64,000 bases of DNA from Clostridia bacterium (GTDB lineage: Bacteria; Bacillota; Clostridia; Christensenellales; CAG-138): NCBI GenBank assembly GCA_017428025.1, contig JAFRRO010000021.1, positions 11,752-75,751 of the forward strand. Direction: 5' to 3'. Both the position numbers and the translations under genes were made by a program. Of the stretch, positions 1-64,000 are shown one piece after another. The notes beneath the pieces were generated by a model that was not told where the DNA came from, ran no database searches, and saw nothing but the letters and a program-made list of their open reading frames with translations. Each line of letters begins with the position of its first letter. Within the stretch, counting starts at the first letter, position 1.

Positions 1-965
1 GTGTAGTCCGATTGCTCGAAGCCGCTGTACTTCGGCACCGTGGAGCGGACCATCGAGCAAGCTTCCGGCGCTTTGGACAGCGCCCACATGCAGTAGGAGA
101 TGTGTTCCCGCTCCAACAGCGCGATCCATTGATCGGCGCTCTCCGTGTCACGCGGGAATCCGCCGCTCGACGCCGTGATGCCGAACTCGGATACGAAGAT
201 CGGAAGTCCCGCTTTGCTTGCCGCTTCCGTCATATCGCGCACGTCCTGTCCGTGCGTGGCGGCATAGAAATGCAGGGTGTACAGGATATTGTCGAATGCC
301 AGCGGATCGGCGGCGACGCTTTTGAGGTCCTTCGACCAGTCCGGATTGCCGACGATGACGACGGAATCCGGATCCTTCTCACGGATCACGGGGATGACCG
401 CCTCGGCATAGCTTCTGACCGTCTGCCAGTCCACGCCGTTCGGCTCGTTGCAGATCTCGTACAGCACATTGTCTGAGTCGCGGTACGTCTCCGCCATCTT
501 CGCAAAGAACGCCTTTGCATCGTCGAGATAGGTGTTGGGATCGCCGTCGCTCAGAATGTGCCAGTCGATCAGCGCGTACATATCGTGCGCCTTTGCAAAC
601 GCCACGCCCTTTGCAACGTTTTCCTCGTACCGCTGCCGGTCGCCCTTCGTGCAGTAGCCGATCACGCCGACGCCGTAGGTGTAGACGGCGAGCCGAACGA
701 GATTGACGCCGTGATCCTCCGAAAGCTCGCGGAACAGGTCGTCGTTCAGAAAGGACTCGACCGTGATGAGATCGTGCGTGCTCACGCCGCGAAGCATGAC
801 GCCCTCCCCGCTTTCGGAACACAGCTTGCCGTCGACCACGCGAAGTCTGCCGCAGGAGGAAGGACGTGCCCTGCCGTCTTCGACCGCGTTCGACGCGCCG
901 TTTGGCGCGCAGGCAAGCGACGCGAGCAGGCAGATCGCAAGCAAGAGAGACCATAGCTTTTTCAT
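1..965 (-). CDS. Glycoside hydrolase family 5 endoglucanase-like, secreted. The 5' end is in the window and the C-terminus runs off the left edge.
   Basis: Absent from the ORF track because it has no stop in the window. Hand translation from the ATG at 965-963 gives MKKLWSLLLAICLLASLACAPNG (signal peptide). GH5 acid/base motif YEICNEPNG (Y codon 461-459) and nucleophile motif FVSEFG (F codon 197-195) are both in frame. No in-frame stop down to position 1. Confidence 0.8.
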   Translation of the reverse strand, partial: MKKLWSLLLAICLLASLACAPNGASNAVEDGRARPSSCGRLRVVDGKLCSESGEGVMLRGVSTHDLITVESFLNDDLFRELSEDHGVNLVRLAVYTYGVGVIGYCTKGDRQRYEENVAKGVAFAKAHDMYALIDWHILSDGDPNTYLDDAKAFFAKMAETYRDSDNVLYEICNEPNGVDWQTVRSYAEAVIPVIREKDPDSVVIVGNPDWSKDLKSVAADPLAFDNILYTLHFYAATHGQDVRDMTEAASKAGLPIFVSEFGITASSGGFPRDTESADQWIALLEREHISYCMWALSKAPEACSMVRSTVPKYSGFEQSDY

Positions 966-1005
966 GTGAGCGCCCTCCTTGTCCCGGTTGATGCTTTCAA
1001 GTTTA

Positions 1006-1797
1006 TCATATCCGTTCGATATGCGCAACGGGCTCCGCGCCGTTTTCGGAGTGCGCCCTCCAGAATGCGAGCGCGTGCGCAAACCACGGCTCGGCTGTTG
1101 TCCCCTTCGCAAGCCCGACGCCGTGTCCGACGCCTTCGAACTGTTCGGCGACATGCGGCACGCCCGCGGCCCGCAGCGCGGCTTCCAGCATACGGCTGTT
1201 TTTCGGATCGACCGAAGCGTCCGCGGTTCCGTTCCAGACGTACGTCGGCGGAAAGTCCTTCGGGATGTGCCGTTCGAGACTGAGCCGCTCGATCAGCGCC
1301 GGATCGGGCTGCCTGCCGAGCAGGTTTTCGCGGCTTCTTGCGTGCGTGCCCTCCCCCATCGTGATCACCGGATAGACGAGAATCAGCGCGTTCGGTCTCG
1401 GCACATCCGGCGATTCCGCCCAGATGCCCGCGGCAAGGTGTCCGCCCGCCGAAGAACCCCAGAGCGACCAGTCGGACGGATCGAGGTTCCACGCATCGGC
1501 ATGCGCAAAGACGTCGCGGATCGCGCGCAGAAGGTCCTGCTGCGGCGCAGGGTACCGCGCCTTTTTGCCGATGCGGTAATACGCGACGATCGCATGATAC
1601 CCCGCCGCGTTCAGCGCTTTTGCGAACGGCATCCCCTCGACATAGGAGCAGACCATGCCGTACGCACCGCCCGGGCAGATCAGCGCAAACGGATGCTTTT
1701 TGCCGTCCCTGACAAGATACGGCCTGAGCCCGTACCGGTTCGGTCTCCAGTAGTCATGGATCGATTGCAGCAATTCCGAACATTCTTTCATAGACAA
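1006..1797 (-). CDS. Alpha/beta-hydrolase fold esterase (acetyl-esterase/lipase-like)
   Basis: 263-aa ORF with nucleophile elbow GSSAGG and HGVG near the C-terminus. The first codon is TTG and the first ATG is at 1791, so the start is uncertain. Confidence 0.75.
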   Translation of the reverse strand: MSMKECSELLQSIHDYWRPNRYGLRPYLVRDGKKHPFALICPGGAYGMVCSYVEGMPFAKALNAAGYHAIVAYYRIGKKARYPAPQQDLLRAIRDVFAHADAWNLDPSDWSLWGSSAGGHLAAGIWAESPDVPRPNALILVYPVITMGEGTHARSRENLLGRQPDPALIERLSLERHIPKDFPPTYVWNGTADASVDPKNSRMLEAALRAAGVPHVAEQFEGVGHGVGLAKGTTAEPWFAHALAFWRAHSENGAEPVAHIERI

Positions 1798-1941
1798 GCG
1801 GTTGCAGCCTTTCTCTGCAATTTCAGTTTACCACAACCGCAGGAGCGATGCAATCGCGGATATTGCGCGTATTTTTTCGCTTCCGTTTGCGGCGCGGATG
1901 TGGTATACTGACGATACATGCAGAAGGAGCAAGGACGCAAG

Positions 1942-2925
1942 ATGAAAAACGTGCTCATTTACGGAACGCTCGGTCCGGCGTGCGTGAACGTCGAAACGCT
2001 CAGACAGATGTTTGCGGAAGGGATGGACGGCATGCGGCTGAATCTGTCGCACACGACGCTCGAACAGGCAAGCGGACTTCTGGAAGCGTTTCACCGCGCC
2101 GCGGACGCGTCCGGCGTCAGACCGGAGCTTTTGATCGATATGCAGGGACCGGAACTGCGCATCGGCAGGCTGGATGCGCCGGTTCTGCTGCGCGACGGAG
2201 ATGTGCTCAAAGCGGATACGCTGCCGTTTCCGGTCGAGGTGCATCATGCGCTGAAAAATGCAGCGCCCGGGCAGGAACTGCTGCTCGACGACGGAAAGAT
2301 CCTGCTGAAAACGGAAACGCCCGACCGGCTGATCACAGTGCGCGGCGGACGCCTCGAGAGCCGCAAAAGCGTCGCGCTGCCCGGCTGCGCCGTTTGTCCG
2401 CCCGCGATGACGGAAGCGGACCGCACGCACATCAAGCAGGCAAAGTCGTTCGGCGTGACGGCGGTGATGCAGCCCTTTGTACGCGGCAAAGACGATCTGC
2501 AAGCAGTGCGTTGTGCGCTCGATTCGGCAGGCGCCGCGGATATCCGGCTGTTTGCGAAGGTCGAGAACCTTGCGGGGATCGCGCATCTTGCCGAACTGAT
2601 CCCGCATTGCGACGAAATCGTGATCGCGCGGGGCGACCTCGGCAACGCCATGCCGCTTTGGGAGCTTCCGGCAGCGCAGAAGCGCATCGCTGCGGCATGC
2701 CGCGAGGCGGGCCGGGATTTCATGGTGGTGACGCAGATGCTTGACTCCATGATGCGCCGGCAGGTTCCGACGCGCGCGGAGGTCTCCGACATCTTCAACG
2801 CCGTACTGGACGGCGCTGCTTCCGTGATGGTGACCGGCGAAACGGCCTCGGGCGAATACCCCGTCGCCGCGATCCGGTATCTTTGCAAAACGGTGCGCGA
2901 AGCGGAAGCGTATCGAAACGCCTGA
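1942..2925 (+). CDS. Pyruvate kinase family protein, short form (A+B domains, no C-terminal domain)
   Basis: Motifs LIYGTLGP, MRLNLSH, MQGPELRIG, FAKVEN, VIARGDLG, VVTQMLDSM..PTRAEVSD..NAVLDGA..M..GETA. Start placed at MKNVLIY (1942) behind GAAGGAG; the ORF opens at 1918. It ends about 140 aa earlier than canonical PKs of about 470 aa. Confidence 0.75.
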   Translation: MKNVLIYGTLGPACVNVETLRQMFAEGMDGMRLNLSHTTLEQASGLLEAFHRAADASGVRPELLIDMQGPELRIGRLDAPVLLRDGDVLKADTLPFPVEVHHALKNAAPGQELLLDDGKILLKTETPDRLITVRGGRLESRKSVALPGCAVCPPAMTEADRTHIKQAKSFGVTAVMQPFVRGKDDLQAVRCALDSAGAADIRLFAKVENLAGIAHLAELIPHCDEIVIARGDLGNAMPLWELPAAQKRIAAACREAGRDFMVVTQMLDSMMRRQVPTRAEVSDIFNAVLDGAASVMVTGETASGEYPVAAIRYLCKTVREAEAYRNA

Positions 2926-2930
2926 AAAGG

Positions 2931-2958
2931 AAAAGGACACCAACTCGGTGTCCTTTTT
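2931..2958. terminator. Bidirectional intrinsic terminator between the pyk-like gene and rhaD
   Basis: aaaaGGACACC-aactc-GGTGTCCttttt, a 7-bp GC stem flanked by an A-run and a T-run. Confidence 0.7.
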
Positions 2959-2970
2959 GCTGCATTCGTT

Positions 2971-3783
2971 TCAGTCCAGATACCCTTCGCGGGCTTTGAC
3001 GTTAAAGTGTTCTTCGAGCTCGTGCATCTGTTCGTCGGTGATCGTATTGACGAGCGGCAGATGCGCAATCTTCATGTAGATTTCCGCAGCCTTTTCGGCG
3101 GTCTCGATCAGCCCGAAGGTCTCGTCAAGGTCCTTGCCCGCGCCGTAGATGCCGTGCTGCGCCCAGACGACAAGCCTTGCGGTTTCCATCTTCTTTGCGG
3201 TGGCTTCGCCGATCTCGTTGGTGCCGCAGAGCATCCAGGGCAGCACGTTCACACCGTCCGGGAAGACCACGATGCATTCGGTGCACATCTGCCAGAGTGT
3301 GCGCGTGAACGCGCGTTCGTCGAGATCGTGCACGTAGGTCATGGCTAAAAGGTTTGCCGGATGGCAGTGCATGACGACACGGTTTTCGGGATTGACCCGC
3401 ATACGAGCGACGTGGCTCATCATATGCGCGGGAAACTCCGAGGTGAATCTGCCGCCGTCGGTAAAGCCCCACAAAAGCTCGGCTTTGGTGCCGTTTTCGA
3501 CCAAACGAACGATACCGAGGTTGTTCGCGGGATCGTATTGCACATTTTTGAAATACTTGCCCGTGCCGGTGACAAGAAAGATTTTTCCGTTCAGTTCGGG
3601 CGCTTCAAAGCCGGTCAGGATGGTGCGTAAAACATGGTTGAGATCGAGATATTCCCCCGCCTCCGCTTCATCGAGCAGCAAACTGATATTGCCGCCGTTG
3701 CGCTCGTCCCAGCCGTGGTTGTACATGTTCGTCGTTGTGCGGATCATTTCGATCAAAAACGGTGCGTTCAGAATGTCTTTCAT
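2971..3783 (-). CDS. rhaD: Rhamnulose-1-phosphate aldolase
   Basis: N-terminus ..MIRTTTNMYNHGWDERNGGNISLLL matches the RhaD class II aldolase signature (GWDERNGGN). Start set at MKD (3783), 8 nt after GAAAGGA; the ORF opens at 3819. Confidence 0.9.
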   Translation of the reverse strand: MKDILNAPFLIEMIRTTTNMYNHGWDERNGGNISLLLDEAEAGEYLDLNHVLRTILTGFEAPELNGKIFLVTGTGKYFKNVQYDPANNLGIVRLVENGTKAELLWGFTDGGRFTSEFPAHMMSHVARMRVNPENRVVMHCHPANLLAMTYVHDLDERAFTRTLWQMCTECIVVFPDGVNVLPWMLCGTNEIGEATAKKMETARLVVWAQHGIYGAGKDLDETFGLIETAEKAAEIYMKIAHLPLVNTITDEQMHELEEHFNVKAREGYLD

Positions 3784-3859
3784 AATCATATTCCTTTCAT
3801 GCGCCTCAGCGCAATTCATTGATCCGCGAAAAGCTCTACGCTTTTCTGCGTGTTCTCCT

Positions 3860-4066
3860 CATCCGTCGCCTTCGGCGACACCTTCCCCAAATCACGGGGA
3901 AGGCTTTTGGTTGTACTTCCGTCCTGTTCCGTTCCGAGATCCTTCGGGCTTTGCCCTCAGGATGACTCTGAAAGATGTGCGGGTTCCCCTATCCTGTCAT
4001 CCTGAGCATGGTACGCGCGGGAAGCGCGCGAATTACCGCTGTAACGAAGTGGAATGCGAAGGATCT
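3860..4066. repeat. Cluster of REP/MITE-like hairpin elements in the rhaA-rhaD intergenic region
   Basis: Type A in inverted order at 3865-3903 (gtcgcc-ttc-ggcgac, then ccttcccc-aaatcac-ggggaagg). Type B at 3931-3966 (gttccgagatccttcg..ctcaggatgac). Inverted type B at 3996-4066 (gtcatcctgag ... cgaaggatct) enclosing one copy of the 55-bp unit seen at 42602-42876. Confidence 0.85.
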
Positions 4067-4123
4067 CAGAGCGCAAGAATGCTTGACTGTTCCGAATAGC
4101 TGTCAAAAATCTGTTGCGAAGGC

Positions 4124-5374
4124 TTACCTGCGGGATGCAAGGACTTCCTTTTCGTATGCTTCGATCTCCGGATACCATGCGCCGTCGACGGGCTTATGGC
4201 ATCTCTTACAATACTCGTTCCACACCTCGCCGAACGGCAGGGTCTTGAGCTCCTCCTGCATTGCCATGAGCTTACTGAAATTGCCGCAATCCTGCAGGGC
4301 TTTTAAGCTCTCATTCGGCTGCAGCAGCGCAAACAGCAACGCCTTCTGCACATTGCGGAAGCCGGTCACCCACGCGGAGATGCGGTTGATCGAGGCGTCG
4401 AAATAGTCGAGCGCAATGTGCACGCGATCGAGCCCGCAGCGTACGATCTCGCGTGCAATCTCCCGTGTCTCGTCGTCGAACAGCACCACATGATCGCTGT
4501 CCCAACGGATCGGGCGCGTCACGTGCAGCGCAATTTCCGGGAAGAACGCCAAAAGAGCGGGAATCTTGTCGGAGACCACTTCGGTCGGGTGATAATGCCC
4601 GTTGTCCATCAGCGGGATGCACCTGTCGCGGTTCATCGCGGCGTAGGAAAGCGCGAACTCGCCCGAACCCACGGTGTACGCCTCGACGCCGATGCCGAAG
4701 ACCTTCGATTCGATGCACGGCTTGACTTTGGTAAAATCATACGGCTCGGAGAGGATTTCGTCAATACTCTCGCGATAGCGCACGCGCGGTCCCATGCGGT
4801 CGGCGGGAATGTCCTTGAAGCCGTCGCCGGTCCAGATGTTCATCACGCACGGTTCGCCCAGTTCTTCCGCAAGATAACTCGAAATGCGGATACACGCCCT
4901 GCCGTGCTCGATCCAGAAGCGGCGGGTCTCCGCGTTGGGGCTTGAAAGCGTCAGCGGATCGCAGTTCGGATGGGAGAAGAAAGTCGGGTTGAAGTCGCAG
5001 CCGAGACCGCGATCCTTGCAGAACCGCACCCATTTTTCAAAATGCTTCGGCTCCAGCTTGTCGCGGTCCGCCCATGCGCCGTCCTCGAAGATCGCGTAGC
5101 TTGCGTGCAGGTTCATCTTGGGCTTGCCGGGAATCAGCGAAAGGACCTTATCGAGGTCCGCCATCAGCTCGTCGGGCGTGCGCGCTCTGCCCGGGTAGTT
5201 GCCGGTCGTCTGAATGCCGCCGGTCAGGGGTTTATTCGGGTCGGTGTCGAATCCGCGCACGTCGTCGCCCTGCCAGCAATGCAGGGAAACCGGCACGGTC
5301 TTTAAGGTCTCAATCGCTGTTTCTGCATCCACGCCGTATGCGGCGTAGGCATTCTTTGCTTCCTGATAACTCAT
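4124..5374 (-). CDS. rhaA: L-rhamnose isomerase
   Basis: MSYQEAKNAYAAYGVD..VSLHCWQGDDV..; a 416-aa product typical of RhaA. Start at M50 of the track ORF, preceded by AGGAGG. The upstream 49 codons lie in repeat elements. Confidence 0.9.
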   Translation of the reverse strand: MSYQEAKNAYAAYGVDAETAIETLKTVPVSLHCWQGDDVRGFDTDPNKPLTGGIQTTGNYPGRARTPDELMADLDKVLSLIPGKPKMNLHASYAIFEDGAWADRDKLEPKHFEKWVRFCKDRGLGCDFNPTFFSHPNCDPLTLSSPNAETRRFWIEHGRACIRISSYLAEELGEPCVMNIWTGDGFKDIPADRMGPRVRYRESIDEILSEPYDFTKVKPCIESKVFGIGVEAYTVGSGEFALSYAAMNRDRCIPLMDNGHYHPTEVVSDKIPALLAFFPEIALHVTRPIRWDSDHVVLFDDETREIAREIVRCGLDRVHIALDYFDASINRISAWVTGFRNVQKALLFALLQPNESLKALQDCGNFSKLMAMQEELKTLPFGEVWNEYCKRCHKPVDGAWYPEIEAYEKEVLASRR

Positions 5375-5394
5375 TTTCCTTCCTCCTGATATTC

Positions 5395-5545
5395 TTTCAT
5401 GACGCCGCGGGCGTCCGTTCTTTACAACCCTTCCGTCAGGCTTCGCCTGCCACCTCCCCTTACACAGGGGAGGCAAATTGTTTGCGTGTTTTGGGCTCCC
5501 CTGTGCAAGGGGAGCTGTCACCGTCAGGTGACTGAGGGGTTGTCC
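5395..5545. repeat. Composite REP-like element (type A) between rhaB and rhaA
   Basis: Hairpins gacgcc-gcg-ggcgtc (5401-5415), cctcccct-tacac-aggggagg (5453-5473), ctcccct-gtgca-aggggag and gtcacc-gtca-ggtgac. Positions 5494-5543 are 50/50 identical to 57878-57927. The element supplies the last codons and the stop of rhaB. Confidence 0.85.
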
Positions 5546-6852
5546 GCCCTCATTTGCACCTTGAGATTTCCCAGTGCCGTTGCCTCGATCGGCAGGGCGA
5601 GCACCGTTTTGCCGGTTGCTTCTTCGGTCAGGCGGTTCAAAAAGCCGTTCTTCGCGCCGCCGCCGACGATGTAGAGTTTGTCGTAGGTTCTTTGGGTGTT
5701 GCGTTCCAGTTCCTCGATCGCCTGCTTGTAGGAGAGCGCCAGAGACCGGTACGCGCAGCGGAAATAGTCGCCCGCGGTCTGCGGCTTCTGCTTCAGCGCT
5801 GCGTCGAATGCGGCTTGCATGGATTCCGGCGCAAGGAACATTTTGGCATTGGCGTCAACCGTTTCGTCGAATGCGCTTGCCTCTGCTTCCGCCGTGATCT
5901 CGCTCCACGGTTTTTCGGGGCACAGCTCCGCGCGCAGGCGGTTAGGTAGCCACATGCCCATGATGTTCTTCTGATAGCGGTTGTAGCCGACGCCGCCCTC
6001 GTTGGACCAGTTGGCGGCTTCGCTTGCTTCATCCGTGATCGGCTTCGGCGTCTTGACGCCGAGCAGCGACCATGTGCCGGAGGAAATATACGGGTTTGCG
6101 TTCAGAGATCCTTCGTCGCGTTGCTCCTCAGGATGACATGCGGGCGCGTCCATCGGGATCCCCTCGACCGCGCTGCCGGTGTCGTGCGTGGCGCAAAGGA
6201 TGACCTTGATACCCTCATACATGCCGATCGCCGTTCCCGGCTGCTGCAGCTTATGGAACAAATGCTTCGGCAGCCACAGAGCTTCTATGATCTTGGGATC
6301 GTACTCCCCGGTCTCGGCGTTCACCATCCCGCCGGTGGTGGCGTTGGTGTATTCGTGGCTTTTCACGCCGCAGAGCCGGTACATGAGGTATTCCGGGATC
6401 ATCAGAAAATCGGTCGCGCCTTCGAGCCGCCCCGCTTCCTTGTCCGCAAACAGCTGATAGACCGTATTGAACGGCTGAAACTGGATGCCGGTGCGGCGAT
6501 AGAGCGCGGAAAACGGCATCTTTTTATGTACCTTTTCGATCACCGCTTCCGTGCGATGATCGCGGTAGGCGTAAACCGGATAGATCGTCTCCTCGCCGTT
6601 CAGCAGCACATAGTCCACACCCCAGGTGTCGATACTGAGACTTTCGATTTCGTACCGTTCCCGGGCGATCGCAATGCCGTGCTTCACATGATCGAGCAGC
6701 GCGTCGATGTCCCAAGTAAGATGTCCGCCGGATTCCGTGACGCCGTTCGGGAAGCGGCAGACCTCGTCGGTCTGCCACTGTCCGTTTTCGAGCCAACCCA
6801 CAATATGCCGTCCGCTCGACGCGCCGATGTCAATGGCAAGATAGCGCTTCAT
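5524..6852 (-). CDS. rhaB: Rhamnulokinase
   Basis: MKRYLAIDIGASSGRHIVG, CATHDTGSAV, YISSGTWSLLG, NEGG, VGGGAKN: FGGY kinase/RhaB motifs. ATGA overlap with the upstream GH78 gene. Confidence 0.9.
   Translation of the reverse strand: MKRYLAIDIGASSGRHIVGWLENGQWQTDEVCRFPNGVTESGGHLTWDIDALLDHVKHGIAIARERYEIESLSIDTWGVDYVLLNGEETIYPVYAYRDHRTEAVIEKVHKKMPFSALYRRTGIQFQPFNTVYQLFADKEAGRLEGATDFLMIPEYLMYRLCGVKSHEYTNATTGGMVNAETGEYDPKIIEALWLPKHLFHKLQQPGTAIGMYEGIKVILCATHDTGSAVEGIPMDAPACHPEEQRDEGSLNANPYISSGTWSLLGVKTPKPITDEASEAANWSNEGGVGYNRYQKNIMGMWLPNRLRAELCPEKPWSEITAEAEASAFDETVDANAKMFLAPESMQAAFDAALKQKPQTAGDYFRCAYRSLALSYKQAIEELERNTQRTYDKLYIVGGGAKNGFLNRLTEEATGKTVLALPIEATALGNLKVQMRADNPSVT
6116..6148. repeat. Type B REP-like element embedded in frame in the rhaB coding sequence
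   Basis: agatccttcgtcgc-gttgctcc-tcaggatgaca matches 58937-58970 (14/14 and 11/11 at the two ends). It encodes CHPEEQRDEGS, between the conserved THDT..SAV and YISSGTW motifs. Confidence 0.75.
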
Positions 6853-9398
6853 GCTTCCTCCGTAAAAACATGGGTTCCCGCGCCGACGGTCTCAACCCTG
6901 CCGGAAGGCAGCCTGACCGTCGCTGTGCAGTTTGTGGGGACGTCGATCGTGTAGATCGTTTTACCGTCCCTGCGTTCCCAGCCGCTCTGCACCTTGCCGA
7001 ACACGCTCGTATAGCTTGCCGCGGCGTGCGTGAAGTGTCCGCCGGGCTGCGGCGCGATTGTGAAGCGATTCTCGCCGTCGACCTGAATGCCGCACATGGT
7101 GGTGAACAGCCATTCGACGACCGCGCCCTTCGAATAGTGGTTCAGGCTGCCGATGCCGCCCTTTGCGCCTGCGGGACCTTCCCATGCCTCCCAGATCGTG
7201 GTTGCGCCGCCCTTGGGCATACTGAGCCAGCCGGGAATCTCTTCATTTTCGAGAAGTCTATACGCCGCTTCGATGTCGTACGACGCGAGCACGTACAGGA
7301 TCAGCGGCGTCGAGAGGAAGCCGGTGCCGAGCCGCCAGTTGTAATGCTCGAGCGCCAAAATCAGCCGCTTCTTTGCATATGCGGTCTGTTCCTCATCCAG
7401 AAGATCGAAGTACAGCGGACGCACAAGTTGTGCCTGCCGGTCGGTGTCGAGCTTGAATTGCTCGGTCCCCACCAGTTCGCGGTACGCCGCCTTGCAGCCG
7501 TCGCTGTAGGTCTGAAACTCCTCGGCGTCCCTGTCGTATCCGAGCCGCTTTGCGATCTTTGCCATCAGCCCGAGCACATAACAGGTGTAGGCGGTGCTTA
7601 CCTCCGGATGCGGCGCAACGAAGTCCTGCCAGTGGAAGCCGCCGTCGACGTCGGCCGGTTCCGCCCATTCGCCGTAGCTCTGCCCCCGATTGACAAAATA
7701 CCGCTTTGCATCCTTCGAAAGCCTGATGTGCTTTGCAAAGAGCGGCATCGATTTTCCGCAGCGCTTTTCCATAAAGCGGGCGTAGCGCGCCATGCCGTCA
7801 TAGTACAGATGCAGGATCGAATCGTCCCGGTTGATCTCGGCATAGCGCCACGGGATCAGCACGCCGACGTCCGACCAGCCGACTGAGCCGTTCATCGTCC
7901 ACATGTAAAAGTCCGCGCCGCCGTCCGGCGTGATGTGCGGCAGACGTCCGTTCTTCTTCTGCCAGTCGAACACGTCGTGCAGATACTTTCTCGCAAACGG
8001 CGCGAAGTCGAAGAGATAGGAAGCCGTCGTAAAGAACAGCTGCGCGTCGCCGGTCCAGCCGTGACGCTCGCGCGTCGGACAGTCGGTCGGGATGTCAAGA
8101 TGATTGCCCTTCGCCGACCAGAGCGTTGCGTCGAACAGCCGATTCAGCAGCGGATTCGAGCAGGTAAAGTCGCCGGTACGTTCGAGATCGGAATAGACCG
8201 CGATCGCTTCGATGCGCTCGGGATCGAGTTCGACGTCCGTTTCGACCTCGGCGTACTGAAAGCCGAACACCGCAAAGGTCGTATGGTAATCGTTGCGTCC
8301 TTCGCCCAGGGTGATGTCGAGCTTTTGCAGCGGCGTCGTCTTTTTCTTATTGGAAAGCTGAATGTTCTTCTGCGTGAGATTGCCGGTCTCGTCGAGCATC
8401 TCGCCGAAGCGCCACACCATGCGGCTCCCGATTCGCGCGTCGACCGAGAACGCGACATAGCCCGCGATGTTCTGTCCGAAGTCGAGAATCTTCTTGCCGT
8501 TCGGCGCGGTCGTGATGACCGGATGAAACCGTTCATGCTCGGTCACCGGCACGTTGTTCGATGCGCTCGGCACGACGGGATGGCTCGTTTCCTTCGCGTG
8601 AGCGGTGTACATCGGCGTGCGGAAGGCTTCGACGATCTCGCCGTCCTTGTTGTCCGCAAAGCGGATCGGACCGTCGTTCGACCACTGCCACGAACGGTCG
8701 GAAACGACCGTCTCCTTGGCGCCGTCCGCATAGACGATCTCCAGCTGCATCAGAAGCTTGGTTTCCGTGCCGTACTGATACGTCAGCCCCCACGCGCCGC
8801 AGCTGCCGCGATACCACCCGTCTGCAAGCTGCACGGTGAGCTCGTTTTCGCCCGCATGCAGGAAATCCGTCACATCGTAGGTCTGATACTGCACGCGCTT
8901 GCGGTAGTCCGTATAGCCGGGCGCAAAGCGGAAATCGCCGATTCGCCTGCCGTCGAGCCGCGCCTCGTAGAGTCCGCAGGCGGTGGCGTACAGCCGCGCG
9001 GATGCAACCGGCTTTTCGATCGACACGACCTTTTTGAAGCAGTCGATCGGATAGCGCTCCTTCTTGTTCGGCACGTAATCGCCGGTGATCCACTTCGCCT
9101 GCCAATCAAACGGATGCAAAAGCCCCGTTTCGAAAAACGCTTCGCTCCACTCGCCGACCGCGTCGTTCTCGTCCCAAAGACGAATCTTCCAGTTCACACG
9201 CTCGCGGGACGCAAGCGGAAGCGGATATTCCGCGTGCATGGCGTCGCTTTGCACCTTGCCGCTCTGCCACCGGTCGCAGACGATCTCGTAGGCGGTCTGC
9301 TTGCTGCCGCCTTCGCAGTTCCACGAAAGCCGCGGGGACGGGATATCGATCCCAAGGGGATCAAAGAGATGTTCGGTTTTCAGTCGGATGGCATTCAT
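6849..9398 (-). CDS. Alpha-L-rhamnosidase (GH78)
   Basis: 849 aa. N-terminus LKTEHLFDPLGIDIPSPRLSWNC..QTAYEI and the overall layout are typical of bacterial GH78 enzymes. Sits in the rha operon. Confidence 0.85.
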   Translation of the reverse strand: MNAIRLKTEHLFDPLGIDIPSPRLSWNCEGGSKQTAYEIVCDRWQSGKVQSDAMHAEYPLPLASRERVNWKIRLWDENDAVGEWSEAFFETGLLHPFDWQAKWITGDYVPNKKERYPIDCFKKVVSIEKPVASARLYATACGLYEARLDGRRIGDFRFAPGYTDYRKRVQYQTYDVTDFLHAGENELTVQLADGWYRGSCGAWGLTYQYGTETKLLMQLEIVYADGAKETVVSDRSWQWSNDGPIRFADNKDGEIVEAFRTPMYTAHAKETSHPVVPSASNNVPVTEHERFHPVITTAPNGKKILDFGQNIAGYVAFSVDARIGSRMVWRFGEMLDETGNLTQKNIQLSNKKKTTPLQKLDITLGEGRNDYHTTFAVFGFQYAEVETDVELDPERIEAIAVYSDLERTGDFTCSNPLLNRLFDATLWSAKGNHLDIPTDCPTRERHGWTGDAQLFFTTASYLFDFAPFARKYLHDVFDWQKKNGRLPHITPDGGADFYMWTMNGSVGWSDVGVLIPWRYAEINRDDSILHLYYDGMARYARFMEKRCGKSMPLFAKHIRLSKDAKRYFVNRGQSYGEWAEPADVDGGFHWQDFVAPHPEVSTAYTCYVLGLMAKIAKRLGYDRDAEEFQTYSDGCKAAYRELVGTEQFKLDTDRQAQLVRPLYFDLLDEEQTAYAKKRLILALEHYNWRLGTGFLSTPLILYVLASYDIEAAYRLLENEEIPGWLSMPKGGATTIWEAWEGPAGAKGGIGSLNHYSKGAVVEWLFTTMCGIQVDGENRFTIAPQPGGHFTHAAASYTSVFGKVQSGWERRDGKTIYTIDVPTNCTATVRLPSGRVETVGAGTHVFTEEA

Positions 9399-9401
9399 GG
9401 C

Positions 9402-10952
9402 TCACACCTCTTCCGGCTGCTCCGCCGCCTGCGCGGACTTCGCTTCGCGGCGCGCCTTGATCTCCGCCTGCTTTCTCGGCAGGTCCTTTTCGACGTTCAG
9501 GAACAGCAGAATGAGCGCAAGCGCGATGCCGGTAAAGACCTCAAGTCCGACGAACGCAAACGAGATCACCCAGTTGACACCGCTCGGCTGCGCAAGCGCA
9601 ACCGTCATCACGCCGTCTGCCGCGGGCTTGATCGCGTCAAGCGCGATCTGCGAGGTCCAGCCGTTTGCACTGAGTACGGAAGCCGCTTCGGACACGCTCT
9701 TTGCCGTGAAGGGAGCAAGATAGCCCGCCTTTGCGAGCATCCAGCTGAACACGCCGGTCATAATGCCGATCATCGCAACCGCAATGATGTTGTAGATCGA
9801 CATGGCCGCGCCGTCGATCCGCAGGTCGTGCTTCCATTCGAGGTGATCGAGACAGTCCGCAAACAGCGCCATAAAGACGTAAGCGCATGGCAGACCGCCG
9901 ATGTTCTTGATGAACTGCCCGATCAGCACCATGACGAGGTTCGTCTTGAAGATCCAGCACAGCAGCGAGCCTGCCGCATACAGGATGAAGCCGATCATCG
10001 TGACGTTGCGCTTGCCGAACTTCTTCGCAAGCGGCCAGACCGCGAAGATACCGATGCCCATCGGAATGCCGCCGATCGCGGAGACGAGCATCTGCGTCAA
10101 CCCGTCGTTGTAGGTACCGAGCACGTAGTTGCAGTAGTAGACGAGACCGAGGTTTTTGATCGTGGAACCGACGGTGTAGAGGAGGAAATACAGATACATG
10201 AGAATCATGTACTTATCCGTAAACAGAATCTTCATCTGCTGGAGGAACGGCAGCTTGTTCTCCTCCTTCGCCTCCGCAGCCTCCGCGGTGACGCGCTCCT
10301 TGGTGAAGAAATACTCCATCAGCGTCAGCGGCAGCGCTATGATCGACAGAATGCTCATCAGCGTGATCCACTTGGACTTGTCCACGCCGATCGCGGGCAT
10401 GATCAGCATCGGGAAGACCAGCGCGACAAGGATGCCGCTCATCATGATCGTGGTGATCTGATTGAACACCGAGAGCCCGCCGCGCGCCGTGGAATCGCGC
10501 GTGGAAAGCGGCACCATCAGTCCGTGGCTCATGTTGAAGATTGTATAGGCGAACGAGTAGAACAGGTTATACGAGAGCATTACCCAGATTGCCTTGACGA
10601 CGTCGTTCGATTCCGGCACGGTAAACAGCAGAATGCCGGTGACCGGTACGAGAAACGCCGACAGGAGCAGCCACGGACGCGCCTTGCCCTCTTTGGTTTT
10701 GGTGCGGTCGATGATCTGCCCCATAATGATGTTGGTGACCGCGTCGATGATCTTCGAAACGATCGGGAACAGCACGATGAACGCCCCGCCCCAGAGCGGC
10801 GTCAGGTTCAGAACGTCGGTATAGTACACCAACAGATACGTTCCGAGCACCGCGTTCAGCAGCAGCGCCCCCGCAGGGCCCAACAGGTAGCCGAGCCATT
10901 TTTCCTTGGCGGTGACCTTGTCCGACGTGATCAGACTCTTCGGCAGTTTCAT
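9402..10952 (-). CDS. Glycoside-pentoside-hexuronide (GPH) family sugar:cation symporter
   Basis: 516 aa with about 12 TM segments. N-terminus [23 protein letters not shown] is typical of MelB/GPH carriers. ATGA overlap with the GH3 gene. Confidence 0.85.
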
Positions 10953-13087
10953 GCGTTTTGTTCCTCCTTCGGCAGTTTCGGTACGTCAATCTTTTTCATA
11001 AAGCAGCGGATGCCCCTGAACAGGTGTCCGTTCGTCAGTTCCGCAAAGCCCTCGGCGAAGTTGTACGGCATCCGGTCGCCCGCGCACATCGAGAGCGAAC
11101 GCGGCGAATTGCTGTCCATGATGCGCTTCATAAAGTACGCGCCCTTGATCGCATTGTCCTTTTCGGGACCGTCCGGGAGCTTTTCCGCCTGTTTCATCTG
11201 CTTTTTCACCACCGACAGCACGGCGTTGTAGAGGATGCGCCCCAAGAAGGTCTGGTTGAGATCGGTGAAGCGCGATTCGACCGTCACCGGATAGCGCGGC
11301 GGCTCCTTCGGCACAACGTACGTGTCGGGGTATTCGATCTCCGGCTCCTCCTCTATGGTGATCGTCACCTTTCTGCTCTCGCCGGGAAGGAGATAGACCT
11401 TTTCGAAGCCCTTCAGCTCGCCGTTGATGAACAGCTGCGCAACCTCGCCGCCGTAGCGGTCGCCGGTGTTCGTGACCGTCTGCGTGCACGTATTGCCGTC
11501 CTTTGTCCATTCGGAATGTTCGAACGTCGTATAGGAAAGCCCGAAGCCGAACGGGAAACGCACCGGAACGTTGTGCTTGTTGTAATACCGGTAGCCGACC
11601 TCGGTGCCCTCGGCGTAGATTTCGTTGATCCCCTTGCCGAACGTTACGCAGCTCGGCACGTCCTCGTATCGCATCGGCCAGGTCTCCGCAAGCTTGCCGG
11701 AGGGGTTCTTCTTGCCGAACAGCAGATCATAGACCGCCGTGCCGCCGTTCTGCCCGGGCAGGTACATGTTGAGGATCGCATCGACGCGATCGGCAAACGG
11801 CAGCTCGACCGGCGAACCGCCGAACAGCACGACGACCGTCTTTTTGCCGCCTGCAAGCAGCGCGTCGATCTCTTTGAGCTGGTTTTCCGGCAGACGCATG
11901 TGTTCGCGGTCGCAGCCCTCGGATTCGTATTCGTCCGTCAGCCCCGCAAAGATCAGCACCGTGTCGCTCTCCTCGAGCGCAGCGCTCTTTACGCCGTGCG
12001 CATCGAACGCGTCTTTCGGCGTCGTGACCTTCGTCGGATGGATCATCGAACTGCCCGCGCCCTGATAGCGCATGTTCCGGAAGAGCTCGCCCGCGATGTG
12101 CAGCTTTTCGCTGCCCGAAAGCGGCAGCACGCCGTCGTTTTTCAACAACACCGCAGAATCTTCTGCGATCTCGGCGGCAAGCGCGTGATGCGCATCCCAG
12201 TCCACCGGCTTCGGATCGGCGGGCTGTACGTAACGGTCGATCCAGTTGAGGATGTTGCGGCAGGCGCTGTCGAGCGCCTCCGCGGGCAGCGTGCCGTCAT
12301 GGATTCCGTCGAGGATCCGTCTGCGGCAGATTGCGGTATCGCCCGGCATCTCGAGATCGAGACCGGCTTTGAGCCCCGCAACGCGGTCGTGTACTGCGCC
12401 CCAGTCGGTCATGACAACGCCGTCAAAGCCCCATTCCTTGCGGAGCACGTCGGTGAGAAGCCACTTGTTCTCGGAACAGAACGTGCCGTTGATCTGATTG
12501 TATGCGCACATGAGCGTCGCGGGGTGCGCATGCTTTACGATGTATTCGAACGGTTTGAGATAGAGCTTGCGCATCGTGCGTTCCGACGCGACGGAGTTGC
12601 CCATGAAGCGGTAGTTTTCGGAATTGTTCAGCGCGAAGTGCTTGACCGACACGCCGACGCCCTTCGACTGCACGCCGTTTACTTCGGCCGCGCCCATGAC
12701 GCCCGCCAGCAGCGGATCCTCGGAGAAATACTCGAAGTTTCTGCCGCACAGCGGATTGCGCTTGATGTTGACGCCGGGACCGAGCAGCGTATGCACACCG
12801 TAGAAACGGCATTCCGCTGCGATCGCTTCGCCCATTTTGCGGGTGTTCCCGGGGTTCCAGCTTGACGCCGTCGTCGCCGCCGTCGGGAACGAGGTTGCCG
12901 GTTCGCTCTCGGAGATGCCGTTGTCCCCGCCCTCCTTCTGGATGCGCAGACCGTGCGGACCGTCCGCCATGCGAAGCGACGGAACGGCAAGCCGCGGGAT
13001 CGGATTCGTGTACATGAAGTTCGTGCCGGATACCAGCGCCGCCTTCTCCTCGACCGTCATTTGCTGCAGAATGGTTTCTGTCTCCAT
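10949..13087 (-). CDS. Beta-glucosidase/beta-xylosidase-like glycoside hydrolase family 3
   Basis: [21 protein letters not shown]..., [19 protein letters not shown] (GH3 nucleophile context), C-terminal FnIII-like region. Start at 13087 behind GGAGG. The 881-aa track ORF extends spuriously upstream across the araC promoter. Confidence 0.85.
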
Positions 13088-13142
13088 GGATATGCCTCCT
13101 ATCGTTTTCAGAAACAGTATACTCGATTTTTGTCCGTATGTA

Positions 13143-13171
13143 TTGCATTTTTGTATGATGTTTCGTATAAT
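13143..13171 (+). promoter_or_regulatory. SigA-type promoter of the AraC-family regulator
   Basis: TTGCAT, 17 nt, TATAAT (13143-13148 and 13166-13171), 28 nt upstream of the ATG. Lies in the AT-rich divergent region shared with the rha operon. Confidence 0.6.
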
Positions 13172-13198
13172 TGTAATGAATCGGAGGAATGATGAAGA

Positions 13199-14386
13199 AT
13201 GTTGGATCTGCCATATATCGCCAAATCGATCGGCGCGCTGTCCGGCGTGCCGGTGCGGCTGTTCGAGCACGGCGCGCGCACGTACGAATGGTTCCCCGCA
13301 AAGCTCCCGAAGGATCCGCTGACGCTGTATGAATCGGAGATCTTTTCGATCGCGGCGCACGTCGGCTACTACGTCACGCCGCTGTTTCACTATTACGGGA
13401 TCATCCGCCGCGGCGATGCGGCGTTTGTGATCGGTCCGACGTCGCAGATCATGGCGAATGAACAGGACCTGCGGGAACTGGCGTTCAAGCTCGACGTGCC
13501 GAAGGAGGACGTTTCGGCGTTCGTCTCCGGCATGAACGGCATCATGCGCCTGCCGGTGGAAACGCTGCTGTCGATGCTCTGCACGATGAATCATTTTCTG
13601 ACCGGCGGCGAGATGCTCGCGCTGTCGGATGTCTCAATCTACGGCGCCGAGCAGGAATCGATCAAAACGAGCGTCGAAAAGCGCCGCACGGCGCGCGTGT
13701 ACGAGGAAACGCCGCGCGTTCAGCAGATGCACAACGTGCTTGCGATTGAGGAAGCGCTGATGGAGATCGTACGCAAAGGCGATACCGTGGCGCTCCGGCG
13801 CTGGCTGTCCGAGGCGCCTGCGGTCCGCGGCGGCACGATCGCGCCGAATCAGCTGCGGCAGCTGAAGAACACGTTCATTGTCGCGGTTACGCTTGCGTCG
13901 CGCGCGGCGATCCGCGGCGGCATGCGCGAGGACGACGCGTTTACGCTGTCCGACGGATACATTCAGCGCGTCGAGCTGCTGAACGATCAGAGCAAGATCA
14001 TGAATCTGCAGTATCACATGATCCTCGAATTCACCGAGCAGGTCGAAAAACTGCATCTCGGACGCCATCCAACCAAGCTTGCGACGGACGTCGCAAACTA
14101 CGTGCGGCACCATCTGTCCGAACCGATCAGCACCGAGAGGATGGCGGAAGAATTCTATCTGAGCCGTCCCTATCTGTCCGCGAAGTTCAAGCAGGAGACC
14201 GGCGAAACGCTGACAGCTTTCATTCTGCGTGAAAAAACGGAGGAAGCCAAACGCCTCCTCCGCTATTCCGACAAGCCCGCGTCCGCGATCGGCGCGTATC
14301 TCGGCTTCTCCTCGCACGGGCATTTCATCCGCGTGTTCAAGCGGTACGCCGGCATGACGCCGAACGAGTACCGCGCAAATCCGTAA
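13199..14386 (+). CDS. AraC family transcriptional regulator (probable regulator of the rhamnoside locus)
   Basis: C-terminal HTH_18 signature ..YLSAKFKQETGETLTAFILREKTEEAKRLL..SAIGAYLGFSSHGHFIRVFKRYAGMTPNEYR. Divergent from the GH3-rha operon. Confidence 0.85.
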   Translation: MLDLPYIAKSIGALSGVPVRLFEHGARTYEWFPAKLPKDPLTLYESEIFSIAAHVGYYVTPLFHYYGIIRRGDAAFVIGPTSQIMANEQDLRELAFKLDVPKEDVSAFVSGMNGIMRLPVETLLSMLCTMNHFLTGGEMLALSDVSIYGAEQESIKTSVEKRRTARVYEETPRVQQMHNVLAIEEALMEIVRKGDTVALRRWLSEAPAVRGGTIAPNQLRQLKNTFIVAVTLASRAAIRGGMREDDAFTLSDGYIQRVELLNDQSKIMNLQYHMILEFTEQVEKLHLGRHPTKLATDVANYVRHHLSEPISTERMAEEFYLSRPYLSAKFKQETGETLTAFILREKTEEAKRLLRYSDKPASAIGAYLGFSSHGHFIRVFKRYAGMTPNEYRANP

Positions 14387-14392
14387 TCAGAC

Positions 14393-14420
14393 AAAAAGCA
14401 CGCTTGCTGCGTGCCTTTTT
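14393..14420. terminator. Bidirectional intrinsic terminator
   Basis: aaaaaGCACGC-ttgct-GCGTGCcttttt, between convergent genes. Confidence 0.65.
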
Positions 14421-14423
14421 CAA

Positions 14424-15893
14424 TCAATCGCGTTTCCTGCGCCGCCCGAACAGCAGGAAGCAGGCGGAAGCGACCGCCGCGCCGAGCAAGGCAAACAGGA
14501 CCGGCTTTTTCCATTCGTTCGGCTTTGCGTCCGGCTCCGGAGTCTGCGGCGCTTCGGTCGGCGCTGCCGCATCGGGCCTTTGCGCAGGCGGTTCGGTCGG
14601 CTCCGGCGTCGGCGGTTCGGTCGGCTCGGCCGTCGGTTCCTCCGTCGGTTCCGGCGTCGGTTCGACCGGCGGTTCGGTCGGCGGTACATAGGAGGAAAGC
14701 AGCGACGGATCGATGTGATCGAATACGTCGTCGCCCGCCTCGACCGTGCCGTACACCATGCCGAACCGGTTCATCGCGTCCCGGTCGGTATCGGACTGCA
14801 CCAGATGGTTGCCGTTCTGCTGGGACGCATGCTTTTTGAACGCGTCCTCCGCGACCTGCAGCGCCGTGCGTCCCCCGCATGCCGCAAGCGGCGTGCGGAT
14901 ATCCATGACGAACGGATTCTCCGGATACAGATGCAGATAGCACTTCCTGACCTCCCAGGTGCCGAACCGTTCAACGGAGAACGCATCGTACGACGGATCG
15001 GCGCAAAGCCGCACCGCGTCGGCGACGGCGGCGGAGACAACCTTATGCTGCCAGTGCCCGTATTCGCCGTTCTGCGCGTGCGAAAACACGACGAGCGGCC
15101 GGTATTCGCGCAGCATCCGTACGAGCGCGAGCGTCACCGTTTCCTTTAGGAAGCGGTTGTCCCGATAGTCCTTTTTCATCGAGTAGATATCCAGAAAGCC
15201 GAGAAACAGCGGACGGTATCTTGCGCCCATCTCCCATGCGCCGAGCATGGCTTCGTTGACGCGTTTGCGCGACGGGACGGTGACATACGCGACCGTGCCG
15301 ACATATCCGCGTTCCGCGCCGTAGGTCGGGACGATGCCGCCCATGAACAGCACGTCGTCGTCCGGATGCGTCGCGATGAGAAGATAGTCCATGCCCTTCG
15401 GCGTGTCCTCCCACGGGAAAAACGGCGCGGGCAGCCTGCCCTCTGAATACAGTGCCAGCCGCGCGATGCTCATGCCCTTCCGCCCGGCGACGATCGTGAC
15501 GCCCGCCGCGTTGTCCGACAGCGAAACGATCGAGTCGTACAGCGGCCGCACCGTCTCCTCCGAGAGAATCGCACCGTCGGCGTCCGACTGCCGCAGCAGC
15601 ACGTCTTCCGGCAGCGCGCCCCACTGGATGCAGAGATGCGCCGGTTTCTGCGGCGCGTTTGCCCACGAGAGGTACACCGTTTCGTACGGCGCATACGCGA
15701 AGGTCTCCTCGAGCTTGGCGTCGATCATCTTTTCCCGATCGATGGTATGCGCCTCGCCCTGATCGATCCGCATGTGGCGCGTCAGGTTCTTTGCTTCCGG
15801 TTCGTCGTCCTCCGCAAGCGCGGACGGCACCGACAGCAGCATCATGAGTGACAGCAGAAGCAGCAGCACTTTTTTGAGACAGGTCTTGTTCAT
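14424..15893 (-). CDS. Secreted, membrane-anchored PIG-L/LmbE family deacetylase
   Basis: Signal peptide MNKTCLKKVLLLLLSLMMLLSVPSALA. PIG-L motif LLIATHPDDDVLFMGG and later GHWQH. Followed by an E/P/T-rich linker and a C-terminal TM anchor. Start at 15893 behind GAAGGA. Confidence 0.75.
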   Translation of the reverse strand: MNKTCLKKVLLLLLSLMMLLSVPSALAEDDEPEAKNLTRHMRIDQGEAHTIDREKMIDAKLEETFAYAPYETVYLSWANAPQKPAHLCIQWGALPEDVLLRQSDADGAILSEETVRPLYDSIVSLSDNAAGVTIVAGRKGMSIARLALYSEGRLPAPFFPWEDTPKGMDYLLIATHPDDDVLFMGGIVPTYGAERGYVGTVAYVTVPSRKRVNEAMLGAWEMGARYRPLFLGFLDIYSMKKDYRDNRFLKETVTLALVRMLREYRPLVVFSHAQNGEYGHWQHKVVSAAVADAVRLCADPSYDAFSVERFGTWEVRKCYLHLYPENPFVMDIRTPLAACGGRTALQVAEDAFKKHASQQNGNHLVQSDTDRDAMNRFGMVYGTVEAGDDVFDHIDPSLLSSYVPPTEPPVEPTPEPTEEPTAEPTEPPTPEPTEPPAQRPDAAAPTEAPQTPEPDAKPNEWKKPVLFALLGAAVASACFLLFGRRRKRD

Positions 15894-15929
15894 TCCGGTT
15901 CCTTCTATCGTGCGCGGCGAGCGCCGCAA

Positions 15930-16427
15930 TTATCCTTCGGTTCTGTTTGCCGGTTCGGCAAGATTCGTCAGGCTTTCCCCCGCAAGGCGGTAGATCGTCC
16001 ATTCGTCCATCGCCTGCGCGCCGAGCGAACGGTAAAAATCGATGCTCGGCCGGTTCCAGTCGAGACAAACCCATTCCATGCGTCCGCATCCGCGCTCGAC
16101 GGCGATCGACGCAAGCTGTTTCAAAAGCGCCTTGCCGTAACCGTTGCCGCGGTATTCGGGCAGCACATAGAGGTCCTCAAGGTACAGTCCCGCCCTGCCG
16201 ACGAATGTGGAGAAATTATGGAAGAACAGCGCGAATCCGATTTCCTTTCCGTCCTCGCAGGCGAAAAGCACCTCGGCGCTGTGCTTTCGAAACAGCCAGT
16301 CGCGGAGCAGGTCCTCCGTCGCGACGACCTCGTCGAGCATCTTTTCGTAGGCTGCGAGCGCGCGGATAAAGCGCAGAATCAGTCCGCAGTCCGTTTCCTC
16401 CGCCTTGCGGAATGTCAGCTGTTTCAT
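15930..16427 (-). CDS. GNAT family N-acetyltransferase (diamine/spermidine acetyltransferase-like)
   Basis: 165 aa; LYLEDLYVLPEYRGNGYGKALL (acetyl-CoA binding motif A). ATGA overlap with the upstream gene. Confidence 0.8.
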   Translation of the reverse strand: MKQLTFRKAEETDCGLILRFIRALAAYEKMLDEVVATEDLLRDWLFRKHSAEVLFACEDGKEIGFALFFHNFSTFVGRAGLYLEDLYVLPEYRGNGYGKALLKQLASIAVERGCGRMEWVCLDWNRPSIDFYRSLGAQAMDEWTIYRLAGESLTNLAEPANRTEG

Positions 16428-16978
16428 TGCAATTCCTCCGTGCTGCGAAGATGGTCGAGATATGCGCAAAACTCCGGCGTCCTTGACCAGTACCGGACGC
16501 CCCAGTTCTCGAAGCTCCATTCGTCCGAATAGTCGTTGCACTCGTAGTCGACGTAATAGAGCAGTCCGCCGCTGACGACGAAGTTGGTCGGGAAATAGTC
16601 GATGTTCAGCCCGCACGCCTTCGCCTGTTCCGCCATCGCGCGCACCTGATCGAGATACGGCTCTGCGGACGCGCCGTTTTTCACAAGGTCGAACACGGTC
16701 TCCCCCTCGATGTATTCCTTCACGATCCGCTCCGCGTCCGCATCGACGGCAAGCATCCGCGGGATCCGCACGCCTGCGCGCATCAGCCGTTCATAGTCGT
16801 GCCGCTCCGCCTCGATCTTGTTGCCGAAGGCGTAGTAGCTGCACGGCTCGTGATGGATCTGTTTCAGGACGACCGGCCGTCCGTCCCGTTCCGCAAGATA
16901 GGAGTATCCGCCCTTGCCGTGACCGAGCAGGCGTACGATGCGATATTCGACGCCGTATACCGATAAACGTTCATTCAT
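16424..16978 (-). CDS. Minimal protein-kinase-fold protein (RIO/Kdo-kinase-like)
   Basis: 184 aa. Gly-rich loop LGHGKGGYSY, VVLKQI lysine, NIDYFPTNFV catalytic-loop-like D..N, YYVDYE. Start at MNERLS (16978). Confidence 0.55.
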   Translation of the reverse strand: MNERLSVYGVEYRIVRLLGHGKGGYSYLAERDGRPVVLKQIHHEPCSYYAFGNKIEAERHDYERLMRAGVRIPRMLAVDADAERIVKEYIEGETVFDLVKNGASAEPYLDQVRAMAEQAKACGLNIDYFPTNFVVSGGLLYYVDYECNDYSDEWSFENWGVRYWSRTPEFCAYLDHLRSTEELQ

Positions 16979-17078
16979 GCATTCAGTATAAAATATTACA
17001 AAAACCGCGTCAAGCGTTTCCCGTTCCCCGCCGCGGCGACCGTGTGAAAAAAACGTGTAAAATCTGCAAAAAAGGGGA

Positions 17079-17107
17079 TTGACAAACGCGCGGGAAGCGT
17101 TTATAAT
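17079..17107 (+). promoter_or_regulatory. Consensus SigA-type promoter of the pyrG-glnA-glmS operon
   Basis: Perfect TTGACA (17079-17084), 17 nt, TATAAT (17102-17107). Confidence 0.75.
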
Positions 17108-17210
17108 CGGTGACATGTTTTTTATATATCATATATCGTCCTTGCGGACCGCGAGGCGAACCGAACCGAATATGCGGCATTTCGATGAAGTGCCAGAAGA
17201 TGAACGTCAA

Positions 17211-17258
17211 GCGTCCATCCGCGGGGACAACTCCCCTCGGACGGGCGCTTTTCTCTTT
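17211..17258 (+). terminator. Leader terminator (attenuator) upstream of pyrG
   Basis: 17-bp stem gcgtccatccgcgggga / tcccctcggacgggcgc (2 mismatches, loop caac) followed by ttttctcttt. It ends 24 nt before the pyrG ATG. Confidence 0.65.
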
Positions 17259-17281
17259 GAAGGAATTGCAGGAGGAATGGC

Positions 17282-18868
17282 ATGAAGAAGTGCATTTTTG
17301 TGACCGGCGGCGTGGTCTCTGGCCTCGGCAAAGGCATTACGGCGGCGTCGCTCGGCAGGCTTCTGAAGGCGCGCGGCTTTAAGGTTGCGGCGCAGAAGCT
17401 CGATCCGTACATCAACGTCGATCCGGGCACGATGAGCCCGTATCAGCACGGCGAGGTCTATGTGACCGAGGACGGCGCGGAAACCGATCTGGATCTCGGG
17501 CACTACGAGCGTTTCATCGACGAGGATCTGAACCGGTATTCGAACCTCACGACCGGCAAGGTCTACGCAAACGTCCTTGCGCGCGAGCGGCAGGGCGGAT
17601 ACCTCGGCAAGACGGTGCAGACGATCCCGCACATCACCGACGAGATCAAGCGCTTCATCTACCGCGTCGGCGAACAGACGGACGCGGATATCGTGATCAC
17701 CGAGGTCGGCGGCACGATCGGCGACATCGAGGGGCAGCCGTTTTTGGAGGCGATCCGGCAGGTCGGGCGCGAGGTCGGACGCGAAAACGCGCTGTACATC
17801 CACGTCACGCTCGTCCCCTACCTTCGCGCAAGCGGCGAACATAAATCCAAGCCGACGCAGCATTCGGTCAAGGAGCTGCAGGGCATGGGCATTACGCCGG
17901 ACATCCTCGTGCTGCGGACAGACGAGCCGATCACCGACGAAAGCATCTTCGACAAGATCGCGCATTTCTGCAACGTCGACCGCGACTGCGTACTCGAAAA
18001 CCTGACGCTCGACACGCTCTATGAAGCGCCGCTGTACCTCGAACAGGCGCATTTCTCAGAGATCGTTCTCAGGAAGCTGCACCTTTCGGCGCCGGAACCG
18101 GACCTTGCGGAATGGCGTGAGATGGTCGATCGCGTGAAGCATCCGACCGGCTCCGTCTCGATCGCGATCGTCGGCAAGTACACGCAGCTGCACGACGCGT
18201 ATCTGTCGATCGTCGAAGCGCTGAAACACGCGGGATACGCGCGCGGCGTTTCGGTGCATCTCAAATGGATCGATTCGGAGACGTTTGCGCCGGACGACGT
18301 GAAGGACGTCGACGGCATTCTGGTCCCAGGCGGCTTCGGCAGCCGCGGGATCGAGGGCATGATTCGGGCGGCGGGCTATGCAAGAACGCACCGTCTCCCC
18401 TATTTCGGCATCTGCCTCGGCATGCAGATTCTGTGCATCGAATACGCGCGCAACGTGCTCGGCTGGACGGACGCGAATTCCGGCGAATTCGATCCCGAGA
18501 GCCTGCACAAGGTCATCGATTTCATGCCCGGACAGAGCGACGATATCGACAAGGGCGGCACGCTGCGGCTCGGCAGCTATCCGTGCATCGTACAGCCGTG
18601 CACGACGATGCGGCGCTGCTATGCGCTGGATGCGATCGCGGAGCGGCACAGACACCGCTATGAGCTCAACAACGAATTCCGACAGCGACTTGCCGATGCG
18701 GGCCTGACGTTCTCGGGCGTTTCGCCGGACGGACGGCTCGTTGAGGCAGCCGAAATCACAGAACTGCCGTTCTTTGTCGGCGTACAGTACCATCCGGAAT
18801 TCAAGAGCAGACCGAACAAGCCGCATCCGCTGTTCCTCGGGTTCATCGAAGCGGCGCAGAATCATTAA
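17282..18868 (+). CDS. pyrG: CTP synthase
   Basis: [65 protein letters not shown]-terminal GATase with GICLGMQ. Confidence 0.95.
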
Positions 18869-18889
18869 AATCAAAGGAGAATCATCATC

Positions 18890-20221
18890 ATGAAGCACTA
18901 TACAAAAGAGGACATCGTCCGCATCGTCAACGAAGAGGATATCGAGTTCATCCGCCTGCAGTTTTCCGACATCTTCGGACAGCTCAAGAACGTGGCGGTC
19001 ACGCGGTCGCAGATCGAAAAGGTTCTGAACAACCAGATCATGATCGACGGCAGCTCGATCGAAGGCTTTACCCGCATCCACGAATCCGACCAGTATCTGC
19101 GTCCCGACCTCGACACCTTTGCGGTCCTTCCGTGGCAGCCCGCGATGCGCAAGACCGCGCGGCTGATCTGCGACGTCTACAACCCCGACGGCACGCCGTT
19201 TGTCGGCGATCCGCGCTACGTTCTGAAGCGCACCCTGAAGCGCGCCGAGGACATGGGCTATACGTTCAACGTCGGTCCGGAGATGGAGTTCTTCCTCTTC
19301 GAAGCGGACGACAAGGGACTGCCGACCTCGCGCACCGCGGACGCGGCGGGCTATTTCGACATGGCGCCGATCGACCACGGCGGCAACGTGCGCCGCGAAA
19401 TCTGCCTGATGCTCGAGGAGATGGGCTTTGAGATCGAGGCAAGCCACCACGAGGTCGCCGAGGGACAGCACGAGATCGACTTCAAGTACGCCGAAGCGCT
19501 GACCGCCGCCGACAACATCCTGACGTTCCGCATGGCGGTCAAGACGATCAGCCAGACGCACGGCCTGCACGCGACCTTCATGCCGAAGCCCGTGTTCGGC
19601 ATCAACGGCAGCGGCATGCATACGAATATGTCGCTGTTCCGCGACGGCAAAAACATCTTCTTCGATCCGGACGGCGAAAAGCAGCTTTCGAAGGAGGCGT
19701 ACAGCTTCATCGCGGGCGTGCTTGCGCATGTGCGCGCGATGGCTGCGATCACCAATCCGCTCGTCAATTCGTACAAGCGGCTCGTGCCCGGCTATGAAGC
19801 GCCGTGCTACCTTGCGTGGAGCGCGTCGAACCGTTCGGCGCTGATCCGCATTCCCGCCGCGCGCAAAAGCTCGACGCGCGTCGAGCTGCGCTGCCCCGAT
19901 CCCGCCTGCAATCCGTATCTCGCGATCGCGGTATGCCTCGCCGCGGGACTCGACGGCATCGAAAAGGGCATGACGCCGCCTGCGGAGATCACCGAAAACA
20001 TCTACCTGATGAGCGAAGCGGAGCGCAAAAAGCACGGCATCGACAGCCTGCCCGGAAACCTTCTGGAGGCGGTCGAGTGCCTCTCCGCCGATCCGCTGAT
20101 CGTGAACACGCTCGGCGAACACGTCTTCAAGCATTACACCGAGGGCAAGCGCCGCGAGTGGGACGAATACCGCACGCGCGTGACCGACTGGGAACTCAAG
20201 AAATACATGCTGGTCTACTGA
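18890..20221 (+). CDS. glnA: Glutamine synthetase type I
   Basis: 443 aa; [54 protein letters not shown]. Confidence 0.95.
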
Positions 20222-20230
20222 GGAGGAACT

Positions 20231-22099
20231 ATGTGCGGAATCGTGGGATACACCGGTGCGAAGCCGGCAGCGCCGATCCTGTTGGAAGGGCTCAAAAAGC
20301 TTGAATACCGCGGCTATGACTCCGCGGGGCTCGCCGTGCGCAGCGGCGACGCGCTTGCCGAGGTCGTGAAGGCGACCGGAAAGCTCAAGAACCTGATCGA
20401 GATGACCGACGAGGGGCGCACGCTGCCGGGCTTCTGCGGCATCGGACACACGCGCTGGGCGACGCACGGCGAGCCGAGCCGCAAGAACGCGCATCCGCAT
20501 GTTTCCGGCAACGCGACGGGCTCCGGCTCCGGTCCGGTGGAATCGGACGTCGTCGGCGTGCACAACGGGATCATCGAAAACTACGAGGAGCTCAAGCAGA
20601 AGCTGCTGAACAACGGCTACCGCTTTTACAGCGGCACGGACACCGAGGTTGTGATCAAGCTGGTCGACTACTACTATAAGAAGTACAAGATCGGTCCGAT
20701 CGACGCGATCAACCGCATGATGGTCCGCGTGCGCGGCAGCTACGCGCTTGCGCTGATGTTTCGGGACTTCCCCGGCGAGCTCTACTGCGCCCGGAAGGAC
20801 AGCCCGCTGATCATCGGCGTTGCGGACGGCGAAAGCTTTCTCGCCTCCGACGTGCCCGCGATTCTCAAACACACGCGCGACGTCTATTACATCGACAACC
20901 TGCAGTCCGCGCGGCTGCTCCCCGGCGAAGCGCACTTCTTCGACCTGAACGGCGACGAGGTCTCGCTGCCCCTCACACGCATCACCTGGGACGCGGAAGC
21001 CGCGGAAAAGGGCGGCTACGAGCATTTCATGATCAAGGAGATCCACGAGCAGCCGAAAGCCGTCCGGGATACGCTCAACAGCATCGTGAAAAACGGCAGG
21101 ATCGACCTCTCCTCCGCCCAACTGACGCCGGAATTTCTGGAGCGCGTCGACAGCGTCCATATCGTCGCCTGCGGCTCGGCGTGGCACGTCGGCATGCTCG
21201 CGCAGTACGTGATCGAGGACCTTGCGGAGCTTCCGGTGCGCGTGGAGCTGGCCTCGGAGTTCCGCTACCGCAAGCTGCTGCTTTCCGAACACGCGCTGGT
21301 GATCGTGGTTTCGCAGTCCGGCGAAACGGCGGACAGTCTCGCCGCGCTCCGCGCCGCAAAGGCGCAGGGCGTGCCGACGCTTGCGATCGTCAACGTAATC
21401 GGCTCGACGATCGCGCGCGAAGCGGATCATGTGCTCTACACGCTTGCGGGACCGGAGATCGCCGTCGCCACGACCAAGGCGTACAGCGCGCAGCTTGCCG
21501 CCATGTACACGCTTGCCGTCGAGCTCGGACGCATCCGCGGACGGATCGACGAAGCGCGCACGGAAGCATACCTCTGCGAGATTGCGGCGCTGCCGGACAA
21601 GATGGAGCGCGCTTTGGAAAACAAGGAGCGCATCCAGTGGTTTGCCAGTAAGCACGCCAACGCGCGGGACATCTTCTTTATCGGACGCGGGCTCGACTAC
21701 GCGATCTGCCTCGAGGGCAGCCTCAAGATGAAGGAGATCTCCTACATCCACAGCGAAGCGTACGCCGCGGGCGAACTGAAGCACGGCACGATCAGCCTCG
21801 TCGAAAACGGCACGCTGGTGATCGGCGTGCTGACGCAGGCGGACCGCATCGAAAAGACCGTCAGCAATATGGCGGAATGCAAAGCGCGCGGCGCGTATCT
21901 CATGGGGCTGACCGGCTACGGCAACTACAACGTCGAGGAAGCCGCGAACTTCACGGTCTATGTGCCGAACGCCGATCCGCACTTCATCGGCAGCATCGCG
22001 ATCATCCCGCTGCAGCTTCTGGCGTACTACACGAGCGTCGCAAAGGGACTCGACGTCGACAAGCCGCGCAACCTCGCAAAGAGCGTCACCGTAGAATAA
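20231..22099 (+). CDS. glmS: Glutamine--fructose-6-phosphate aminotransferase
   Basis: MCGIVGY N-terminal nucleophile, two SIS domains, C-terminal ..DKPRNLAKSVTVE. Only 9 nt after the glnA stop. Confidence 0.95.
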   Translation: MCGIVGYTGAKPAAPILLEGLKKLEYRGYDSAGLAVRSGDALAEVVKATGKLKNLIEMTDEGRTLPGFCGIGHTRWATHGEPSRKNAHPHVSGNATGSGSGPVESDVVGVHNGIIENYEELKQKLLNNGYRFYSGTDTEVVIKLVDYYYKKYKIGPIDAINRMMVRVRGSYALALMFRDFPGELYCARKDSPLIIGVADGESFLASDVPAILKHTRDVYYIDNLQSARLLPGEAHFFDLNGDEVSLPLTRITWDAEAAEKGGYEHFMIKEIHEQPKAVRDTLNSIVKNGRIDLSSAQLTPEFLERVDSVHIVACGSAWHVGMLAQYVIEDLAELPVRVELASEFRYRKLLLSEHALVIVVSQSGETADSLAALRAAKAQGVPTLAIVNVIGSTIAREADHVLYTLAGPEIAVATTKAYSAQLAAMYTLAVELGRIRGRIDEARTEAYLCEIAALPDKMERALENKERIQWFASKHANARDIFFIGRGLDYAICLEGSLKMKEISYIHSEAYAAGELKHGTISLVENGTLVIGVLTQADRIEKTVSNMAECKARGAYLMGLTGYGNYNVEEAANFTVYVPNADPHFIGSIAIIPLQLLAYYTSVAKGLDVDKPRNLAKSVTVE

Positions 22100-22130
22100 A
22101 GGAACCGCTTGGAGTCAATTAATTGCTGTG

Positions 22131-22163
22131 AAAAAAGCCCGAGGCGCATACGCTTCGGGCTTT
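22131..22163. terminator. Bidirectional intrinsic terminator between glmS and the MATE gene
   Basis: aaaaaaGCCCGAGGCG-cata-CGCTTCGGGCttt, a 10-bp stem with one G-U pair. Confidence 0.7.
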
Positions 22164-22227
22164 GCCGTATCTTGCGAACGATGCTGTCTGCGCAGTCGCC
22201 GACGAACAGATTGTTTTGAATCGTCTT

Positions 22228-23652
22228 TCAGAGTTCCGCCTCGCTGCCGTTCTTCCCGTCCCGCACGATGTTGATAACCCAGCGGTTGCTTTTTACCAGG
22301 AGAAAACCGATGACGCATTTGACAAGCTCCAGCGAACAGCACACGATATAGAGCGGCAGAATCGGAAGCGCCGTAAACCGGCTCAGAACGAACGCGACGG
22401 GGATACAGAGCGCCCAGACGAAGCAGCTGTCGAACAGCATCGTGATCCGCGTCTGCCCGCCGGAGCGCAGGGTGAAATAGCAGGCATGGGTGAACGCGTT
22501 GAACGGCATCATGCACGCGGAAACCCAGAGAAAACGCGTCGCGAGCGTCTTCACCTCGTCGCCGGTGTTGTAAAGCCGCGGAATGAACGGCGCGGCGACG
22601 GCGAGCGCAACGCCGAAGAACAGGCAGGTGCACACCGACAGCGCAATGATCTTATTGTCCGTGTCCTTTGCTTCCTCCAGCTTGTTCGCGCCGAGCAGGT
22701 TGCCGACGATGATGCCGATCGAGGAGCCGATGGACATGAAGACGATGTTGAAGAGGTTCGATACCGTGCTCGAAATGTTCAGCGCCGCGACGGCAGAGAT
22801 GCCGCGCATCGAATAGCACTGCATCATCGTCGTCATGCCGAGCGACCAGAACGCCTCGTTCAACAGAAGCGGCGTGCCCTTCAGAACGATCTGCTTTGCA
22901 AGGGCGCCGGGCACATGAAGCGAGCGATAGACGCCTTTGAAGAACGGAAAGCGCTTCGTATGCGTATGCGCATAGGTGACGATGATCGCAAGCTCAACAA
23001 AGCGGGAAATGACCGTTGCGATCGCCGCGCCGAGCACGCCGAGCGCCGGGAAGCCGAGCTTTCCGAAGATCAGCAGATAATTGAACAGCAGATTGATGAG
23101 CACGGCGGACCCACTGGCGACCATCGGCACGAAGGTTTCGCCCGTTTCGCGCAGCGAAAAGGCATAGCACATCGAAAGCGCGGCGGGAACGAGCCCGATC
23201 AGCATAATGTGGACGTACTTGCTACCGTATGCGAGCGTTGCGGCAAGGTCGCCCTCCGCGCCGCTTTCGTGCAGAAACAGCGTGAGCAGCGGTTTGTGGA
23301 AGAATCCGAGGACGACAAGCGCGACGGCCGAGATACCGGCGCAGATCAGCAGCTTAAACCGGAGCACGTGCCGCACGCCGTCCGTATCCTTTTTCCCGGC
23401 GAACTGCGCGCCGAAGATGCTGGCCCCGGAAAGCCCGCCGAAGACGGTCAGATTGAATACGAAGATCAGCTGGTTCGCGATCGCGACGCCGCTCATCTGC
23501 TCGGTTCCGATCCTGCCGACCATCAGATTGTCCAGTACGTTGACGAACTGGCTGACGCCGTTCTGGATCACGACGGGAACGACGATCGCAAGGACCGTCT
23601 GATAAAATTCCTTTGTGCCGATGAATTTTGAAAGAAAGGTTCGTTTTTTCAT
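22228..23652 (-). CDS. MATE family efflux transporter
   Basis: Start at MKKRTFLSKF (23652). 12 TM segments and a MATE N-terminus ..VPVVIQNGVSQFVNVLDNLMVGRIG. Confidence 0.85.
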   Translation of the reverse strand: MKKRTFLSKFIGTKEFYQTVLAIVVPVVIQNGVSQFVNVLDNLMVGRIGTEQMSGVAIANQLIFVFNLTVFGGLSGASIFGAQFAGKKDTDGVRHVLRFKLLICAGISAVALVVLGFFHKPLLTLFLHESGAEGDLAATLAYGSKYVHIMLIGLVPAALSMCYAFSLRETGETFVPMVASGSAVLINLLFNYLLIFGKLGFPALGVLGAAIATVISRFVELAIIVTYAHTHTKRFPFFKGVYRSLHVPGALAKQIVLKGTPLLLNEAFWSLGMTTMMQCYSMRGISAVAALNISSTVSNLFNIVFMSIGSSIGIIVGNLLGANKLEEAKDTDNKIIALSVCTCLFFGVALAVAAPFIPRLYNTGDEVKTLATRFLWVSACMMPFNAFTHACYFTLRSGGQTRITMLFDSCFVWALCIPVAFVLSRFTALPILPLYIVCCSLELVKCVIGFLLVKSNRWVINIVRDGKNGSEAEL

Positions 23653-23922
23653 AGATTGTCGTTTCCCGTCCGGCGTTTCTCCGCCGCCTCTCCGACAGTA
23701 TAGCACACCGTTTCGAAAAAGGGAAGCCGAAAAGGCTTGCCGTGATTTGTGAAGCGGCGCAAAAAACGGTATCACGGCAGCAGTTTTTACGCCTTACGGT
23801 GCGGATGCTGCGAGCGCGGGATCGGGGCGTATGATCGGCGGCCGGAATCCGCCGCACGGTCTTGTTTTTGAACGCGCGGCATGCTATAGTATTGTATATA
23901 ATCAAACAAAGGAGCATCATGC

Positions 23923-24705
23923 ATGGAAGTCTTGGCACAACTCAACGGCCCGGTCATGTACGTGATCTGCGGCGGCATCGTGCTGCTCGTCGCGGTCATC
24001 TGCATGGTCTTCGCCGTGCGCGCCTATCGCGCGGGCAAGGCGATCGGGATCGACGTCTCCAAAATGAAGCGCGTCATCATCGCAAGCGCGACGTTTGCCG
24101 TGCTACCGAGCGTCGGCATTCTGCTCGGCGTGATCGCGCTGTCCGGCAGTCTCGGAACGCCGTGGCCTTGGCTGCGGCTTTCGGTCATCGGCGCGCTGCA
24201 TTACGAAACGCAGGTCGCGGATGCGGCCGCGGAAGCGGTCGGCATGGAAAAGCTGTCCGCGTCCGCGATGACGGCATCCGGCTTTTCGACGATCGCGCTG
24301 CTGATGAGCTTCTGCATCATCTGGGGCATGCTGCTGATGATCATCAACGGCAAAGCGTATTCGACCAAGCTCGTTCTGCCCAAGCCCGAGACGGTCGAAA
24401 CCGGCGGCAAACAGAAAAAGCTGAACCTCAAAGCCTTCGGCGATACGGCGATGACCGCCATGTTCATCGGACTGGTCTCCGCCTATATCGCAAGCTATAT
24501 CGGACAGATCGTGTCCGCAAACGGGCTCTTCACCTTCACCGGCAGCTGGCTGCCGCTCGCGGTCGCATGCGTGTCGGCTCTCGCGATGGCGGGCTTTCTG
24601 CTGATCAAAGAGAAGGCGAAAGCCGACTGGATCGACAGCTTTTCGATCGCGGGCAGCATGCTGATCGCGATGGGCGCCGCGATCTTCCTCGGCAAAATCG
24701 GATAA
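23923..24705 (+). CDS. Polytopic membrane protein (possibly DUF5058-like)
   Basis: 260 aa with about 6 hydrophobic helices. GGAG RBS. First gene of a three-gene unit with the M20 peptidase. Confidence 0.7.
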   Translation: MEVLAQLNGPVMYVICGGIVLLVAVICMVFAVRAYRAGKAIGIDVSKMKRVIIASATFAVLPSVGILLGVIALSGSLGTPWPWLRLSVIGALHYETQVADAAAEAVGMEKLSASAMTASGFSTIALLMSFCIIWGMLLMIINGKAYSTKLVLPKPETVETGGKQKKLNLKAFGDTAMTAMFIGLVSAYIASYIGQIVSANGLFTFTGSWLPLAVACVSALAMAGFLLIKEKAKADWIDSFSIAGSMLIAMGAAIFLGKIG

Positions 24706-24716
24706 GGAGGCGCGCT

Positions 24717-25406
24717 ATGGAACAGAAAGCGAAACAGTATGAAGCGTATCTGAACGCAACGCACAAGCTCGGCAGATGGCTGACGGTTCTGGTACTCGTG
24801 CTTCTTTTGGCGGCGCCGTTTGCGATCGGTCTGTATCTCGGCGCGATGCCGAACCTCGGCGCCGCGGTCAAGGCGTTCCTCGGCGTCGGACTCGTGTATC
24901 TTGTCAGCGGGATCGTGGAATACCTGATCTACGTGCCGATGCTCGGCGCGGGCGGAAGCTACCTCGCGTTCATGACCGGCAACCTCATCAACATGAAAAT
25001 TCCCTGCGCGATCAACGCGCGCGATATCGTCGGCGTCAAGTCCGGCACCGCGGAGAACGAGATCATCGCGACTCTTTCGATCGCGACGTCCTCGCTCGTC
25101 ACGATTCTCGTGCTCGCGGCCGGCGTGCTGCTGATGATCCCGCTGCAGCCGGTTCTGCAGTCGCCCGTGCTGCAGCCCGCGTTTGAAAACGTCGTGCCCG
25201 CGCTGTTCGGCGCGATGGCGTGCAAGTATTACCGCATGAACCGCACGGTTGCGCTGATCGTGCTCGCGTGCATGTCGCTGCTGTTCATCTTTGTTCCGTC
25301 GCTGATCGGGTCGACGAACATGATGGTCATTCCGAGCGGTGCGCTTGCGATCGTGCTCGCGTACCTTGCGTTCCGCAGACAACAGAAAGCCGGAGGCAGC
25401 CTATGA
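24717..25406 (+). CDS. Polytopic membrane protein, unknown function
   Basis: MEQKAKQYEAYLNATHKLGRWLTVLVLVLLL.., about 6 TM segments, AAGGAGG RBS. The track ORF 23862..25406 is extended spuriously upstream. Confidence 0.7.
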   Translation: MEQKAKQYEAYLNATHKLGRWLTVLVLVLLLAAPFAIGLYLGAMPNLGAAVKAFLGVGLVYLVSGIVEYLIYVPMLGAGGSYLAFMTGNLINMKIPCAINARDIVGVKSGTAENEIIATLSIATSSLVTILVLAAGVLLMIPLQPVLQSPVLQPAFENVVPALFGAMACKYYRMNRTVALIVLACMSLLFIFVPSLIGSTNMMVIPSGALAIVLAYLAFRRQQKAGGSL

Positions 25407-26839
25407 TCGCGCTGTACATCGTTTTAGGGCTTCTGGGCGCGCTGCTGCTGCTTGTGCTGATCGCCGTAATCCGTACGCTTTTGACGCAGAAAAAGGTCTC
25501 CGCATGGGAGCCGAAGCGCGATCCGGAGCGTGAACGGACGTACGCCGAACTGCTTTCGAAGATGGTACAGTACGAAACCGTCTCAAAGAAGGGCGAGATT
25601 CAGCGCGAGAAGTTTCTGGGCTTTCACAAAGTCCTCGAAACGCTGTTCCCGCTCGTACATGCGAACCTCGAAAAAACCGAGATCGACGGCAGCCTGCTCT
25701 TTTACTGGAAGGGCAGGTCGGACGCGCGTCCGCTCGTTCTGATGGGGCATCAGGATGTGGTCCCCGCCGAGGGACAGTGGGAACACCCGCCGTTTTCCGG
25801 CGACATCGAAAACGGACGTATCTGGGGACGCGGCAGCGCCGACACGAAATGCTCGGTGATGGCGTTCTTCCAGGCGGTTGAGGAGCTGTTGAAAACCGGC
25901 TTCGTGCCCGAACAGGACGTGTATCTTTCGACCGCCAATACCGAGGAGGTCGGCGGCGACGGCTGCCCGAAGCTGGTCGAAGAGCTCAGGCGGCGCGGCG
26001 TGAAACCGTATCTGGTCAACGACGAGGGCGGTTCGATCGTGACCGAGCCGATGGCGGGCATCAAGGGCAACTACGCGATGATCGGCGTGCTCGAAAAAGG
26101 GCAGGGCAACCTTTTGATCTCGGCAAAATCGAACGGCGGGCACTCGAGCTATCCGCCGAAAAACTCCCCGATCGTGCGGCTCTCGAAGTTCATGACCGAT
26201 CTTTCGAAGCACAGCCCGATGCGCTCGAAGATGAACCGGCAGGCACGGGAAATGTTCTCCGCGATGGCGCCGTACGGCCCGTTTTATCTCCGGCTGCTGT
26301 TCGGTAACCTCTGGCTTTTCAAGCCTTTGCTCGTCGCGCTGATGCCTTCGATCTCCCCGCAGGCGGCTGCGCTTCTCAGAACGACCGTCGCGCCGACGAT
26401 GCAGACCGGTTCCGACGGCTGCAACGTGCTCCCGCAGGAGGCGACGCTGACGCTCAACCTCCGCTACATCCCGCATCAGGGCATGGAAGAGAGCAACGCG
26501 GCGATCGAGCGGCTTGCGAAAAAGTACGATCTCGACGTGCAGATCATCGACGCCTATGATTTCTGCGAACCGGTGGACACGCACAGCGAGGCGTACCGGC
26601 TTGTCGAACAGGTGATCGGCGAGGTCTTCCCGCAGCTGCCCTGCATCCCCTACGTCATGACCGGCGGCACCGACGCGCGGCATTATCAGAAGATCTGCGG
26701 TGCCTGCGTGCGCTTCTCCCCCGTCGTCTACGGTCCGGCGCAGATGAAGGGCATGCACGGACTGAACGAATATCTCGACACCTACAGCCTGCCCGGCGCG
26801 GTGGACTACTATAAAGCGCTGATCAACCGCAATCGCTGA
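25403..26839 (+). CDS. M20 family metallopeptidase (carboxypeptidase/dipeptidase-like) with N-terminal TM anchor
   Basis: Start MIALYIVLGLLGALLLLVLIAV (ATGA overlap with the previous gene). M20 motifs LMGHQDVVPA and GRGSADTKC. Confidence 0.8.
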   Translation: MIALYIVLGLLGALLLLVLIAVIRTLLTQKKVSAWEPKRDPERERTYAELLSKMVQYETVSKKGEIQREKFLGFHKVLETLFPLVHANLEKTEIDGSLLFYWKGRSDARPLVLMGHQDVVPAEGQWEHPPFSGDIENGRIWGRGSADTKCSVMAFFQAVEELLKTGFVPEQDVYLSTANTEEVGGDGCPKLVEELRRRGVKPYLVNDEGGSIVTEPMAGIKGNYAMIGVLEKGQGNLLISAKSNGGHSSYPPKNSPIVRLSKFMTDLSKHSPMRSKMNRQAREMFSAMAPYGPFYLRLLFGNLWLFKPLLVALMPSISPQAAALLRTTVAPTMQTGSDGCNVLPQEATLTLNLRYIPHQGMEESNAAIERLAKKYDLDVQIIDAYDFCEPVDTHSEAYRLVEQVIGEVFPQLPCIPYVMTGGTDARHYQKICGACVRFSPVVYGPAQMKGMHGLNEYLDTYSLPGAVDYYKALINRNR

Positions 26840-26859
26840 GTACAGAAAGGAGCATCGGT

Positions 26860-27762
26860 ATGTATCTTGAAACGTTCACGCTGCCGATCGACCGGGAGGA
26901 GCGCATGATCACCGCCCGCATGCAGGAAAACGGCGGGTGTTTCGGATACATCGACAACATCTATCCGTGCGAAATCTTCCGTCAAAAGCAGCTCCAAGAG
27001 ATCGGCTTCGCGCGCGTCACGATCCTGTACGGCGGCAACGGCTCCGGCAAGAGCACGCTGCTGAATCTCATTGCGGCAAAGCTCGGGCTCGGACGCGTCG
27101 CGCCGTTCAATTCGAGCGAGCTGTTCGAAACGTATGCGGAAAACTGCGGCTATGTATGCGGCACGGAAGAGGACGGAACCCCCGCCCGTATCCCGCAAGG
27201 CAGCCGCATCATCACAAGCGACGACGTATTTGATTACATGCTCGCGGTGCGCAGCAACAATGCGGAGATCGGAGAAACGGTCGAACAGGGCAAGGCGGAA
27301 TACGCGCGCATCAAGTTCGGCGAAAACGTCGTGCTGCGCAGCATGGACGATTACGAAGCGCTGCGGCTGCAGGTGCAGTCTCGCCGCAAAACGCTCTCGC
27401 GGCGGAAGTTTCTGCGGGAATATGCGGGAACCGAGATCAAGCTGAACAGCAACGGCGAAACGGCGCTGCAGTATTTCGAGGACAAGCTGCAAAACGACAC
27501 GCTGTACTGCCTGGACGAACCGGAGAACAGCATGTCGCCGAAAACGCAGCTGGAGCTGATGAAGCTGTTGGAGCGGATGGCACGGTACTGCGGGAATCAG
27601 TTTATCATCGCCACGCATTCGCCGTTTCTTCTGGCGATGTCCGGCGCGCGCATCTACGACCTCGACGCCTCGCCCGTCACCATCAAAAACTGGTGGGAGC
27701 TCGAGAACACCCGCATCTATTACGAATTCTTTCAAAAATACCGACACCTGTTCGAGGAATGA
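26860..27762 (+). CDS. Stand-alone ABC/SMC-type (AAA_21-like) ATPase
   Basis: Walker A GGNGSGKST, signature-like NSNGETA, Walker B LYCLDEPENSMSP, H-loop IIATHSP. No partner gene on the same strand. Confidence 0.75.
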   Translation: MYLETFTLPIDREERMITARMQENGGCFGYIDNIYPCEIFRQKQLQEIGFARVTILYGGNGSGKSTLLNLIAAKLGLGRVAPFNSSELFETYAENCGYVCGTEEDGTPARIPQGSRIITSDDVFDYMLAVRSNNAEIGETVEQGKAEYARIKFGENVVLRSMDDYEALRLQVQSRRKTLSRRKFLREYAGTEIKLNSNGETALQYFEDKLQNDTLYCLDEPENSMSPKTQLELMKLLERMARYCGNQFIIATHSPFLLAMSGARIYDLDASPVTIKNWWELENTRIYYEFFQKYRHLFEE

Positions 27763-27788
27763 AAAAACCGCCTTTTGGCGGTCTTTTC
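27762..27788. terminator. Possible bidirectional terminator
   Basis: aaaaaACCGCC-tttt-GGCGGTctttt. The stem is short (6 bp) and it overlaps the ybaK-like stop. Confidence 0.45.
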
Positions 27789-28254
27789 ATTCGATTTTGC
27801 ACACGTCGATCCATTCGGCGGTCGGGCAGGCGTGTTCGAGCTCTGGGATCGTGAGCCGGACCGCGGAATGGTCCGTGCCCGCGGCGGGATAGACGGTTTC
27901 GTGCAGTTTCAGGCTTTCGTCCAGATAGATCTTCACGTCGTCATTGACGCCGAACGGACAGACGCCGCCGATCGCATGTCCGATCAAGATCTCCACCTGC
28001 TCCGGCGGAATCATCTTCGCTTTCTTCTGAAAACGCGCCTTGTACTTCGCGTTGTCGATGCGCGCCATGCCCTCGGCAAGGATCAGCACCGGCTGTTCGC
28101 CCTGCAGAAACGACAGCGTCTTTGCGATCATGCCGGGTTCGCAGCCCAAGGCTTTTGCGGCTTCGGCGACCGTTGCGCTGCTGTGTTCGGGGATGATGAT
28201 ATGGGTTTCGAGCCCTCTGGTTTTGAGATACTTCGTTGCGCGTTCGAGTGACAT
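27787..28254 (-). CDS. YbaK/EbsC family aminoacyl-tRNA deacylase
   Basis: 155 aa from MSLERATKYL; ..KTLSFL.., IGGVCPFG, YPAAG motifs of the YbaK/ProX editing domain. Confidence 0.8.
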   Translation of the reverse strand: MSLERATKYLKTRGLETHIIIPEHSSATVAEAAKALGCEPGMIAKTLSFLQGEQPVLILAEGMARIDNAKYKARFQKKAKMIPPEQVEILIGHAIGGVCPFGVNDDVKIYLDESLKLHETVYPAAGTDHSAVRLTIPELEHACPTAEWIDVCKIE

Positions 28255-28378
28255 AGCCCTGCCTCCTTGTGTTCTTCCCACTCTACAACAGTTCCCGCCG
28301 TCTGTCAAGCGGACGCGGGCGATTTGCGTTTTTGCAAAAACCTGCTATAATGGTGGCATCAACGAAAGGAGAATCGCG

Positions 28379-29143
28379 ATGGACCGGACTTTTGCGGTGA
28401 CACCCCTGCCCTACGGCGCCGTGCATCTGCTGATTCTGCTCGGCATCGCCGCGATTCTCGTCGTATGCGCGCTTGCGATCCGCAAGGCCGACGAACGGCG
28501 GCTTCTGCGTCTGTTGTGCGTGCTCGGCGTCTGCATGCTGGTCGCCGAAGTCTGGAAGCAATGGTTTGTGATGCGCTTCGTCTACCGCGATACGCCTTCG
28601 ATGTGGTTCTTTCCGTGGCAGCTGTGCAGCATGGCGATGTACTGCTCGGCGATCGTTCCGTTTCTGAAAGGCAGAATGCAGGACGCCGTTCTGGTGTTTC
28701 TCTGCACGTTCTCGGTGATCGGCGCGGTCTTTGCGCTGCTGTTTCCGGAGGACATGATGCGCCCGCAGATCCTGCTGTTTGTACACAGCTTTCTCTATCA
28801 CGCAGTCATGCTGATCGAAGGGCTCCTTGCGCTTCGCATCCTGAAGGGGCGCAGAAAAGCGCCGTTTTGGCCGGTGCTTGTGCTGTATCTGTGCATGGCT
28901 GCCGTTGCGGAACTGATCAACGTCTTAAGCCATTGGATCATCCGCGACATTCATTACGAATCCAACATGTTCTACATCACGCCGTTCTATCCCTCGACGC
29001 AGCCGGTGTTTCGTCTCATCGCGCAGCGCGCGGGCATCCCGGTCGAAATCCTCGTCTATCTCGGTGTGATCGCGCTCGCGGCGTATCTTCTGTACCTTCT
29101 CGAATCGCTTCTTCATCAAAAAGAGCCTTCACGGCAGGCGTGA
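28379..29143 (+). CDS. Integral membrane protein (YwaF/TIGR02206-like, tentative)
   Basis: 254 aa from MDRTFAVTPL, about 7 TM segments, GAAAGGAG RBS. Confidence 0.6.
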   Translation: MDRTFAVTPLPYGAVHLLILLGIAAILVVCALAIRKADERRLLRLLCVLGVCMLVAEVWKQWFVMRFVYRDTPSMWFFPWQLCSMAMYCSAIVPFLKGRMQDAVLVFLCTFSVIGAVFALLFPEDMMRPQILLFVHSFLYHAVMLIEGLLALRILKGRRKAPFWPVLVLYLCMAAVAELINVLSHWIIRDIHYESNMFYITPFYPSTQPVFRLIAQRAGIPVEILVYLGVIALAAYLLYLLESLLHQKEPSRQA

Positions 29144-29152
29144 GGGTTTCCT

Positions 29153-30490
29153 TTACAGATATCCGTATTTCTTTCGCTTTGCGAGCAGGAAGATGAACGT
29201 CAGCAGAAACGCCATCGCCTCGGCGACGACCGTGGCGAACCAGATGCCGTTGACGCCGAAGAGCAGCGGCAGGATCAGGATCGTGCCCGCTTCGAACACC
29301 ATGGTGCGCAGAAACGAGATGATCGCGCTTGTCACGCCGTCGTTCAGCGCGGTGAAGAAGCCGGAGCCGAACATCGAAATGCCCATGAACAGGAACATCA
29401 GCGCAAAGATGCGGAAGCCCGAGATCGTCAGTTTCATCAGCCCTTCATCGTAGCCGACAAACAGTTTGGATAGCGGCACGGCAAGCGCCTCTGCCGCTGC
29501 CGCCATCAGCACGCTGCAGAGCAGCAGCATGGTGATGCTCTTTTTGAGCAGGTTTTTCAGTTCGCCGCGGTTCTGCGCGCCGTAATGATAGCCGATGACC
29601 GGCGCGGTACCGATCGAATAGCCGATGAACACCGCCATGAACATCATGCTCACATACATCATCACGCCGTACGCCGCGACGCCGTCCTCCCCCGCGTACT
29701 TCAAAAGCTGCCGGTTGAACAGCATGCCGACGATGCTCATCGACGCGCTGTTGACGAGTTCGGACATGCCGTTGGTGCATGCCTTCAGGATCGCGCATCC
29801 TTCAAAGCGCGTTTTGCCGAGGCGCAGGATGCTTTTGTTTTTGCCGAAAAAGTAGATCAGCGGCACGCCGCCGCCCACGACCTGGCTCAGCGCCGTCGCG
29901 ATCGCCGCGCCGGCAAGCTTATGCTCCTGCGGCAGCAGCGTGACCAGCAGAACGTCGCCGATCATGTTCGTCACACCGCCTGCGACGGTGACGATAAAGC
30001 CGAGCTGCGGCTTTTCCGCGGTGATAAAGAAGCTTTGGAACATCACCTGCAGAATAAAGAACGGCATCGCCGAAACGACGATCCGCCCGTAGAGAACACA
30101 GCAGTCGAGCAGCTCGCCCGTCGCGCCCAAAAACGCCGCGATCGGGCGCAGAAACACGATGCCGAGCACCGAAAACAGGATGCCGAGCACGAACGCGACG
30201 TACACGAACAGCGAAAACAGGCTGTTCGCGCGATCCGGATCCTGCTCGCCGAAGGTTTTGGACACAAGCGCGGTGCCGCCGGTGCCGAGCATGAAGCCGA
30301 CCGTCGACACGATCATGATGAACGGCATGATCAGGTTGACCGCCGAAAACGGCGTCTTCCCCGCGAAATTGGACACGAAATAGCCGTCCACCACGCCGTA
30401 GATCGACGTGAAGATCATCATGGCGATCGAAGGCAGCGTAAAGCGAAGCAGCCGTCCGTATGTAAAATGATCGGACAGACGGATGCTCAT
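29153..30490 (-). CDS. MATE family efflux transporter
   Basis: 445 aa with 12 TM segments. N-terminus LLRFTLPSIAMMIFTSIYGVVDGYFVSNF. Confidence 0.85.
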   Translation of the reverse strand: MSIRLSDHFTYGRLLRFTLPSIAMMIFTSIYGVVDGYFVSNFAGKTPFSAVNLIMPFIMIVSTVGFMLGTGGTALVSKTFGEQDPDRANSLFSLFVYVAFVLGILFSVLGIVFLRPIAAFLGATGELLDCCVLYGRIVVSAMPFFILQVMFQSFFITAEKPQLGFIVTVAGGVTNMIGDVLLVTLLPQEHKLAGAAIATALSQVVGGGVPLIYFFGKNKSILRLGKTRFEGCAILKACTNGMSELVNSASMSIVGMLFNRQLLKYAGEDGVAAYGVMMYVSMMFMAVFIGYSIGTAPVIGYHYGAQNRGELKNLLKKSITMLLLCSVLMAAAAEALAVPLSKLFVGYDEGLMKLTISGFRIFALMFLFMGISMFGSGFFTALNDGVTSAIISFLRTMVFEAGTILILPLLFGVNGIWFATVVAEAMAFLLTFIFLLAKRKKYGYL

Positions 30491-31107
30491 TCTTTGCTTT
30501 CAAACCACTTTTCCGCGAAGCCGGTGACGGCGTCCGCCAGTTTCTTCATGTCCCAGCCGCCGGTGTTGACGATCAGATGGTACGCTTCGCGATCGCCCCA
30601 TGCGGTGCCGGAGAGAAAGTCGCGGGTGTGGGCGCGGCCGCGGTCGATCTCCTTCATCTTGCGCAGCAGCTCGCGGTCGGTCAGATGCTCCTCCTCGCGG
30701 GCGCGCTCGCGGCAGCGCTTGAGCTTCGCGTCCTTGTCGGCGCACACGAAGATGTTGAACGGATGATAGTCCTTCAGAATCACATCGGCGTTGCGTCCGA
30801 TGATGATGCAGTCCTTGCCGAGCGCGGCGATGCTTTCGATGACCTTGCGCTGCTGCACCAGAAGCTCGATCTTGCTCGCCTGCAGGTATTCCACCGAATG
30901 GATCGTGCCGCCGAACGTGATCGAGAAATCCTGCCAGCCGTGGTTGTCGAGCGTGCTCTCGACGTAGTGCGCGTCCATGCCGCTGTTCTTTGCCACCGCG
31001 GAGATGATCTCGCTGTCATAATAATCGAACCCGAGTTTGTCGGCAATGCGCTTGCCGAGTTCTCTGCCGCCGGAGCCGAATTCACGGCTGATGGTGATGA
31101 TCTTCAT
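30487..31107 (-). CDS. Cytidylate kinase-like family protein
   Basis: MKIITISREFGSGGRELGKRIADKLGFDYYD, the hallmark N-terminus of this family. Overlaps the downstream MATE start. Confidence 0.8.
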   Translation of the reverse strand: MKIITISREFGSGGRELGKRIADKLGFDYYDSEIISAVAKNSGMDAHYVESTLDNHGWQDFSITFGGTIHSVEYLQASKIELLVQQRKVIESIAALGKDCIIIGRNADVILKDYHPFNIFVCADKDAKLKRCRERAREEEHLTDRELLRKMKEIDRGRAHTRDFLSGTAWGDREAYHLIVNTGGWDMKKLADAVTGFAEKWFESKE

Positions 31108-31140
31108 GGGTAATCCTCCTTTTCGACCGGTTGTGTATCG

Positions 31141-32217
31141 TTAAAAGCTTTTGATCCGCGCTGCGTCGAGCCTGCGGATGATCGCAAGCGCGAGCCGGAC
31201 CGTTTCTTCGTAATCGAATTCGGATGCGATGCAGGCGGGCGTATGGATGTAGCGCACCGGAACGCCGAGCACGATCGCAGGCGCGCCGGAAAGCTGCTGA
31301 ATCACCGCCGCGTCGTTGCCGCCGCCCTCGCGCACCGACGCCTGCGCCGCGATGCCTTCCTGCGCCGCAAGGTCGAGCGCAAACCGCTGATAACGCGGAT
31401 TGATGATGACCGAAACGTCCATAAACCGGAGCATCGGACCGCCTTTCAGCCGTGTCTGCACGGCGTACGGCTCGGTGAACGTATCGTCCGCGGGACAGCC
31501 CTCGAACACGATGGCGATGTCGGGACGGATGCGGTTGACCGCCGCCTTCGCGCCGCGTTCGCCGACCTCCTCCTGACTGGACAGCGAGGCGACGACGTCC
31601 ACGTTAAGGTCCTCGTCCGCAATCGTGCGCATGACCTCCGCAAGCGCCGCGCAGCCGATGCGGCAGTCGAACGCCTTGCCGAACAGCAGACCGTTCCGTT
31701 CATCTGCGGAAAACCGCGTCGCCGGAACGACCGGCTCGCCGATGCGGACGCCGAAGACGTTCTCCGCTTCCTCCTGCGACGTCGCGCCGACGTCCACGCA
31801 GAGGTCGCGAATCTCCGCGATCCCGCCGTGCGCCTTTTCCTCCGCGCTCATAAAATGCGGCGGCTTCGCCGCGATACAGCCGGGAATCCATTCCCCGTCG
31901 CGGTTGCGGATCAACACCTGCGTGCCCGGCAGCGTCGCTTTGTTCCAGCCGCCGAGCCCCACGATGCGCAGCGTGCCGTTCGGGCGGATCGAATGCACCA
32001 TGCACCCGACCTCGTCGCTGTGCGCGTCGAGCATCAGCACCGGTTTGCCGCCGGTGTTTCTGCGGCGGCGGATATAGAGGTTGCGAAGTCCGTCCTCCTC
32101 GAAGTCGCATACGTCCTGCAGCGCTTCGCGTACGATCGCGACCGTTTCGTCCTCAAATCCGCTCGGCGCTTTGGCGTTCGAAAGCGATTCGATGAGTCTG
32201 CGTTCCCGTTCCGTCAT
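31141..32217 (-). CDS. M42 family metallopeptidase (glutamyl aminopeptidase/FrvX-like)
   Basis: Start MTERERRLIESL (32217); LMLDAHSDEVG, KAFDCRIG, QEEVGERGA motifs. Confidence 0.8.
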   Translation of the reverse strand: MTERERRLIESLSNAKAPSGFEDETVAIVREALQDVCDFEEDGLRNLYIRRRRNTGGKPVLMLDAHSDEVGCMVHSIRPNGTLRIVGLGGWNKATLPGTQVLIRNRDGEWIPGCIAAKPPHFMSAEEKAHGGIAEIRDLCVDVGATSQEEAENVFGVRIGEPVVPATRFSADERNGLLFGKAFDCRIGCAALAEVMRTIADEDLNVDVVASLSSQEEVGERGAKAAVNRIRPDIAIVFEGCPADDTFTEPYAVQTRLKGGPMLRFMDVSVIINPRYQRFALDLAAQEGIAAQASVREGGGNDAAVIQQLSGAPAIVLGVPVRYIHTPACIASEFDYEETVRLALAIIRRLDAARIKSF

Positions 32218-32375
32218 AGCCGTTTTCCTCTCCGTTTCATCCGATACAGACAGTATAACACAATCCCGACAAACTGACAATCCAAAATCCGTGCAAACGG
32301 CATTCCCGGCAGGCGAAACGCACCGTTCTCTCATCAATTTGCTATATAATATCGGTAATCTGTTGACGTTTTTTC

Positions 32376-32404
32376 TTGCAATTTCCCATATCTTGCGATA
32401 TAAT
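32376..32404 (+). promoter_or_regulatory. Near-consensus SigA-type promoter
   Basis: TTGCAA (32376-32381), 17 nt, TATAAT (32399-32404), upstream of the small ORF and the lipoprotein gene. Confidence 0.65.
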
Positions 32405-32495
32405 TTTTGTTGGTACAGTTCATCTTGCGCAACCGTACCGGTACCGTGCAAAAACCGCGGAAATACCCCGGATACCGCAAATAGGGAGAATGCTC

Positions 32496-32612
32496 ATGGA
32501 ACGCAAAGAATACAACGCTGTAGAGATGGAATTCTGTCAGTTTGATGCAAAGGACATTCTCGTTGCAAGTCACCCTGAAGGGCCCGAAATTCCTGCTTCT
32601 GATGGAAACTGA
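32496..32612 (+). CDS. Candidate 38-aa small protein
   Basis: MERKEYNAVEMEFCQFDAKDILVASHPEGPEIPASDGN. AGGGAGA RBS 7 nt upstream. Lies between a strong promoter and the lipoprotein gene. No family recognised with certainty. Confidence 0.35.
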   Translation: MERKEYNAVEMEFCQFDAKDILVASHPEGPEIPASDGN

Positions 32613-32631
32613 ATGTAAAGGAACATCTTGA

Positions 32632-33447
32632 GTGATGAACAGTAAAAGGCTATTTCAAATATTCATACTTGCGTCGGCATGCATATTGCTCTGCTTCGGC
32701 TGTACGCGAGGGGCGGAGCAGACGGATGTGCCCGCGGATACGCCGCAGGCGGTGCAGACGCCCGTCGGGCAGGATGAGGATGTGGTAACGATCCTTCCGG
32801 CCGACGGTGAGAACAATGCGCCTGCGACCGTGCCGCCGGAGGTCGAAGCACCGCAGCCCACGCCGAAACCGACGGAAGCGCCGAGCAAGCAAACGCCTGC
32901 CGCGACGGCGGAGCCGACCGCAACTGCAGCTGCAACGCCGAAGGCGACCGCCAAGCCGACGTCCAAGCCCTCCGGCAAAAAGACGCCGAAGCCGACGGCG
33001 AAAACCACGCCGAAGCCCACCGCAACCGCAGCGCCGACCGCGACGCCGCCCGCATCCGATCTTCGTGCGCAGGACCTGATCGGCGTTTGGAAGCTTGATC
33101 AGATCCTGTACAACGGCAGCATCGTGGATCCGGGCGATGTCTCGATCGAGATAACGGTGGAATTCTTCGCCGACGGCAGCGTCCGGTTCGTCACCGTCAC
33201 TGACGGCAATGCCGAGGAAACGGATTACACGTACACCGTCGACGGCGATACCGTGCGCTTGCTCTCGTTGAGCGGCAAAGAAACGCTGTTGACCTATCAC
33301 GCGGATAAGGACGAGATCTCCTTCAGCATGATGGAGGACAACCGACCGCTGGAGCTGTATCTGATGCGCGACCCCGATGCGTTCGCAACTCCGACTCCCG
33401 CATCCGGCTCCCCCGACGACGACATCGAGCTGCCCGAGATTCCCTGA
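32632..33447 (+). CDS. Lipoprotein with P/T/A/K-rich linker and C-terminal lipocalin-like domain
   Basis: Lipobox ILLCFGC. Long low-complexity PTPKPT region. C-terminal GVWKLD...DGSV..TYTVDGDT pattern. GTG at 32632, ATG at 32635. Confidence 0.75.
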   Translation: MMNSKRLFQIFILASACILLCFGCTRGAEQTDVPADTPQAVQTPVGQDEDVVTILPADGENNAPATVPPEVEAPQPTPKPTEAPSKQTPAATAEPTATAAATPKATAKPTSKPSGKKTPKPTAKTTPKPTATAAPTATPPASDLRAQDLIGVWKLDQILYNGSIVDPGDVSIEITVEFFADGSVRFVTVTDGNAEETDYTYTVDGDTVRLLSLSGKETLLTYHADKDEISFSMMEDNRPLELYLMRDPDAFATPTPASGSPDDDIELPEIP

Positions 33448-33450
33448 AAT

Positions 33451-33497
33451 GACAGACAACAAGCCGGAAGGAATCCCTTCCGGCTTGTTCTTTGTCT
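33451..33497. terminator. Strong bidirectional intrinsic terminator
   Basis: Perfect 14-bp stem aacaagccggaagg / ccttccggcttgtt (loop aatc), with a flanking T-rich tail. Confidence 0.85.
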
Positions 33498-33500
33498 CGA

Positions 33501-34454
33501 TCAGCTGACTTTGATGTACCGGTGGAAGACGTAGGCGGTTTTGCCGTGATAATCGATCTTGTACCAGTTGCCGGACTTGCCGAGCACATCGAACGTTTCG
33601 CCGTTCTTCGCCTTGCCGATGATCTTGGCGTTCGACGATGCCTTGGCGCGGATGTTGACCTGCGTTTTGCAGTTCACGATCGTGCCGGTTTTGCCGCCGT
33701 CCTCGCCGTCAATGCGGATGTAGGTGTGAAATACAAATCCGTCTTTGCCGTCAAAGTCGATCTTCACCCAGTTGCCGGACTTGCCAAGCACATCGTATGT
33801 CTCGCCTTTCCTGGCGACGCCCAGAAGCTTCGATTTGCTTGACGCTTTCCCGCGCACGTTCACCTGCGTTTTGCAGTTGACGATCGTGCCTTTCTTCCCC
33901 GTCACCGGTGTGACCGGATCGGAACCCTCGACTTTGATATAGGTCTTGTAGACAAAGCCGTCCTCACCGTCGAAGTCGATCTTCACCCAGTTGCCGCTTT
34001 TGCCGAGCACCTTGAACGACTCGCCTTTTTTAGCAGTGCCCAGGAGTCTTGACCTGCTCGACGCCTTCTCGCGCACATTCACCTGCGTCTTGCAGTTGAC
34101 AATCGTGCCGGTTGTTCCGTCCGGGAACGGATCGGGCGTTTCGCTGCCGACCTTTGCGTAGTCGTGGAACACATAGCCCGCCTTTGACGCGGTGTACTGG
34201 ATCCTGTACCACTTGCCGTTCGCTTCGGTGCCGAGCAGTTTGAAGACCTGTCCGTTCTTTGCCGAGCCGATCTTCGCCGTCTTGCTGCTTGGTCCCTTGC
34301 GGATGTTGACCGCCGTCTTGCAGTTGACGATCGTCACGCTCGATTCGTTCTCGCGCGCTTCGCCGGTTTGTTCGCTTTCGGCGAACGCTGCGGCAGGCAC
34401 CAGTGCAAACAGCAGCAGCGCCGCCAGCAGCAGTCCCGTCATTCGTTTCATCAT
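33501..34454 (-). CDS. Secreted protein with four bacterial SH3 (SH3b) repeats
   Basis: Signal peptide MMKRMTGLLLAALLLFALVPAAAFA. Four repeats of GTIVNCKTQVNVR.KASS.S.LLG.AKKGE.F.VLGKSGNWVKIDFDG.DGFV. Confidence 0.85.
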   Translation of the reverse strand: MMKRMTGLLLAALLLFALVPAAAFAESEQTGEARENESSVTIVNCKTAVNIRKGPSSKTAKIGSAKNGQVFKLLGTEANGKWYRIQYTASKAGYVFHDYAKVGSETPDPFPDGTTGTIVNCKTQVNVREKASSRSRLLGTAKKGESFKVLGKSGNWVKIDFDGEDGFVYKTYIKVEGSDPVTPVTGKKGTIVNCKTQVNVRGKASSKSKLLGVARKGETYDVLGKSGNWVKIDFDGKDGFVFHTYIRIDGEDGGKTGTIVNCKTQVNIRAKASSNAKIIGKAKNGETFDVLGKSGNWYKIDYHGKTAYVFHRYIKVS

Positions 34455-34616
34455 GTTCGTATCCTCCAGATAAGAATCTTTTCATAAGATAAGACGATCG
34501 AACCGTCCAAAGGTTGCAGGTCCGATCCGATTTTACAATTTCTCCATCCACCTCCCTGTTCTGAACTTGCAAATCCTTCTCACTGCTGCATCGAGTATAC
34601 ACCCGGGATGCAACAT

Positions 34617-34649
34617 AGTTGTCACAAAGTTGTAATGGAGTTGTAAAAT
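34617..34649 (+). promoter_or_regulatory. Three helically phased direct repeats (candidate regulator binding site)
   Basis: AGTTGTcacaa AGTTGTaatgg AGTTGTaaaat, with starts at 34617, 34628 and 34639 (exact 11-bp period). In the divergent region between the SH3b and MBOAT genes. Confidence 0.4.
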
Positions 34650-34717
34650 CTTGGTATCTTTTGCGGAATTCGCACGGACCGCGCATGCGCGTTGCAAAGT
34701 TCATTTCGTTTGTGCGG

Positions 34718-34746
34718 TTGCAGGGCGGCGCGAATCGTGGTATAAT
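34718..34746 (+). promoter_or_regulatory. SigA-type promoter of the MBOAT-DHHW-RCC1 operon
   Basis: TTGCAG (34718-34723), 17 nt, TATAAT (34741-34746), 37 nt before the ATG. Confidence 0.65.
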
Positions 34747-34782
34747 AAGCATTAAACCAGAGAATTCGGTCACGAGGCGCGT

Positions 34783-36216
34783 ATGGTCTTTTCCGGAACG
34801 ACATTTCTGTTTCTGTTTCTGCCGCTGCTGTTGCTGCTGTATTTCTGCCGCAAGAGCATCGGTTGGCGCAACGCGATCCTGCTAATCTTCTCCCTGCTGT
34901 TCTACGCCTGGGGCGAGCCGATCTGGGTGTTCGGCATGATCGTCGTCACGATGCTCAACTGGCTTCTGGCGCTTGCAATCAAAAAGACGCGCGCGCCGCT
35001 GTACCGGAAGCTGCTTCTGGCGCTTGCGGTGATCGTATCGCTGTCGCTGCTCTTCTGGTTCAAGTATTCGTCGTTCCTGTTCAACACCTTCGCGGCGCTG
35101 TTCGGCTCCGCGTACCGTGCCGAAGCGAAGCATCTGCCGATCGGTATTTCCTTCTATACCTTCCAGGTGCTGACCTATACCGTCGACGTGTACCGCAAAA
35201 AGGCGAAGCCGCAGAAGAATCCGCTGCACGCGCTGCTGTATATCTCGTGCTTCCCGCAGCTGATCGCGGGACCGATCGTGCAGTATGCCGACGTGGCGGG
35301 CGAGCTTTTGGACCGGCAGACAAGGCCGACCGATTTTCTGCGCGGCATGCAGCGGTTTGCGCTCGGTCTTGCCAAAAAGATCCTGCTTGCGAATCTCTGC
35401 GGTGAAATGCTGGAGACCACCACGCTCGCGGGCGCGGGTGCCGCGGTGTCGTTCTTCGGCGCGTGGATGTCGGCGCTGCTCTATTCGATGCAGCTGTACT
35501 TCGACTTCTCCGCCTATTCCGACATGGCGATCGGGCTCGGGCGCGTGTTCGGCTTCCACTACAAGGAAAACTTCGACCACCCCTATATCTCCGGCTCGAT
35601 CACGGAGTTCTGGCGGCGCTGGCATATGTCGCTGTCGGGCTTCTTCCGCGACTACGTCTATATCCCGCTCGGCGGCAACCGCAAGGGCACGGGCCGCACG
35701 ATCCTGAACCTTGCGATCGTCTGGACGCTGACGGGGCTGTGGCACGGCGCAAGCTGGAACTTTGCGCTGTGGGGACTGTTCTATTTCGTCCTGCTGGTAC
35801 TCGAACGCTTTGTGCTCAAAAGCGCTTTGGACCGAATCCCCGCATGGCTCAGACACGTATGCACGCTGCTGCTGGTTGCGACCGGCTGGGTGATCTTCTA
35901 CTATACCGATTTTTCGGCGATGCTGACGCATCTTCTTGCGATGATCGGCGTCAGCAACGTGGGCGGCGTTCACCGCGCGCCGCTTTGGGACGCGAATCTT
36001 GTGACAGTCCTGAAGCGCTATACCGTGCTGCCGCTCATCATGATGTTCTTCTGTCTGCCCGTCAAGGACCGGCTCTCCCGCTTCTTTACGGGGACGCCGC
36101 GCCGCGAGCTGATCGGCGAGATCCTCGGCGCCGTCACGCTGACCGCGCTGTTTGTCTTTTCGCTGATCTTCCTGCTCGGACAGACATACAACCCGTTTAT
36201 CTACTTCCGCTTCTGA
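34783..36216 (+). CDS. MBOAT family O-acyltransferase (AlgI/DltB-like)
   Basis: 477 aa, polytopic. FLFLFLP N-terminus, FYTFQ.., SITEFWRRWHMSLS..FRDYVYIPLGGNR (MBOAT catalytic His region). Confidence 0.9.
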   Translation: MVFSGTTFLFLFLPLLLLLYFCRKSIGWRNAILLIFSLLFYAWGEPIWVFGMIVVTMLNWLLALAIKKTRAPLYRKLLLALAVIVSLSLLFWFKYSSFLFNTFAALFGSAYRAEAKHLPIGISFYTFQVLTYTVDVYRKKAKPQKNPLHALLYISCFPQLIAGPIVQYADVAGELLDRQTRPTDFLRGMQRFALGLAKKILLANLCGEMLETTTLAGAGAAVSFFGAWMSALLYSMQLYFDFSAYSDMAIGLGRVFGFHYKENFDHPYISGSITEFWRRWHMSLSGFFRDYVYIPLGGNRKGTGRTILNLAIVWTLTGLWHGASWNFALWGLFYFVLLVLERFVLKSALDRIPAWLRHVCTLLLVATGWVIFYYTDFSAMLTHLLAMIGVSNVGGVHRAPLWDANLVTVLKRYTVLPLIMMFFCLPVKDRLSRFFTGTPRRELIGEILGAVTLTALFVFSLIFLLGQTYNPFIYFRF

Positions 36217-36225
36217 GGTACCGCG

Positions 36226-37635
36226 ATGAAGAAAAAGGTTCCGTTCATAGCCGCATACTGGTGGTGCATGCTGCTCTTTGTGCTCGGCGTGTCCGTGCTC
36301 TTTCTGGGCAATCATGACGGCGGCGTTTCCGAATCCGAAAACCGCACCCTGCAGGCGTTCCCGCACTTTTCGTTCAAAAGCTGGTTCGACGGCACCTTCT
36401 CGGGCGAGCTCGAAGCGTATCTGTCCGATCAGATGCCGGGACGCGATCCGATCCTGAAAACCTCAAACCGCATCCTCGGCTTGTTCGACGCGACCTCCGA
36501 AAAGGACCGCATCCTCGATCAGGGCATGATTGAAGCGCTTGACGAGATGGCGAACGGACACGAGGAGGAACCGGAAGAGGAGGATTCGGTCGTTGCCGAA
36601 ATCACGGAGACCGCCGCAACGCCGGTCCCGCTGCCCGAAACCCCGACGCCCGAGGCAACGCCCGCAAGCGATCCGTTTGCCACGCCCGCCCCCACGCCGG
36701 TCGATCCCGCCGTCAAGGATACCTCGACGGTGCGCCGCTTCTCGCTGAAGCGCACGGACGGACGGCTGTCCACGCAGTTCCAGTTCGGCAAGGACGCGAT
36801 CGAAAAGACCGCCCGCTCGCTGAACGCGTATCGCGGCGCCGTGCCCGCAGACGGCACCGTCGTCTTCACCTACATCCCCTATTCGCAGGACGCGAACATC
36901 TGGCTGCTGGATACCAATAAGTACTGCGGCTGGACCAGCGACGTCGAACCGACGCTGCAGGCGAACGTCGACGAGGGCGTGTACGTCTTTTCGACCGTCA
37001 ACGAGCTCGAACCGCACATGCAGGCGGGCGAACTCTGCTATTTCAAGACTGACCATCACTGGTCGGGGCTCGGCGCGTTCTATGTGCAGCGCATGATGAT
37101 GCGCACCTTCGGCGTGCCCAACGTCGCCTATGAGGATTTCGAGTTCACCGTGCACGAGAAGTTTGCGGGATCGATCTCGCAGTCCGTGCATTCGCTTGCC
37201 GGATACAGCAATCTCTATGACCGGCTCGAAGTGCCCGCGCCGCTTGCGCCCGCGCGCGCGTTCGTGTATCGATATCTCGACGAGCTGGTTAAGGAGGTCC
37301 GCTACATGGAGCCGGAGCGCGTCGTATACGCCGCTTTCCTCGGCGGCACGCATTCCCCCTTCTATGTGGCGGAAACGGGCTTCCACACCGGTCACGGCGC
37401 GCTGGTGATCTGCGATTCGTTCGGTCTGGCGTTCGTGCCGTTCATCGCGCCGTACTATGACCGCGTGTGTCTGGTCGATCTCAGGGACACGCACAGCTTT
37501 GTCACGCAGGGCGGCGTGGGGCTGCGCAAATACATCGAGCATTACGGGATCGACGACGTGTACTTTATCGTTTCGCGCGGGTGCGGGATCAACAACTCCT
37601 ACATGCAGAAAACCGTGCTGAAATATCTGGGGTGA
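36226..37635 (+). CDS. DHHW family protein (AlgX/AlgJ-like SGNH acyl-transfer partner)
   Basis: N-terminal TM segment and the eponymous motif FKTDHHWSGLGAFY. Immediately downstream of MBOAT. Confidence 0.8.
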   Translation: MKKKVPFIAAYWWCMLLFVLGVSVLFLGNHDGGVSESENRTLQAFPHFSFKSWFDGTFSGELEAYLSDQMPGRDPILKTSNRILGLFDATSEKDRILDQGMIEALDEMANGHEEEPEEEDSVVAEITETAATPVPLPETPTPEATPASDPFATPAPTPVDPAVKDTSTVRRFSLKRTDGRLSTQFQFGKDAIEKTARSLNAYRGAVPADGTVVFTYIPYSQDANIWLLDTNKYCGWTSDVEPTLQANVDEGVYVFSTVNELEPHMQAGELCYFKTDHHWSGLGAFYVQRMMMRTFGVPNVAYEDFEFTVHEKFAGSISQSVHSLAGYSNLYDRLEVPAPLAPARAFVYRYLDELVKEVRYMEPERVVYAAFLGGTHSPFYVAETGFHTGHGALVICDSFGLAFVPFIAPYYDRVCLVDLRDTHSFVTQGGVGLRKYIEHYGIDDVYFIVSRGCGINNSYMQKTVLKYLG

Positions 37636-37639
37636 TCGT

Positions 37640-39088
37640 ATGGGCAAGAGACGACCGTTCGGAAAAGCATTTGCGCGGCGTGCCGTGGTATTCTCCACCG
37701 CCCTGATGGCGGTGCTGTTCGCCGTGTTTCTGATCCTGTACGCAAACCGCGGCACGATGCTCACGCGATACGCCGCCTCCGCCGCAGAGCGCGGCGACTA
37801 TGCAAAGGCGGTGTCGCTGCTGGAAGCGTCCGACGCCGAAAACGAGAATCTCACCGAATACCGCTACCGGCTCGCGCAGTCGTATCTCGAAGCGGGCAAG
37901 CTCTCCGACGCGGAAACGCTGTTTTCGCAGCTCTCCGGCTATCGCGACAGCCGCGAAATGATCTCGGAATGCCGCTACCGCGCCGCCGGACTGCTCTTTG
38001 ATCACGGCGAATACGAGGCCGCAAAGGACGCGTTCTACGCGCTTGCGGGATACGCCGACGCGCTTGCGCGCTACGACGCCTGCCGCTATGAAATCGCCGC
38101 CGCGACCGAAGCGAAGGACGCGAAGGAAGCGTTCCGGCTGTTCCGCGCACTCGGCGCGTACGGCGACGCCAAGGCGCGCGCCGAGGCGATCGCGATCCGG
38201 CTGACCGGCGAAAGCGATCCGCAGTATGCGGTCAACGCGATGCTCGGCATCTCGAACGAAACGCTGGAGCAGATCCGCGAGCTCGACGCCGCGCGCGGCG
38301 CGCTGCCGACCGGTCGGCTTGCCGTGGGCTTCTATCACACCGTCGGGCTGAAATCCGACGGCACCGTGCTCGCCGCGGGCAGAAACGACGAGGGGCAATG
38401 CAATGTGTCCGGATGGTCCGGCATCGTTGCCGTCGACTGCGGCGCGTATCATACCGCAGGGCTCCGGAGCGACGGTACGGTCGTCGCTGTCGGACGCAAC
38501 GACGAGAGACAGTGCGACACCGAAAGCTGGACGGACATCGCGGCGATCGTGTGCACCGATTACAACACCGTCGGTCTCAAAACGGACGGCACGGTCGTTT
38601 CCACCGGATTTCAGCCGTTTGCCGAGCTTTCCGGCTGGCAGCACATCACCGCGCTCGGCGGAGGCAGCTATGCCGCCTGCGGCGTGTCCGAAAACGGGCA
38701 GGTCCTCTCCTCCCACGCCTCGATGCGCAGCGAAGACATGATCGACGTCATCGGGATCGACGTCTCGACCGGCTACTGTGTCGGGTTCAAAGCCGACGGA
38801 ACGGTTCTCTGCACCGTGCGCCCGCTTCCGTGGACGGATATCGTGGCGGTCTCGGCGGGCAGCACCGGCATCCTCGCGCTTGACAAAAACGGACTGGTCC
38901 ATACCTACTGGTTCCGCTCGCGCGACGCAATCGACTGTTCCGATCTCCGGGACGTTGCGGCAATCGCCGCCGGCGGCACGCACTGCGCCTTTCTGCTGAA
39001 GGACGGTACGGTCGTCACCCGCGGGGAGAACACCTGCGGCGAATGCGACACCGGTTCGTGGAACCTCGGCGCGACAACGATCGAGTAA
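37640..39088 (+). CDS. Membrane-anchored TPR-like / RCC1-repeat beta-propeller protein
   Basis: N-terminal TM segment, helical repeat region, then about 7 repeats of ..YHT.GLKSDGTV...GRNDEGQC....W..I.. (RCC1-like). Confidence 0.75.
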   Translation: MGKRRPFGKAFARRAVVFSTALMAVLFAVFLILYANRGTMLTRYAASAAERGDYAKAVSLLEASDAENENLTEYRYRLAQSYLEAGKLSDAETLFSQLSGYRDSREMISECRYRAAGLLFDHGEYEAAKDAFYALAGYADALARYDACRYEIAAATEAKDAKEAFRLFRALGAYGDAKARAEAIAIRLTGESDPQYAVNAMLGISNETLEQIRELDAARGALPTGRLAVGFYHTVGLKSDGTVLAAGRNDEGQCNVSGWSGIVAVDCGAYHTAGLRSDGTVVAVGRNDERQCDTESWTDIAAIVCTDYNTVGLKTDGTVVSTGFQPFAELSGWQHITALGGGSYAACGVSENGQVLSSHASMRSEDMIDVIGIDVSTGYCVGFKADGTVLCTVRPLPWTDIVAVSAGSTGILALDKNGLVHTYWFRSRDAIDCSDLRDVAAIAAGGTHCAFLLKDGTVVTRGENTCGECDTGSWNLGATTIE

Positions 39089-39100
39089 CCCTTTGCGCAT

Positions 39101-39131
39101 AAAAAACAGACGCCGTAAAGCGTCTGTTTTT
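39101..39131. terminator. Bidirectional intrinsic terminator
   Basis: aaaaaCAGACG-ccgtaaag-CGTCTGttttt. Confidence 0.7.
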
Positions 39132-39142
39132 GATTTGACTGC

Positions 39143-40636
39143 TTATTGTGTTCTTGCGCTCAGTACGTTCGACCAGTTGCCGAAGTAGGTCATCTTTTCG
39201 AACACGTGATACGAGCGCACCCGCGCGTAGTACGTCGTATAGGATTTCAGGCTCTTGATCGTCGTCTGATACGTCTTTGCGTCGGTGATCTTCACCGTCT
39301 TGACGTTCTTCGTGAACGCCGCATCCGTCGCGATCTGCACCTCGTAGCCCGTGAAGTTCTTCGAGCCCTCCCACTTGACCGTCAGCTGTTTGCTGCCGCC
39401 GGTGACCGAGGTCAGCTTGCGTGTCGTGATGCGCACGGTCGTCTTCAACGGTCCGACAAAGCCGAGATTGAAGTTGCCCGAATTGTTGTTCACGTTGCCG
39501 CCGATCTCAGCTCCGGTCAACGGATCGACGCGTCTTGCAAAGTATGCCTTGACGCCGTACTGGTATCTGGTGCCTGCGTATACTTTGTGCGATTCGTCGA
39601 TGCCGTCGATATAGCTCGTAGCGGTCGTGTTGTTCCATCTTGCGAACGTCGTCCAGCCGTTGTCGACAAGGTTCCACGCTCTGCGATAGATCACGTATCC
39701 CGCAGCGCCCTCGACCGGCGTCCAGGTCACCAGAATGCCCTCGTCGATATTCTCGACCGTCGTTTCGGTCGTGGCAGGCAGATAGATCTTGAAGCTGCCG
39801 CGGCAGGTTCCGGTATAGCCGTTGGTGAACGTCACGATGACATAGCCGGTACCGGCCATTGTGTTCTCCCGATACACATACGTATAGTTCGACGGATCGA
39901 TCACACTGCCGTTTTCGTCCTTGACGACGAACCGCGGCGTATGCGCCGTTCCGTCGTACATCACATACGCGGTCGAGCCCTTATACTGCACATCCTCGCC
40001 GTTCCATTCGACCGTGCCGTTCAGCTCCGGAACCGGTGTAGGCGTCGGCGTGGGTGTCGGCGTAGGTGTCGGTGTCGGCGTCGGCGTAGGCGTAGGCGTC
40101 GGTGTCGGTGTAGGCGTAACGGGAACGGTCCGGTCCTCGATAAACGGTGCAAACGCGCTGCCGACGGTGCGCGGCGAAGCGGTACCGCCTGAGTAGGATT
40201 CGCCCTCGGTGCTGCCGAGCGTGAAAACGATCTCGGCGCCTTCGGGGAGATTGCGGACGAACCGGAACCAGACGGTCAGCAGCAGGGTGCCGTCCGTCAG
40301 CGCAACGCCGTTGCCGGACGCGTAAGCAAAGCGGACCTCGCCCTCCTTGTCGGTGTTGACCGTGCCGGGTGCGGCGGAAGCCGTTTCGTGCGCAACCGGC
40401 AGAATCGTTTCGCTGTCATAGCAAAGTTCAAAGTACAGCGCGGACAACCGTTTTTCGCCAGTCGCGCCGTTCAAAAGCACCTCGACCTTGAGGCATTCCG
40501 TGCCGTCGACCGATTCCGTATGCTCGGATACGAGGCCGCCCTTGATCTCGAGCACATAGTCTTCGCCCGATGCGGCGGCCGGTGCGATCGCAAGCAGCAG
40601 AAGCAGCGCAAGAATCGCCGCTGCAAATCGTTTCAT
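39143..40636 (-). CDS. Secreted surface protein: cohesin-like N-domain, (PT)n linker, FN3-like domains
   Basis: Signal peptide MKRFAAAILALLLLLAIAPAAA. N-domain resembles cohesin (LKVEVLLNGA..LSALYFELCYD). (TP)16 linker. C-terminal ..LTVKWEGSKNFTGYEVQIATD..YYARVRSY (FN3 pattern). Confidence 0.7.
   Translation of the reverse strand: MKRFAAAILALLLLLAIAPAAASGEDYVLEIKGGLVSEHTESVDGTECLKVEVLLNGATGEKRLSALYFELCYDSETILPVAHETASAAPGTVNTDKEGEVRFAYASGNGVALTDGTLLLTVWFRFVRNLPEGAEIVFTLGSTEGESYSGGTASPRTVGSAFAPFIEDRTVPVTPTPTPTPTPTPTPTPTPTPTPTPTPTPVPELNGTVEWNGEDVQYKGSTAYVMYDGTAHTPRFVVKDENGSVIDPSNYTYVYRENTMAGTGYVIVTFTNGYTGTCRGSFKIYLPATTETTVENIDEGILVTWTPVEGAAGYVIYRRAWNLVDNGWTTFARWNNTTATSYIDGIDESHKVYAGTRYQYGVKAYFARRVDPLTGAEIGGNVNNNSGNFNLGFVGPLKTTVRITTRKLTSVTGGSKQLTVKWEGSKNFTGYEVQIATDAAFTKNVKTVKITDAKTYQTTIKSLKSYTTYYARVRSYHVFEKMTYFGNWSNVLSARTQ
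40033..40118. repeat. Hexanucleotide (ggtgtc/ggcgta-type) microsatellite encoding the (PT)n linker
   Basis: About 16 tandem Pro-Thr codon pairs inside the surface protein CDS. Confidence 0.9.
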
Positions 40637-40789
40637 GAATGTTCTCCTTCTTTTCGGGATAGAGCTATTGTATCACAAGCCGCATGCCGCGGCAAGCGCA
40701 AAGCGAAAGTTTTCCGCACACCGGTACGCGGCATTGCGCCGTACACGGTTCTGTGCTATACTTGTACTATAAAAGGAAAGGAGATTCCC

Positions 40790-42019
40790 ATGAACAATCG
40801 AGCATTGAAACAACTCTTTATCGACACCGACTTTGTTCACAGAAGCGGTACCAAAGAGGAGCTGCAGGTTGCCGAACTGCTGAAAGCGCGCTGTGAGGCG
40901 TTGGGCGCGTCTGCGCGCATCGAGGCGTTCCCCGTGCCGATGGCGGAGATCGAGGAAGCGCACGTCTATGCCGACGGCAAAGAGATCCCCGCAAAGGGCC
41001 TGTTCTGCTGCGGCAGCGGCGAGATCGAAGGCGAGCTCTACTACATGCCCGCGCAGGATAAGGTGTCGGTTGCAGGCGCAAAGGACAAGATCGTGCTGAT
41101 GGACACCGGCGGCATCGGCTTTTTCGGCTATCAGGACCTGATGGAGGCCGGTGCAAAGGGCATCCTGTTCCAGTACGGCGATCTGCATAACGGCAACCGC
41201 GACATCGACGAGCGCGATCTCCGCGCCGCGGTGGTCGGCGAACAGCCGAAGGTGCTGTGCGCGATGCTGCACGTTTCCACGGCGGTGGCGCTTGTCAGAA
41301 ACAAGACGAAGCGCGTGCGCATTGCAATCAAGCAGCGCGAATACGAGGGCGAATCGCACAACGTCGTCGCGGAGCTGCCGGGCAAAAACGGCGAGTGGAT
41401 CACGCTGTCCGCGCACTACGACACGACCGCGCTTTCGCACGGCGCGTACGACAACATGACCGGCTGCGCAGGGCTTTTGGGCGTGCTCGACGCGCTGAAG
41501 GGGAAGCCTCTGAACTACGGACTGCGGTTCGTGTTCTGCGGCAGCGAGGAACGCGGGCTTCTGGGCTCCAAGGCGTATGTCAGAGATCACGAGGACGAGC
41601 TGAAGAAGATCGCGCTGAACATCAACCTCGATATGATCGGCACGATCATGGGCAAGTTCATCGCGCGCGTCTCCGCCGAGGAAGCGCTGGCAAACTACAT
41701 CACCTATATGGGCGCGGAGCTCGGCTTCCCGGTCTCCGCCAAGACCGGCGTCTATTCGAGCGACTCCACGCCGTTTGCCGACAAGGGCGTGCCCGCGCTG
41801 TCGATGGCGCGCATTGCAGGCGGTTCCGTCGCGCCGATCCACTGCCGTTTCGACCGCATGGATGTGCTGTCGATGGATCAGCTGCAGAGCGATATCGCAT
41901 TTATCGCGGAGTTCACCCGCCGCATGGCAATGTCCGCAGTCTGCCCCGTCGGCCGCGAGATTCCCGACTCGGTCAAGAAGGAGCTCGACGAATACCTGTT
42001 CCGCAAGCGCAGAGACTGA
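40790..42019 (+). CDS. M28 family metallopeptidase with PA domain
   Basis: Start MNNRALKQLF behind AAAGGAAAGGAG. SAHYDT, DNMTGCAG, FCGSEERGLLGS, NLDMIG motifs. Confidence 0.8.
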   Translation: MNNRALKQLFIDTDFVHRSGTKEELQVAELLKARCEALGASARIEAFPVPMAEIEEAHVYADGKEIPAKGLFCCGSGEIEGELYYMPAQDKVSVAGAKDKIVLMDTGGIGFFGYQDLMEAGAKGILFQYGDLHNGNRDIDERDLRAAVVGEQPKVLCAMLHVSTAVALVRNKTKRVRIAIKQREYEGESHNVVAELPGKNGEWITLSAHYDTTALSHGAYDNMTGCAGLLGVLDALKGKPLNYGLRFVFCGSEERGLLGSKAYVRDHEDELKKIALNINLDMIGTIMGKFIARVSAEEALANYITYMGAELGFPVSAKTGVYSSDSTPFADKGVPALSMARIAGGSVAPIHCRFDRMDVLSMDQLQSDIAFIAEFTRRMAMSAVCPVGREIPDSVKKELDEYLFRKRRD

Positions 42020-42040
42020 ATTCGCCCTTCCCGAACGAAC

Positions 42041-42078
42041 AAAAGGTGCGGACCGCAAACGCGGCTCGCACCTTTTTT
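42041..42078 (+). terminator. Intrinsic terminator after the M28 peptidase gene
   Basis: aaaaGGTGCG..ccgc-aaac-gcgg..CGCACCtttttt. Confidence 0.75.
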
Positions 42079-42136
42079 ATACCCAAAAGCAAGGTCTGCC
42101 GACCTTTGTGTGCGGCATCCGGTTCGTCAAACCGGC

Positions 42137-42468
42137 TCAGGCATAACGGGCATTCGAATCGGCAGTCACGATCATGATGATCACAAACAGGACCGTGGCG
42201 CCTATCGTGCTGACCGTCTGAATGATCCTCATGTTGCTTCTGCGAACGCCGAGCAGCAGAAGAATGCCGGAAATGATGCTGACTGCGGCAAGAACGATCT
42301 GCAGATAAAACAGGAACGACTGATCGGCAATCTGCAGTCTTGCAACGGGGCTGCGGTGCCATTCCCGGACGCCCCCGTCGGCATCACGGCGCGGTCCGTA
42401 TAGAACGCGATATTCAGGATAACAAGATACGCGACATTTACGATCATGGAGAGTATGGTCAACAACAT
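42137..42468 (-). pseudogene. Small 3-TM membrane protein gene split by a frameshift (or an assembly error)
   Basis: Frame A from 42468 reads MLLTILSMIVNVAYLVILNIAFY... Frame B ending at 42137 reads ...FLFYLQIVLAAVSIISGILLLLGV..IIQTVSTIGATVLFVIIMIV. The switch lies near the G5/C5 runs at about 42340-42375. Confidence 0.35.
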
Positions 42469-42577
42469 CCTTCGTTCGCTCCTTTCGATTCGCTGATAAA
42501 CACATGAGGCCCGTCGCCCCTGCAGGCTGTCGTTCTGAGCCGCAGGCGAACAATCTCAGAGCGCTGAAAGCCGATCC

Positions 42578-42893
42578 GTTCCGAGATCCTTCGTCGCTTT
42601 CCACTTCGCTTCGCTGCCGTTACAGAGGCAGATCGCGCGCTCCCCGCGCGTACCATCACTTCGCTTCGCTGCCGTTACAGAGGCAGATCGCGCGCTCCCC
42701 GCGCGTACCATCACTTCGCTTCGCTGCCGTTACAGAGGCAGATCGCGCGCTCCCCGCGCGTACCACCACTTCGCTTCGCTGCCGTTACAGAGGCAGATCG
42801 TGCGCTCCCCGCGCGTACCACCACTTCGCTTCGCTGCCGTTACATAGGTAGATCGCGCGCTCCCCGCGCGTACCATCGTTCCTCAGGATGACA
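42578..42893. repeat. Type B REP-like element whose core is expanded to 5 tandem copies of a 55-bp unit
   Basis: Ends are gttccgagatccttcgtcgc (42578-42597) and ctcaggatgaca (42882-42893). Unit cacttcgcttcgctgccgttacagaggcagatcgcgcgctccccgcgcgtaccat starts at 42602, 42657, 42712, 42767 and 42822 (exact 55-bp period, few substitutions). Confidence 0.9.
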
Positions 42894-42920
42894 TGGGAGG
42901 CGGATGAGGTGTCGTAGGGT

Positions 42921-43066
42921 TGTCAAGAGAACCGTCCCCTTGACACCAATAGTTAGTCTTGACACCCCATCAACACAGCGGAACCGTCCCTTCGTGTTCT
43001 ACTCGTTTTTCATCGTCCTGTCAACACAAAAGAACCGTCCCCTTGTGTTCCCCTGACAAGGGGAGC
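42921..43066. repeat. Three type C hairpin elements with a conserved loop, plus one type A half element
   Basis: tgtcaag-AGAACCGTCCCC-ttgaca (42921-42945), aacac-..GAACCGTCCC..-gtgtt (42972-42998), aacacaa-AAGAACCGTCCCC-ttgtgtt (43023-43049), then cccct-gaca-agggg. Confidence 0.8.
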
Positions 43067-43080
43067 TCAAAACACGCTCC

Positions 43081-43890
43081 CTACAGAACCGCTTCCCCGA
43101 TCCTTGCCTCGATCAAACGGACATATGCCTCCGCGGCGGCGGAGAGTTCCGGAAGCGACAGTACGTCGGAAAGCCGCCCCGATCTGTCTCCGCGCAAAAA
43201 CGTCATCAGTGCGCCTTGCAATTTTGTGAACCGACCTGCAAGCGCGGTTTCCCCTGCAAGTGTCAGCATGCTGATCCCGTCCAACAGCAGCGGGCGGAAC
43301 AGCCGATTCAGCGCCGGAAGATACGCCGCAGGATCATGCGCAGCCGATGCGAATCGTTCGATCGCCCCGACGTTCTCACGCACGATCTGCACGGATCGAC
43401 GGTAATACGGCTTCAAATCAACCTGTTTCGGCTCTGCGTATTCGAGATGCGCAAGCGTCACAACATCGTCCGTGCGCTCGATGATCTCGTTTTCGTTCAG
43501 GACGAGCTCCGTCTCCTCCCCGCTGTCTGCATACGTCGGATTGATAAAACGGTATCCCCCGTCGTATTTCAGAAAAACGACCGCATGTTTGCCGTACGGC
43601 GTCAAAAGGCCCATCATCACCGGCTCGCTGTTTTTCAGTCGTGCGCACAGCGCATCCCTCTTTACTTCGGTTTCCGTCATCATCAGCCCGCGTGGAAGGA
43701 ACCAAAGATTGAACCATTCTGCGCTCTGCAGCATCGGTCCGGAAAGAAACGTATCGCCGTCCTTTGCAAACAGCCACGGCAGTCCCATCTCCAACGCGAT
43801 CTCCGTATCCTGTGTGTCGACGCCGATCATCTCCAACAGGTTCGCCAGCGCCGCATACGAACAGGACGCCTTAAAATGCATGTGCTTCAT
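43081..43890 (-). CDS. Hypothetical protein, possibly a papain-like/BtrH-N (C39-like) fold
   Basis: 269 aa. N-terminal KASCSYAALANLLEMIG (candidate Cys) and ..YGKHAVVFLKYDGG (candidate His), with a helical C-terminal half. Assignment made by eye only. Confidence 0.4.
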   Translation of the reverse strand: MKHMHFKASCSYAALANLLEMIGVDTQDTEIALEMGLPWLFAKDGDTFLSGPMLQSAEWFNLWFLPRGLMMTETEVKRDALCARLKNSEPVMMGLLTPYGKHAVVFLKYDGGYRFINPTYADSGEETELVLNENEIIERTDDVVTLAHLEYAEPKQVDLKPYYRRSVQIVRENVGAIERFASAAHDPAAYLPALNRLFRPLLLDGISMLTLAGETALAGRFTKLQGALMTFLRGDRSGRLSDVLSLPELSAAAEAYVRLIEARIGEAVL

Positions 43891-43984
43891 ATTGCTTCCC
43901 GCCTTTCAATGTCTGTATCGTATGCCGTTTCCTTTGAAAAAACAAGACTTGAATTTCCGTGAACGCATATGCTAAAATAGTATC

Positions 43985-44014
43985 AAGATAAAAGCGGCGG
44001 AACGATCCGCCGTC
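43985..44014 (-). terminator. Intrinsic terminator of the butyrate operon
   Basis: On the minus strand: gaCGGCGGA-tcgt-TCCGCCGcttttatctt. Confidence 0.6.
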
Positions 44015-44067
44015 TTTCTATGCAAACGATCCCAGGGCTTCCCCCGGGATCGCTGCGGTTTTGGGAT

Positions 44068-45186
44068 TTATTTTGCCGCTTTCGCCGCGCGGATGGATTC
44101 GATCAGCTCCGGAACGACCTTGAAGAGGTCGCCCACGATGCCGTAGTCCGCACATTCGAAGATCGGCGCCGTCTCGTTCTTGTTGACCGCGATGATGCAT
44201 TCGGATTCCTGCATGCCCGCCTTGTGCTGGATCGCGCCGGAGATGCCGAGCGCGATATAGAGTTTGGGATGCACGGTCTTGCCGGTCTGTCCGACCTGAT
44301 GGTCGGCTCCGATCCAGCCCGCGTCGACGCAGGCACGGGATGCGCCAACGACGCCGCCGAGCTCCGCCGCAAGCTCCTCGGCAAGCGCAAGGCCCTTTTC
44401 GACATCCTTACTGATGCCGCGGCCGACGGAAACGATGCAGTCCGCGCCGATCAGATCGACGAGCTTCTTCGCCGCCTTGACGACCTCGACCACCTCGGTC
44501 TTGATATCCGAAGGCTTGAGATCGAATTCCGGATGGATCAGCTCCGCGGTTCTCGGATTCTCGCGCTTTTTCATGACGCCCGGGCGGACCGTCGCCATTG
44601 CGGGACGGAAGCGCGGGCAGATGATCGACGCCATGAGGTGTCCGCCGAACGCCGGACGCGTCATCTTGAGGTCGCGCGCGACGGAATGATCCGCGCCCGC
44701 AAGCCGCACGCTCTTGGTGCGCTCGATGCGCTCCTCGGGCAGCGTCGACGCCTCTCTAAGGAAGTTCTGATAATTTTGAAGATCGATATCGAGGTGCGTG
44801 CAGTCCGCGCAAAGACCGGTGTGCAGCCTTGCCGCGCAGCGCGGCGCGAGATCTCTGCCGATCGTCGATGCGCCGAACAGCAGGATTTCCGGCTTGAACG
44901 TTTCGACCGCGTCCGCGATGACCTTGGCATACGCGTCGGTGGTAAAGACCTTCAGAAGCGGGCTATTGTAGACATAGACCTTGTCCGCGCCGTATTTGCC
45001 GAGTTCGGGCGCGATGCCGTCCACGTTGTCGCCGAGGAGGATGCCGCAAAGCTCCACGCCGAGCTCGTCGGCAAGCTTGCGTCCCTCGCTGATCAACTCG
45101 AAGGTTGTCGGCATCATTTCGCCGTTGCGCTGCTCGCAGAAAACCCAGACGTTCTTGAAGGATTCGATTTCGGTGCTGCTAAACAT
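44068..45186 (-). CDS. etfA: Electron transfer flavoprotein subunit alpha
   Basis: VWVFCEQRNGE.., TRPAFGG, QVGQTGKTV.P.LYIALGISGAIQH.AGM. Contains an extra segment of about 30 aa after ..DCTHLDID. Confidence 0.9.
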   Translation of the reverse strand: MFSSTEIESFKNVWVFCEQRNGEMMPTTFELISEGRKLADELGVELCGILLGDNVDGIAPELGKYGADKVYVYNSPLLKVFTTDAYAKVIADAVETFKPEILLFGASTIGRDLAPRCAARLHTGLCADCTHLDIDLQNYQNFLREASTLPEERIERTKSVRLAGADHSVARDLKMTRPAFGGHLMASIICPRFRPAMATVRPGVMKKRENPRTAELIHPEFDLKPSDIKTEVVEVVKAAKKLVDLIGADCIVSVGRGISKDVEKGLALAEELAAELGGVVGASRACVDAGWIGADHQVGQTGKTVHPKLYIALGISGAIQHKAGMQESECIIAVNKNETAPIFECADYGIVGDLFKVVPELIESIRAAKAAK

Positions 45187-45204
45187 AGTTCGTTTCCCCC
45201 TCCC

Positions 45205-46005
45205 TCAGATGATGTGCTTGCCGGCCAAGATGCCCGCAAGTTTGTCGGTGGTTTCCCTGCCGTCGCCCGAAAGCATCATGCCTGCGCCCTTTTGCGGCGG
45301 TGTGAACGACGTGAGGATATTCGTCGGGGAACCCGCAAGACCGATCGTGCTCTTGTCGATCAGCGGATGATCCTTCAGCGTTTCGTAGGTCATCGTGACG
45401 ACGTCCTTCCGATAGCACTCGAAGATGCCCGCGATGTTCATGTAGCGCGGCTTGTTCAGCTCCTTGATGCAGGTGATCATGCACGGCGTCTGGACCTTGA
45501 CGGTCATATAGCCGTCCTCTAAGATGCGCTTGACGGTCAGGGTATTGCCGTCCTTTTTGATCTCGCCCGCATAGGTGACCTGCGGCAGATGCAGCTTTTC
45601 CGCAATCTGCGGACCGACCTGCGCGGTGTCGCCGTCGATCGCCTGACGTCCCGCAAGGATGATGTCCTCGGGTTCGACGCCGTAGGTGTCGATTGCCGCC
45701 GCGATGATCTGGCTCGTCGCATAGGTGTCGGAACCGCCGAACTCGCGCGCGGTGATCAGAACGCCCTCGTCGACGCCCATCGCCATGAGCTCGCGGAGCA
45801 TGCCCTCGGCGGGCGGCGGGCCCATCGTGAACGCGATGACCTTGCAGCCGAGCTCGTCTTTGAGCGTCAGCGCGGCTTCGACCGCGTTCATATCGTCGGG
45901 GTTGATGATCGTCTGCATGGATGCGCGGTCGAGCGTGCCGTCCGGATTGACGGCGACCGTGCCGGAGGTATCGGGAACCTGCTTTACGGTAACAAAAATC
46001 TTCAT
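45205..46005 (-). CDS. etfB: Electron transfer flavoprotein subunit beta
   Basis: MKIFVTVKQVPDT...NPDDMNAVEAAL.., 266 aa. Confidence 0.9.
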   Translation of the reverse strand: MKIFVTVKQVPDTSGTVAVNPDGTLDRASMQTIINPDDMNAVEAALTLKDELGCKVIAFTMGPPPAEGMLRELMAMGVDEGVLITAREFGGSDTYATSQIIAAAIDTYGVEPEDIILAGRQAIDGDTAQVGPQIAEKLHLPQVTYAGEIKKDGNTLTVKRILEDGYMTVKVQTPCMITCIKELNKPRYMNIAGIFECYRKDVVTMTYETLKDHPLIDKSTIGLAGSPTNILTSFTPPQKGAGMMLSGDGRETTDKLAGILAGKHII

Positions 46006-46020
46006 GTTCTCTGCCCTCCT

Positions 46021-47163
46021 TTACTTCACGCCGAGGTTGGCGGCGATGACCATGCGCTGGACCTCGCTCGTGCCCTCGTAGATCTCGGTGATCTTCGCGT
46101 CGCGCATCATGCGCTCCACGGGATATTCACGCGTGTAGCCGTAGCCGCCGAACAGCTGCACGGCACGGCGCGTCACGTCCGACGCCGCCTCCGCGGCAAA
46201 GAGCTTTGCCATCGCGGCTTCCATGCTGCAGCGCTCGTGCGCCTGCTTCTTCAGCGCGGCGTTGTAGACCAGGAACTGTGCCGCCTGCATGCGGGTGTGC
46301 ATGTCGGCGATCTGGAACTGCGTGTTCTGGAACGAGCTGATGCGCTTTTTGAACTGCACGCGCTCCTTCGTATACTTGATCGCTTCCTCGATCGCGCCTT
46401 CGCCGATGCCCAGCGCCTGCGCCGCAATGCCGATGCGTCCGCCGTCGAGCGTCTGCATGGCGATCTTGAAGCCCGCGCCTTCCTTGCCGAGCAGGTTCTC
46501 CTTCGGAACGATGCAGTCCTCGAAGATCAGATCGCAGGTCGAACTGCCGCGGATGCCCATCTTCTTCTCATGCTTGCCCTGCGAGAATCCGGGGAAGCCC
46601 TTTTCCACGATGAACGCGGAGATGCCGCGGTTGCCGAGCTTCGGATCGGTCATGGCGAACACCACGAACACATCCGCAACGCTGCCGTTGGTGATAAAGC
46701 ACTTGGAGCCGTTCAGCACATAGTGATCGCCGTCGAGCACCGCGGTGGTCTGCTGACCGGATGCGTCGGTGCCGGCGTTCGGCTCGGTAAGTCCGAACGC
46801 GCCGAGCTTTCTGCCGGAGCAGAGATCGGGCAGGTACTTTTTCTTTTGTTCCTCGGTGCCGTTCTCAAAGATCGGCGCGCAGCACAGCGAGGTGTGCGCC
46901 GACACGATGACCGCGGTGGTGCCGCAGACCTTCGCAAGCTCCTCGACCGTGATCGCGTAGCTCAACGCGTCGCCGCCCGCGCCGCCGTACTCCTTCGGGA
47001 AGTAGATGCCCATCATGCCGAGCTTCGCCATCTTTTCGACGGTTTCCGCCGGGAAGCGCTCTTCCTCGTCGATCTCGCTCGCGATCGGCTTCACTTCGTT
47101 CTCTGCGAATTCGCGCACCATCTTGCGAACCAGCAGTTGTTCCTTCGTCAGACGAAAATCCAT
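46021..47163 (-). CDS. bcd: Butyryl-CoA dehydrogenase (short-chain acyl-CoA dehydrogenase)
   Basis: 380 aa; GAFGLTEPNAGTDA, ..QLFGGYGYTREYPVERMMRDAKITEIYEGTSEVQ. Confidence 0.9.
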   Translation of the reverse strand: MDFRLTKEQLLVRKMVREFAENEVKPIASEIDEEERFPAETVEKMAKLGMMGIYFPKEYGGAGGDALSYAITVEELAKVCGTTAVIVSAHTSLCCAPIFENGTEEQKKKYLPDLCSGRKLGAFGLTEPNAGTDASGQQTTAVLDGDHYVLNGSKCFITNGSVADVFVVFAMTDPKLGNRGISAFIVEKGFPGFSQGKHEKKMGIRGSSTCDLIFEDCIVPKENLLGKEGAGFKIAMQTLDGGRIGIAAQALGIGEGAIEEAIKYTKERVQFKKRISSFQNTQFQIADMHTRMQAAQFLVYNAALKKQAHERCSMEAAMAKLFAAEAASDVTRRAVQLFGGYGYTREYPVERMMRDAKITEIYEGTSEVQRMVIAANLGVK

Positions 47164-47175
47164 TCTCAGTCTCCT

Positions 47176-48012
47176 TTACTTGCCGTATTTGAAGAAGCCT
47201 TCGCCCGTCTTGATGCCGAGCTTGCCCGCGCGGACCATCTTGCGGATCAGCACGTTTGCGCGATACTTCGAATCGTGCGTCTCGTTGTAGAGCACGTCCA
47301 TGATGTTCAGCACAACGTCCCAGCCGATCAGGTCGCCGAGGTGCAGCGGTCCCATCGGATGGTTGCAGCCGAGCTGCATTGCGATATCGATGTCCTCCGC
47401 GTTCGCAACGCCCTCCTGCAGCACGCAGACGCCCTCGTTGCAATACGGAATCAGGATCTTGTTGACCACAAAGCCCGGCGCCTCGTTGACGACGACCGGC
47501 GTCTTGCCGATCTCGATGACGAGGTTCTTCGTCCATTCGACGAGCTCGGACGGCGTGTTTGCGCCCGCAATGACCTCGACGAGCTTCATGACCGGAACCG
47601 GATTGAAGAAGTGCATACCCACCATCGGGTGCGTGAGCCCTCTTGCCATCTCGGTGATCGACAGCGACGACGTGTTGGTCGCAAAGACGGTCTCGTCCTT
47701 GCAGAGCGTGTCGAGACGCGCAAGGAGTTCCTTCTTGACCGCCATGTTCTCCGCCACGCACTCGATGACGAGGTCCGCGTCCGCCGCCGCAGCGACTTCC
47801 TCGACGAGGATGCGGCTCATGAGATCGTCCGCCGCTTCCTGCGTCATCTTGCCCTTTGCAACGCGCTTATTGAGCGACGCCGCCAGCTTGTCCTTGTGCC
47901 GCTGTGCGCTCTCCACGCTCGTCGCATACAGCAGAGCCGTATGACCGTTTGCCGAAAAGACCTGCGCGATACCGCTGCCCATCGTTCCTGCGCCGAAAAT
48001 TGCAACTTTCAT
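47176..48012 (-). CDS. hbd: 3-hydroxybutyryl-CoA dehydrogenase
   Basis: Start MKVAIFGAGTMGSGIAQV (48012) behind AGGAGG; HFFNPVPVMKLVE. The 636-aa track ORF reads through repeats into the crt region in a wrong frame. Confidence 0.9.
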   Translation of the reverse strand: MKVAIFGAGTMGSGIAQVFSANGHTALLYATSVESAQRHKDKLAASLNKRVAKGKMTQEAADDLMSRILVEEVAAAADADLVIECVAENMAVKKELLARLDTLCKDETVFATNTSSLSITEMARGLTHPMVGMHFFNPVPVMKLVEVIAGANTPSELVEWTKNLVIEIGKTPVVVNEAPGFVVNKILIPYCNEGVCVLQEGVANAEDIDIAMQLGCNHPMGPLHLGDLIGWDVVLNIMDVLYNETHDSKYRANVLIRKMVRAGKLGIKTGEGFFKYGK

Positions 48013-48090
48013 GTTTGTTCCTCCTAAGTGTATTTTAATGGATGTTTCGGACCCTGTCCGTTGGTTTGCTCCTGTGTCGAAATGCTCCCC

Positions 48091-48223
48091 TTGCCTTCCC
48101 TGTGCAAGGGAGGGTGTCGGCGAAAGCCGACGGGAGGGTTGTCTTCCCCTTTGCCGGTTCGTCATTATTCTTGCCCTCCCTGTGCAAGGGAGGGTGTCGG
48201 CGAAAGCCGACGGGAGGGTTGTC
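48091..48223. repeat. Two direct copies of a type A REP-like variant between crt and hbd
   Basis: Identical 46-mers ccctgtgcaagggagggtgtcggcgaaagccgacgggagggttgtc at 48098-48143 and 48178-48223 (80-bp spacing). Hairpins ccct-gtgca-aggg and gtcggc-gaaa-gccgac. The second copy abuts the crt stop. Confidence 0.9.
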
Positions 48224-49001
48224 ACCGGTTCCGGTAGGGCTCGTGACGGCGCTTTTCGAGGAATGCGCCCATGCCCTCCTTCTGGTCCTCCGTCTCGAAG
48301 CAGCTGCCGAACAGATTTTCTTCGAGCGCGACCGCTTCGTCCATCGGAAGCTCCAGACCGCGGTCGATCGCTTCCTTGCAGGCGCGCACCGCGATCGGCG
48401 CATTGCGCGCAATCGTCTCGGCAAGCTTCAGTGCCGCGGGCATCAGTTCTTCCTGCGGATAGATCGCGTTGACCAGACCGATGCGCAGCGCTTCGTCCGC
48501 CTTGATGTTCTTCGCCGAATAGATCATCTGCTTTGCCATGCCGGGACCGACGAGCCGGCTGAGCCGCTGCGTGCCGCCGAAGCCCGGCGTGATGCCGAGT
48601 CCCGTCTCGGGCTGACCGAACACCGCGGTGTCCGCGCAGATGCGGATGTCGCACGCCATGCCGATTTCGCAGCCGCCGCCCAATGCGTAGCCGTTGACCG
48701 CCGCGATCGTCGGGATCGGAAGCCGTTCGAGCTTTAGGAACACGTCGTTGCCCTTTTTGCCGAACGCCTCGCCCTCGGCTTTGGTGAGCGTCGACATCTC
48801 GCCGATGTCCGCGCCCGCGACGAACGCCTTTTCGCCGCTGCCGGTGAGAATCAGTACGCGGATCGCATCGTCCGCTCCGACCGCATCGAGCAGTTCGTCC
48901 AGCTCGTCGAGCACCGCGGAGTTCAGCGCGTTCAGCGCGTTCGGGCGATGGATCGCCGCGATCGCGACGCTGCCCTTCTTTTCGAATAAAATATGCGTCA
49001 T
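48222..49001 (-). CDS. crt: Short-chain enoyl-CoA hydratase (crotonase)
   Basis: 259 aa; ..AIHRPNALNALN.., TGSGEKAFVAGADI, GGGCE. Confidence 0.9.
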   Translation of the reverse strand: MTHILFEKKGSVAIAAIHRPNALNALNSAVLDELDELLDAVGADDAIRVLILTGSGEKAFVAGADIGEMSTLTKAEGEAFGKKGNDVFLKLERLPIPTIAAVNGYALGGGCEIGMACDIRICADTAVFGQPETGLGITPGFGGTQRLSRLVGPGMAKQMIYSAKNIKADEALRIGLVNAIYPQEELMPAALKLAETIARNAPIAVRACKEAIDRGLELPMDEAVALEENLFGSCFETEDQKEGMGAFLEKRRHEPYRNR

Positions 49002-49057
49002 ACCTTTCCCCTTTTCCGGTCTCTGCGCTTTTCGGCAGACCGTACATACCTTTTATA

Positions 49058-49086
49058 AGTATACTACTTTCCCGTATATTGCGCAA
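49058..49086 (-). promoter_or_regulatory. SigA-type promoter of the crt-hbd-bcd-etfBA operon
   Basis: On the minus strand: TTGCGC (49086-49081), 17 nt, TATACT (49063-49058). Confidence 0.55.
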
Positions 49087-49121
49087 GGTCTATTCCGGTT
49101 TTCGACGCGCAAACTTTCCGA

Positions 49122-49158
49122 TTGCGCATCGGCGAACGCTGTGCTACAATAGCGTTCG
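49122..49158 (+). promoter_or_regulatory. Promoter of the DMT gene with an overlapping perfect inverted repeat (candidate operator)
   Basis: TTGCGC (49122-49127), 17 nt, TGcTACAAT (extended -10, 49142-49150). Inverted repeat CGAACGCT-n10-AGCGTTCG at 49133-49158 brackets the -10. Confidence 0.5.
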
Positions 49159-49189
49159 GAAGCGCAGGTTTTGCGCGGGAGGTTGATGC

Positions 49190-50080
49190 TTGGAGCAGAA
49201 GAGCGATCCCAAAAGAATACTCGGCCACGTCTTTGCGCTGTTCTCCGTCGTCGTATGGGGCAGCTGCTACGTGCTGACCAAAAACCTGCTGAACGCGGGC
49301 TTTACCGCCCTGCAGATCACGCCGATCCGCCTTGCGCTCGCCTACGTCGTGCTGCTCTGCATGCGCCCGAAGTTTCAGAAACTGCCCGCAAAGGACGAAC
49401 TGATCTTCGTGCTGCTCGGACTGTTCGGCGGCAGCGTGTATTTCTTCTTGCAGAATACGGCGCTGACCTATACCTACGCCGCCAACGTCAGCATCATCAT
49501 CTGCCTGACGCCGATCTTCACCGCGCTGCTCGCGTGGGTGTTCAGCCGCGGAAACGAACGCCTCGGCAAGTACCTCTGGCTCGGTTCGGCTCTGGCAATC
49601 GCGGGCGTGGTGCTCGTCGTTCTGAACGGCTCGCTGCACTTCCATCTGAGCCCGAAGGGCGACATCCTTGCGCTTGCCGCAGGCATCTCGTGGGCGGTCT
49701 ATTCGATCCTCATCAAGCGCTATACCGAGACGATGGACGGCTTTCTGATCACGCGGCGCGTCATGTTCTGGGCGTTTGTGACCGCCGTGCCGCTGATGCT
49801 TCTGACCGACGGCATGCCGAACCTTGCCCCGCTGTTTACCGACTGGAAGGTTCTCCTGAGCTGGCTGTTCTTGGGCATCCTCGGCAACGCGGTCTGCTTT
49901 GCGCTCTGGAACATCTCGTTTGTGCGGCTCGGCGTCGTCGTCACGAACAACTATCTCTACGGCTCGCCGTTCGTCACCCTGCTCGTCGGCTGGCTGCTAC
50001 TTGGGGAACCGATCTCCTGGATGGGGCTCATCGGCGCGGTTCTCATCACCGTCGGCGTCATTTTGGCACAGAGAAAATAA
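49190..50080 (+). CDS. DMT superfamily (EamA-like) transporter
   Basis: 296 aa, 10 TM segments, two EamA halves. TTG start 7 nt after GGGAGG. Confidence 0.8.
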   Translation: MEQKSDPKRILGHVFALFSVVVWGSCYVLTKNLLNAGFTALQITPIRLALAYVVLLCMRPKFQKLPAKDELIFVLLGLFGGSVYFFLQNTALTYTYAANVSIIICLTPIFTALLAWVFSRGNERLGKYLWLGSALAIAGVVLVVLNGSLHFHLSPKGDILALAAGISWAVYSILIKRYTETMDGFLITRRVMFWAFVTAVPLMLLTDGMPNLAPLFTDWKVLLSWLFLGILGNAVCFALWNISFVRLGVVVTNNYLYGSPFVTLLVGWLLLGEPISWMGLIGAVLITVGVILAQRK

Positions 50081-50218
50081 AGGCGAATTCTGTCCGGGAT
50101 CCGTCTTTTTTGTTGCTTTTTCCGTTCACCTCTGATACTATATATAATGAAGTGATATAAGCCTTCATTTGTTCCCCGTTTTCTTTGGTATCAGGTGCAA
50201 TCCGGAAAGGGCTCCGCT

Positions 50219-52948
50219 ATGGAACAATCTAAGTACTGCGCATTTATCAGCTATCGCCACCTCTCGCCCGATCAGGAGATCGCGAAGGCGCTGCACACGG
50301 CGATCGAGACGTATCACATCCCCTCCAACATTCAGAAGAAGACCGGCAAGAAGCGCATGGGACGCGTGTTCCGCGATCAGGAGGAGCTGCCGCTTTCCGC
50401 GGACCTCGGCGCGGACATCGAGACCGCGCTCGATTCGAGCGACTGGCTGATCGTCGTCTGCTCGCCGCGCTATCAGCAGAGCCGCTGGTGCATGCGCGAG
50501 CTCGAATATTTTGTCGAGCACAAGGGGCGCGAACGCGTGATCGCGATCCTCGCCGAAGGCGAGCCGGGCGAAACGTTCCCCGACGAGATCCGCTATTCGG
50601 TCGACAGCGAGGGCAACCGGATCGAGATCGATCCGCATGCCGCGGACGTGCGCGGCGCCGATCTCAAAGAGAGCTTCAAGAAGCTCAAGAACGAAAAGCT
50701 GCGTCTGCTGGCGCCGATGCTGTCCGTCACCTATGACGAATTGAAGCGCCGCGAGCGGCAGCGCAGACGCAAAAAGATCCTGATCTCCGCCGCCGCGGTC
50801 TTTGTCGCCGCGATCGGGCTCGGCACGTTTCTGACCGTCAGCCACATCCGCAACGAAGCGCTGAAGCGCGAAGCGGCGGCGCAGCAGGCGATCGCCGAGG
50901 AACAGGCGCGGCTTGCCGAAGAACGGCGGAAGCTTGCCGAGGAGGAACAGCGCCGTGCCGAGGAAGAGCGCAAAAAGGCGGTCTACAACGACCTCGGCGA
51001 GCGCATGGAGCGCGCGGCGGCTGCGCTTTCCGAGGGAGAAAAGCGTGAAGCGGCGAAGATCCTGACCGACGCGATCGCAATCAGCGACAAGGAGGAGCAG
51101 ATGCGCCGCGACGAGATCCTTGCCCTGATGCGCCGCACGATGTACATCGAGCCGTTCACGATCGTATCGAGCTTCAACAACCAGAACATGCAGCTGAACT
51201 TCATCGCGGCGTCGCCGGACGGCACGCGCGCGGTCGGCGTGGTCAACAACAACTCAATCGCCATGGTCGACCTTGTGCAGAACGAGATTCTTTATACGGT
51301 CACCGCGGACAACGCGATCATGATGTATCCGGAATTCTCGCAGGACGGCACGCGGTTTCTGGCGGACTGCGATTACGGGCGGTTTGTACAGGTGTGGAAC
51401 ACGGAGGACGGTTCCGAAGCGTTCCGCTATACGAGCAAGCTGAACGCTCCGTACGAGATCGGTACGCATTATTTCTGGAAGGACGCCGACACGCTGCTTG
51501 TACAGGATCAGGACAAGCTGCTGCTCGTTTCCTCGGACGGAACGGAAAAGGTATTCTATACCCTGGGCGATCAGATGGAGGACTATGATCCGGCGAAAAA
51601 CTTCCTGTCACAGCTTTTGGGCGGCGTCCCGCTTGACAAGCTGTTCTCCAACGTGCAGGAGGGATATGCGGGCATCCAGGTGCTCGTTTCCGACGATCGC
51701 GAACGCGTTGTCGTATCCGGAAAGGCGGGCGAGCTTGCGGTCATCGTGCTGGACAGCGAGGGAAAGCGTTTGTTTATTCCGTCCAGTCCGCTGGACGATT
51801 CCTCCAAGATGGCGGGGACGTTTGCGGAAAAGTGGAAGCTTTCGCCCGACGGCAAAACGCTTTGCTGCCTGTCCTTCTATCTGCTGATTGCGAGCTGGGA
51901 CGTCGATACCGGGCAGATGATTTATATTGACGTCGACGACCGCGATCTGATGAACACGCCCACCGAACCGGTCTTTACCCCGGATTCAAATCGCATGGCG
52001 TACGCGATCGGAAACGTGCTCCACGTCTGCGACGCAAGGTCCAACCAACCGATCCTGACGGCGAACCTCGACGACACAATGTTTGTACCGTCGATCGCGT
52101 TCTCCGACGACGGCAAGTATCTTTTGATGACAAACGAAGCGATGTTCATCATCAATACCGAGAACTGGGCGGCGGAGCTGATCGTATCGGCGGAGGGCAC
52201 CAACTTCAACGGCATCATTCCGATGAAGAACATGGTTCTTTGCTCGCGCTACGACGGCGTCATTTTCTTCTACAGTCTGCCGGCGCTTTCATCCATCGAA
52301 ACATCGGATCACTTCGACGGTACTCTGATGGATCCGTATCTGGCGCAGCGGGCGGTCGAGTGCGTATCGCTCACAAGCGAACACGAGCTTTCGCCGACGT
52401 TCAAACAGACGAACTACTATAAGGATTATCCGCCGCAGCTCTTCTTCTCGATCGACGGCAGCGTTGCCGCGATGGCGCATCCGGACGGCACGATTGAGCT
52501 GTTCGATACGCAGGGAGACGGCACGGTCAAGGATACGGTCGGACAGCTGTATACCTATATCAACGCGCTTGCTCTCACCGAAGACCGGCTGATCGCGATC
52601 GACGTTGAAACACGCATGATGGTCTACAATCTCAAAACCAATTCCGTCGAGAAGATCTGGAACAACGGCACGCAGTATTCGTCCTTCGCGTTCAACGAGG
52701 ACAGCGGTCTGATGATGGCGATGTGCGCAGGACAGACAAAGATCGACGTCTTTGATCTGAACGACGACTGCAGATTGCTGTTCTCGATGCATGCCACGGA
52801 GGACACGTTCACGGATATGGCGTTTTCCTCCGACGGCGCATACGCGGTCGGAAAAACCGCCTCCGGGCAGTATGTGATCGGAAACCTGTTTGCGAACGAG
52901 GAAGAACTTGTTGCGCGCACAACAGCGTTTGCAATAGGCAAACAATAA
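50219..52948 (+). CDS. TIR domain, single TM helix, coiled coil and beta-propeller (PD40/WD40-like) protein
   Basis: TIR: YCAFISYRH, FRDQEELPLSADLG, SDWLIVVCSPRYQQSRWCMRELEYF (S-x-W-C-x-x-E-L glutamate context). RRERQRRRKK followed by the hydrophobic helix ILISAAAVFVAAIGLGTFLTV. About 100 aa of E/R/A-rich coiled coil. Then at least 8 blade-like repeats (ASPDGTRAV, SQDGTRFLA, SSDGTEKVF, SPDGKTLCC, TPDSNRMAY, SDDGKYLLM, HPDGTIELF, SSDGAYAVG). ATG at 50219 preferred over GTG at 50195. Confidence 0.8.
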   Translation: MEQSKYCAFISYRHLSPDQEIAKALHTAIETYHIPSNIQKKTGKKRMGRVFRDQEELPLSADLGADIETALDSSDWLIVVCSPRYQQSRWCMRELEYFVEHKGRERVIAILAEGEPGETFPDEIRYSVDSEGNRIEIDPHAADVRGADLKESFKKLKNEKLRLLAPMLSVTYDELKRRERQRRRKKILISAAAVFVAAIGLGTFLTVSHIRNEALKREAAAQQAIAEEQARLAEERRKLAEEEQRRAEEERKKAVYNDLGERMERAAAALSEGEKREAAKILTDAIAISDKEEQMRRDEILALMRRTMYIEPFTIVSSFNNQNMQLNFIAASPDGTRAVGVVNNNSIAMVDLVQNEILYTVTADNAIMMYPEFSQDGTRFLADCDYGRFVQVWNTEDGSEAFRYTSKLNAPYEIGTHYFWKDADTLLVQDQDKLLLVSSDGTEKVFYTLGDQMEDYDPAKNFLSQLLGGVPLDKLFSNVQEGYAGIQVLVSDDRERVVVSGKAGELAVIVLDSEGKRLFIPSSPLDDSSKMAGTFAEKWKLSPDGKTLCCLSFYLLIASWDVDTGQMIYIDVDDRDLMNTPTEPVFTPDSNRMAYAIGNVLHVCDARSNQPILTANLDDTMFVPSIAFSDDGKYLLMTNEAMFIINTENWAAELIVSAEGTNFNGIIPMKNMVLCSRYDGVIFFYSLPALSSIETSDHFDGTLMDPYLAQRAVECVSLTSEHELSPTFKQTNYYKDYPPQLFFSIDGSVAAMAHPDGTIELFDTQGDGTVKDTVGQLYTYINALALTEDRLIAIDVETRMMVYNLKTNSVEKIWNNGTQYSSFAFNEDSGLMMAMCAGQTKIDVFDLNDDCRLLFSMHATEDTFTDMAFSSDGAYAVGKTASGQYVIGNLFANEEELVARTTAFAIGKQ

Positions 52949-53023
52949 ACACGTCTTTTGCTCTGTTTCAAAGCAGATGCATTTCTATGACAGCAGAAAG
53001 ATTTACATAAAGGAGAGAAACAA

Positions 53024-55057
53024 ATGGCATATACGGCATTGGAACGGATGCGGCAACGGAACAGGGAGCGGTTCGGAAAGGACATCGGTCCGAAGCAGCC
53101 GGCGCTGTACAGGCGCGCCGTTCGCGGCAACGATCTGAAATCCGCGGCGCTGCGTTTTCTGCATGAGCGCTGCGAAGGGCTGCGGCTCTCGGCGGATCGG
53201 GAAGCGGAGGAAGCGGAACGCGGCGTGTATCTCGGCAGGAGCATCCGCCCGAATCAGATTCCGTACAACATGCAGATGGACATCGACCGCCTGTGCCTCG
53301 AGCGCGAGCTGGAGAAGTTCATCGATTCCGGCGTTGCGGAGGATGCCTATACCGTATATTACAGCTACCTCGAAATGTTCATGGGCGAATACGGACGGTC
53401 GCGCAAGATGGTCGAGCTGCTCTCCGAATTCGAATCCAACGCGAGCTCGCTTCTCATGAAGCACCGCGATCACTACTCGCATTCGGTCTATGTGTTCGCG
53501 CTCGGACTTGCGATCTACGAGGCAAACGAGCGGTACCGCAGCACGTTCAAGCGCTTCTATCGTCTCGAGGATCGGAGCGAGCATGAAGCCGCGGCGTTCT
53601 TCCTCGAATACTGGGGGCTGACCGCGCTGTTCCACGACATCGGATATCCGTTCGAGATCCCGTTCGAACAGGTGCTTGCGTACTTCGAAGTGGAGCAGAA
53701 GGAGCGCGGCGAGGGCTGTCTGTACCTCTCGTATCACGACCTGACCTGCCTCAACCGGATCGACGCGGACGCGAACGCGCGGTTCGAAGCGCTGTTTTCA
53801 CGCACGTTCGCCGACGTCAACGAACTGCTGGCATACGGCATCGCGCAGCGGCTCGGCGCGGCGTACGGCATTTCGGAAGAACAGCTCAAAGACACGATCG
53901 CGCGCAAGCCGACGAATCCCGAGCAGTTCGGCTACTATATGGACCACGCCTATTTCTCCGCGACGCGGCTCTATCAGGAGTTGGTCGAGGAGCGCGGCGC
54001 AGCGTTTCTGACGCCGGCGCATCTCGACGTGCTGACCGCGATCATGCTGCACAACAGCCTCTATAAGTTCGCGATCGCGTTCTATAAATCCAAGACCAAG
54101 TGCAAGCCGCCGCTCAAAGCGGAGCTGCATCCGCTTGCGTATCTGCTGATGCTCTGCGACGAGCTGCAATGCTGGGACCGCACCGCGTACGGCAGAAACT
54201 CGCGTACCGAGCTGCACCCGATGGAAGCCGCGTTCGACTTCTCGAAGGGCGCGATCCGCGCGTCCTACTTCTATGACAAGGACGAGACCGGCAAGATCCT
54301 CGCCTATCAGATCCGGTACCGCGAATGGGCGGGCGGCGACCGCACGACGACTGCGCCGCGGCTCAAGGCGTACAGCGACATGGCGGAATCGGAGCAGCGG
54401 TTCCTGAGGGACATCGAACGCATCGTCGACCTGTCCGAATGCCCGCTGACCGTCGAAGCGGCGCTGCGTCCCGTCGATTACCGGAGCAAGCACACGTATC
54501 TGTCCGCGTCGAGCTTTTTGCACATGTACGACTTCGCGGTTGCGCTCAACGCCCGCTATCGCTACGAGGACCGCGAGGATACGGTCTCGACGGATCAGCT
54601 CGAACGCGAATTCGACGAGATGTCGCTCGAATATCAGCTCAGCAACATCAATCAGGTCAAGAGCTTTTCGAAGTATCTGAACGCCATCGGCTGCTTCTAT
54701 ATCGACAAGCCGGTGGATTTCGAGATGCTGCACGCGTTCAGCGAGGACCAGACGTCCGTCTTCGCTCCGATGGAGCACGAGCGCTGGGTGCGCGAGCACG
54801 CCGCTGCCGGCTGGACCTGCGGAACGAACTATCTGACCGCGCCGGTCGAAGGCGACGAAGCCGCGGAGCGCGGCAATCTGCGCGAACAGCTGCGGCAGCA
54901 CGCGCTGTGCATGAACGGCAATCCGGATGACGCCGCGATCCGCGCGCATTATCTGGAGCTTTCTCCGGCGGATCAGGGAAAGGACTGGAAACCGTTCAAC
55001 AGCATGCTGAAGCTGATCAAAAAGTTCGACGGCCTGCGCATCTACCGGCTGTCGTAA
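53024..55057 (+). CDS. HD-domain phosphohydrolase fused to C-terminal RyR-like repeats
   Basis: HD superfamily motifs KHRDHYSHSVYVFALG, ALFHDIGYPFE, LLMLCDELQCWDR. C-terminus MEHERWVREHAAAGWTCG ... YLELSPADQGKDWKPFNSMLKLIKKFDGLRIY resembles the RyR repeat (H-E-x-W ... G-W-x-x-G ... L-s-x-x-x-K-x-x-D). It is preceded by a second related repeat (..EMSLEYQLSNINQVKSFSKYLNAIG). AAAGGAGAG RBS. 75 nt after the TIR gene. Confidence 0.75.
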   Translation: MAYTALERMRQRNRERFGKDIGPKQPALYRRAVRGNDLKSAALRFLHERCEGLRLSADREAEEAERGVYLGRSIRPNQIPYNMQMDIDRLCLERELEKFIDSGVAEDAYTVYYSYLEMFMGEYGRSRKMVELLSEFESNASSLLMKHRDHYSHSVYVFALGLAIYEANERYRSTFKRFYRLEDRSEHEAAAFFLEYWGLTALFHDIGYPFEIPFEQVLAYFEVEQKERGEGCLYLSYHDLTCLNRIDADANARFEALFSRTFADVNELLAYGIAQRLGAAYGISEEQLKDTIARKPTNPEQFGYYMDHAYFSATRLYQELVEERGAAFLTPAHLDVLTAIMLHNSLYKFAIAFYKSKTKCKPPLKAELHPLAYLLMLCDELQCWDRTAYGRNSRTELHPMEAAFDFSKGAIRASYFYDKDETGKILAYQIRYREWAGGDRTTTAPRLKAYSDMAESEQRFLRDIERIVDLSECPLTVEAALRPVDYRSKHTYLSASSFLHMYDFAVALNARYRYEDREDTVSTDQLEREFDEMSLEYQLSNINQVKSFSKYLNAIGCFYIDKPVDFEMLHAFSEDQTSVFAPMEHERWVREHAAAGWTCGTNYLTAPVEGDEAAERGNLREQLRQHALCMNGNPDDAAIRAHYLELSPADQGKDWKPFNSMLKLIKKFDGLRIYRLS

Positions 55058-55070
55058 AAAAGCGCAAACA

Positions 55071-55092
55071 AAAAAGCCCTGCGGGGCTTTTT
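55071..55092. terminator. Bidirectional terminator between the HD-RyR gene and the MATE gene
   Basis: aaaaaGCCC-tgcg-GGGCttttt. Confidence 0.6.
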
Positions 55093-55098
55093 CTGTTG

Positions 55099-56502
55099 CT
55101 ACGAATCGATTGCGCCTTCCGGAAACAGCTTCATGTACCGGTGCCGGACGATCATGGAAACCGTGAAATGCGTCGCGGCGGTCAGCGTCCACGAGATCGG
55201 ATAGCTGAGGTACACCATCCACAGCGTCGGGTGCAGCGGGAAGATGACGTAGATCCAGAAGAGGCGGAACACGCACGAGCCGATCAGCGAAATGACCGTG
55301 GACAGCGTCGACTTGCCGAGCCCGCGCAGGATGCCGGAGCCGACCTCCATGAACGCGAGCGTGACATACGGCGTGATCATCACATAAAAGCGCGTATAGG
55401 CGGTTTCGAGCGCCATCGGGTCGCCGCTCTGGATGTACAGACTGAGCAGCGGATGCCGGAACGTCAGCAGGATCGCCGCGGCCGCGAACGCGACCATCGC
55501 CGTCACAAAGTAGCAGCAGCGCATGACCGTGCCGATGCGCTTATACATGCGCGCGCCGTGGTGCTGGCTCGCGAACGTGACCGACGCCTGATAGACCGAG
55601 TTCGTGGCGACGTACGCGAACCCTTCGAGGTTGCCCGCCGCGGCGTTGCCGTCGATGATCGACGAGCCGCCCGGACACGCGGCATTGTTGAGCCCGATGA
55701 TCGTGCTCTGAATCAGCATGTTCGAAAGCGAAAACAGCATGCCCTGCACGCCGGCGGGCAGACCGTCGCGGATAATCTCCTTCATCGCCGCCCTGTCGAT
55801 GCGCAGCTTCTTCAGTTCCAGGCGGCACCAGCCGGTGTCGCGCATCAGCACGATCGAGAGCAGCACGACGTTCGCGACGTTCGCAATGACCGTCGCATAC
55901 GCAACGCCGTCGACCGACAGTTTCAGCACGAGCACGAAAAACAGGTTCATGACCACGTTCAAAAGCCCCGTGCCGGTCAGGATGTACAGCGGCGTGCGCG
56001 TGTCGCCCTTGGCGCGCAGGATCGCGATCAGATAGTTGGACACCGCAAGAAACGGCGTTCCGGCAAAATAGATGCGCGTGTACAGCGACGCAAGCTCCAG
56101 CACATGCCCCTCGTCGCCTAAAAGCTTTAGGATCGAGCGTCCGACGAACAGTCCGACGACCATGCAGATCACGCCGAACAGCGCCGCCATCACGAGCGAG
56201 GTATGCACCGACTTGGACGTTGCTTCGCGGTCGCCGCGCCCGATGTTCCGCGCGACGACGACGTTGGTGCCGATCGCAAAGCCCGAAAAGATATTGAGAA
56301 TAAAGTTGATCATCGCGCCGGTCGTGCCGATCGATCCGATCGCGCCTTCGACGCCGCTCATGCCCGCCACGACCATGTCGGCGGCGTTGTACAGCATCTG
56401 CAGAAGGTTCGTCGCCATCAGCGGCAGCGCAAACAGAAAGACCTTGCCGAGCAGAGGTCCTTCGAGCATGTTGATGTCCTTGGATCTTGCGAACGCTTTC
56501 AT
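55099..56502 (-). CDS. MATE family efflux transporter
   Basis: 467 aa with 12 TM segments. N-terminus LFALPLMATNLLQMLYNAADMVVAG. Confidence 0.85.
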   Translation of the reverse strand: MKAFARSKDINMLEGPLLGKVFLFALPLMATNLLQMLYNAADMVVAGMSGVEGAIGSIGTTGAMINFILNIFSGFAIGTNVVVARNIGRGDREATSKSVHTSLVMAALFGVICMVVGLFVGRSILKLLGDEGHVLELASLYTRIYFAGTPFLAVSNYLIAILRAKGDTRTPLYILTGTGLLNVVMNLFFVLVLKLSVDGVAYATVIANVANVVLLSIVLMRDTGWCRLELKKLRIDRAAMKEIIRDGLPAGVQGMLFSLSNMLIQSTIIGLNNAACPGGSSIIDGNAAAGNLEGFAYVATNSVYQASVTFASQHHGARMYKRIGTVMRCCYFVTAMVAFAAAAILLTFRHPLLSLYIQSGDPMALETAYTRFYVMITPYVTLAFMEVGSGILRGLGKSTLSTVISLIGSCVFRLFWIYVIFPLHPTLWMVYLSYPISWTLTAATHFTVSMIVRHRYMKLFPEGAIDS

Positions 56503-56509
56503 AAACTCC

Positions 56510-57562
56510 TTATACGACCGACAGATAGGGCGTGGCGTTGAGGTCGAGCCCGTCGCGGTGCCCCTTCATCAGCAGATAGAAACCGGCGCTGCCGATCATC
56601 GCGGCATTGTCGGTGCAGTAACGGAAATCGGGACAGCAGAAGCGGATCCCCTTTTTCTTCGCCTTTCTCGCAAGCATATCCCGGAGCGCCGCGTTTGCGG
56701 AAACGCCGCCCGCCAGCGCAAGCGTATCGGAGGCGGCGCGCACCGCCTTGTCCGAGAGGATCGAGATCACCTCATACTGAAAGCTTGCCGCAACGTCCGC
56801 GCGGTTCACGTCCTCGCCGCGCTGTTCGGCGGTGTGCAGCACGTTGATGACCGCGGTCTTCAGTCCCGAAAAGCTCATGTCGTATTCGTCCTCGCGCTCG
56901 TTGAACGCGGAACGGAAGCGGATCGCCTTCGGATCGCCGTCCTTCGCAAGCTTCTCCAGCTCCGGACCGCCGGGATACGGCAAGCCCAGAACGCGGGCAA
57001 CCTTGTCGAACGCCTCGCCCGCCGCGTCGTCGCGCGTACGGCCGATCAGCGTGCAGCGGTCGTAGTCCTCGACGCGCACGATATGGCTGTGCCCGCCCGA
57101 TGCGATCAGGCAGGTGAACGGCGGTTCGAGATCGGAAAACGTCAGATAGTTCGCGGCGATGTGTCCGAGGATGTGATTGGTGCCGACCAGCGGCAGATTG
57201 TGCGACAGCGCGAGTCCCTTTGCGTAGCTCACGCCGACCAGCAGCGCGCCGACCAGACCGGGACCGCAGGTGACCGCGACCGCGTCGACGTCGTCAAGCA
57301 TCATCGCCGCATCCTGTAAAGCCTTTTCGACGACCGCGCCGATGCGCTCCACATGGTTGCGGCTCGCAAGCTCCGGCACGACGCCGCCGTACTTGCGGTG
57401 CAGCGGAATCTGCGTGTGCACGACGTTCGAAAGCACCTCGCGCCCGTCGCGCACGATCGCGCACGCGGTCTCGTCGCACGAGGTCTCGATCGCAAGCACC
57501 GTCGCGTGACCGCTATGGATTAGCGCTTCCTGTTTTTCTTTCGCCAGTTGTTCGTAACTCAT
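56510..57562 (-). CDS. tsaD: tRNA N6-adenosine threonylcarbamoyltransferase
   Basis: VLAIETSCDETACAIV, GVVPELASRNH, SGGHS, GGVSAN motifs. Start at MSYEQL (57562), ATGA overlap with the upstream gene. Confidence 0.9.
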   Translation of the reverse strand: MSYEQLAKEKQEALIHSGHATVLAIETSCDETACAIVRDGREVLSNVVHTQIPLHRKYGGVVPELASRNHVERIGAVVEKALQDAAMMLDDVDAVAVTCGPGLVGALLVGVSYAKGLALSHNLPLVGTNHILGHIAANYLTFSDLEPPFTCLIASGGHSHIVRVEDYDRCTLIGRTRDDAAGEAFDKVARVLGLPYPGGPELEKLAKDGDPKAIRFRSAFNEREDEYDMSFSGLKTAVINVLHTAEQRGEDVNRADVAASFQYEVISILSDKAVRAASDTLALAGGVSANAALRDMLARKAKKKGIRFCCPDFRYCTDNAAMIGSAGFYLLMKGHRDGLDLNATPYLSVV

Positions 57563-58902
57563 TCGTCCCGCTCTTTCCGTTCCGTCTCCTCCGGCTGTTC
57601 GTTTATCCCTTCCGGCTCCCCTGCGCAAGGATTGCTGTCTGCTTCTGCAGACTGAGTGGTTGTTTCCTCCGTGTCGTCGCGCAGTTCGATCGTCGGCTCC
57701 TCCGGCTCCTCACTCGGCTCCTCGGGCTGTTCTCTCGTCTCCTCCGGCTCCCCTGCGCAAGGGTTGCTGTCTGCTTCTGCAGACTGAGGGGTTGTCTCCT
57801 CCGTGTCGTCGCGCAGTTCGATCGTCGGTTCCTCCGGCTCCTCACTCGGCTCCTCGGGCTGTTCGCTCGTCTCCTCCGGCTCCCCTGTGCAAGGGGAGCT
57901 GTCACCGTCAGGTGACTGAGGGGTTGTTCCCGCCTCCTCCGTGTCGTCGCGCAGTTCGATCGTCGGTTCCTCCGGCGCTTCGGGCTTCTGCGGCTCGTCA
58001 AACAGCGGCAGCCCCTTCTTCGCGCGGCGCCGCAGTTCCTCCCGTTTGCTGACCGGCGCGTTCCGGATCTGATGCGCAAGCACAAGGTCCGGTCCGTCGA
58101 TCGCGACCGGCTCGTTCGCGTCGTGCTCCACGGTGACGATATCCGCCACGGCCTCCGTGACCTTCTTCCGTCCGATGAAGCGGACCATGAGCCCGATCAG
58201 CAGCACGAAGGCGATCTCCGCGATCACGAAGATCGCGCAGCGCAGCACCAGTCCCGGGAAGATCGGCATCAGCATGTTGACCATGATGCTGTCGCTCGAA
58301 AGCACCCAGTTCAGCTCGTTCAGCGCCTCGGGCGTCGCGCCCGCGGCAAGGTACTGGAACAGCGAACCGGGGAACAGCACGAAATGGAACACGGTCCAGA
58401 AGCTCTGGAAGTTCATGATCGCCCACGCGCCGAAGAACACGAGCACGCCGCCGAAGATTCCCGCGCCCCATATGACGCCGGAACCGAAGATCGGACGCCG
58501 CTTTCCGCGTTCGGGCAGGGCGATGCCGGTCACCAGCAGCGCTGCCGCCGCCATCACGGCATACCAGGAGAACGCATCGAGCCCGAGCCAGAGCGACTGT
58601 ACCTCCGCCATGTGCACAACTTCCTTTTCGTGATAGAAGATGTTTTCGAGCTCGGCGCCGTTGACGCGCGCGGCGAAGTGGATGTTTTCGCGCTCGCCGC
58701 GCATGTAGGAAAGCAGCACCTCCGTCGCCGCGGACAGATCGGGCACGCTCATGCCCATCAGCTCGCTGACGTTCTGCTTCTGATACTGTTCCTCAATATA
58801 ATCGCTGTCCTTCAAAACGAGTGCGGTCGAATGAAACCCTGCCGCAAACAGCAGCAGCAGCGTTGCAAGAATCACGCACAGTTTTCCGATGGTATTTCGC
58901 AT
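57559..58902 (-). CDS. DUF1461/TIGR01906-like integral membrane protein (Lit-like) with a repeat-derived acidic C-terminal tail
   Basis: Start MRNTIGKL (58902) behind GGAGG. N-terminal about 270 aa has 4-5 TM segments and ..FYHEKEVVHMAEV.. The C-terminal about 130 aa is three E/P-rich repeats. Confidence 0.65.
   Translation of the reverse strand: MRNTIGKLCVILATLLLLFAAGFHSTALVLKDSDYIEEQYQKQNVSELMGMSVPDLSAATEVLLSYMRGERENIHFAARVNGAELENIFYHEKEVVHMAEVQSLWLGLDAFSWYAVMAAAALLVTGIALPERGKRRPIFGSGVIWGAGIFGGVLVFFGAWAIMNFQSFWTVFHFVLFPGSLFQYLAAGATPEALNELNWVLSSDSIMVNMLMPIFPGLVLRCAIFVIAEIAFVLLIGLMVRFIGRKKVTEAVADIVTVEHDANEPVAIDGPDLVLAHQIRNAPVSKREELRRRAKKGLPLFDEPQKPEAPEEPTIELRDDTEEAGTTPQSPDGDSSPCTGEPEETSEQPEEPSEEPEEPTIELRDDTEETTPQSAEADSNPCAGEPEETREQPEEPSEEPEEPTIELRDDTEETTTQSAEADSNPCAGEPEGINEQPEETERKERDE
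57600..57995. repeat. Three tandem 132-138 bp repeats inside the CDS, each containing a type A REP-like element
   Basis: Type A cores at 57614-57663, 57746-57795 and 57878-57927. Anchor ccgtgtcgtcgcgcagttcgatcgtcgg at 57669, 57801 and 57939. The third core is 50/50 identical to intergenic 5494-5543. Confidence 0.9.
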
Positions 58903-58931
58903 TTGTCCTCCAAACGCACCTATGTTTTTCC

Positions 58932-58970
58932 GTTCCAAGATCCTTCGTCGCTCCGTTTCTCAGGATGACA
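58932..58970. repeat. Type B REP-like element
   Basis: gttccaagatccttcgtcgctccgtttctcaggatgaca; same ends as the copies at 3931-3966, 6116-6148 and 42578/42893. Confidence 0.8.
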
Positions 58971-59034
58971 CGGTTCTGACGATTCACGGCGGCTGCATAG
59001 GACGGCAGGCCGCCTCTTGTCACAGTATAAATCC

Positions 59035-59153
59035 GTCAAATTCAGCGACATGTGCGGTGAATTTGACTCCTTGCAGCTTGCGCCGCCCGGAAATGCGTCA
59101 GCATTTCAGGCGGAAGCTGAGAACCAGTCGATTGAAAGGATTTCAATCGACTG
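59035..59153. other. Series of three stem-loops downstream of the nucleoside-kinase-like gene
   Basis: gtcaaattcagcg-acatgtg-cggtgaatttgac (59035-59067). gaaatgc-gtca-gcatttc (59090-59107). Perfect 13-bp stem cagtcgattgaaa-gga-tttcaatcgactg (59125-59153). No clear U-tract. Confidence 0.5.
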
Positions 59154-59159
59154 ACCGCA

Positions 59160-60878
59160 TCAGCGGTAGAACGCGTTTCCGCCGACGAATTCCCGCAGAA
59201 TGCTGGTGGGCGGGATCTCATCCTCCACGGCGGCGTCCTGGATGTAGTTCAAGAACTTGATCGTGCTGATGACCTCGTCGTAGCAGGGGCTTGTCGGCTC
59301 CACGGCGCGCAGCAGCGGATACAGATGCTTTTTGAGCACCGCCAGCTCATAGACGAGCGTGGTGTTCATGATCTCGTCGGCGCTCTCCTGATACGGGAAG
59401 ATCCAGCGCTGTTCGCCGCGTTTGACGCTCTCCCACATGCCGAGCGTGCGCTCGATCGTGGCGCCGCGCGTCTCGTAATCGCGCATCATGCGGCGCAGCA
59501 GACGGACGTCGGTCGTCGGGATGCGGTTGTGGTCGTCGAGGTTCAGCGTCGCGAGTGCGGACACATAGAGCCGGAAGATCAGCCGCTTGTCGATGCGCGG
59601 CGTCAGCAGCATCGGGTTCAGCGCATGCAGACCTTCGATGATCAGGATCGCGTTCTCCTGCAGCTGCATGAAGTGTCCGAGCATCTGCCGCGAACCGGTT
59701 TTGAAATCGAAGTGCGGAATCTCGACGCGTTTGCCCTCCAGCAGCGCTTCGAGGTCCACGTTGAACTGCGGCACGTCGATCATGTTGATGTGCTCGTAGT
59801 CGATTTCGCCGTTTTCGTCGGGCTTCACATACTTGCGGTCGATGTAGTAATCGTCCAGAGACAGCAGGATCGGCGTCTTGCCCAGCACGCGCAGCTGCGT
59901 TGCGAGGCGGTTGGCGCTCGTTGTCTTGCCCGAGCTCGACGGACCGGCGATCAGCACGGCGCGCGCGCCGCGGTTCACGATCGCGGTTGCGATCTCGGCG
60001 AAGCGGCGTTCATGCAGCGCTTCGTTGACGCGGATGAGCTCGCGCACGGAACCGTCCTCGACCATCGCGTTGAGGTCCGCCACGCAGCGGCAGTGCATCA
60101 GGTCCGCCCAGCGGTCGGTCGTCGCAAACGCCTTGCTCAGATTCGGCTGATAGACGTAGCGCGTCGCGACGTCGGCGTCCTGCGTCGACGGACGCAGCAG
60201 AAACAGCCCGCCGTTGCGGTGCTGCAGGTCGAACACCTTCGCGTAGCCGGTCGAGGGGCACATCTCGCCGTAGAAATAGTCGGCATAATCGTCGTGCGTG
60301 TACACGTCGAAGTAGGTGAACTGGCGCCACTTCAAAAGCCGCACCTTGTCCTCCTGCCCGTCCTTCTCGAACAGCCGGATCGCCTCGTCGATGTCGAGGC
60401 GCTTGCGGATCAGCGGATAGTCCGCCTCCGCGATCTCGCGCATCTTGGCGCGCACCGTCTCCACATCCTCCTGCGAGAACGGATAGTCGGGCATGTCCAC
60501 CGAGATGTCGAGACCGGCGCCGACCGCATAGTTGACCTTCGCCTTCGCCTGCGGGAACAGCTCGCGCATCGCGAGGAAGAAGACGTAGATCATCGTGCGC
60601 TCGTAGATCGCCTTGCCGCGCGTTTCGTTGTAGCGGATCAGCTTGATTTCGCCGTTGCTCTTGCGGATCGCCTTGCGCATGCGGAACGTCGTCGGCGCGT
60701 CGCTCTGCTCCTTTTCGCGCATCGGGATGTAGTTCAGCGTAAAAATCTCGCCCGCGATGTCCGCCGCGAGCGGGCGCGTCTTGAGGCTGTCGGTGTCGAG
60801 ACCGAGCCGCTTGACCATGGAGAGGATGGTTTCGTCCTTGCGGACTTCCACGGGATTGCCGTCAATGAGAATTTGCAT
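59160..60878 (-). CDS. Nucleoside/uridine kinase family protein with an N-terminal TGS-like extension
   Basis: 572 aa. P-loop IAGPSSSGKTTSANRL, LSLDDYY, IIEGLHALNP (PRK/uridine kinase pattern). Confidence 0.7.
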   Translation of the reverse strand: MQILIDGNPVEVRKDETILSMVKRLGLDTDSLKTRPLAADIAGEIFTLNYIPMREKEQSDAPTTFRMRKAIRKSNGEIKLIRYNETRGKAIYERTMIYVFFLAMRELFPQAKAKVNYAVGAGLDISVDMPDYPFSQEDVETVRAKMREIAEADYPLIRKRLDIDEAIRLFEKDGQEDKVRLLKWRQFTYFDVYTHDDYADYFYGEMCPSTGYAKVFDLQHRNGGLFLLRPSTQDADVATRYVYQPNLSKAFATTDRWADLMHCRCVADLNAMVEDGSVRELIRVNEALHERRFAEIATAIVNRGARAVLIAGPSSSGKTTSANRLATQLRVLGKTPILLSLDDYYIDRKYVKPDENGEIDYEHINMIDVPQFNVDLEALLEGKRVEIPHFDFKTGSRQMLGHFMQLQENAILIIEGLHALNPMLLTPRIDKRLIFRLYVSALATLNLDDHNRIPTTDVRLLRRMMRDYETRGATIERTLGMWESVKRGEQRWIFPYQESADEIMNTTLVYELAVLKKHLYPLLRAVEPTSPCYDEVISTIKFLNYIQDAAVEDEIPPTSILREFVGGNAFYR

Positions 60879-60882
60879 AAGA

Positions 60883-62508
60883 TTACCCCCAGAGAACCGA
60901 TAGTGCCGGAACGATCTGTTTCTTGCGCGACAGAACGCCCGGAAGGAAAGCCGTGTTATCGACGACCTTGACGTTGAACGCTTCCTCCACCGTGTCGGTC
61001 CCGCCGCAGCAGAGCAGCACCGTGCCCTCCTTCAGAACGTCGGTCAGCATCAGAAGCAGCATATCGAACGAACGCGCGGCGCGCACGCGCTCCATCGCCT
61101 CGAGGAACGCGTCTCTGCGCTCGAGAAGCTCCGCCGAGTCGATGCAGCTGATCTGCCCGATGCCGAGCTTGTGACCTTCGATCTCGAAATGCTTGAAATC
61201 GGAGAGCAGCAGCTTTTCGGGATCGGTCTCGCGCGAAGCCGAAGGCGAGAAGATCGCCCGGCCGAGATCCGCAAGCGTGACGTTCGCAATCGCCGCCATC
61301 CGCTCCGCCATCAGACGGTCGCGCGGCGTCGCGGTCGGCGATTTGAAGTAGATCGTGTCGGACACGATGCCCGCCGCGAGCAGTCCCGCCAGCTGCGGGT
61401 TCGGCATGACGCCGCGCTCCTGGAACATCGAGGCGACGATCGTGCAGGTCGCGCCGACCGGCTCGTTGCGCACATAGATCGGCGCGCCGGTCTGGACGTC
61501 GGCAAGACGGTGATGGTCGATGATCGCAAGGATTTCCGCTTCGTTCAGCCCGTCCACCGACTGCGAAAGCTCGTTGTGGTCGACCAGAACGACCTGTTTG
61601 CGGTTCGGACGCAGCAGATGGAAGCGCGACAGCGTACCGACGACGCGGTCGTTTTCGTCGAGGATCGGATAGCTGCGGAAGCGCGATTTCAGCGTCTGAT
61701 CGCGCACGTCGTCCAGATAATCGTCGAGGTGGAACGCGACCTTGTCCTTGTCGGGAAGCGCGCGTTCGACCGGAACGGACTGGATGATCAGCCGCGCGGC
61801 GCGGTACGCGTCAAACGGCGTGGTGATGAGCAGCGTATCGTCTGCGCTCTCCGCAACCGACGGATCGAACGGCGCGTTCGAAACCACGACGCAGGCAACC
61901 TTCGCCTCGATCGCGCGGCGCAGGATCGCCGGATCGCTTCCGGTCACCAGAATCATGTCGCGCCGAAGCTGCACCCGTTCCGGATCCGCCTCCGGCAGCG
62001 CGATCTTCAGCTCGCCGGAAAGCGCGGTCAGCGCGCTGTTGCCGCCCCACAGCTGTCCGTCGAGATTGGAAACGATATTGAACAGCGGGATATCCTTGAG
62101 CTGCATGTTCTCGCTCGACGCGAGATCGAACGCCGCGATATCGCCCGCCGAAACCATGCCGCGCAGCCCGCCCTCGTCGTCGGCAACCGGCAGCGCCGGA
62201 ATCTCGCGCGTGTCGGAGAGCATCGCCTCCCATGCGCGGTGGACCGTCACCGCGCGCGAAAGCACGGGCGGACGGTCGAAGTTCAGATCGCGGACCTGCG
62301 TGCGCACGTTGTAGATGCGCTGCGGCGCCGGAACGCCGAACCGCTCCAGAATCGCCGTCGTTTCGTCGCTGACGGTCCCGAGACGCGCCGCGATGTAGCG
62401 GCGGTCGCCGAGCGCGTTCATCAGCGCGGCATAGGCGATCGCGGAGATGATGGAATCGGTGTCCGGATTCTTGTGTCCTGTGACATAGACCGGTTTCTGT
62501 ACATCCAT
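60883..62508 (-). CDS. ppaC: Family II (DHH) inorganic pyrophosphatase with CBS/DRTGG insertion
   Basis: VYVTGHKNPDTDSIISAIAYA, VLVDHNE, IIDHHRL (DHH motifs), an inserted CBS pair, and a DHHA2-like C-terminus. Confidence 0.8.
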   Translation of the reverse strand: MDVQKPVYVTGHKNPDTDSIISAIAYAALMNALGDRRYIAARLGTVSDETTAILERFGVPAPQRIYNVRTQVRDLNFDRPPVLSRAVTVHRAWEAMLSDTREIPALPVADDEGGLRGMVSAGDIAAFDLASSENMQLKDIPLFNIVSNLDGQLWGGNSALTALSGELKIALPEADPERVQLRRDMILVTGSDPAILRRAIEAKVACVVVSNAPFDPSVAESADDTLLITTPFDAYRAARLIIQSVPVERALPDKDKVAFHLDDYLDDVRDQTLKSRFRSYPILDENDRVVGTLSRFHLLRPNRKQVVLVDHNELSQSVDGLNEAEILAIIDHHRLADVQTGAPIYVRNEPVGATCTIVASMFQERGVMPNPQLAGLLAAGIVSDTIYFKSPTATPRDRLMAERMAAIANVTLADLGRAIFSPSASRETDPEKLLLSDFKHFEIEGHKLGIGQISCIDSAELLERRDAFLEAMERVRAARSFDMLLLMLTDVLKEGTVLLCCGGTDTVEEAFNVKVVDNTAFLPGVLSRKKQIVPALSVLWG

Positions 62509-62582
62509 ATGCTCACGTCCTTATCAATAAATATCCATTTTGTATTATAGCAGAGAACCGCGGATTTTGCCACATTTCGCTC

Positions 62583-62611
62583 TTGACGTTTGAAAAAAGT
62601 TAACATATAAT
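62583..62611 (+). promoter_or_regulatory. Near-consensus SigA-type promoter upstream of the CaCA antiporter leader
   Basis: TTGACG (62583-62588), 17 nt, TATAAT (62606-62611). The leader is about 140 nt. Confidence 0.7.
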
Positions 62612-62617
62612 CGGAAC

Positions 62618-62708
62618 TGTAAAAGGGAGTAGCCGACGCATCGCGTGACCTGCGGCGTCAGCACGGGCGATCGCCCCGCTGCCGGTCGAAATGTGCGAGA
62701 CTTTTATG
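62618..62708 (+). promoter_or_regulatory. Candidate yybP-ykoY (Mn2+) riboswitch aptamer
   Basis: 5' UAAAAG-GGAGUAGC (62620-62633) resembles the conserved AAAGGGGAGUAGC. 3' GCGAGAC-CUUUUA (62694-62706) resembles GCAAGACCUUU and closes P1 with the 5' UAAAAG. Internal GC helices lie between them. Not verified with a covariance model. Confidence 0.5.
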
Positions 62709-62740
62709 CATATTTCGGTTGCATAGAAGTCTCTTTTTCT
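62697..62740 (+). terminator. Expression-platform terminator overlapping the aptamer P1 3' strand
   Basis: gagactt-t-tatgca / tgcata-g-aagtctc stem (62697-62733) followed by tttttct. It shares gagactttta with the putative P1. Confidence 0.6.
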
Positions 62741-62759
62741 GTGCGGAAAGGAAGGTACC

Positions 62760-63782
62760 ATGTCTTTTTCTGTCCCCGATTCTCTGTTCTGGACCATCGT
62801 GCTGTTTTTAGGCGGTCTCGCGCTGATCTGCGTCGCGGGCGACAAGTTCGTCGACGCCGCGGTTGCGATCGCAAAACGGCTGAAGATCCCCGAAATCGTC
62901 GTCGGCGCGACGATCGTTTCGCTCGGCACCACGCTGCCGGAGATTCTCGTCTCCACCACCGCGGCGATCGGCAGAGCGCAGTCGCCCGAAATCAGCGTCG
63001 GCAACGCGCTCGGCTCCATCATCTGCAACACCGCGCTGATTGCGGGCATCGGACAGCTGATGCGGCCGACCAAGGAGGTCAAGTCGAAGTCCGTTTCCTG
63101 GCGCATGATCTTCTTTGTCGCGACGGTGCTCGTGCTGTTCCTTTCGGTGCTGTTCACGCCCGCGCAGGACTACATCGGCGCGGACGGCGTCGCAAAGCAC
63201 TTTGTCGGCACGATCACGCGCGTGATCGGCATTCTGCTCGTGCTCGGATTCTGCGCCTACTCGTTCCTCTCGATCAAGTGGAAGGACAGCGACGGCGAAG
63301 CCGAATACGATGAAAACGAAAAGGTCATGCCGCTGTGGGGCGCGCTGCTCATGCTGGTCGTCTCCGCCGCCGCGCTGTTCGTCGGTGCAAACCTGCTCGT
63401 CGAAAACGGTCAGCTGCTCGCCCGCGCGATCGGCGTTCCCGACCGCGTGATCGCCGTCACCATGATCGCGCTCGGCACCTCGCTGCCGGAGCTTGTGACG
63501 ACCGTCACCTCCGCGATCAAGGGACGCGGCGACGTGGGGCTCGGCAACATCATCGGCGCGAACCTGTTCAACATGCTGCTCGTCATCGGTCTGCCCGCAA
63601 CGATCACCGGCAACGTCGCGTTCACGCGAAACGCGCTCTGGCTCGATCTGCCGCTGGCGCTGCTTGCGATGGTCGGTCTGATCATCCCGATGCTGATCCG
63701 CAAAAAGGGCTCCCGCGTGCAGGGCGCGCTGCTGCTTTCGGGCTACATCGGCTACTGCGTCTATTCGTTCCTTGCGGCGTAA
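62760..63782 (+). CDS. CaCA family cation/Ca2+ antiporter (YrbG-like)
   Basis: 340 aa. Two alpha-repeats GATIVSLGTTLPE and AVTMIALGTSLPELV, and GNALGS / GNIIGAN. Confidence 0.85.
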   Translation: MSFSVPDSLFWTIVLFLGGLALICVAGDKFVDAAVAIAKRLKIPEIVVGATIVSLGTTLPEILVSTTAAIGRAQSPEISVGNALGSIICNTALIAGIGQLMRPTKEVKSKSVSWRMIFFVATVLVLFLSVLFTPAQDYIGADGVAKHFVGTITRVIGILLVLGFCAYSFLSIKWKDSDGEAEYDENEKVMPLWGALLMLVVSAAALFVGANLLVENGQLLARAIGVPDRVIAVTMIALGTSLPELVTTVTSAIKGRGDVGLGNIIGANLFNMLLVIGLPATITGNVAFTRNALWLDLPLALLAMVGLIIPMLIRKKGSRVQGALLLSGYIGYCVYSFLAA

Positions 63783-63793
63783 CGCAACCTTTT

Positions 63794-63823
63794 GAGGTTC
63801 TCCGAAAAGAGGACCTCTTTTTT
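63794..63823 (+). terminator. Intrinsic terminator after the antiporter gene
   Basis: GAGGTTCTC-cgaaaa-GAGGACCTC (9 bp, one G-U pair) followed by tttttt. Confidence 0.8.
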
Positions 63824-63917
63824 CAAACGTTTTTTCTGCTTTTAGTCTCGTATAAGGTTCGCGGGGTATGCTGTACGCAGAAAAGGGCGGGACGCCCTTG
63901 ACGGAAAGGAGCATCAC

Positions 63918-64000
63918 ATGAAACGCAAACGCATCATTTCGATTCTTTCCCTTCTTTTGGGGATTCTTCTGCTGCTCGGCTGCACGGGCAAAAACAACGC
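63918..64000 (+). CDS. Lipoprotein, 5' end only (runs off the right edge)
   Basis: MKRKRIISILSLLLGILLLLGCTGKNN: signal peptide with lipobox LLLGC, GGAAAGGAG RBS. Confidence 0.6.
   Translation, partial: MKRKRIISILSLLLGILLLLGCTGKNN

Follow-up and report, generated by a model that had tools for sequence, protein, structure and literature searches.

Bacterial TIR systems are described, in the literature searched, as sensing intracellular events. One gene in the window, the whole 64-kb stretch of DNA analysed here, appears to join a TIR domain through a single membrane helix to a large array of repeats. It thus raises the question of whether a bacterial TIR domain can be wired to a sensor that faces outward. 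A sensor outside the membrane would mean that bacteria are able to couple surface recognition to NAD-derived second-messenger signalling, as animal Toll-like receptors do in principle, and a cell might thereby react to a phage before its DNA enters.

Layout and topology of the TIR protein

The gene is an intact open reading frame of 909 amino acids on the forward strand, with its ATG at 50219 and a stop codon that ends at 52948, as read from the open reading frame list and the translation. Alignment indicates that homologues share its start methionine. The features of this gene and of the adjoining one are collected in Table 1.

Table 1. Features of the TIR gene and the gene downstream of it (positions are those of the window; aa, amino acids of the encoded protein)
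Feature	Position	Strand	Basis
AT-rich stretch 5' of TIR gene	about 50130-50160	+	direct sequence reading
Shine-Dalgarno-like GGAAAGGG	50204..50211	+	7 nt 5' of ATG; direct sequence reading
CDS, TIR-TM-stalk-double-propeller protein, 909 aa	50219..52948	+	679 homologues at E<=1e-5, many full length
TIR domain, aa 6-167, predicted cytoplasmic	50234..50719	+	Pfam TIR_2; alpha/beta fold in model
SRWCMRELE motif, aa 88-96; E94 is the candidate catalytic Glu	50480..50506	+	alignment to known TIRs
Basic juxtamembrane stretch KRRERQRRRKK, aa 176-186	50744..50776	+	sequence; K/R excess family-wide
Single TM helix ILISAAAVFVAAIGLGTFLTV, aa 187-207	50777..50839	+	Kyte-Doolittle peak 2.4
Helical stalk, aa 208-310, E/R/K/A-rich	50840..51148	+	helices 216-271, 275-291 and 297-308 predicted
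Tandem WD40-type double beta-propeller, aa 311-893, about 12-14 blades, predicted extracytoplasmic	51149..52897	+	AF2 and Foldseek
C-terminal helix, aa 894-909	52898..52945	+	model helix 894-906
Strong ribosome-binding site AAAGGAGAG of partner gene	53009..53017	+	sequence
Partner CDS, 677-aa uncharacterised cytoplasmic protein	53024..55057	+	adjoins TIR gene downstream
HD-like metal-binding motifs HRDHYSHS (aa 147-154) and LFHDIGYPFE (aa 202-211)	53462..53656	+	invariant in 45 homologues
Weak RyR-domain similarity, partner aa 562-603	54707..54832	+	Pfam RyR E 0.023

The original prediction of a TIR domain of about 160 amino acids agrees with both profile and fold evidence. Pfam TIR_2 matches residues 9-116 with 51.1 bits, above its curated gathering threshold of 28, and the TIR (35.9 bits, cut-off 21.3) and ThsB_TIR (27.3 bits, cut-off 21.2) models are passed as well. 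In the AF2 model, residues 6-167 form a compact alpha/beta domain. E94 aligns with the glutamate of the WCxxEL motif (helix alphaC) in flax L6 (3ozi), AtTIR (3jrn) and TLR1. This residue is at least 95% conserved in the family alignment, and the pattern W-[C]-x-x-E-[L] occurs in 219 of 221 family sequences and is missing only from two fragments that lack the TIR domain. The best sequence matches of the domain are NADase-type plant TIRs. Judged by these alignments, the protein carries the catalytic glutamate motif of NADase-type TIRs.

The TIR domain is followed by the basic stretch and a single hydrophobic segment. I187-V207 is the only place in the protein where a 19-residue window exceeds 1.4 on the Kyte-Doolittle scale; its maximum is 2.4, and no window elsewhere exceeds 1.15. 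Simple summation on a biological hydrophobicity scale yields -1.1 kcal/mol for the 21-mer. Exactly one hydrophobic segment is present in each of 76 homologues from different species, in which no other segment exceeds 1.53. Its length (20-23 residues) varies little and its position is conserved, while its sequence is variable, with a mean identity of 32% among the species homologues. The 15 residues on the TIR side of the segment contain on average 6.6 lysines or arginines, compared to 3.1 on the opposite side, and the TIR side is richer in all 76 proteins. The same layout is repeated in all 76 full-length species homologues, as well as in 123 of the 131 long cluster representatives, a recurrence that is far beyond chance.

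No signal peptide is present at the N-terminus of the 909-residue protein. By the positive-inside rule, an N-terminal domain of 185 residues that lacks a signal peptide is expected to remain in the cytoplasm. One span, a positively charged N-terminal flank and no signal peptide are together the sequence hallmarks of a single-pass type II protein (N-in, C-out). The TIR domain is therefore strongly predicted to lie inside the membrane and the C-terminal region outside, where it may sense surface cues. The original prediction of topology can be kept on these grounds. The basic stretch (K176-K186) does precede one hydrophobic helix of 21 residues, the subsequent E/R/A-rich region of about 100 residues is predicted to be helical, and the charge bias supports in silico the placement of the TIR domain in the cytoplasm and the propeller outside. 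The position-conserved, solitary hydrophobic segment speaks against the possibility, raised at the same time, that this segment does not span the membrane, and the two other refuting outcomes named there, a cytoplasmic C-terminal region and repeats that do not form a propeller, likewise gain no support in silico. The stalk is rich in lysine and arginine as well as glutamate, and its length differs among homologues by AEEE/QR-type insertions of 28-56 residues. Model confidence is low at residues 190-219.

The remainder of the protein was predicted from its repeats to be a large or double beta-propeller, and the model shows a tandem double propeller with high confidence. Residues 311-893 contain 49 predicted beta strands, with pLDDT values mostly above 90. 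The top PDB matches found by Foldseek are WD40 proteins with two propellers in tandem (E about 1e-22, 600-700 aligned columns). The best of these structures are 2ymu from Nostoc, Aip1 (1nr0), Utp21 (4nsx), Pwp2 (5i2t) and Apaf-1, all at sequence identities of only 9-15%. Pfam propeller families match residues 316-446, 540-692 and 742-889, and about 12 blade signatures of the [FL]S-x-D-G type can be picked out by eye. The estimate of 12-14 blades derives from the strand count and these motifs. The repeats are divergent, such that the Pfam WD40 repeat model PF00400 gives 15.4 bits and does not reach its cut-off of 27. Some relatives pass the same model strongly (P0179, for example, at 428 bits), and the best PDB sequence match is the WD40 domain of PkwA (5yzv, E 1.1e-5). 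An earlier suggestion that the propeller is TolB/PD40-like has to be replaced by a WD40-type assignment. The TolB model TIGR02800 gives 13.2 bits versus 343 and the fold matches are of the WD40 type; PD40 scores 23.6 versus 20.9 for the full-length protein, although no individual stretch reaches the threshold.

Family and ectodomain

The database survey of the TIR-TM-propeller architecture that had been proposed at the outset reveals a large family rather than a lone oddity. Proteins with the TIR-TM-WD40 layout fall into more than 120 clusters at 50% identity and span 152 species or more, chiefly Bacillota of the rumen and gut that are poorly represented in defence-system screens. The family carries no name, and no bacterial TIR-TM-WD40 or TIR-TM-LRR protein is described in the literature searched, an absence that is no proof of novelty. 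Sister proteins share the TIR-TM-ectodomain layout and carry leucine-rich repeat (LRR) ectodomains, and several metagenome-assembled genomes encode two or three paralogues of the TIR-TM-WD40 protein.

Sequence conservation differs sharply along these proteins. The TIR domains of 74 species homologues are on average 62% identical and never less than 48%, whereas mean ectodomain identity is 33% and drops to 15% among the more distant half of the members. In one syntenic relative (L022), the TIR domain is 87% and the membrane segment 81% identical, and the propellers are only 35-40% identical. Another relative (L005) has the opposite pattern, with identities of 64% in the TIR domain, 33% in the membrane segment and 80-90% in the propellers. 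By these comparisons, the ectodomain is hypervariable and mosaic and the TIR domain highly conserved.

The adjoining gene and its neighbourhood

A gap of 75 bp with no terminator-like site separates the TIR gene from the next gene, and the two are probably co-transcribed. This operon-like spacing counts as support for a system formed by the TIR protein and the 677-residue partner. More than 2185 homologues of the partner can be found, all of which are labelled 'hypothetical' and lack a Pfam domain. Its structure is modelled confidently (pTM 0.89). No PDB fold matches it significantly (best E 0.026), PDB searches with the single sequence or with a profile return no match, and PADLOC finds none. 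Pfam and NCBIfam give sub-threshold matches to HD, RyR and ParB_C only, and none to a TIR family is reported by Pfam. The fold is weakly similar to the HD domains of PPX/GppA. Residues H147, H150, H153, H204-D205, H343 and D379 are invariant in 45 homologues, while Pfam HD itself reaches 14.1 bits versus a cut-off of 22 and matches 5 of the 45; these matches are all weak (E 0.003-0.058). RyR is matched in 12 of the 45, always below its cut-off. There is no description of this family in the literature searched, which again is no proof of novelty. It comprises over 2000 proteins and is put forward as a candidate for a new effector or a new regulator in TIR signalling.

Linkage between the two genes recurs elsewhere. 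A partner homologue adjoins the TIR-family gene in 13 of 79 species loci, with varying gene order and strand, and the linked TIR-family members include some that are only 28-42% identical. When loci are collected instead by their homologue of the 677-residue protein, a TIR reading frame lies within 3 kb in 41 of 80 and within 300 bp in 31 of 80. In 17 of these loci the flanks extend for 3 kb or more to either side; 12 of the 17 have a TIR gene nearby and five have none. TIR proteins of at least five architectures are found beside the partner. In the diverged locus L048 the pair is still linked, at identities of 28% for the TIR-family protein overall, 59% for its TIR domain and 36% for the partner. 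The 677-residue gene could be a mere core gene that flanks a defence hotspot. This is less likely because TIR genes occur on either side of it, the diverged L048 pair remains together, and TIR adjacency persists while the wider context changes.

A second type of neighbour, a SLOG-like/SLATT membrane protein, is encoded in 46 loci. Its SLATT and SLOG matches are each below their cut-offs, and only SLOG- or SLATT-type models are matched. In the family's most divergent members (L044 from Alkalibacter, L058 from Sumerlaeota, L069, L048 and L023), this gene lies directly beside that of the TIR-TM-WD40 protein, and adjacency is also seen in L014 and L087. Together, the linked partner and the SLOG-like/SLATT genes of relatives point to TIR signalling rather than to a stand-alone sensor. 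No SLOG/SLATT gene and no second TIR gene were found within the window, and either partner lies within 6 kb in only 19 of the 79 TIR-family loci.

Neither the window nor loci L001-L004 has a defence-island context. The neighbours in the window are housekeeping genes (a butyrate operon, EamA, MATE and tsaD), and those in relatives include prfA-prmC-sua5, rpiB, upp and V-ATPase genes. Related neighbourhoods also contain genes for TIR-STAND-TPR and kinase-TM-LRR proteins and for cytoplasmic TIR-TPR and kinase-WD40 proteins. The presence of these cytoplasmic proteins implies that the system can do without an outward-facing sensor.

Proposed mechanism, alternatives and known systems

The favoured reading, to which we give about an even chance (roughly 0.5), is a Thoeris-like TIR system of monoderm Clostridia in which an extracytoplasmic sensor and a signal generator are combined in one N-in, C-out protein. 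A catalytically competent TIR domain would reside in the cytoplasm, with a rigid stalk and the WD40 double propeller outside. A ligand or a perturbation of the envelope would act on the hypervariable ectodomain and cause receptors to cluster, bringing their cytoplasmic TIR domains together. The NADase sites of TIR domains are known to form only upon self-association. NAD+ cleavage by the assembled domains would then yield a signal derived from ADP-ribose. This signal would act on the HD-like protein encoded in the window and, in relatives, also or instead on the SLOG-like/SLATT membrane protein, leading to growth arrest or cell death. The architecture, the single charge-flanked hydrophobic segment, the propeller fold, the conserved glutamate, the variable ectodomain and the gene linkage are shown by the data; membrane topology, NAD+ cleavage or signalling, clustering as the trigger, the roles of the partners and an immune function we infer. 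Because the window contains no SLOG/SLATT gene, the mechanism here depends on the 677-residue partner, whose HD and RyR assignments are below cut-off.

Searches gave no firm match of the locus to an already-catalogued defence system. PADLOC gives weak matches of the TIR protein to PDC-S66 and ThsB1 (the latter with E 2.5e-4 and 18.9 bits) and nothing for the partner, and the NCBIfam model for the type III Thoeris protein ThcB4 scores 16.4 bits versus 220. Thoeris loci place a TIR gene beside an effector with a recognised signal-binding domain (SLOG, Macro, SLATT and others). In the window the neighbour is the uncharacterised 677-residue protein and the 64 kb contain no SLOG/SLATT gene; in relatives the arrangement does occur, with sub-threshold SLATT and SLOG matches. 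Both TIR-SLATT and TIR-SLOG pairings are established among Thoeris systems (bioRxiv 10.64898/2025.12.03.692087).

A bolder reading, advanced tentatively, extends the proposal to a class of bacterial transmembrane pattern-recognition receptors. TIR-TM-WD40 and TIR-TM-LRR proteins would bind a ligand outside the cell, and clustering-induced TIR catalysis would yield a messenger for an HD-like effector, a SLOG/SLATT pore or both. Phage particles, wall fragments and competitor or host molecules are candidate ligands. If true, these proteins would be functional counterparts of Toll-like receptors and would form the first Thoeris-type system that responds before the phage genome enters.

Several other explanations must be set against the Thoeris-like reading. 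The same molecule might serve transmembrane signalling with no role in phage defence, sensing the state of the wall, neighbouring cells, or host and dietary polymers, and passing an NAD-derived messenger to the HD-like protein. Its housekeeping neighbours here and in relatives, its wide retention across related rumen lineages, the nearby kinase-TM-LRR and kinase-WD40 proteins (typical signal-transduction architectures) and the lack of a PADLOC match for the partner all fit such a role. It is nevertheless doubtful, since conflict systems typically combine ectodomain hypervariability, mosaicism and paralogy, cell killing by SLATT-type effectors is known, and TIR-STAND-TPR proteins in the same neighbourhoods have a classic immune architecture. 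Stand-alone abortive infection, in which the TIR domain itself depletes NAD+ with no diffusible signal and the 677-residue neighbour is merely syntenic or flanks a hotspot, is unlikely. TIR effectors that deplete NAD+ are well documented for CBASS, Pycsar and SPARTA, neither partner lies within 6 kb in 60 of the 79 TIR-family loci, and the contexts of L001-L004 are housekeeping only. However, the 677-residue gene keeps TIR neighbours of five or more architectures on either side despite its changing context, its pairing persists in L048, and in distant phyla the TIR gene has a SLOG-like/SLATT gene directly beside it.

Two further alternatives concern the molecule itself. The hydrophobic segment could be peripheral or non-spanning, leaving the propellers in the cytoplasm, like those of STAND-WD40 or kinase-WD40 proteins, as part of an intracellular sensor tethered to the membrane. 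Most bacterial WD40-type propellers on record belong to cytoplasmic proteins, the related locus L156 encodes a kinase-WD40 protein with no detectable membrane segment, and both the basic residues of the stalk and the low model confidence that follows the start of the segment are in keeping with this view. We consider it very unlikely in light of the segment's hydrophobicity, its conserved position and charge bias in every homologue, its summed value, and the LRR-ectodomain sister proteins with the same layout; moreover, one span cannot put both large domains on the same side. That the TIR domain is a non-enzymatic scaffold, recruiting cytoplasmic partners independently of NAD+ chemistry as in animal TLR/MyD88, is hardly credible. 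The non-catalytic TIR domains of TLR1, TLR6 and MAL do appear among the matches, with E-values similar to those of some plant TIRs. Against this stand the near-universal motif glutamate and the NADase-type plant TIRs that match best, and the linked partners have no TIR domain for homotypic recruitment.

The Thoeris-like reading can be judged further by comparison with known systems. Thoeris, an anti-phage system, consists of the TIR protein ThsB and a signal-activated effector, which is of the SLOG or SLATT kind in types I, III and VII. As in Thoeris, a TIR domain with a conserved catalytic-type glutamate is encoded here beside a conserved non-TIR partner, several types of TIR sensor can accompany one partner, and relatives pair with a SLOG-like/SLATT membrane protein. 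ThsB proteins are known as small, soluble, cytoplasmic proteins. No membrane anchor or ectodomain is reported for the ThsB proteins described in the literature read, whereas here the TIR domain is joined to a membrane segment and to about 700 residues predicted to lie outside. The locus differs also in its HD-like partner, found in no defence library, its setting outside a defence island and the low PADLOC score for ThsB. SARM1, plant TNL resistosomes and bacterial TIR filaments, all of them TIR NADases that oligomerisation activates, share with it the W-x-x-x-E motif and induced TIR proximity as the proposed switch. Their sensors (ARM, NB-LRR, SAVED, STING and Argonaute partners) are cytoplasmic, whereas this one is predicted to act across the membrane. 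The proteins whose structures best match residues 311-893 (2ymu, Aip1, Utp21, Pwp2 and Apaf-1) are all intracellular and have unrelated functions.

Receptor kinases offer a precedent for the layout. PknD of M. tuberculosis is a receptor Ser/Thr kinase with a kinase-TM-NHL arrangement and an extracellular beta-propeller. Kinases of the PknD and PkwA types likewise combine a cytoplasmic N-terminal enzyme, one membrane segment and a C-terminal propeller sensor. They differ from the present protein in that its output is a TIR domain rather than a kinase and its propeller is a tandem WD40 double. Animal Toll-like and IL-1 receptors resemble it in having a single span, an ectodomain built of repeats and a cytoplasmic TIR domain, the last of these predicted here. 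Toll-like receptors run from an N-terminal LRR ectodomain through one TM helix to a C-terminal TIR domain; in this protein the order is the reverse, TIR-TM-WD40, so that the layout is not that of the Toll-like receptor family. The ectodomain is of WD40 rather than LRR or Ig type (LRR versions occur in sister loci), the glutamate motif is of the NADase type, though TLR1 has an aligned glutamate, and the surrounding genes include none for an adaptor TIR. There is no support for a common origin of the architecture as a whole with that of Toll-like receptors. The resemblance is one of logic only, and ligand-induced clustering, as in the animal receptors, is a natural mechanism for such a layout.

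Architecture and predicted topology of the TIR-TM-WD40 protein

The 909-residue reading frame can be opened at an ATG or at an in-frame GTG that would add eight residues. The ATG is favoured because GGAAAGGG lies 7 nt upstream of it and because homologues begin at the same methionine. Pfam TIR_2 matches residues 9-116 (51.1 bits; cut-off 28), and WD40-type propeller families match residues 316-446, 540-692 and 742-889. A basic stretch, KRRERQRRRKK, leads directly into the hydrophobic segment I187-V207. In a Kyte-Doolittle scan with a 19-residue window this is the sole segment of the whole protein above 1.4; it peaks at 2.4, the runner-up reaches 1.15, and the N-terminus is not hydrophobic. Every part described in the original prediction is present where it was placed.

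Residues 49-104 can be aligned with the plant TIR domains of L6 and AtTIR, which are of the NADase type, and with TLR1, such that S88-R-W-C-M-R-E94-L lies over S-x-W-C-x-x-E-L in all three. The glutamate of this motif is the catalytic residue in TIR NADases. In an alignment of the query with 74 species homologues, at least 95% of the 75 sequences keep E94. The motif W-[C]-x-x-E-[L] occurs in 219 of the 221 sequences of the family; the other two are fragments that lack the TIR domain. Judged by this motif, the TIR domain looks catalytic.

An AlphaFold2 model (61 homologues as input, mean pLDDT 85.7) has a compact alpha/beta TIR domain at residues 6-167. A long helix then spans the basic stretch and the hydrophobic segment; confidence is low for residues 190-219, plausibly because the model has no membrane. 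Three helices cover residues 216-308, a stalk rich in E, R, K and A. Homologues differ here by insertions of 28-56 residues with the same composition, which suits a spacer better than a binding domain. Residues 315-889 form 49 beta strands, mostly with pLDDT above 90, followed by a terminal helix. Foldseek searches of the PDB return exclusively tandem two-propeller WD40 proteins as top matches (among them 14-blade Nostoc 2ymu, Aip1 1nr0, Utp21 4nsx, Pwp2 5i2t and Apaf-1), in alignments of 600-700 columns with E-values of about 1e-22. By sequence, the WD40 domain of the kinase PkwA comes closest among PDB entries. The strand model and these fold matches therefore narrow the 'large or double' propeller first proposed to a double one of about 12-14 blades. 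The suggestion that it might be TolB/PD40-like finds no support in Pfam or NCBIfam profile matches, and the fold matches are of WD40 type.

Relatives were sought in one genome per species, and 152 species encode one. Each of the 76 full-length proteins recovered has exactly one hydrophobic segment, of 20-23 residues and about 185-200 residues from the N-terminus; every other segment scores 1.53 or less on the Kyte-Doolittle scale. Lysine and arginine residues in the 15-residue flanks average 6.6 on the TIR side and 3.1 on the opposite side, with an excess on the TIR side in all 76. One such segment is found in the same place in 123 of 131 long representatives of 50%-identity clusters. Its placement is conserved and its sequence is not (mean identity to the window protein, 32%), which is typical of a membrane anchor. 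The lack of a signal peptide, the 185-residue N-terminal domain and the strongly basic N-flank lead, by the positive-inside rule, to a predicted N-in, C-out topology that is held with good confidence. The single segment and the uniform charge bias thus give the same predicted orientation, TIR inside and propeller outside, as had been proposed from the one sequence.

Variation within the family

Family members are annotated solely as 'toll/interleukin-1 receptor domain-containing protein' or 'WD40 repeat protein'. Most come from rumen and gut Clostridia metagenome-assembled genomes (MAGs) of Ca. Limivicinus, Oscillospiraceae, Lachnospiraceae, Christensenellales and Erysipelotrichaceae; further hosts are the cultured Alkalibacter mobilis and one Sumerlaeota MAG. 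Two or three paralogues occur together in several MAGs. Compared with the window protein, the TIR domain averages 62% identity (minimum 48%), the stalk 34% and the propellers 33%, the last falling to 15% among the more distant half of the members. Propeller matches (WD40, PQQ or PD40-type) persist in divergent members.

Two relatives, at loci L022 and L005, resemble the window protein in opposite halves (see table). The L022 locus also shares synteny with the window, its EamA being 86% and its downstream gene 77% identical. This mosaic suggests that ectodomains have been exchanged by recombination. Such a pattern, in which the signalling end stays conserved and the ectodomain is shuffled and evolves fast, matches the expectation for a receptor family under diversifying pressure.

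The window gene lies beyond an EamA transporter gene and, immediately upstream of both, a butyrate cluster read from translations as crotonase, 3-hydroxybutyryl-CoA dehydrogenase, butyryl-CoA dehydrogenase, EtfB and EtfA; the source organism is a butyrate-producing Clostridia MAG with a GC content of about 60%. Some distant family members directly follow sua5/tsaC, and tsaD lies about 3.5 kb from the window's TIR gene. Both are t6A tRNA-modification genes, and their nearness to TIR genes is probably coincidence. A 459-residue ORF in the window has a hydrophobic N-terminal half and a C-terminal half with three near-identical acidic repeats (EPEEPTIELRDDTEE...TPQSAEADSNPCAGEPEE).

Coordinates of the genes discussed (L-numbered loci carry relatives of the window protein or of the 677-residue gene)
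Locus	Position	Strand	Feature
Window	50219-52948	+	TIR-TM-WD40 gene (ATG to end of stop codon)
Window	50195	+	alternative GTG start
Window	53024-55057	+	677-residue gene
Window	44068-49001	-	complete butyrate-pathway cluster
Window	56510-57628	-	tsaD
Window	57559-58938	-	459-residue ORF
L001/L002	6910-7974		prfA-prmC-sua5-TIR order
L022	6001-8724		relative: TIR 87%, TM 81%, propellers 35-40% identical
L005	703-3435		relative: TIR 64%, TM 33%, propellers 80-90% identical
L107	3449-8891		cytoplasmic TIR directly beside 677-residue gene
L134	8520-10802		the same
L148	10109-12637		the same
L114	6598-9423		the same
L084	9603-14710		TIR/TIR-like-TM-LRR trio
L085, L086	9042-14116		TIR/TIR-like-TM-LRR trio
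L084	5150-6862		Ser/Thr kinase-TM-LRR
L156	6364-10035		kinase-WD40, TM undetected
L087	9064-10656		SLOG/SLATT protein
L014	10799-12445		SLOG/SLATT protein
L044	8476-10128		SLOG/SLATT protein
L058	8252-10129		SLOG/SLATT protein
L069	8521-10122		SLOG/SLATT protein
L048	6841-8529		SLOG/SLATT protein
L023	2846-4465		SLOG/SLATT protein

Candidate partner genes

A gene for a 677-residue protein, which the original prediction left unmentioned, lies 75 bp downstream of the TIR gene on the same strand. A strong ribosome-binding site precedes it, and the gap between the two genes holds no predicted terminator. Its homologues number more than 2185; all are labelled 'hypothetical' and none carries a Pfam domain. 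The protein is confidently modelled (pTM 0.89), yet the best fold match in the PDB has an E-value of 0.026, and searches of PDB sequences and of PADLOC gave no match. HRDHYSHS, LFHDIGYPFE and later His and Asp residues are invariant among the homologues, an arrangement consistent with the H...HD...D signature of HD phosphohydrolases; in Pfam, HD and RyR both score below threshold.

The 677-residue gene adjoins TIR-TM-WD40 genes in 13 of 79 species loci, in varying order and strand, and some of the paired TIR proteins are 28-42% identical to that of the window. The count was also made in reverse, from 80 metagenome loci retrieved via the 677-residue protein. A TIR reading frame lies within 3 kb in 41 of these and within 300 bp in 31; where the locus extends at least 3 kb to either side, the 3-kb figure is 12 of 17. 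The neighbours include TIR-TM-WD40, a trio of TIR or TIR-like-TM-LRR proteins, TIR-TPR/Sel1, TIR-NB-ARC-TPR and LRR_5-TIR-Sel1, and the gene acts as a hub for TIR sensors of various kinds.

Several of these neighbours deserve description. The cytoplasmic TIR proteins at four loci (L107, L134, L148 and L114) have TIR-NB-ARC-TPR (two copies), TIR-TPR/Sel1 and LRR_5-TIR-Sel1 architectures. Besides the trios in the table, others occur at L090, L096-L098, L108, L109, L113, L121, L122, L137 and L151. Trio members, of about 280, 390 and 1020-1300 residues, are single-pass, with an N-terminal TIR or TIR-like domain, one transmembrane helix near residues 125-165 and C-terminal leucine-rich repeats; only the member of about 390 residues has both a Pfam TIR_2 match and the glutamate motif. 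Two kinase proteins (L084, L156) are receptor-like with another output domain.

A third component, a membrane protein of about 530 residues, is found in 46 loci adjoining the TIR-TM-WD40 gene, the 677-residue gene or both. It shows weak, sub-threshold matches that keep the same positions from one homologue to the next: SLOG (YAcAr) in six of nine homologues, DUF4231, the founding SLATT family, in seven of nine, and NCBIfam SLATT_3/4/1 in eight of eight. Its gene follows the 677-residue gene in 31 of 80 loci; in the family members that have diverged furthest (L044, which is from Alkalibacter mobilis, and L058, L069, L048 and L023) it stands immediately next to the TIR-TM-WD40 gene. All three genes occur together in L014, L087, L009, L010 and L012, whose TIR relatives are 59-69% identical to the window protein. 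No SLOG/SLATT gene is found in the window's 64 kb.

Proposed mechanism and relation to known systems

TIR NADase sites arise only upon self-association, as in SARM1, plant TNLs and bacterial TIR filaments. A TIR gene adjoining a SLOG or SLATT effector is the configuration of Thoeris types I, III and VII, in which the TIR protein produces an ADP-ribose-derived messenger that activates the effector (bioRxiv 10.64898/2025.12.03.692087). The SLOG/SLATT neighbours and the dependence of TIR sites on self-association are therefore best explained by a Thoeris-like system in which the sensor points outwards. Receptor clustering, the natural switch for a single-pass receptor, would be set off at the ectodomain; the cytoplasmic TIR domains would then assemble and turn over NAD+, and their product would act on the HD-like protein in the window and on the SLOG/SLATT protein in relatives. 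The probability of this whole chain is put at about 0.5.

The Thoeris-like reading has several main weaknesses. A recognisable effector is absent from the window, where the reading rests on the putative 677-residue partner. Linkage is partial, with either partner within 6 kb in only 19 of 79 TIR-family loci, and the window gene sits in a housekeeping context and not in a defence island, which counts against this reading. Transmembrane signalling in physiology, with no immune role, shares the predicted receptor layout and could be at home among such genes; set beside the Thoeris-type neighbours of relatives, it is considered unlikely. The partial linkage would also suit a stand-alone abortive-infection protein that depletes NAD+ and has an unrelated 677-residue neighbour. 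The recurrence of TIR genes beside that neighbour's homologues speaks for a partnership, and the stand-alone protein is judged quite unlikely. The propeller would face the cytoplasm if the topology were wrong; the orientation is itself a prediction, and with the charge bias uniform across the family such an error seems improbable. A TIR domain acting as a non-catalytic scaffold is more doubtful still: the near-invariant motif is that of the NADases, although TLR1 also has a glutamate at the aligned position.

In the literature searched in full text, no bacterial TIR protein that combines a transmembrane helix with an ectodomain was found described, and neither was the 677-residue family. A large Thoeris survey began from defence-island enrichment and explicitly excluded stand-alone TIR proteins, so the TIR-TM-WD40 family would tend to escape such a survey. 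The sensor placement and the candidate partner are rated as new, and TIR signalling as known.

The window protein belongs to the TIR domain family and carries a WD40-type double propeller. It resembles a Thoeris sensor by context; it is not filed as Thoeris because the window lacks a recognised effector, the defining feature of that system. It is like Toll-like receptors in logic but is not one of them, since its domain order is reversed, its ectodomain is different and its catalytic-type glutamate motif is of the NADase-TIR kind (with the reservation on TLR1 given above). In formal terms the TIR-TM-LRR trio comes closer to Toll-like receptors than the window protein does. For the layout of the window protein, the nearest bacterial analogy is with receptor kinases that carry extracellular propellers, such as PknD.
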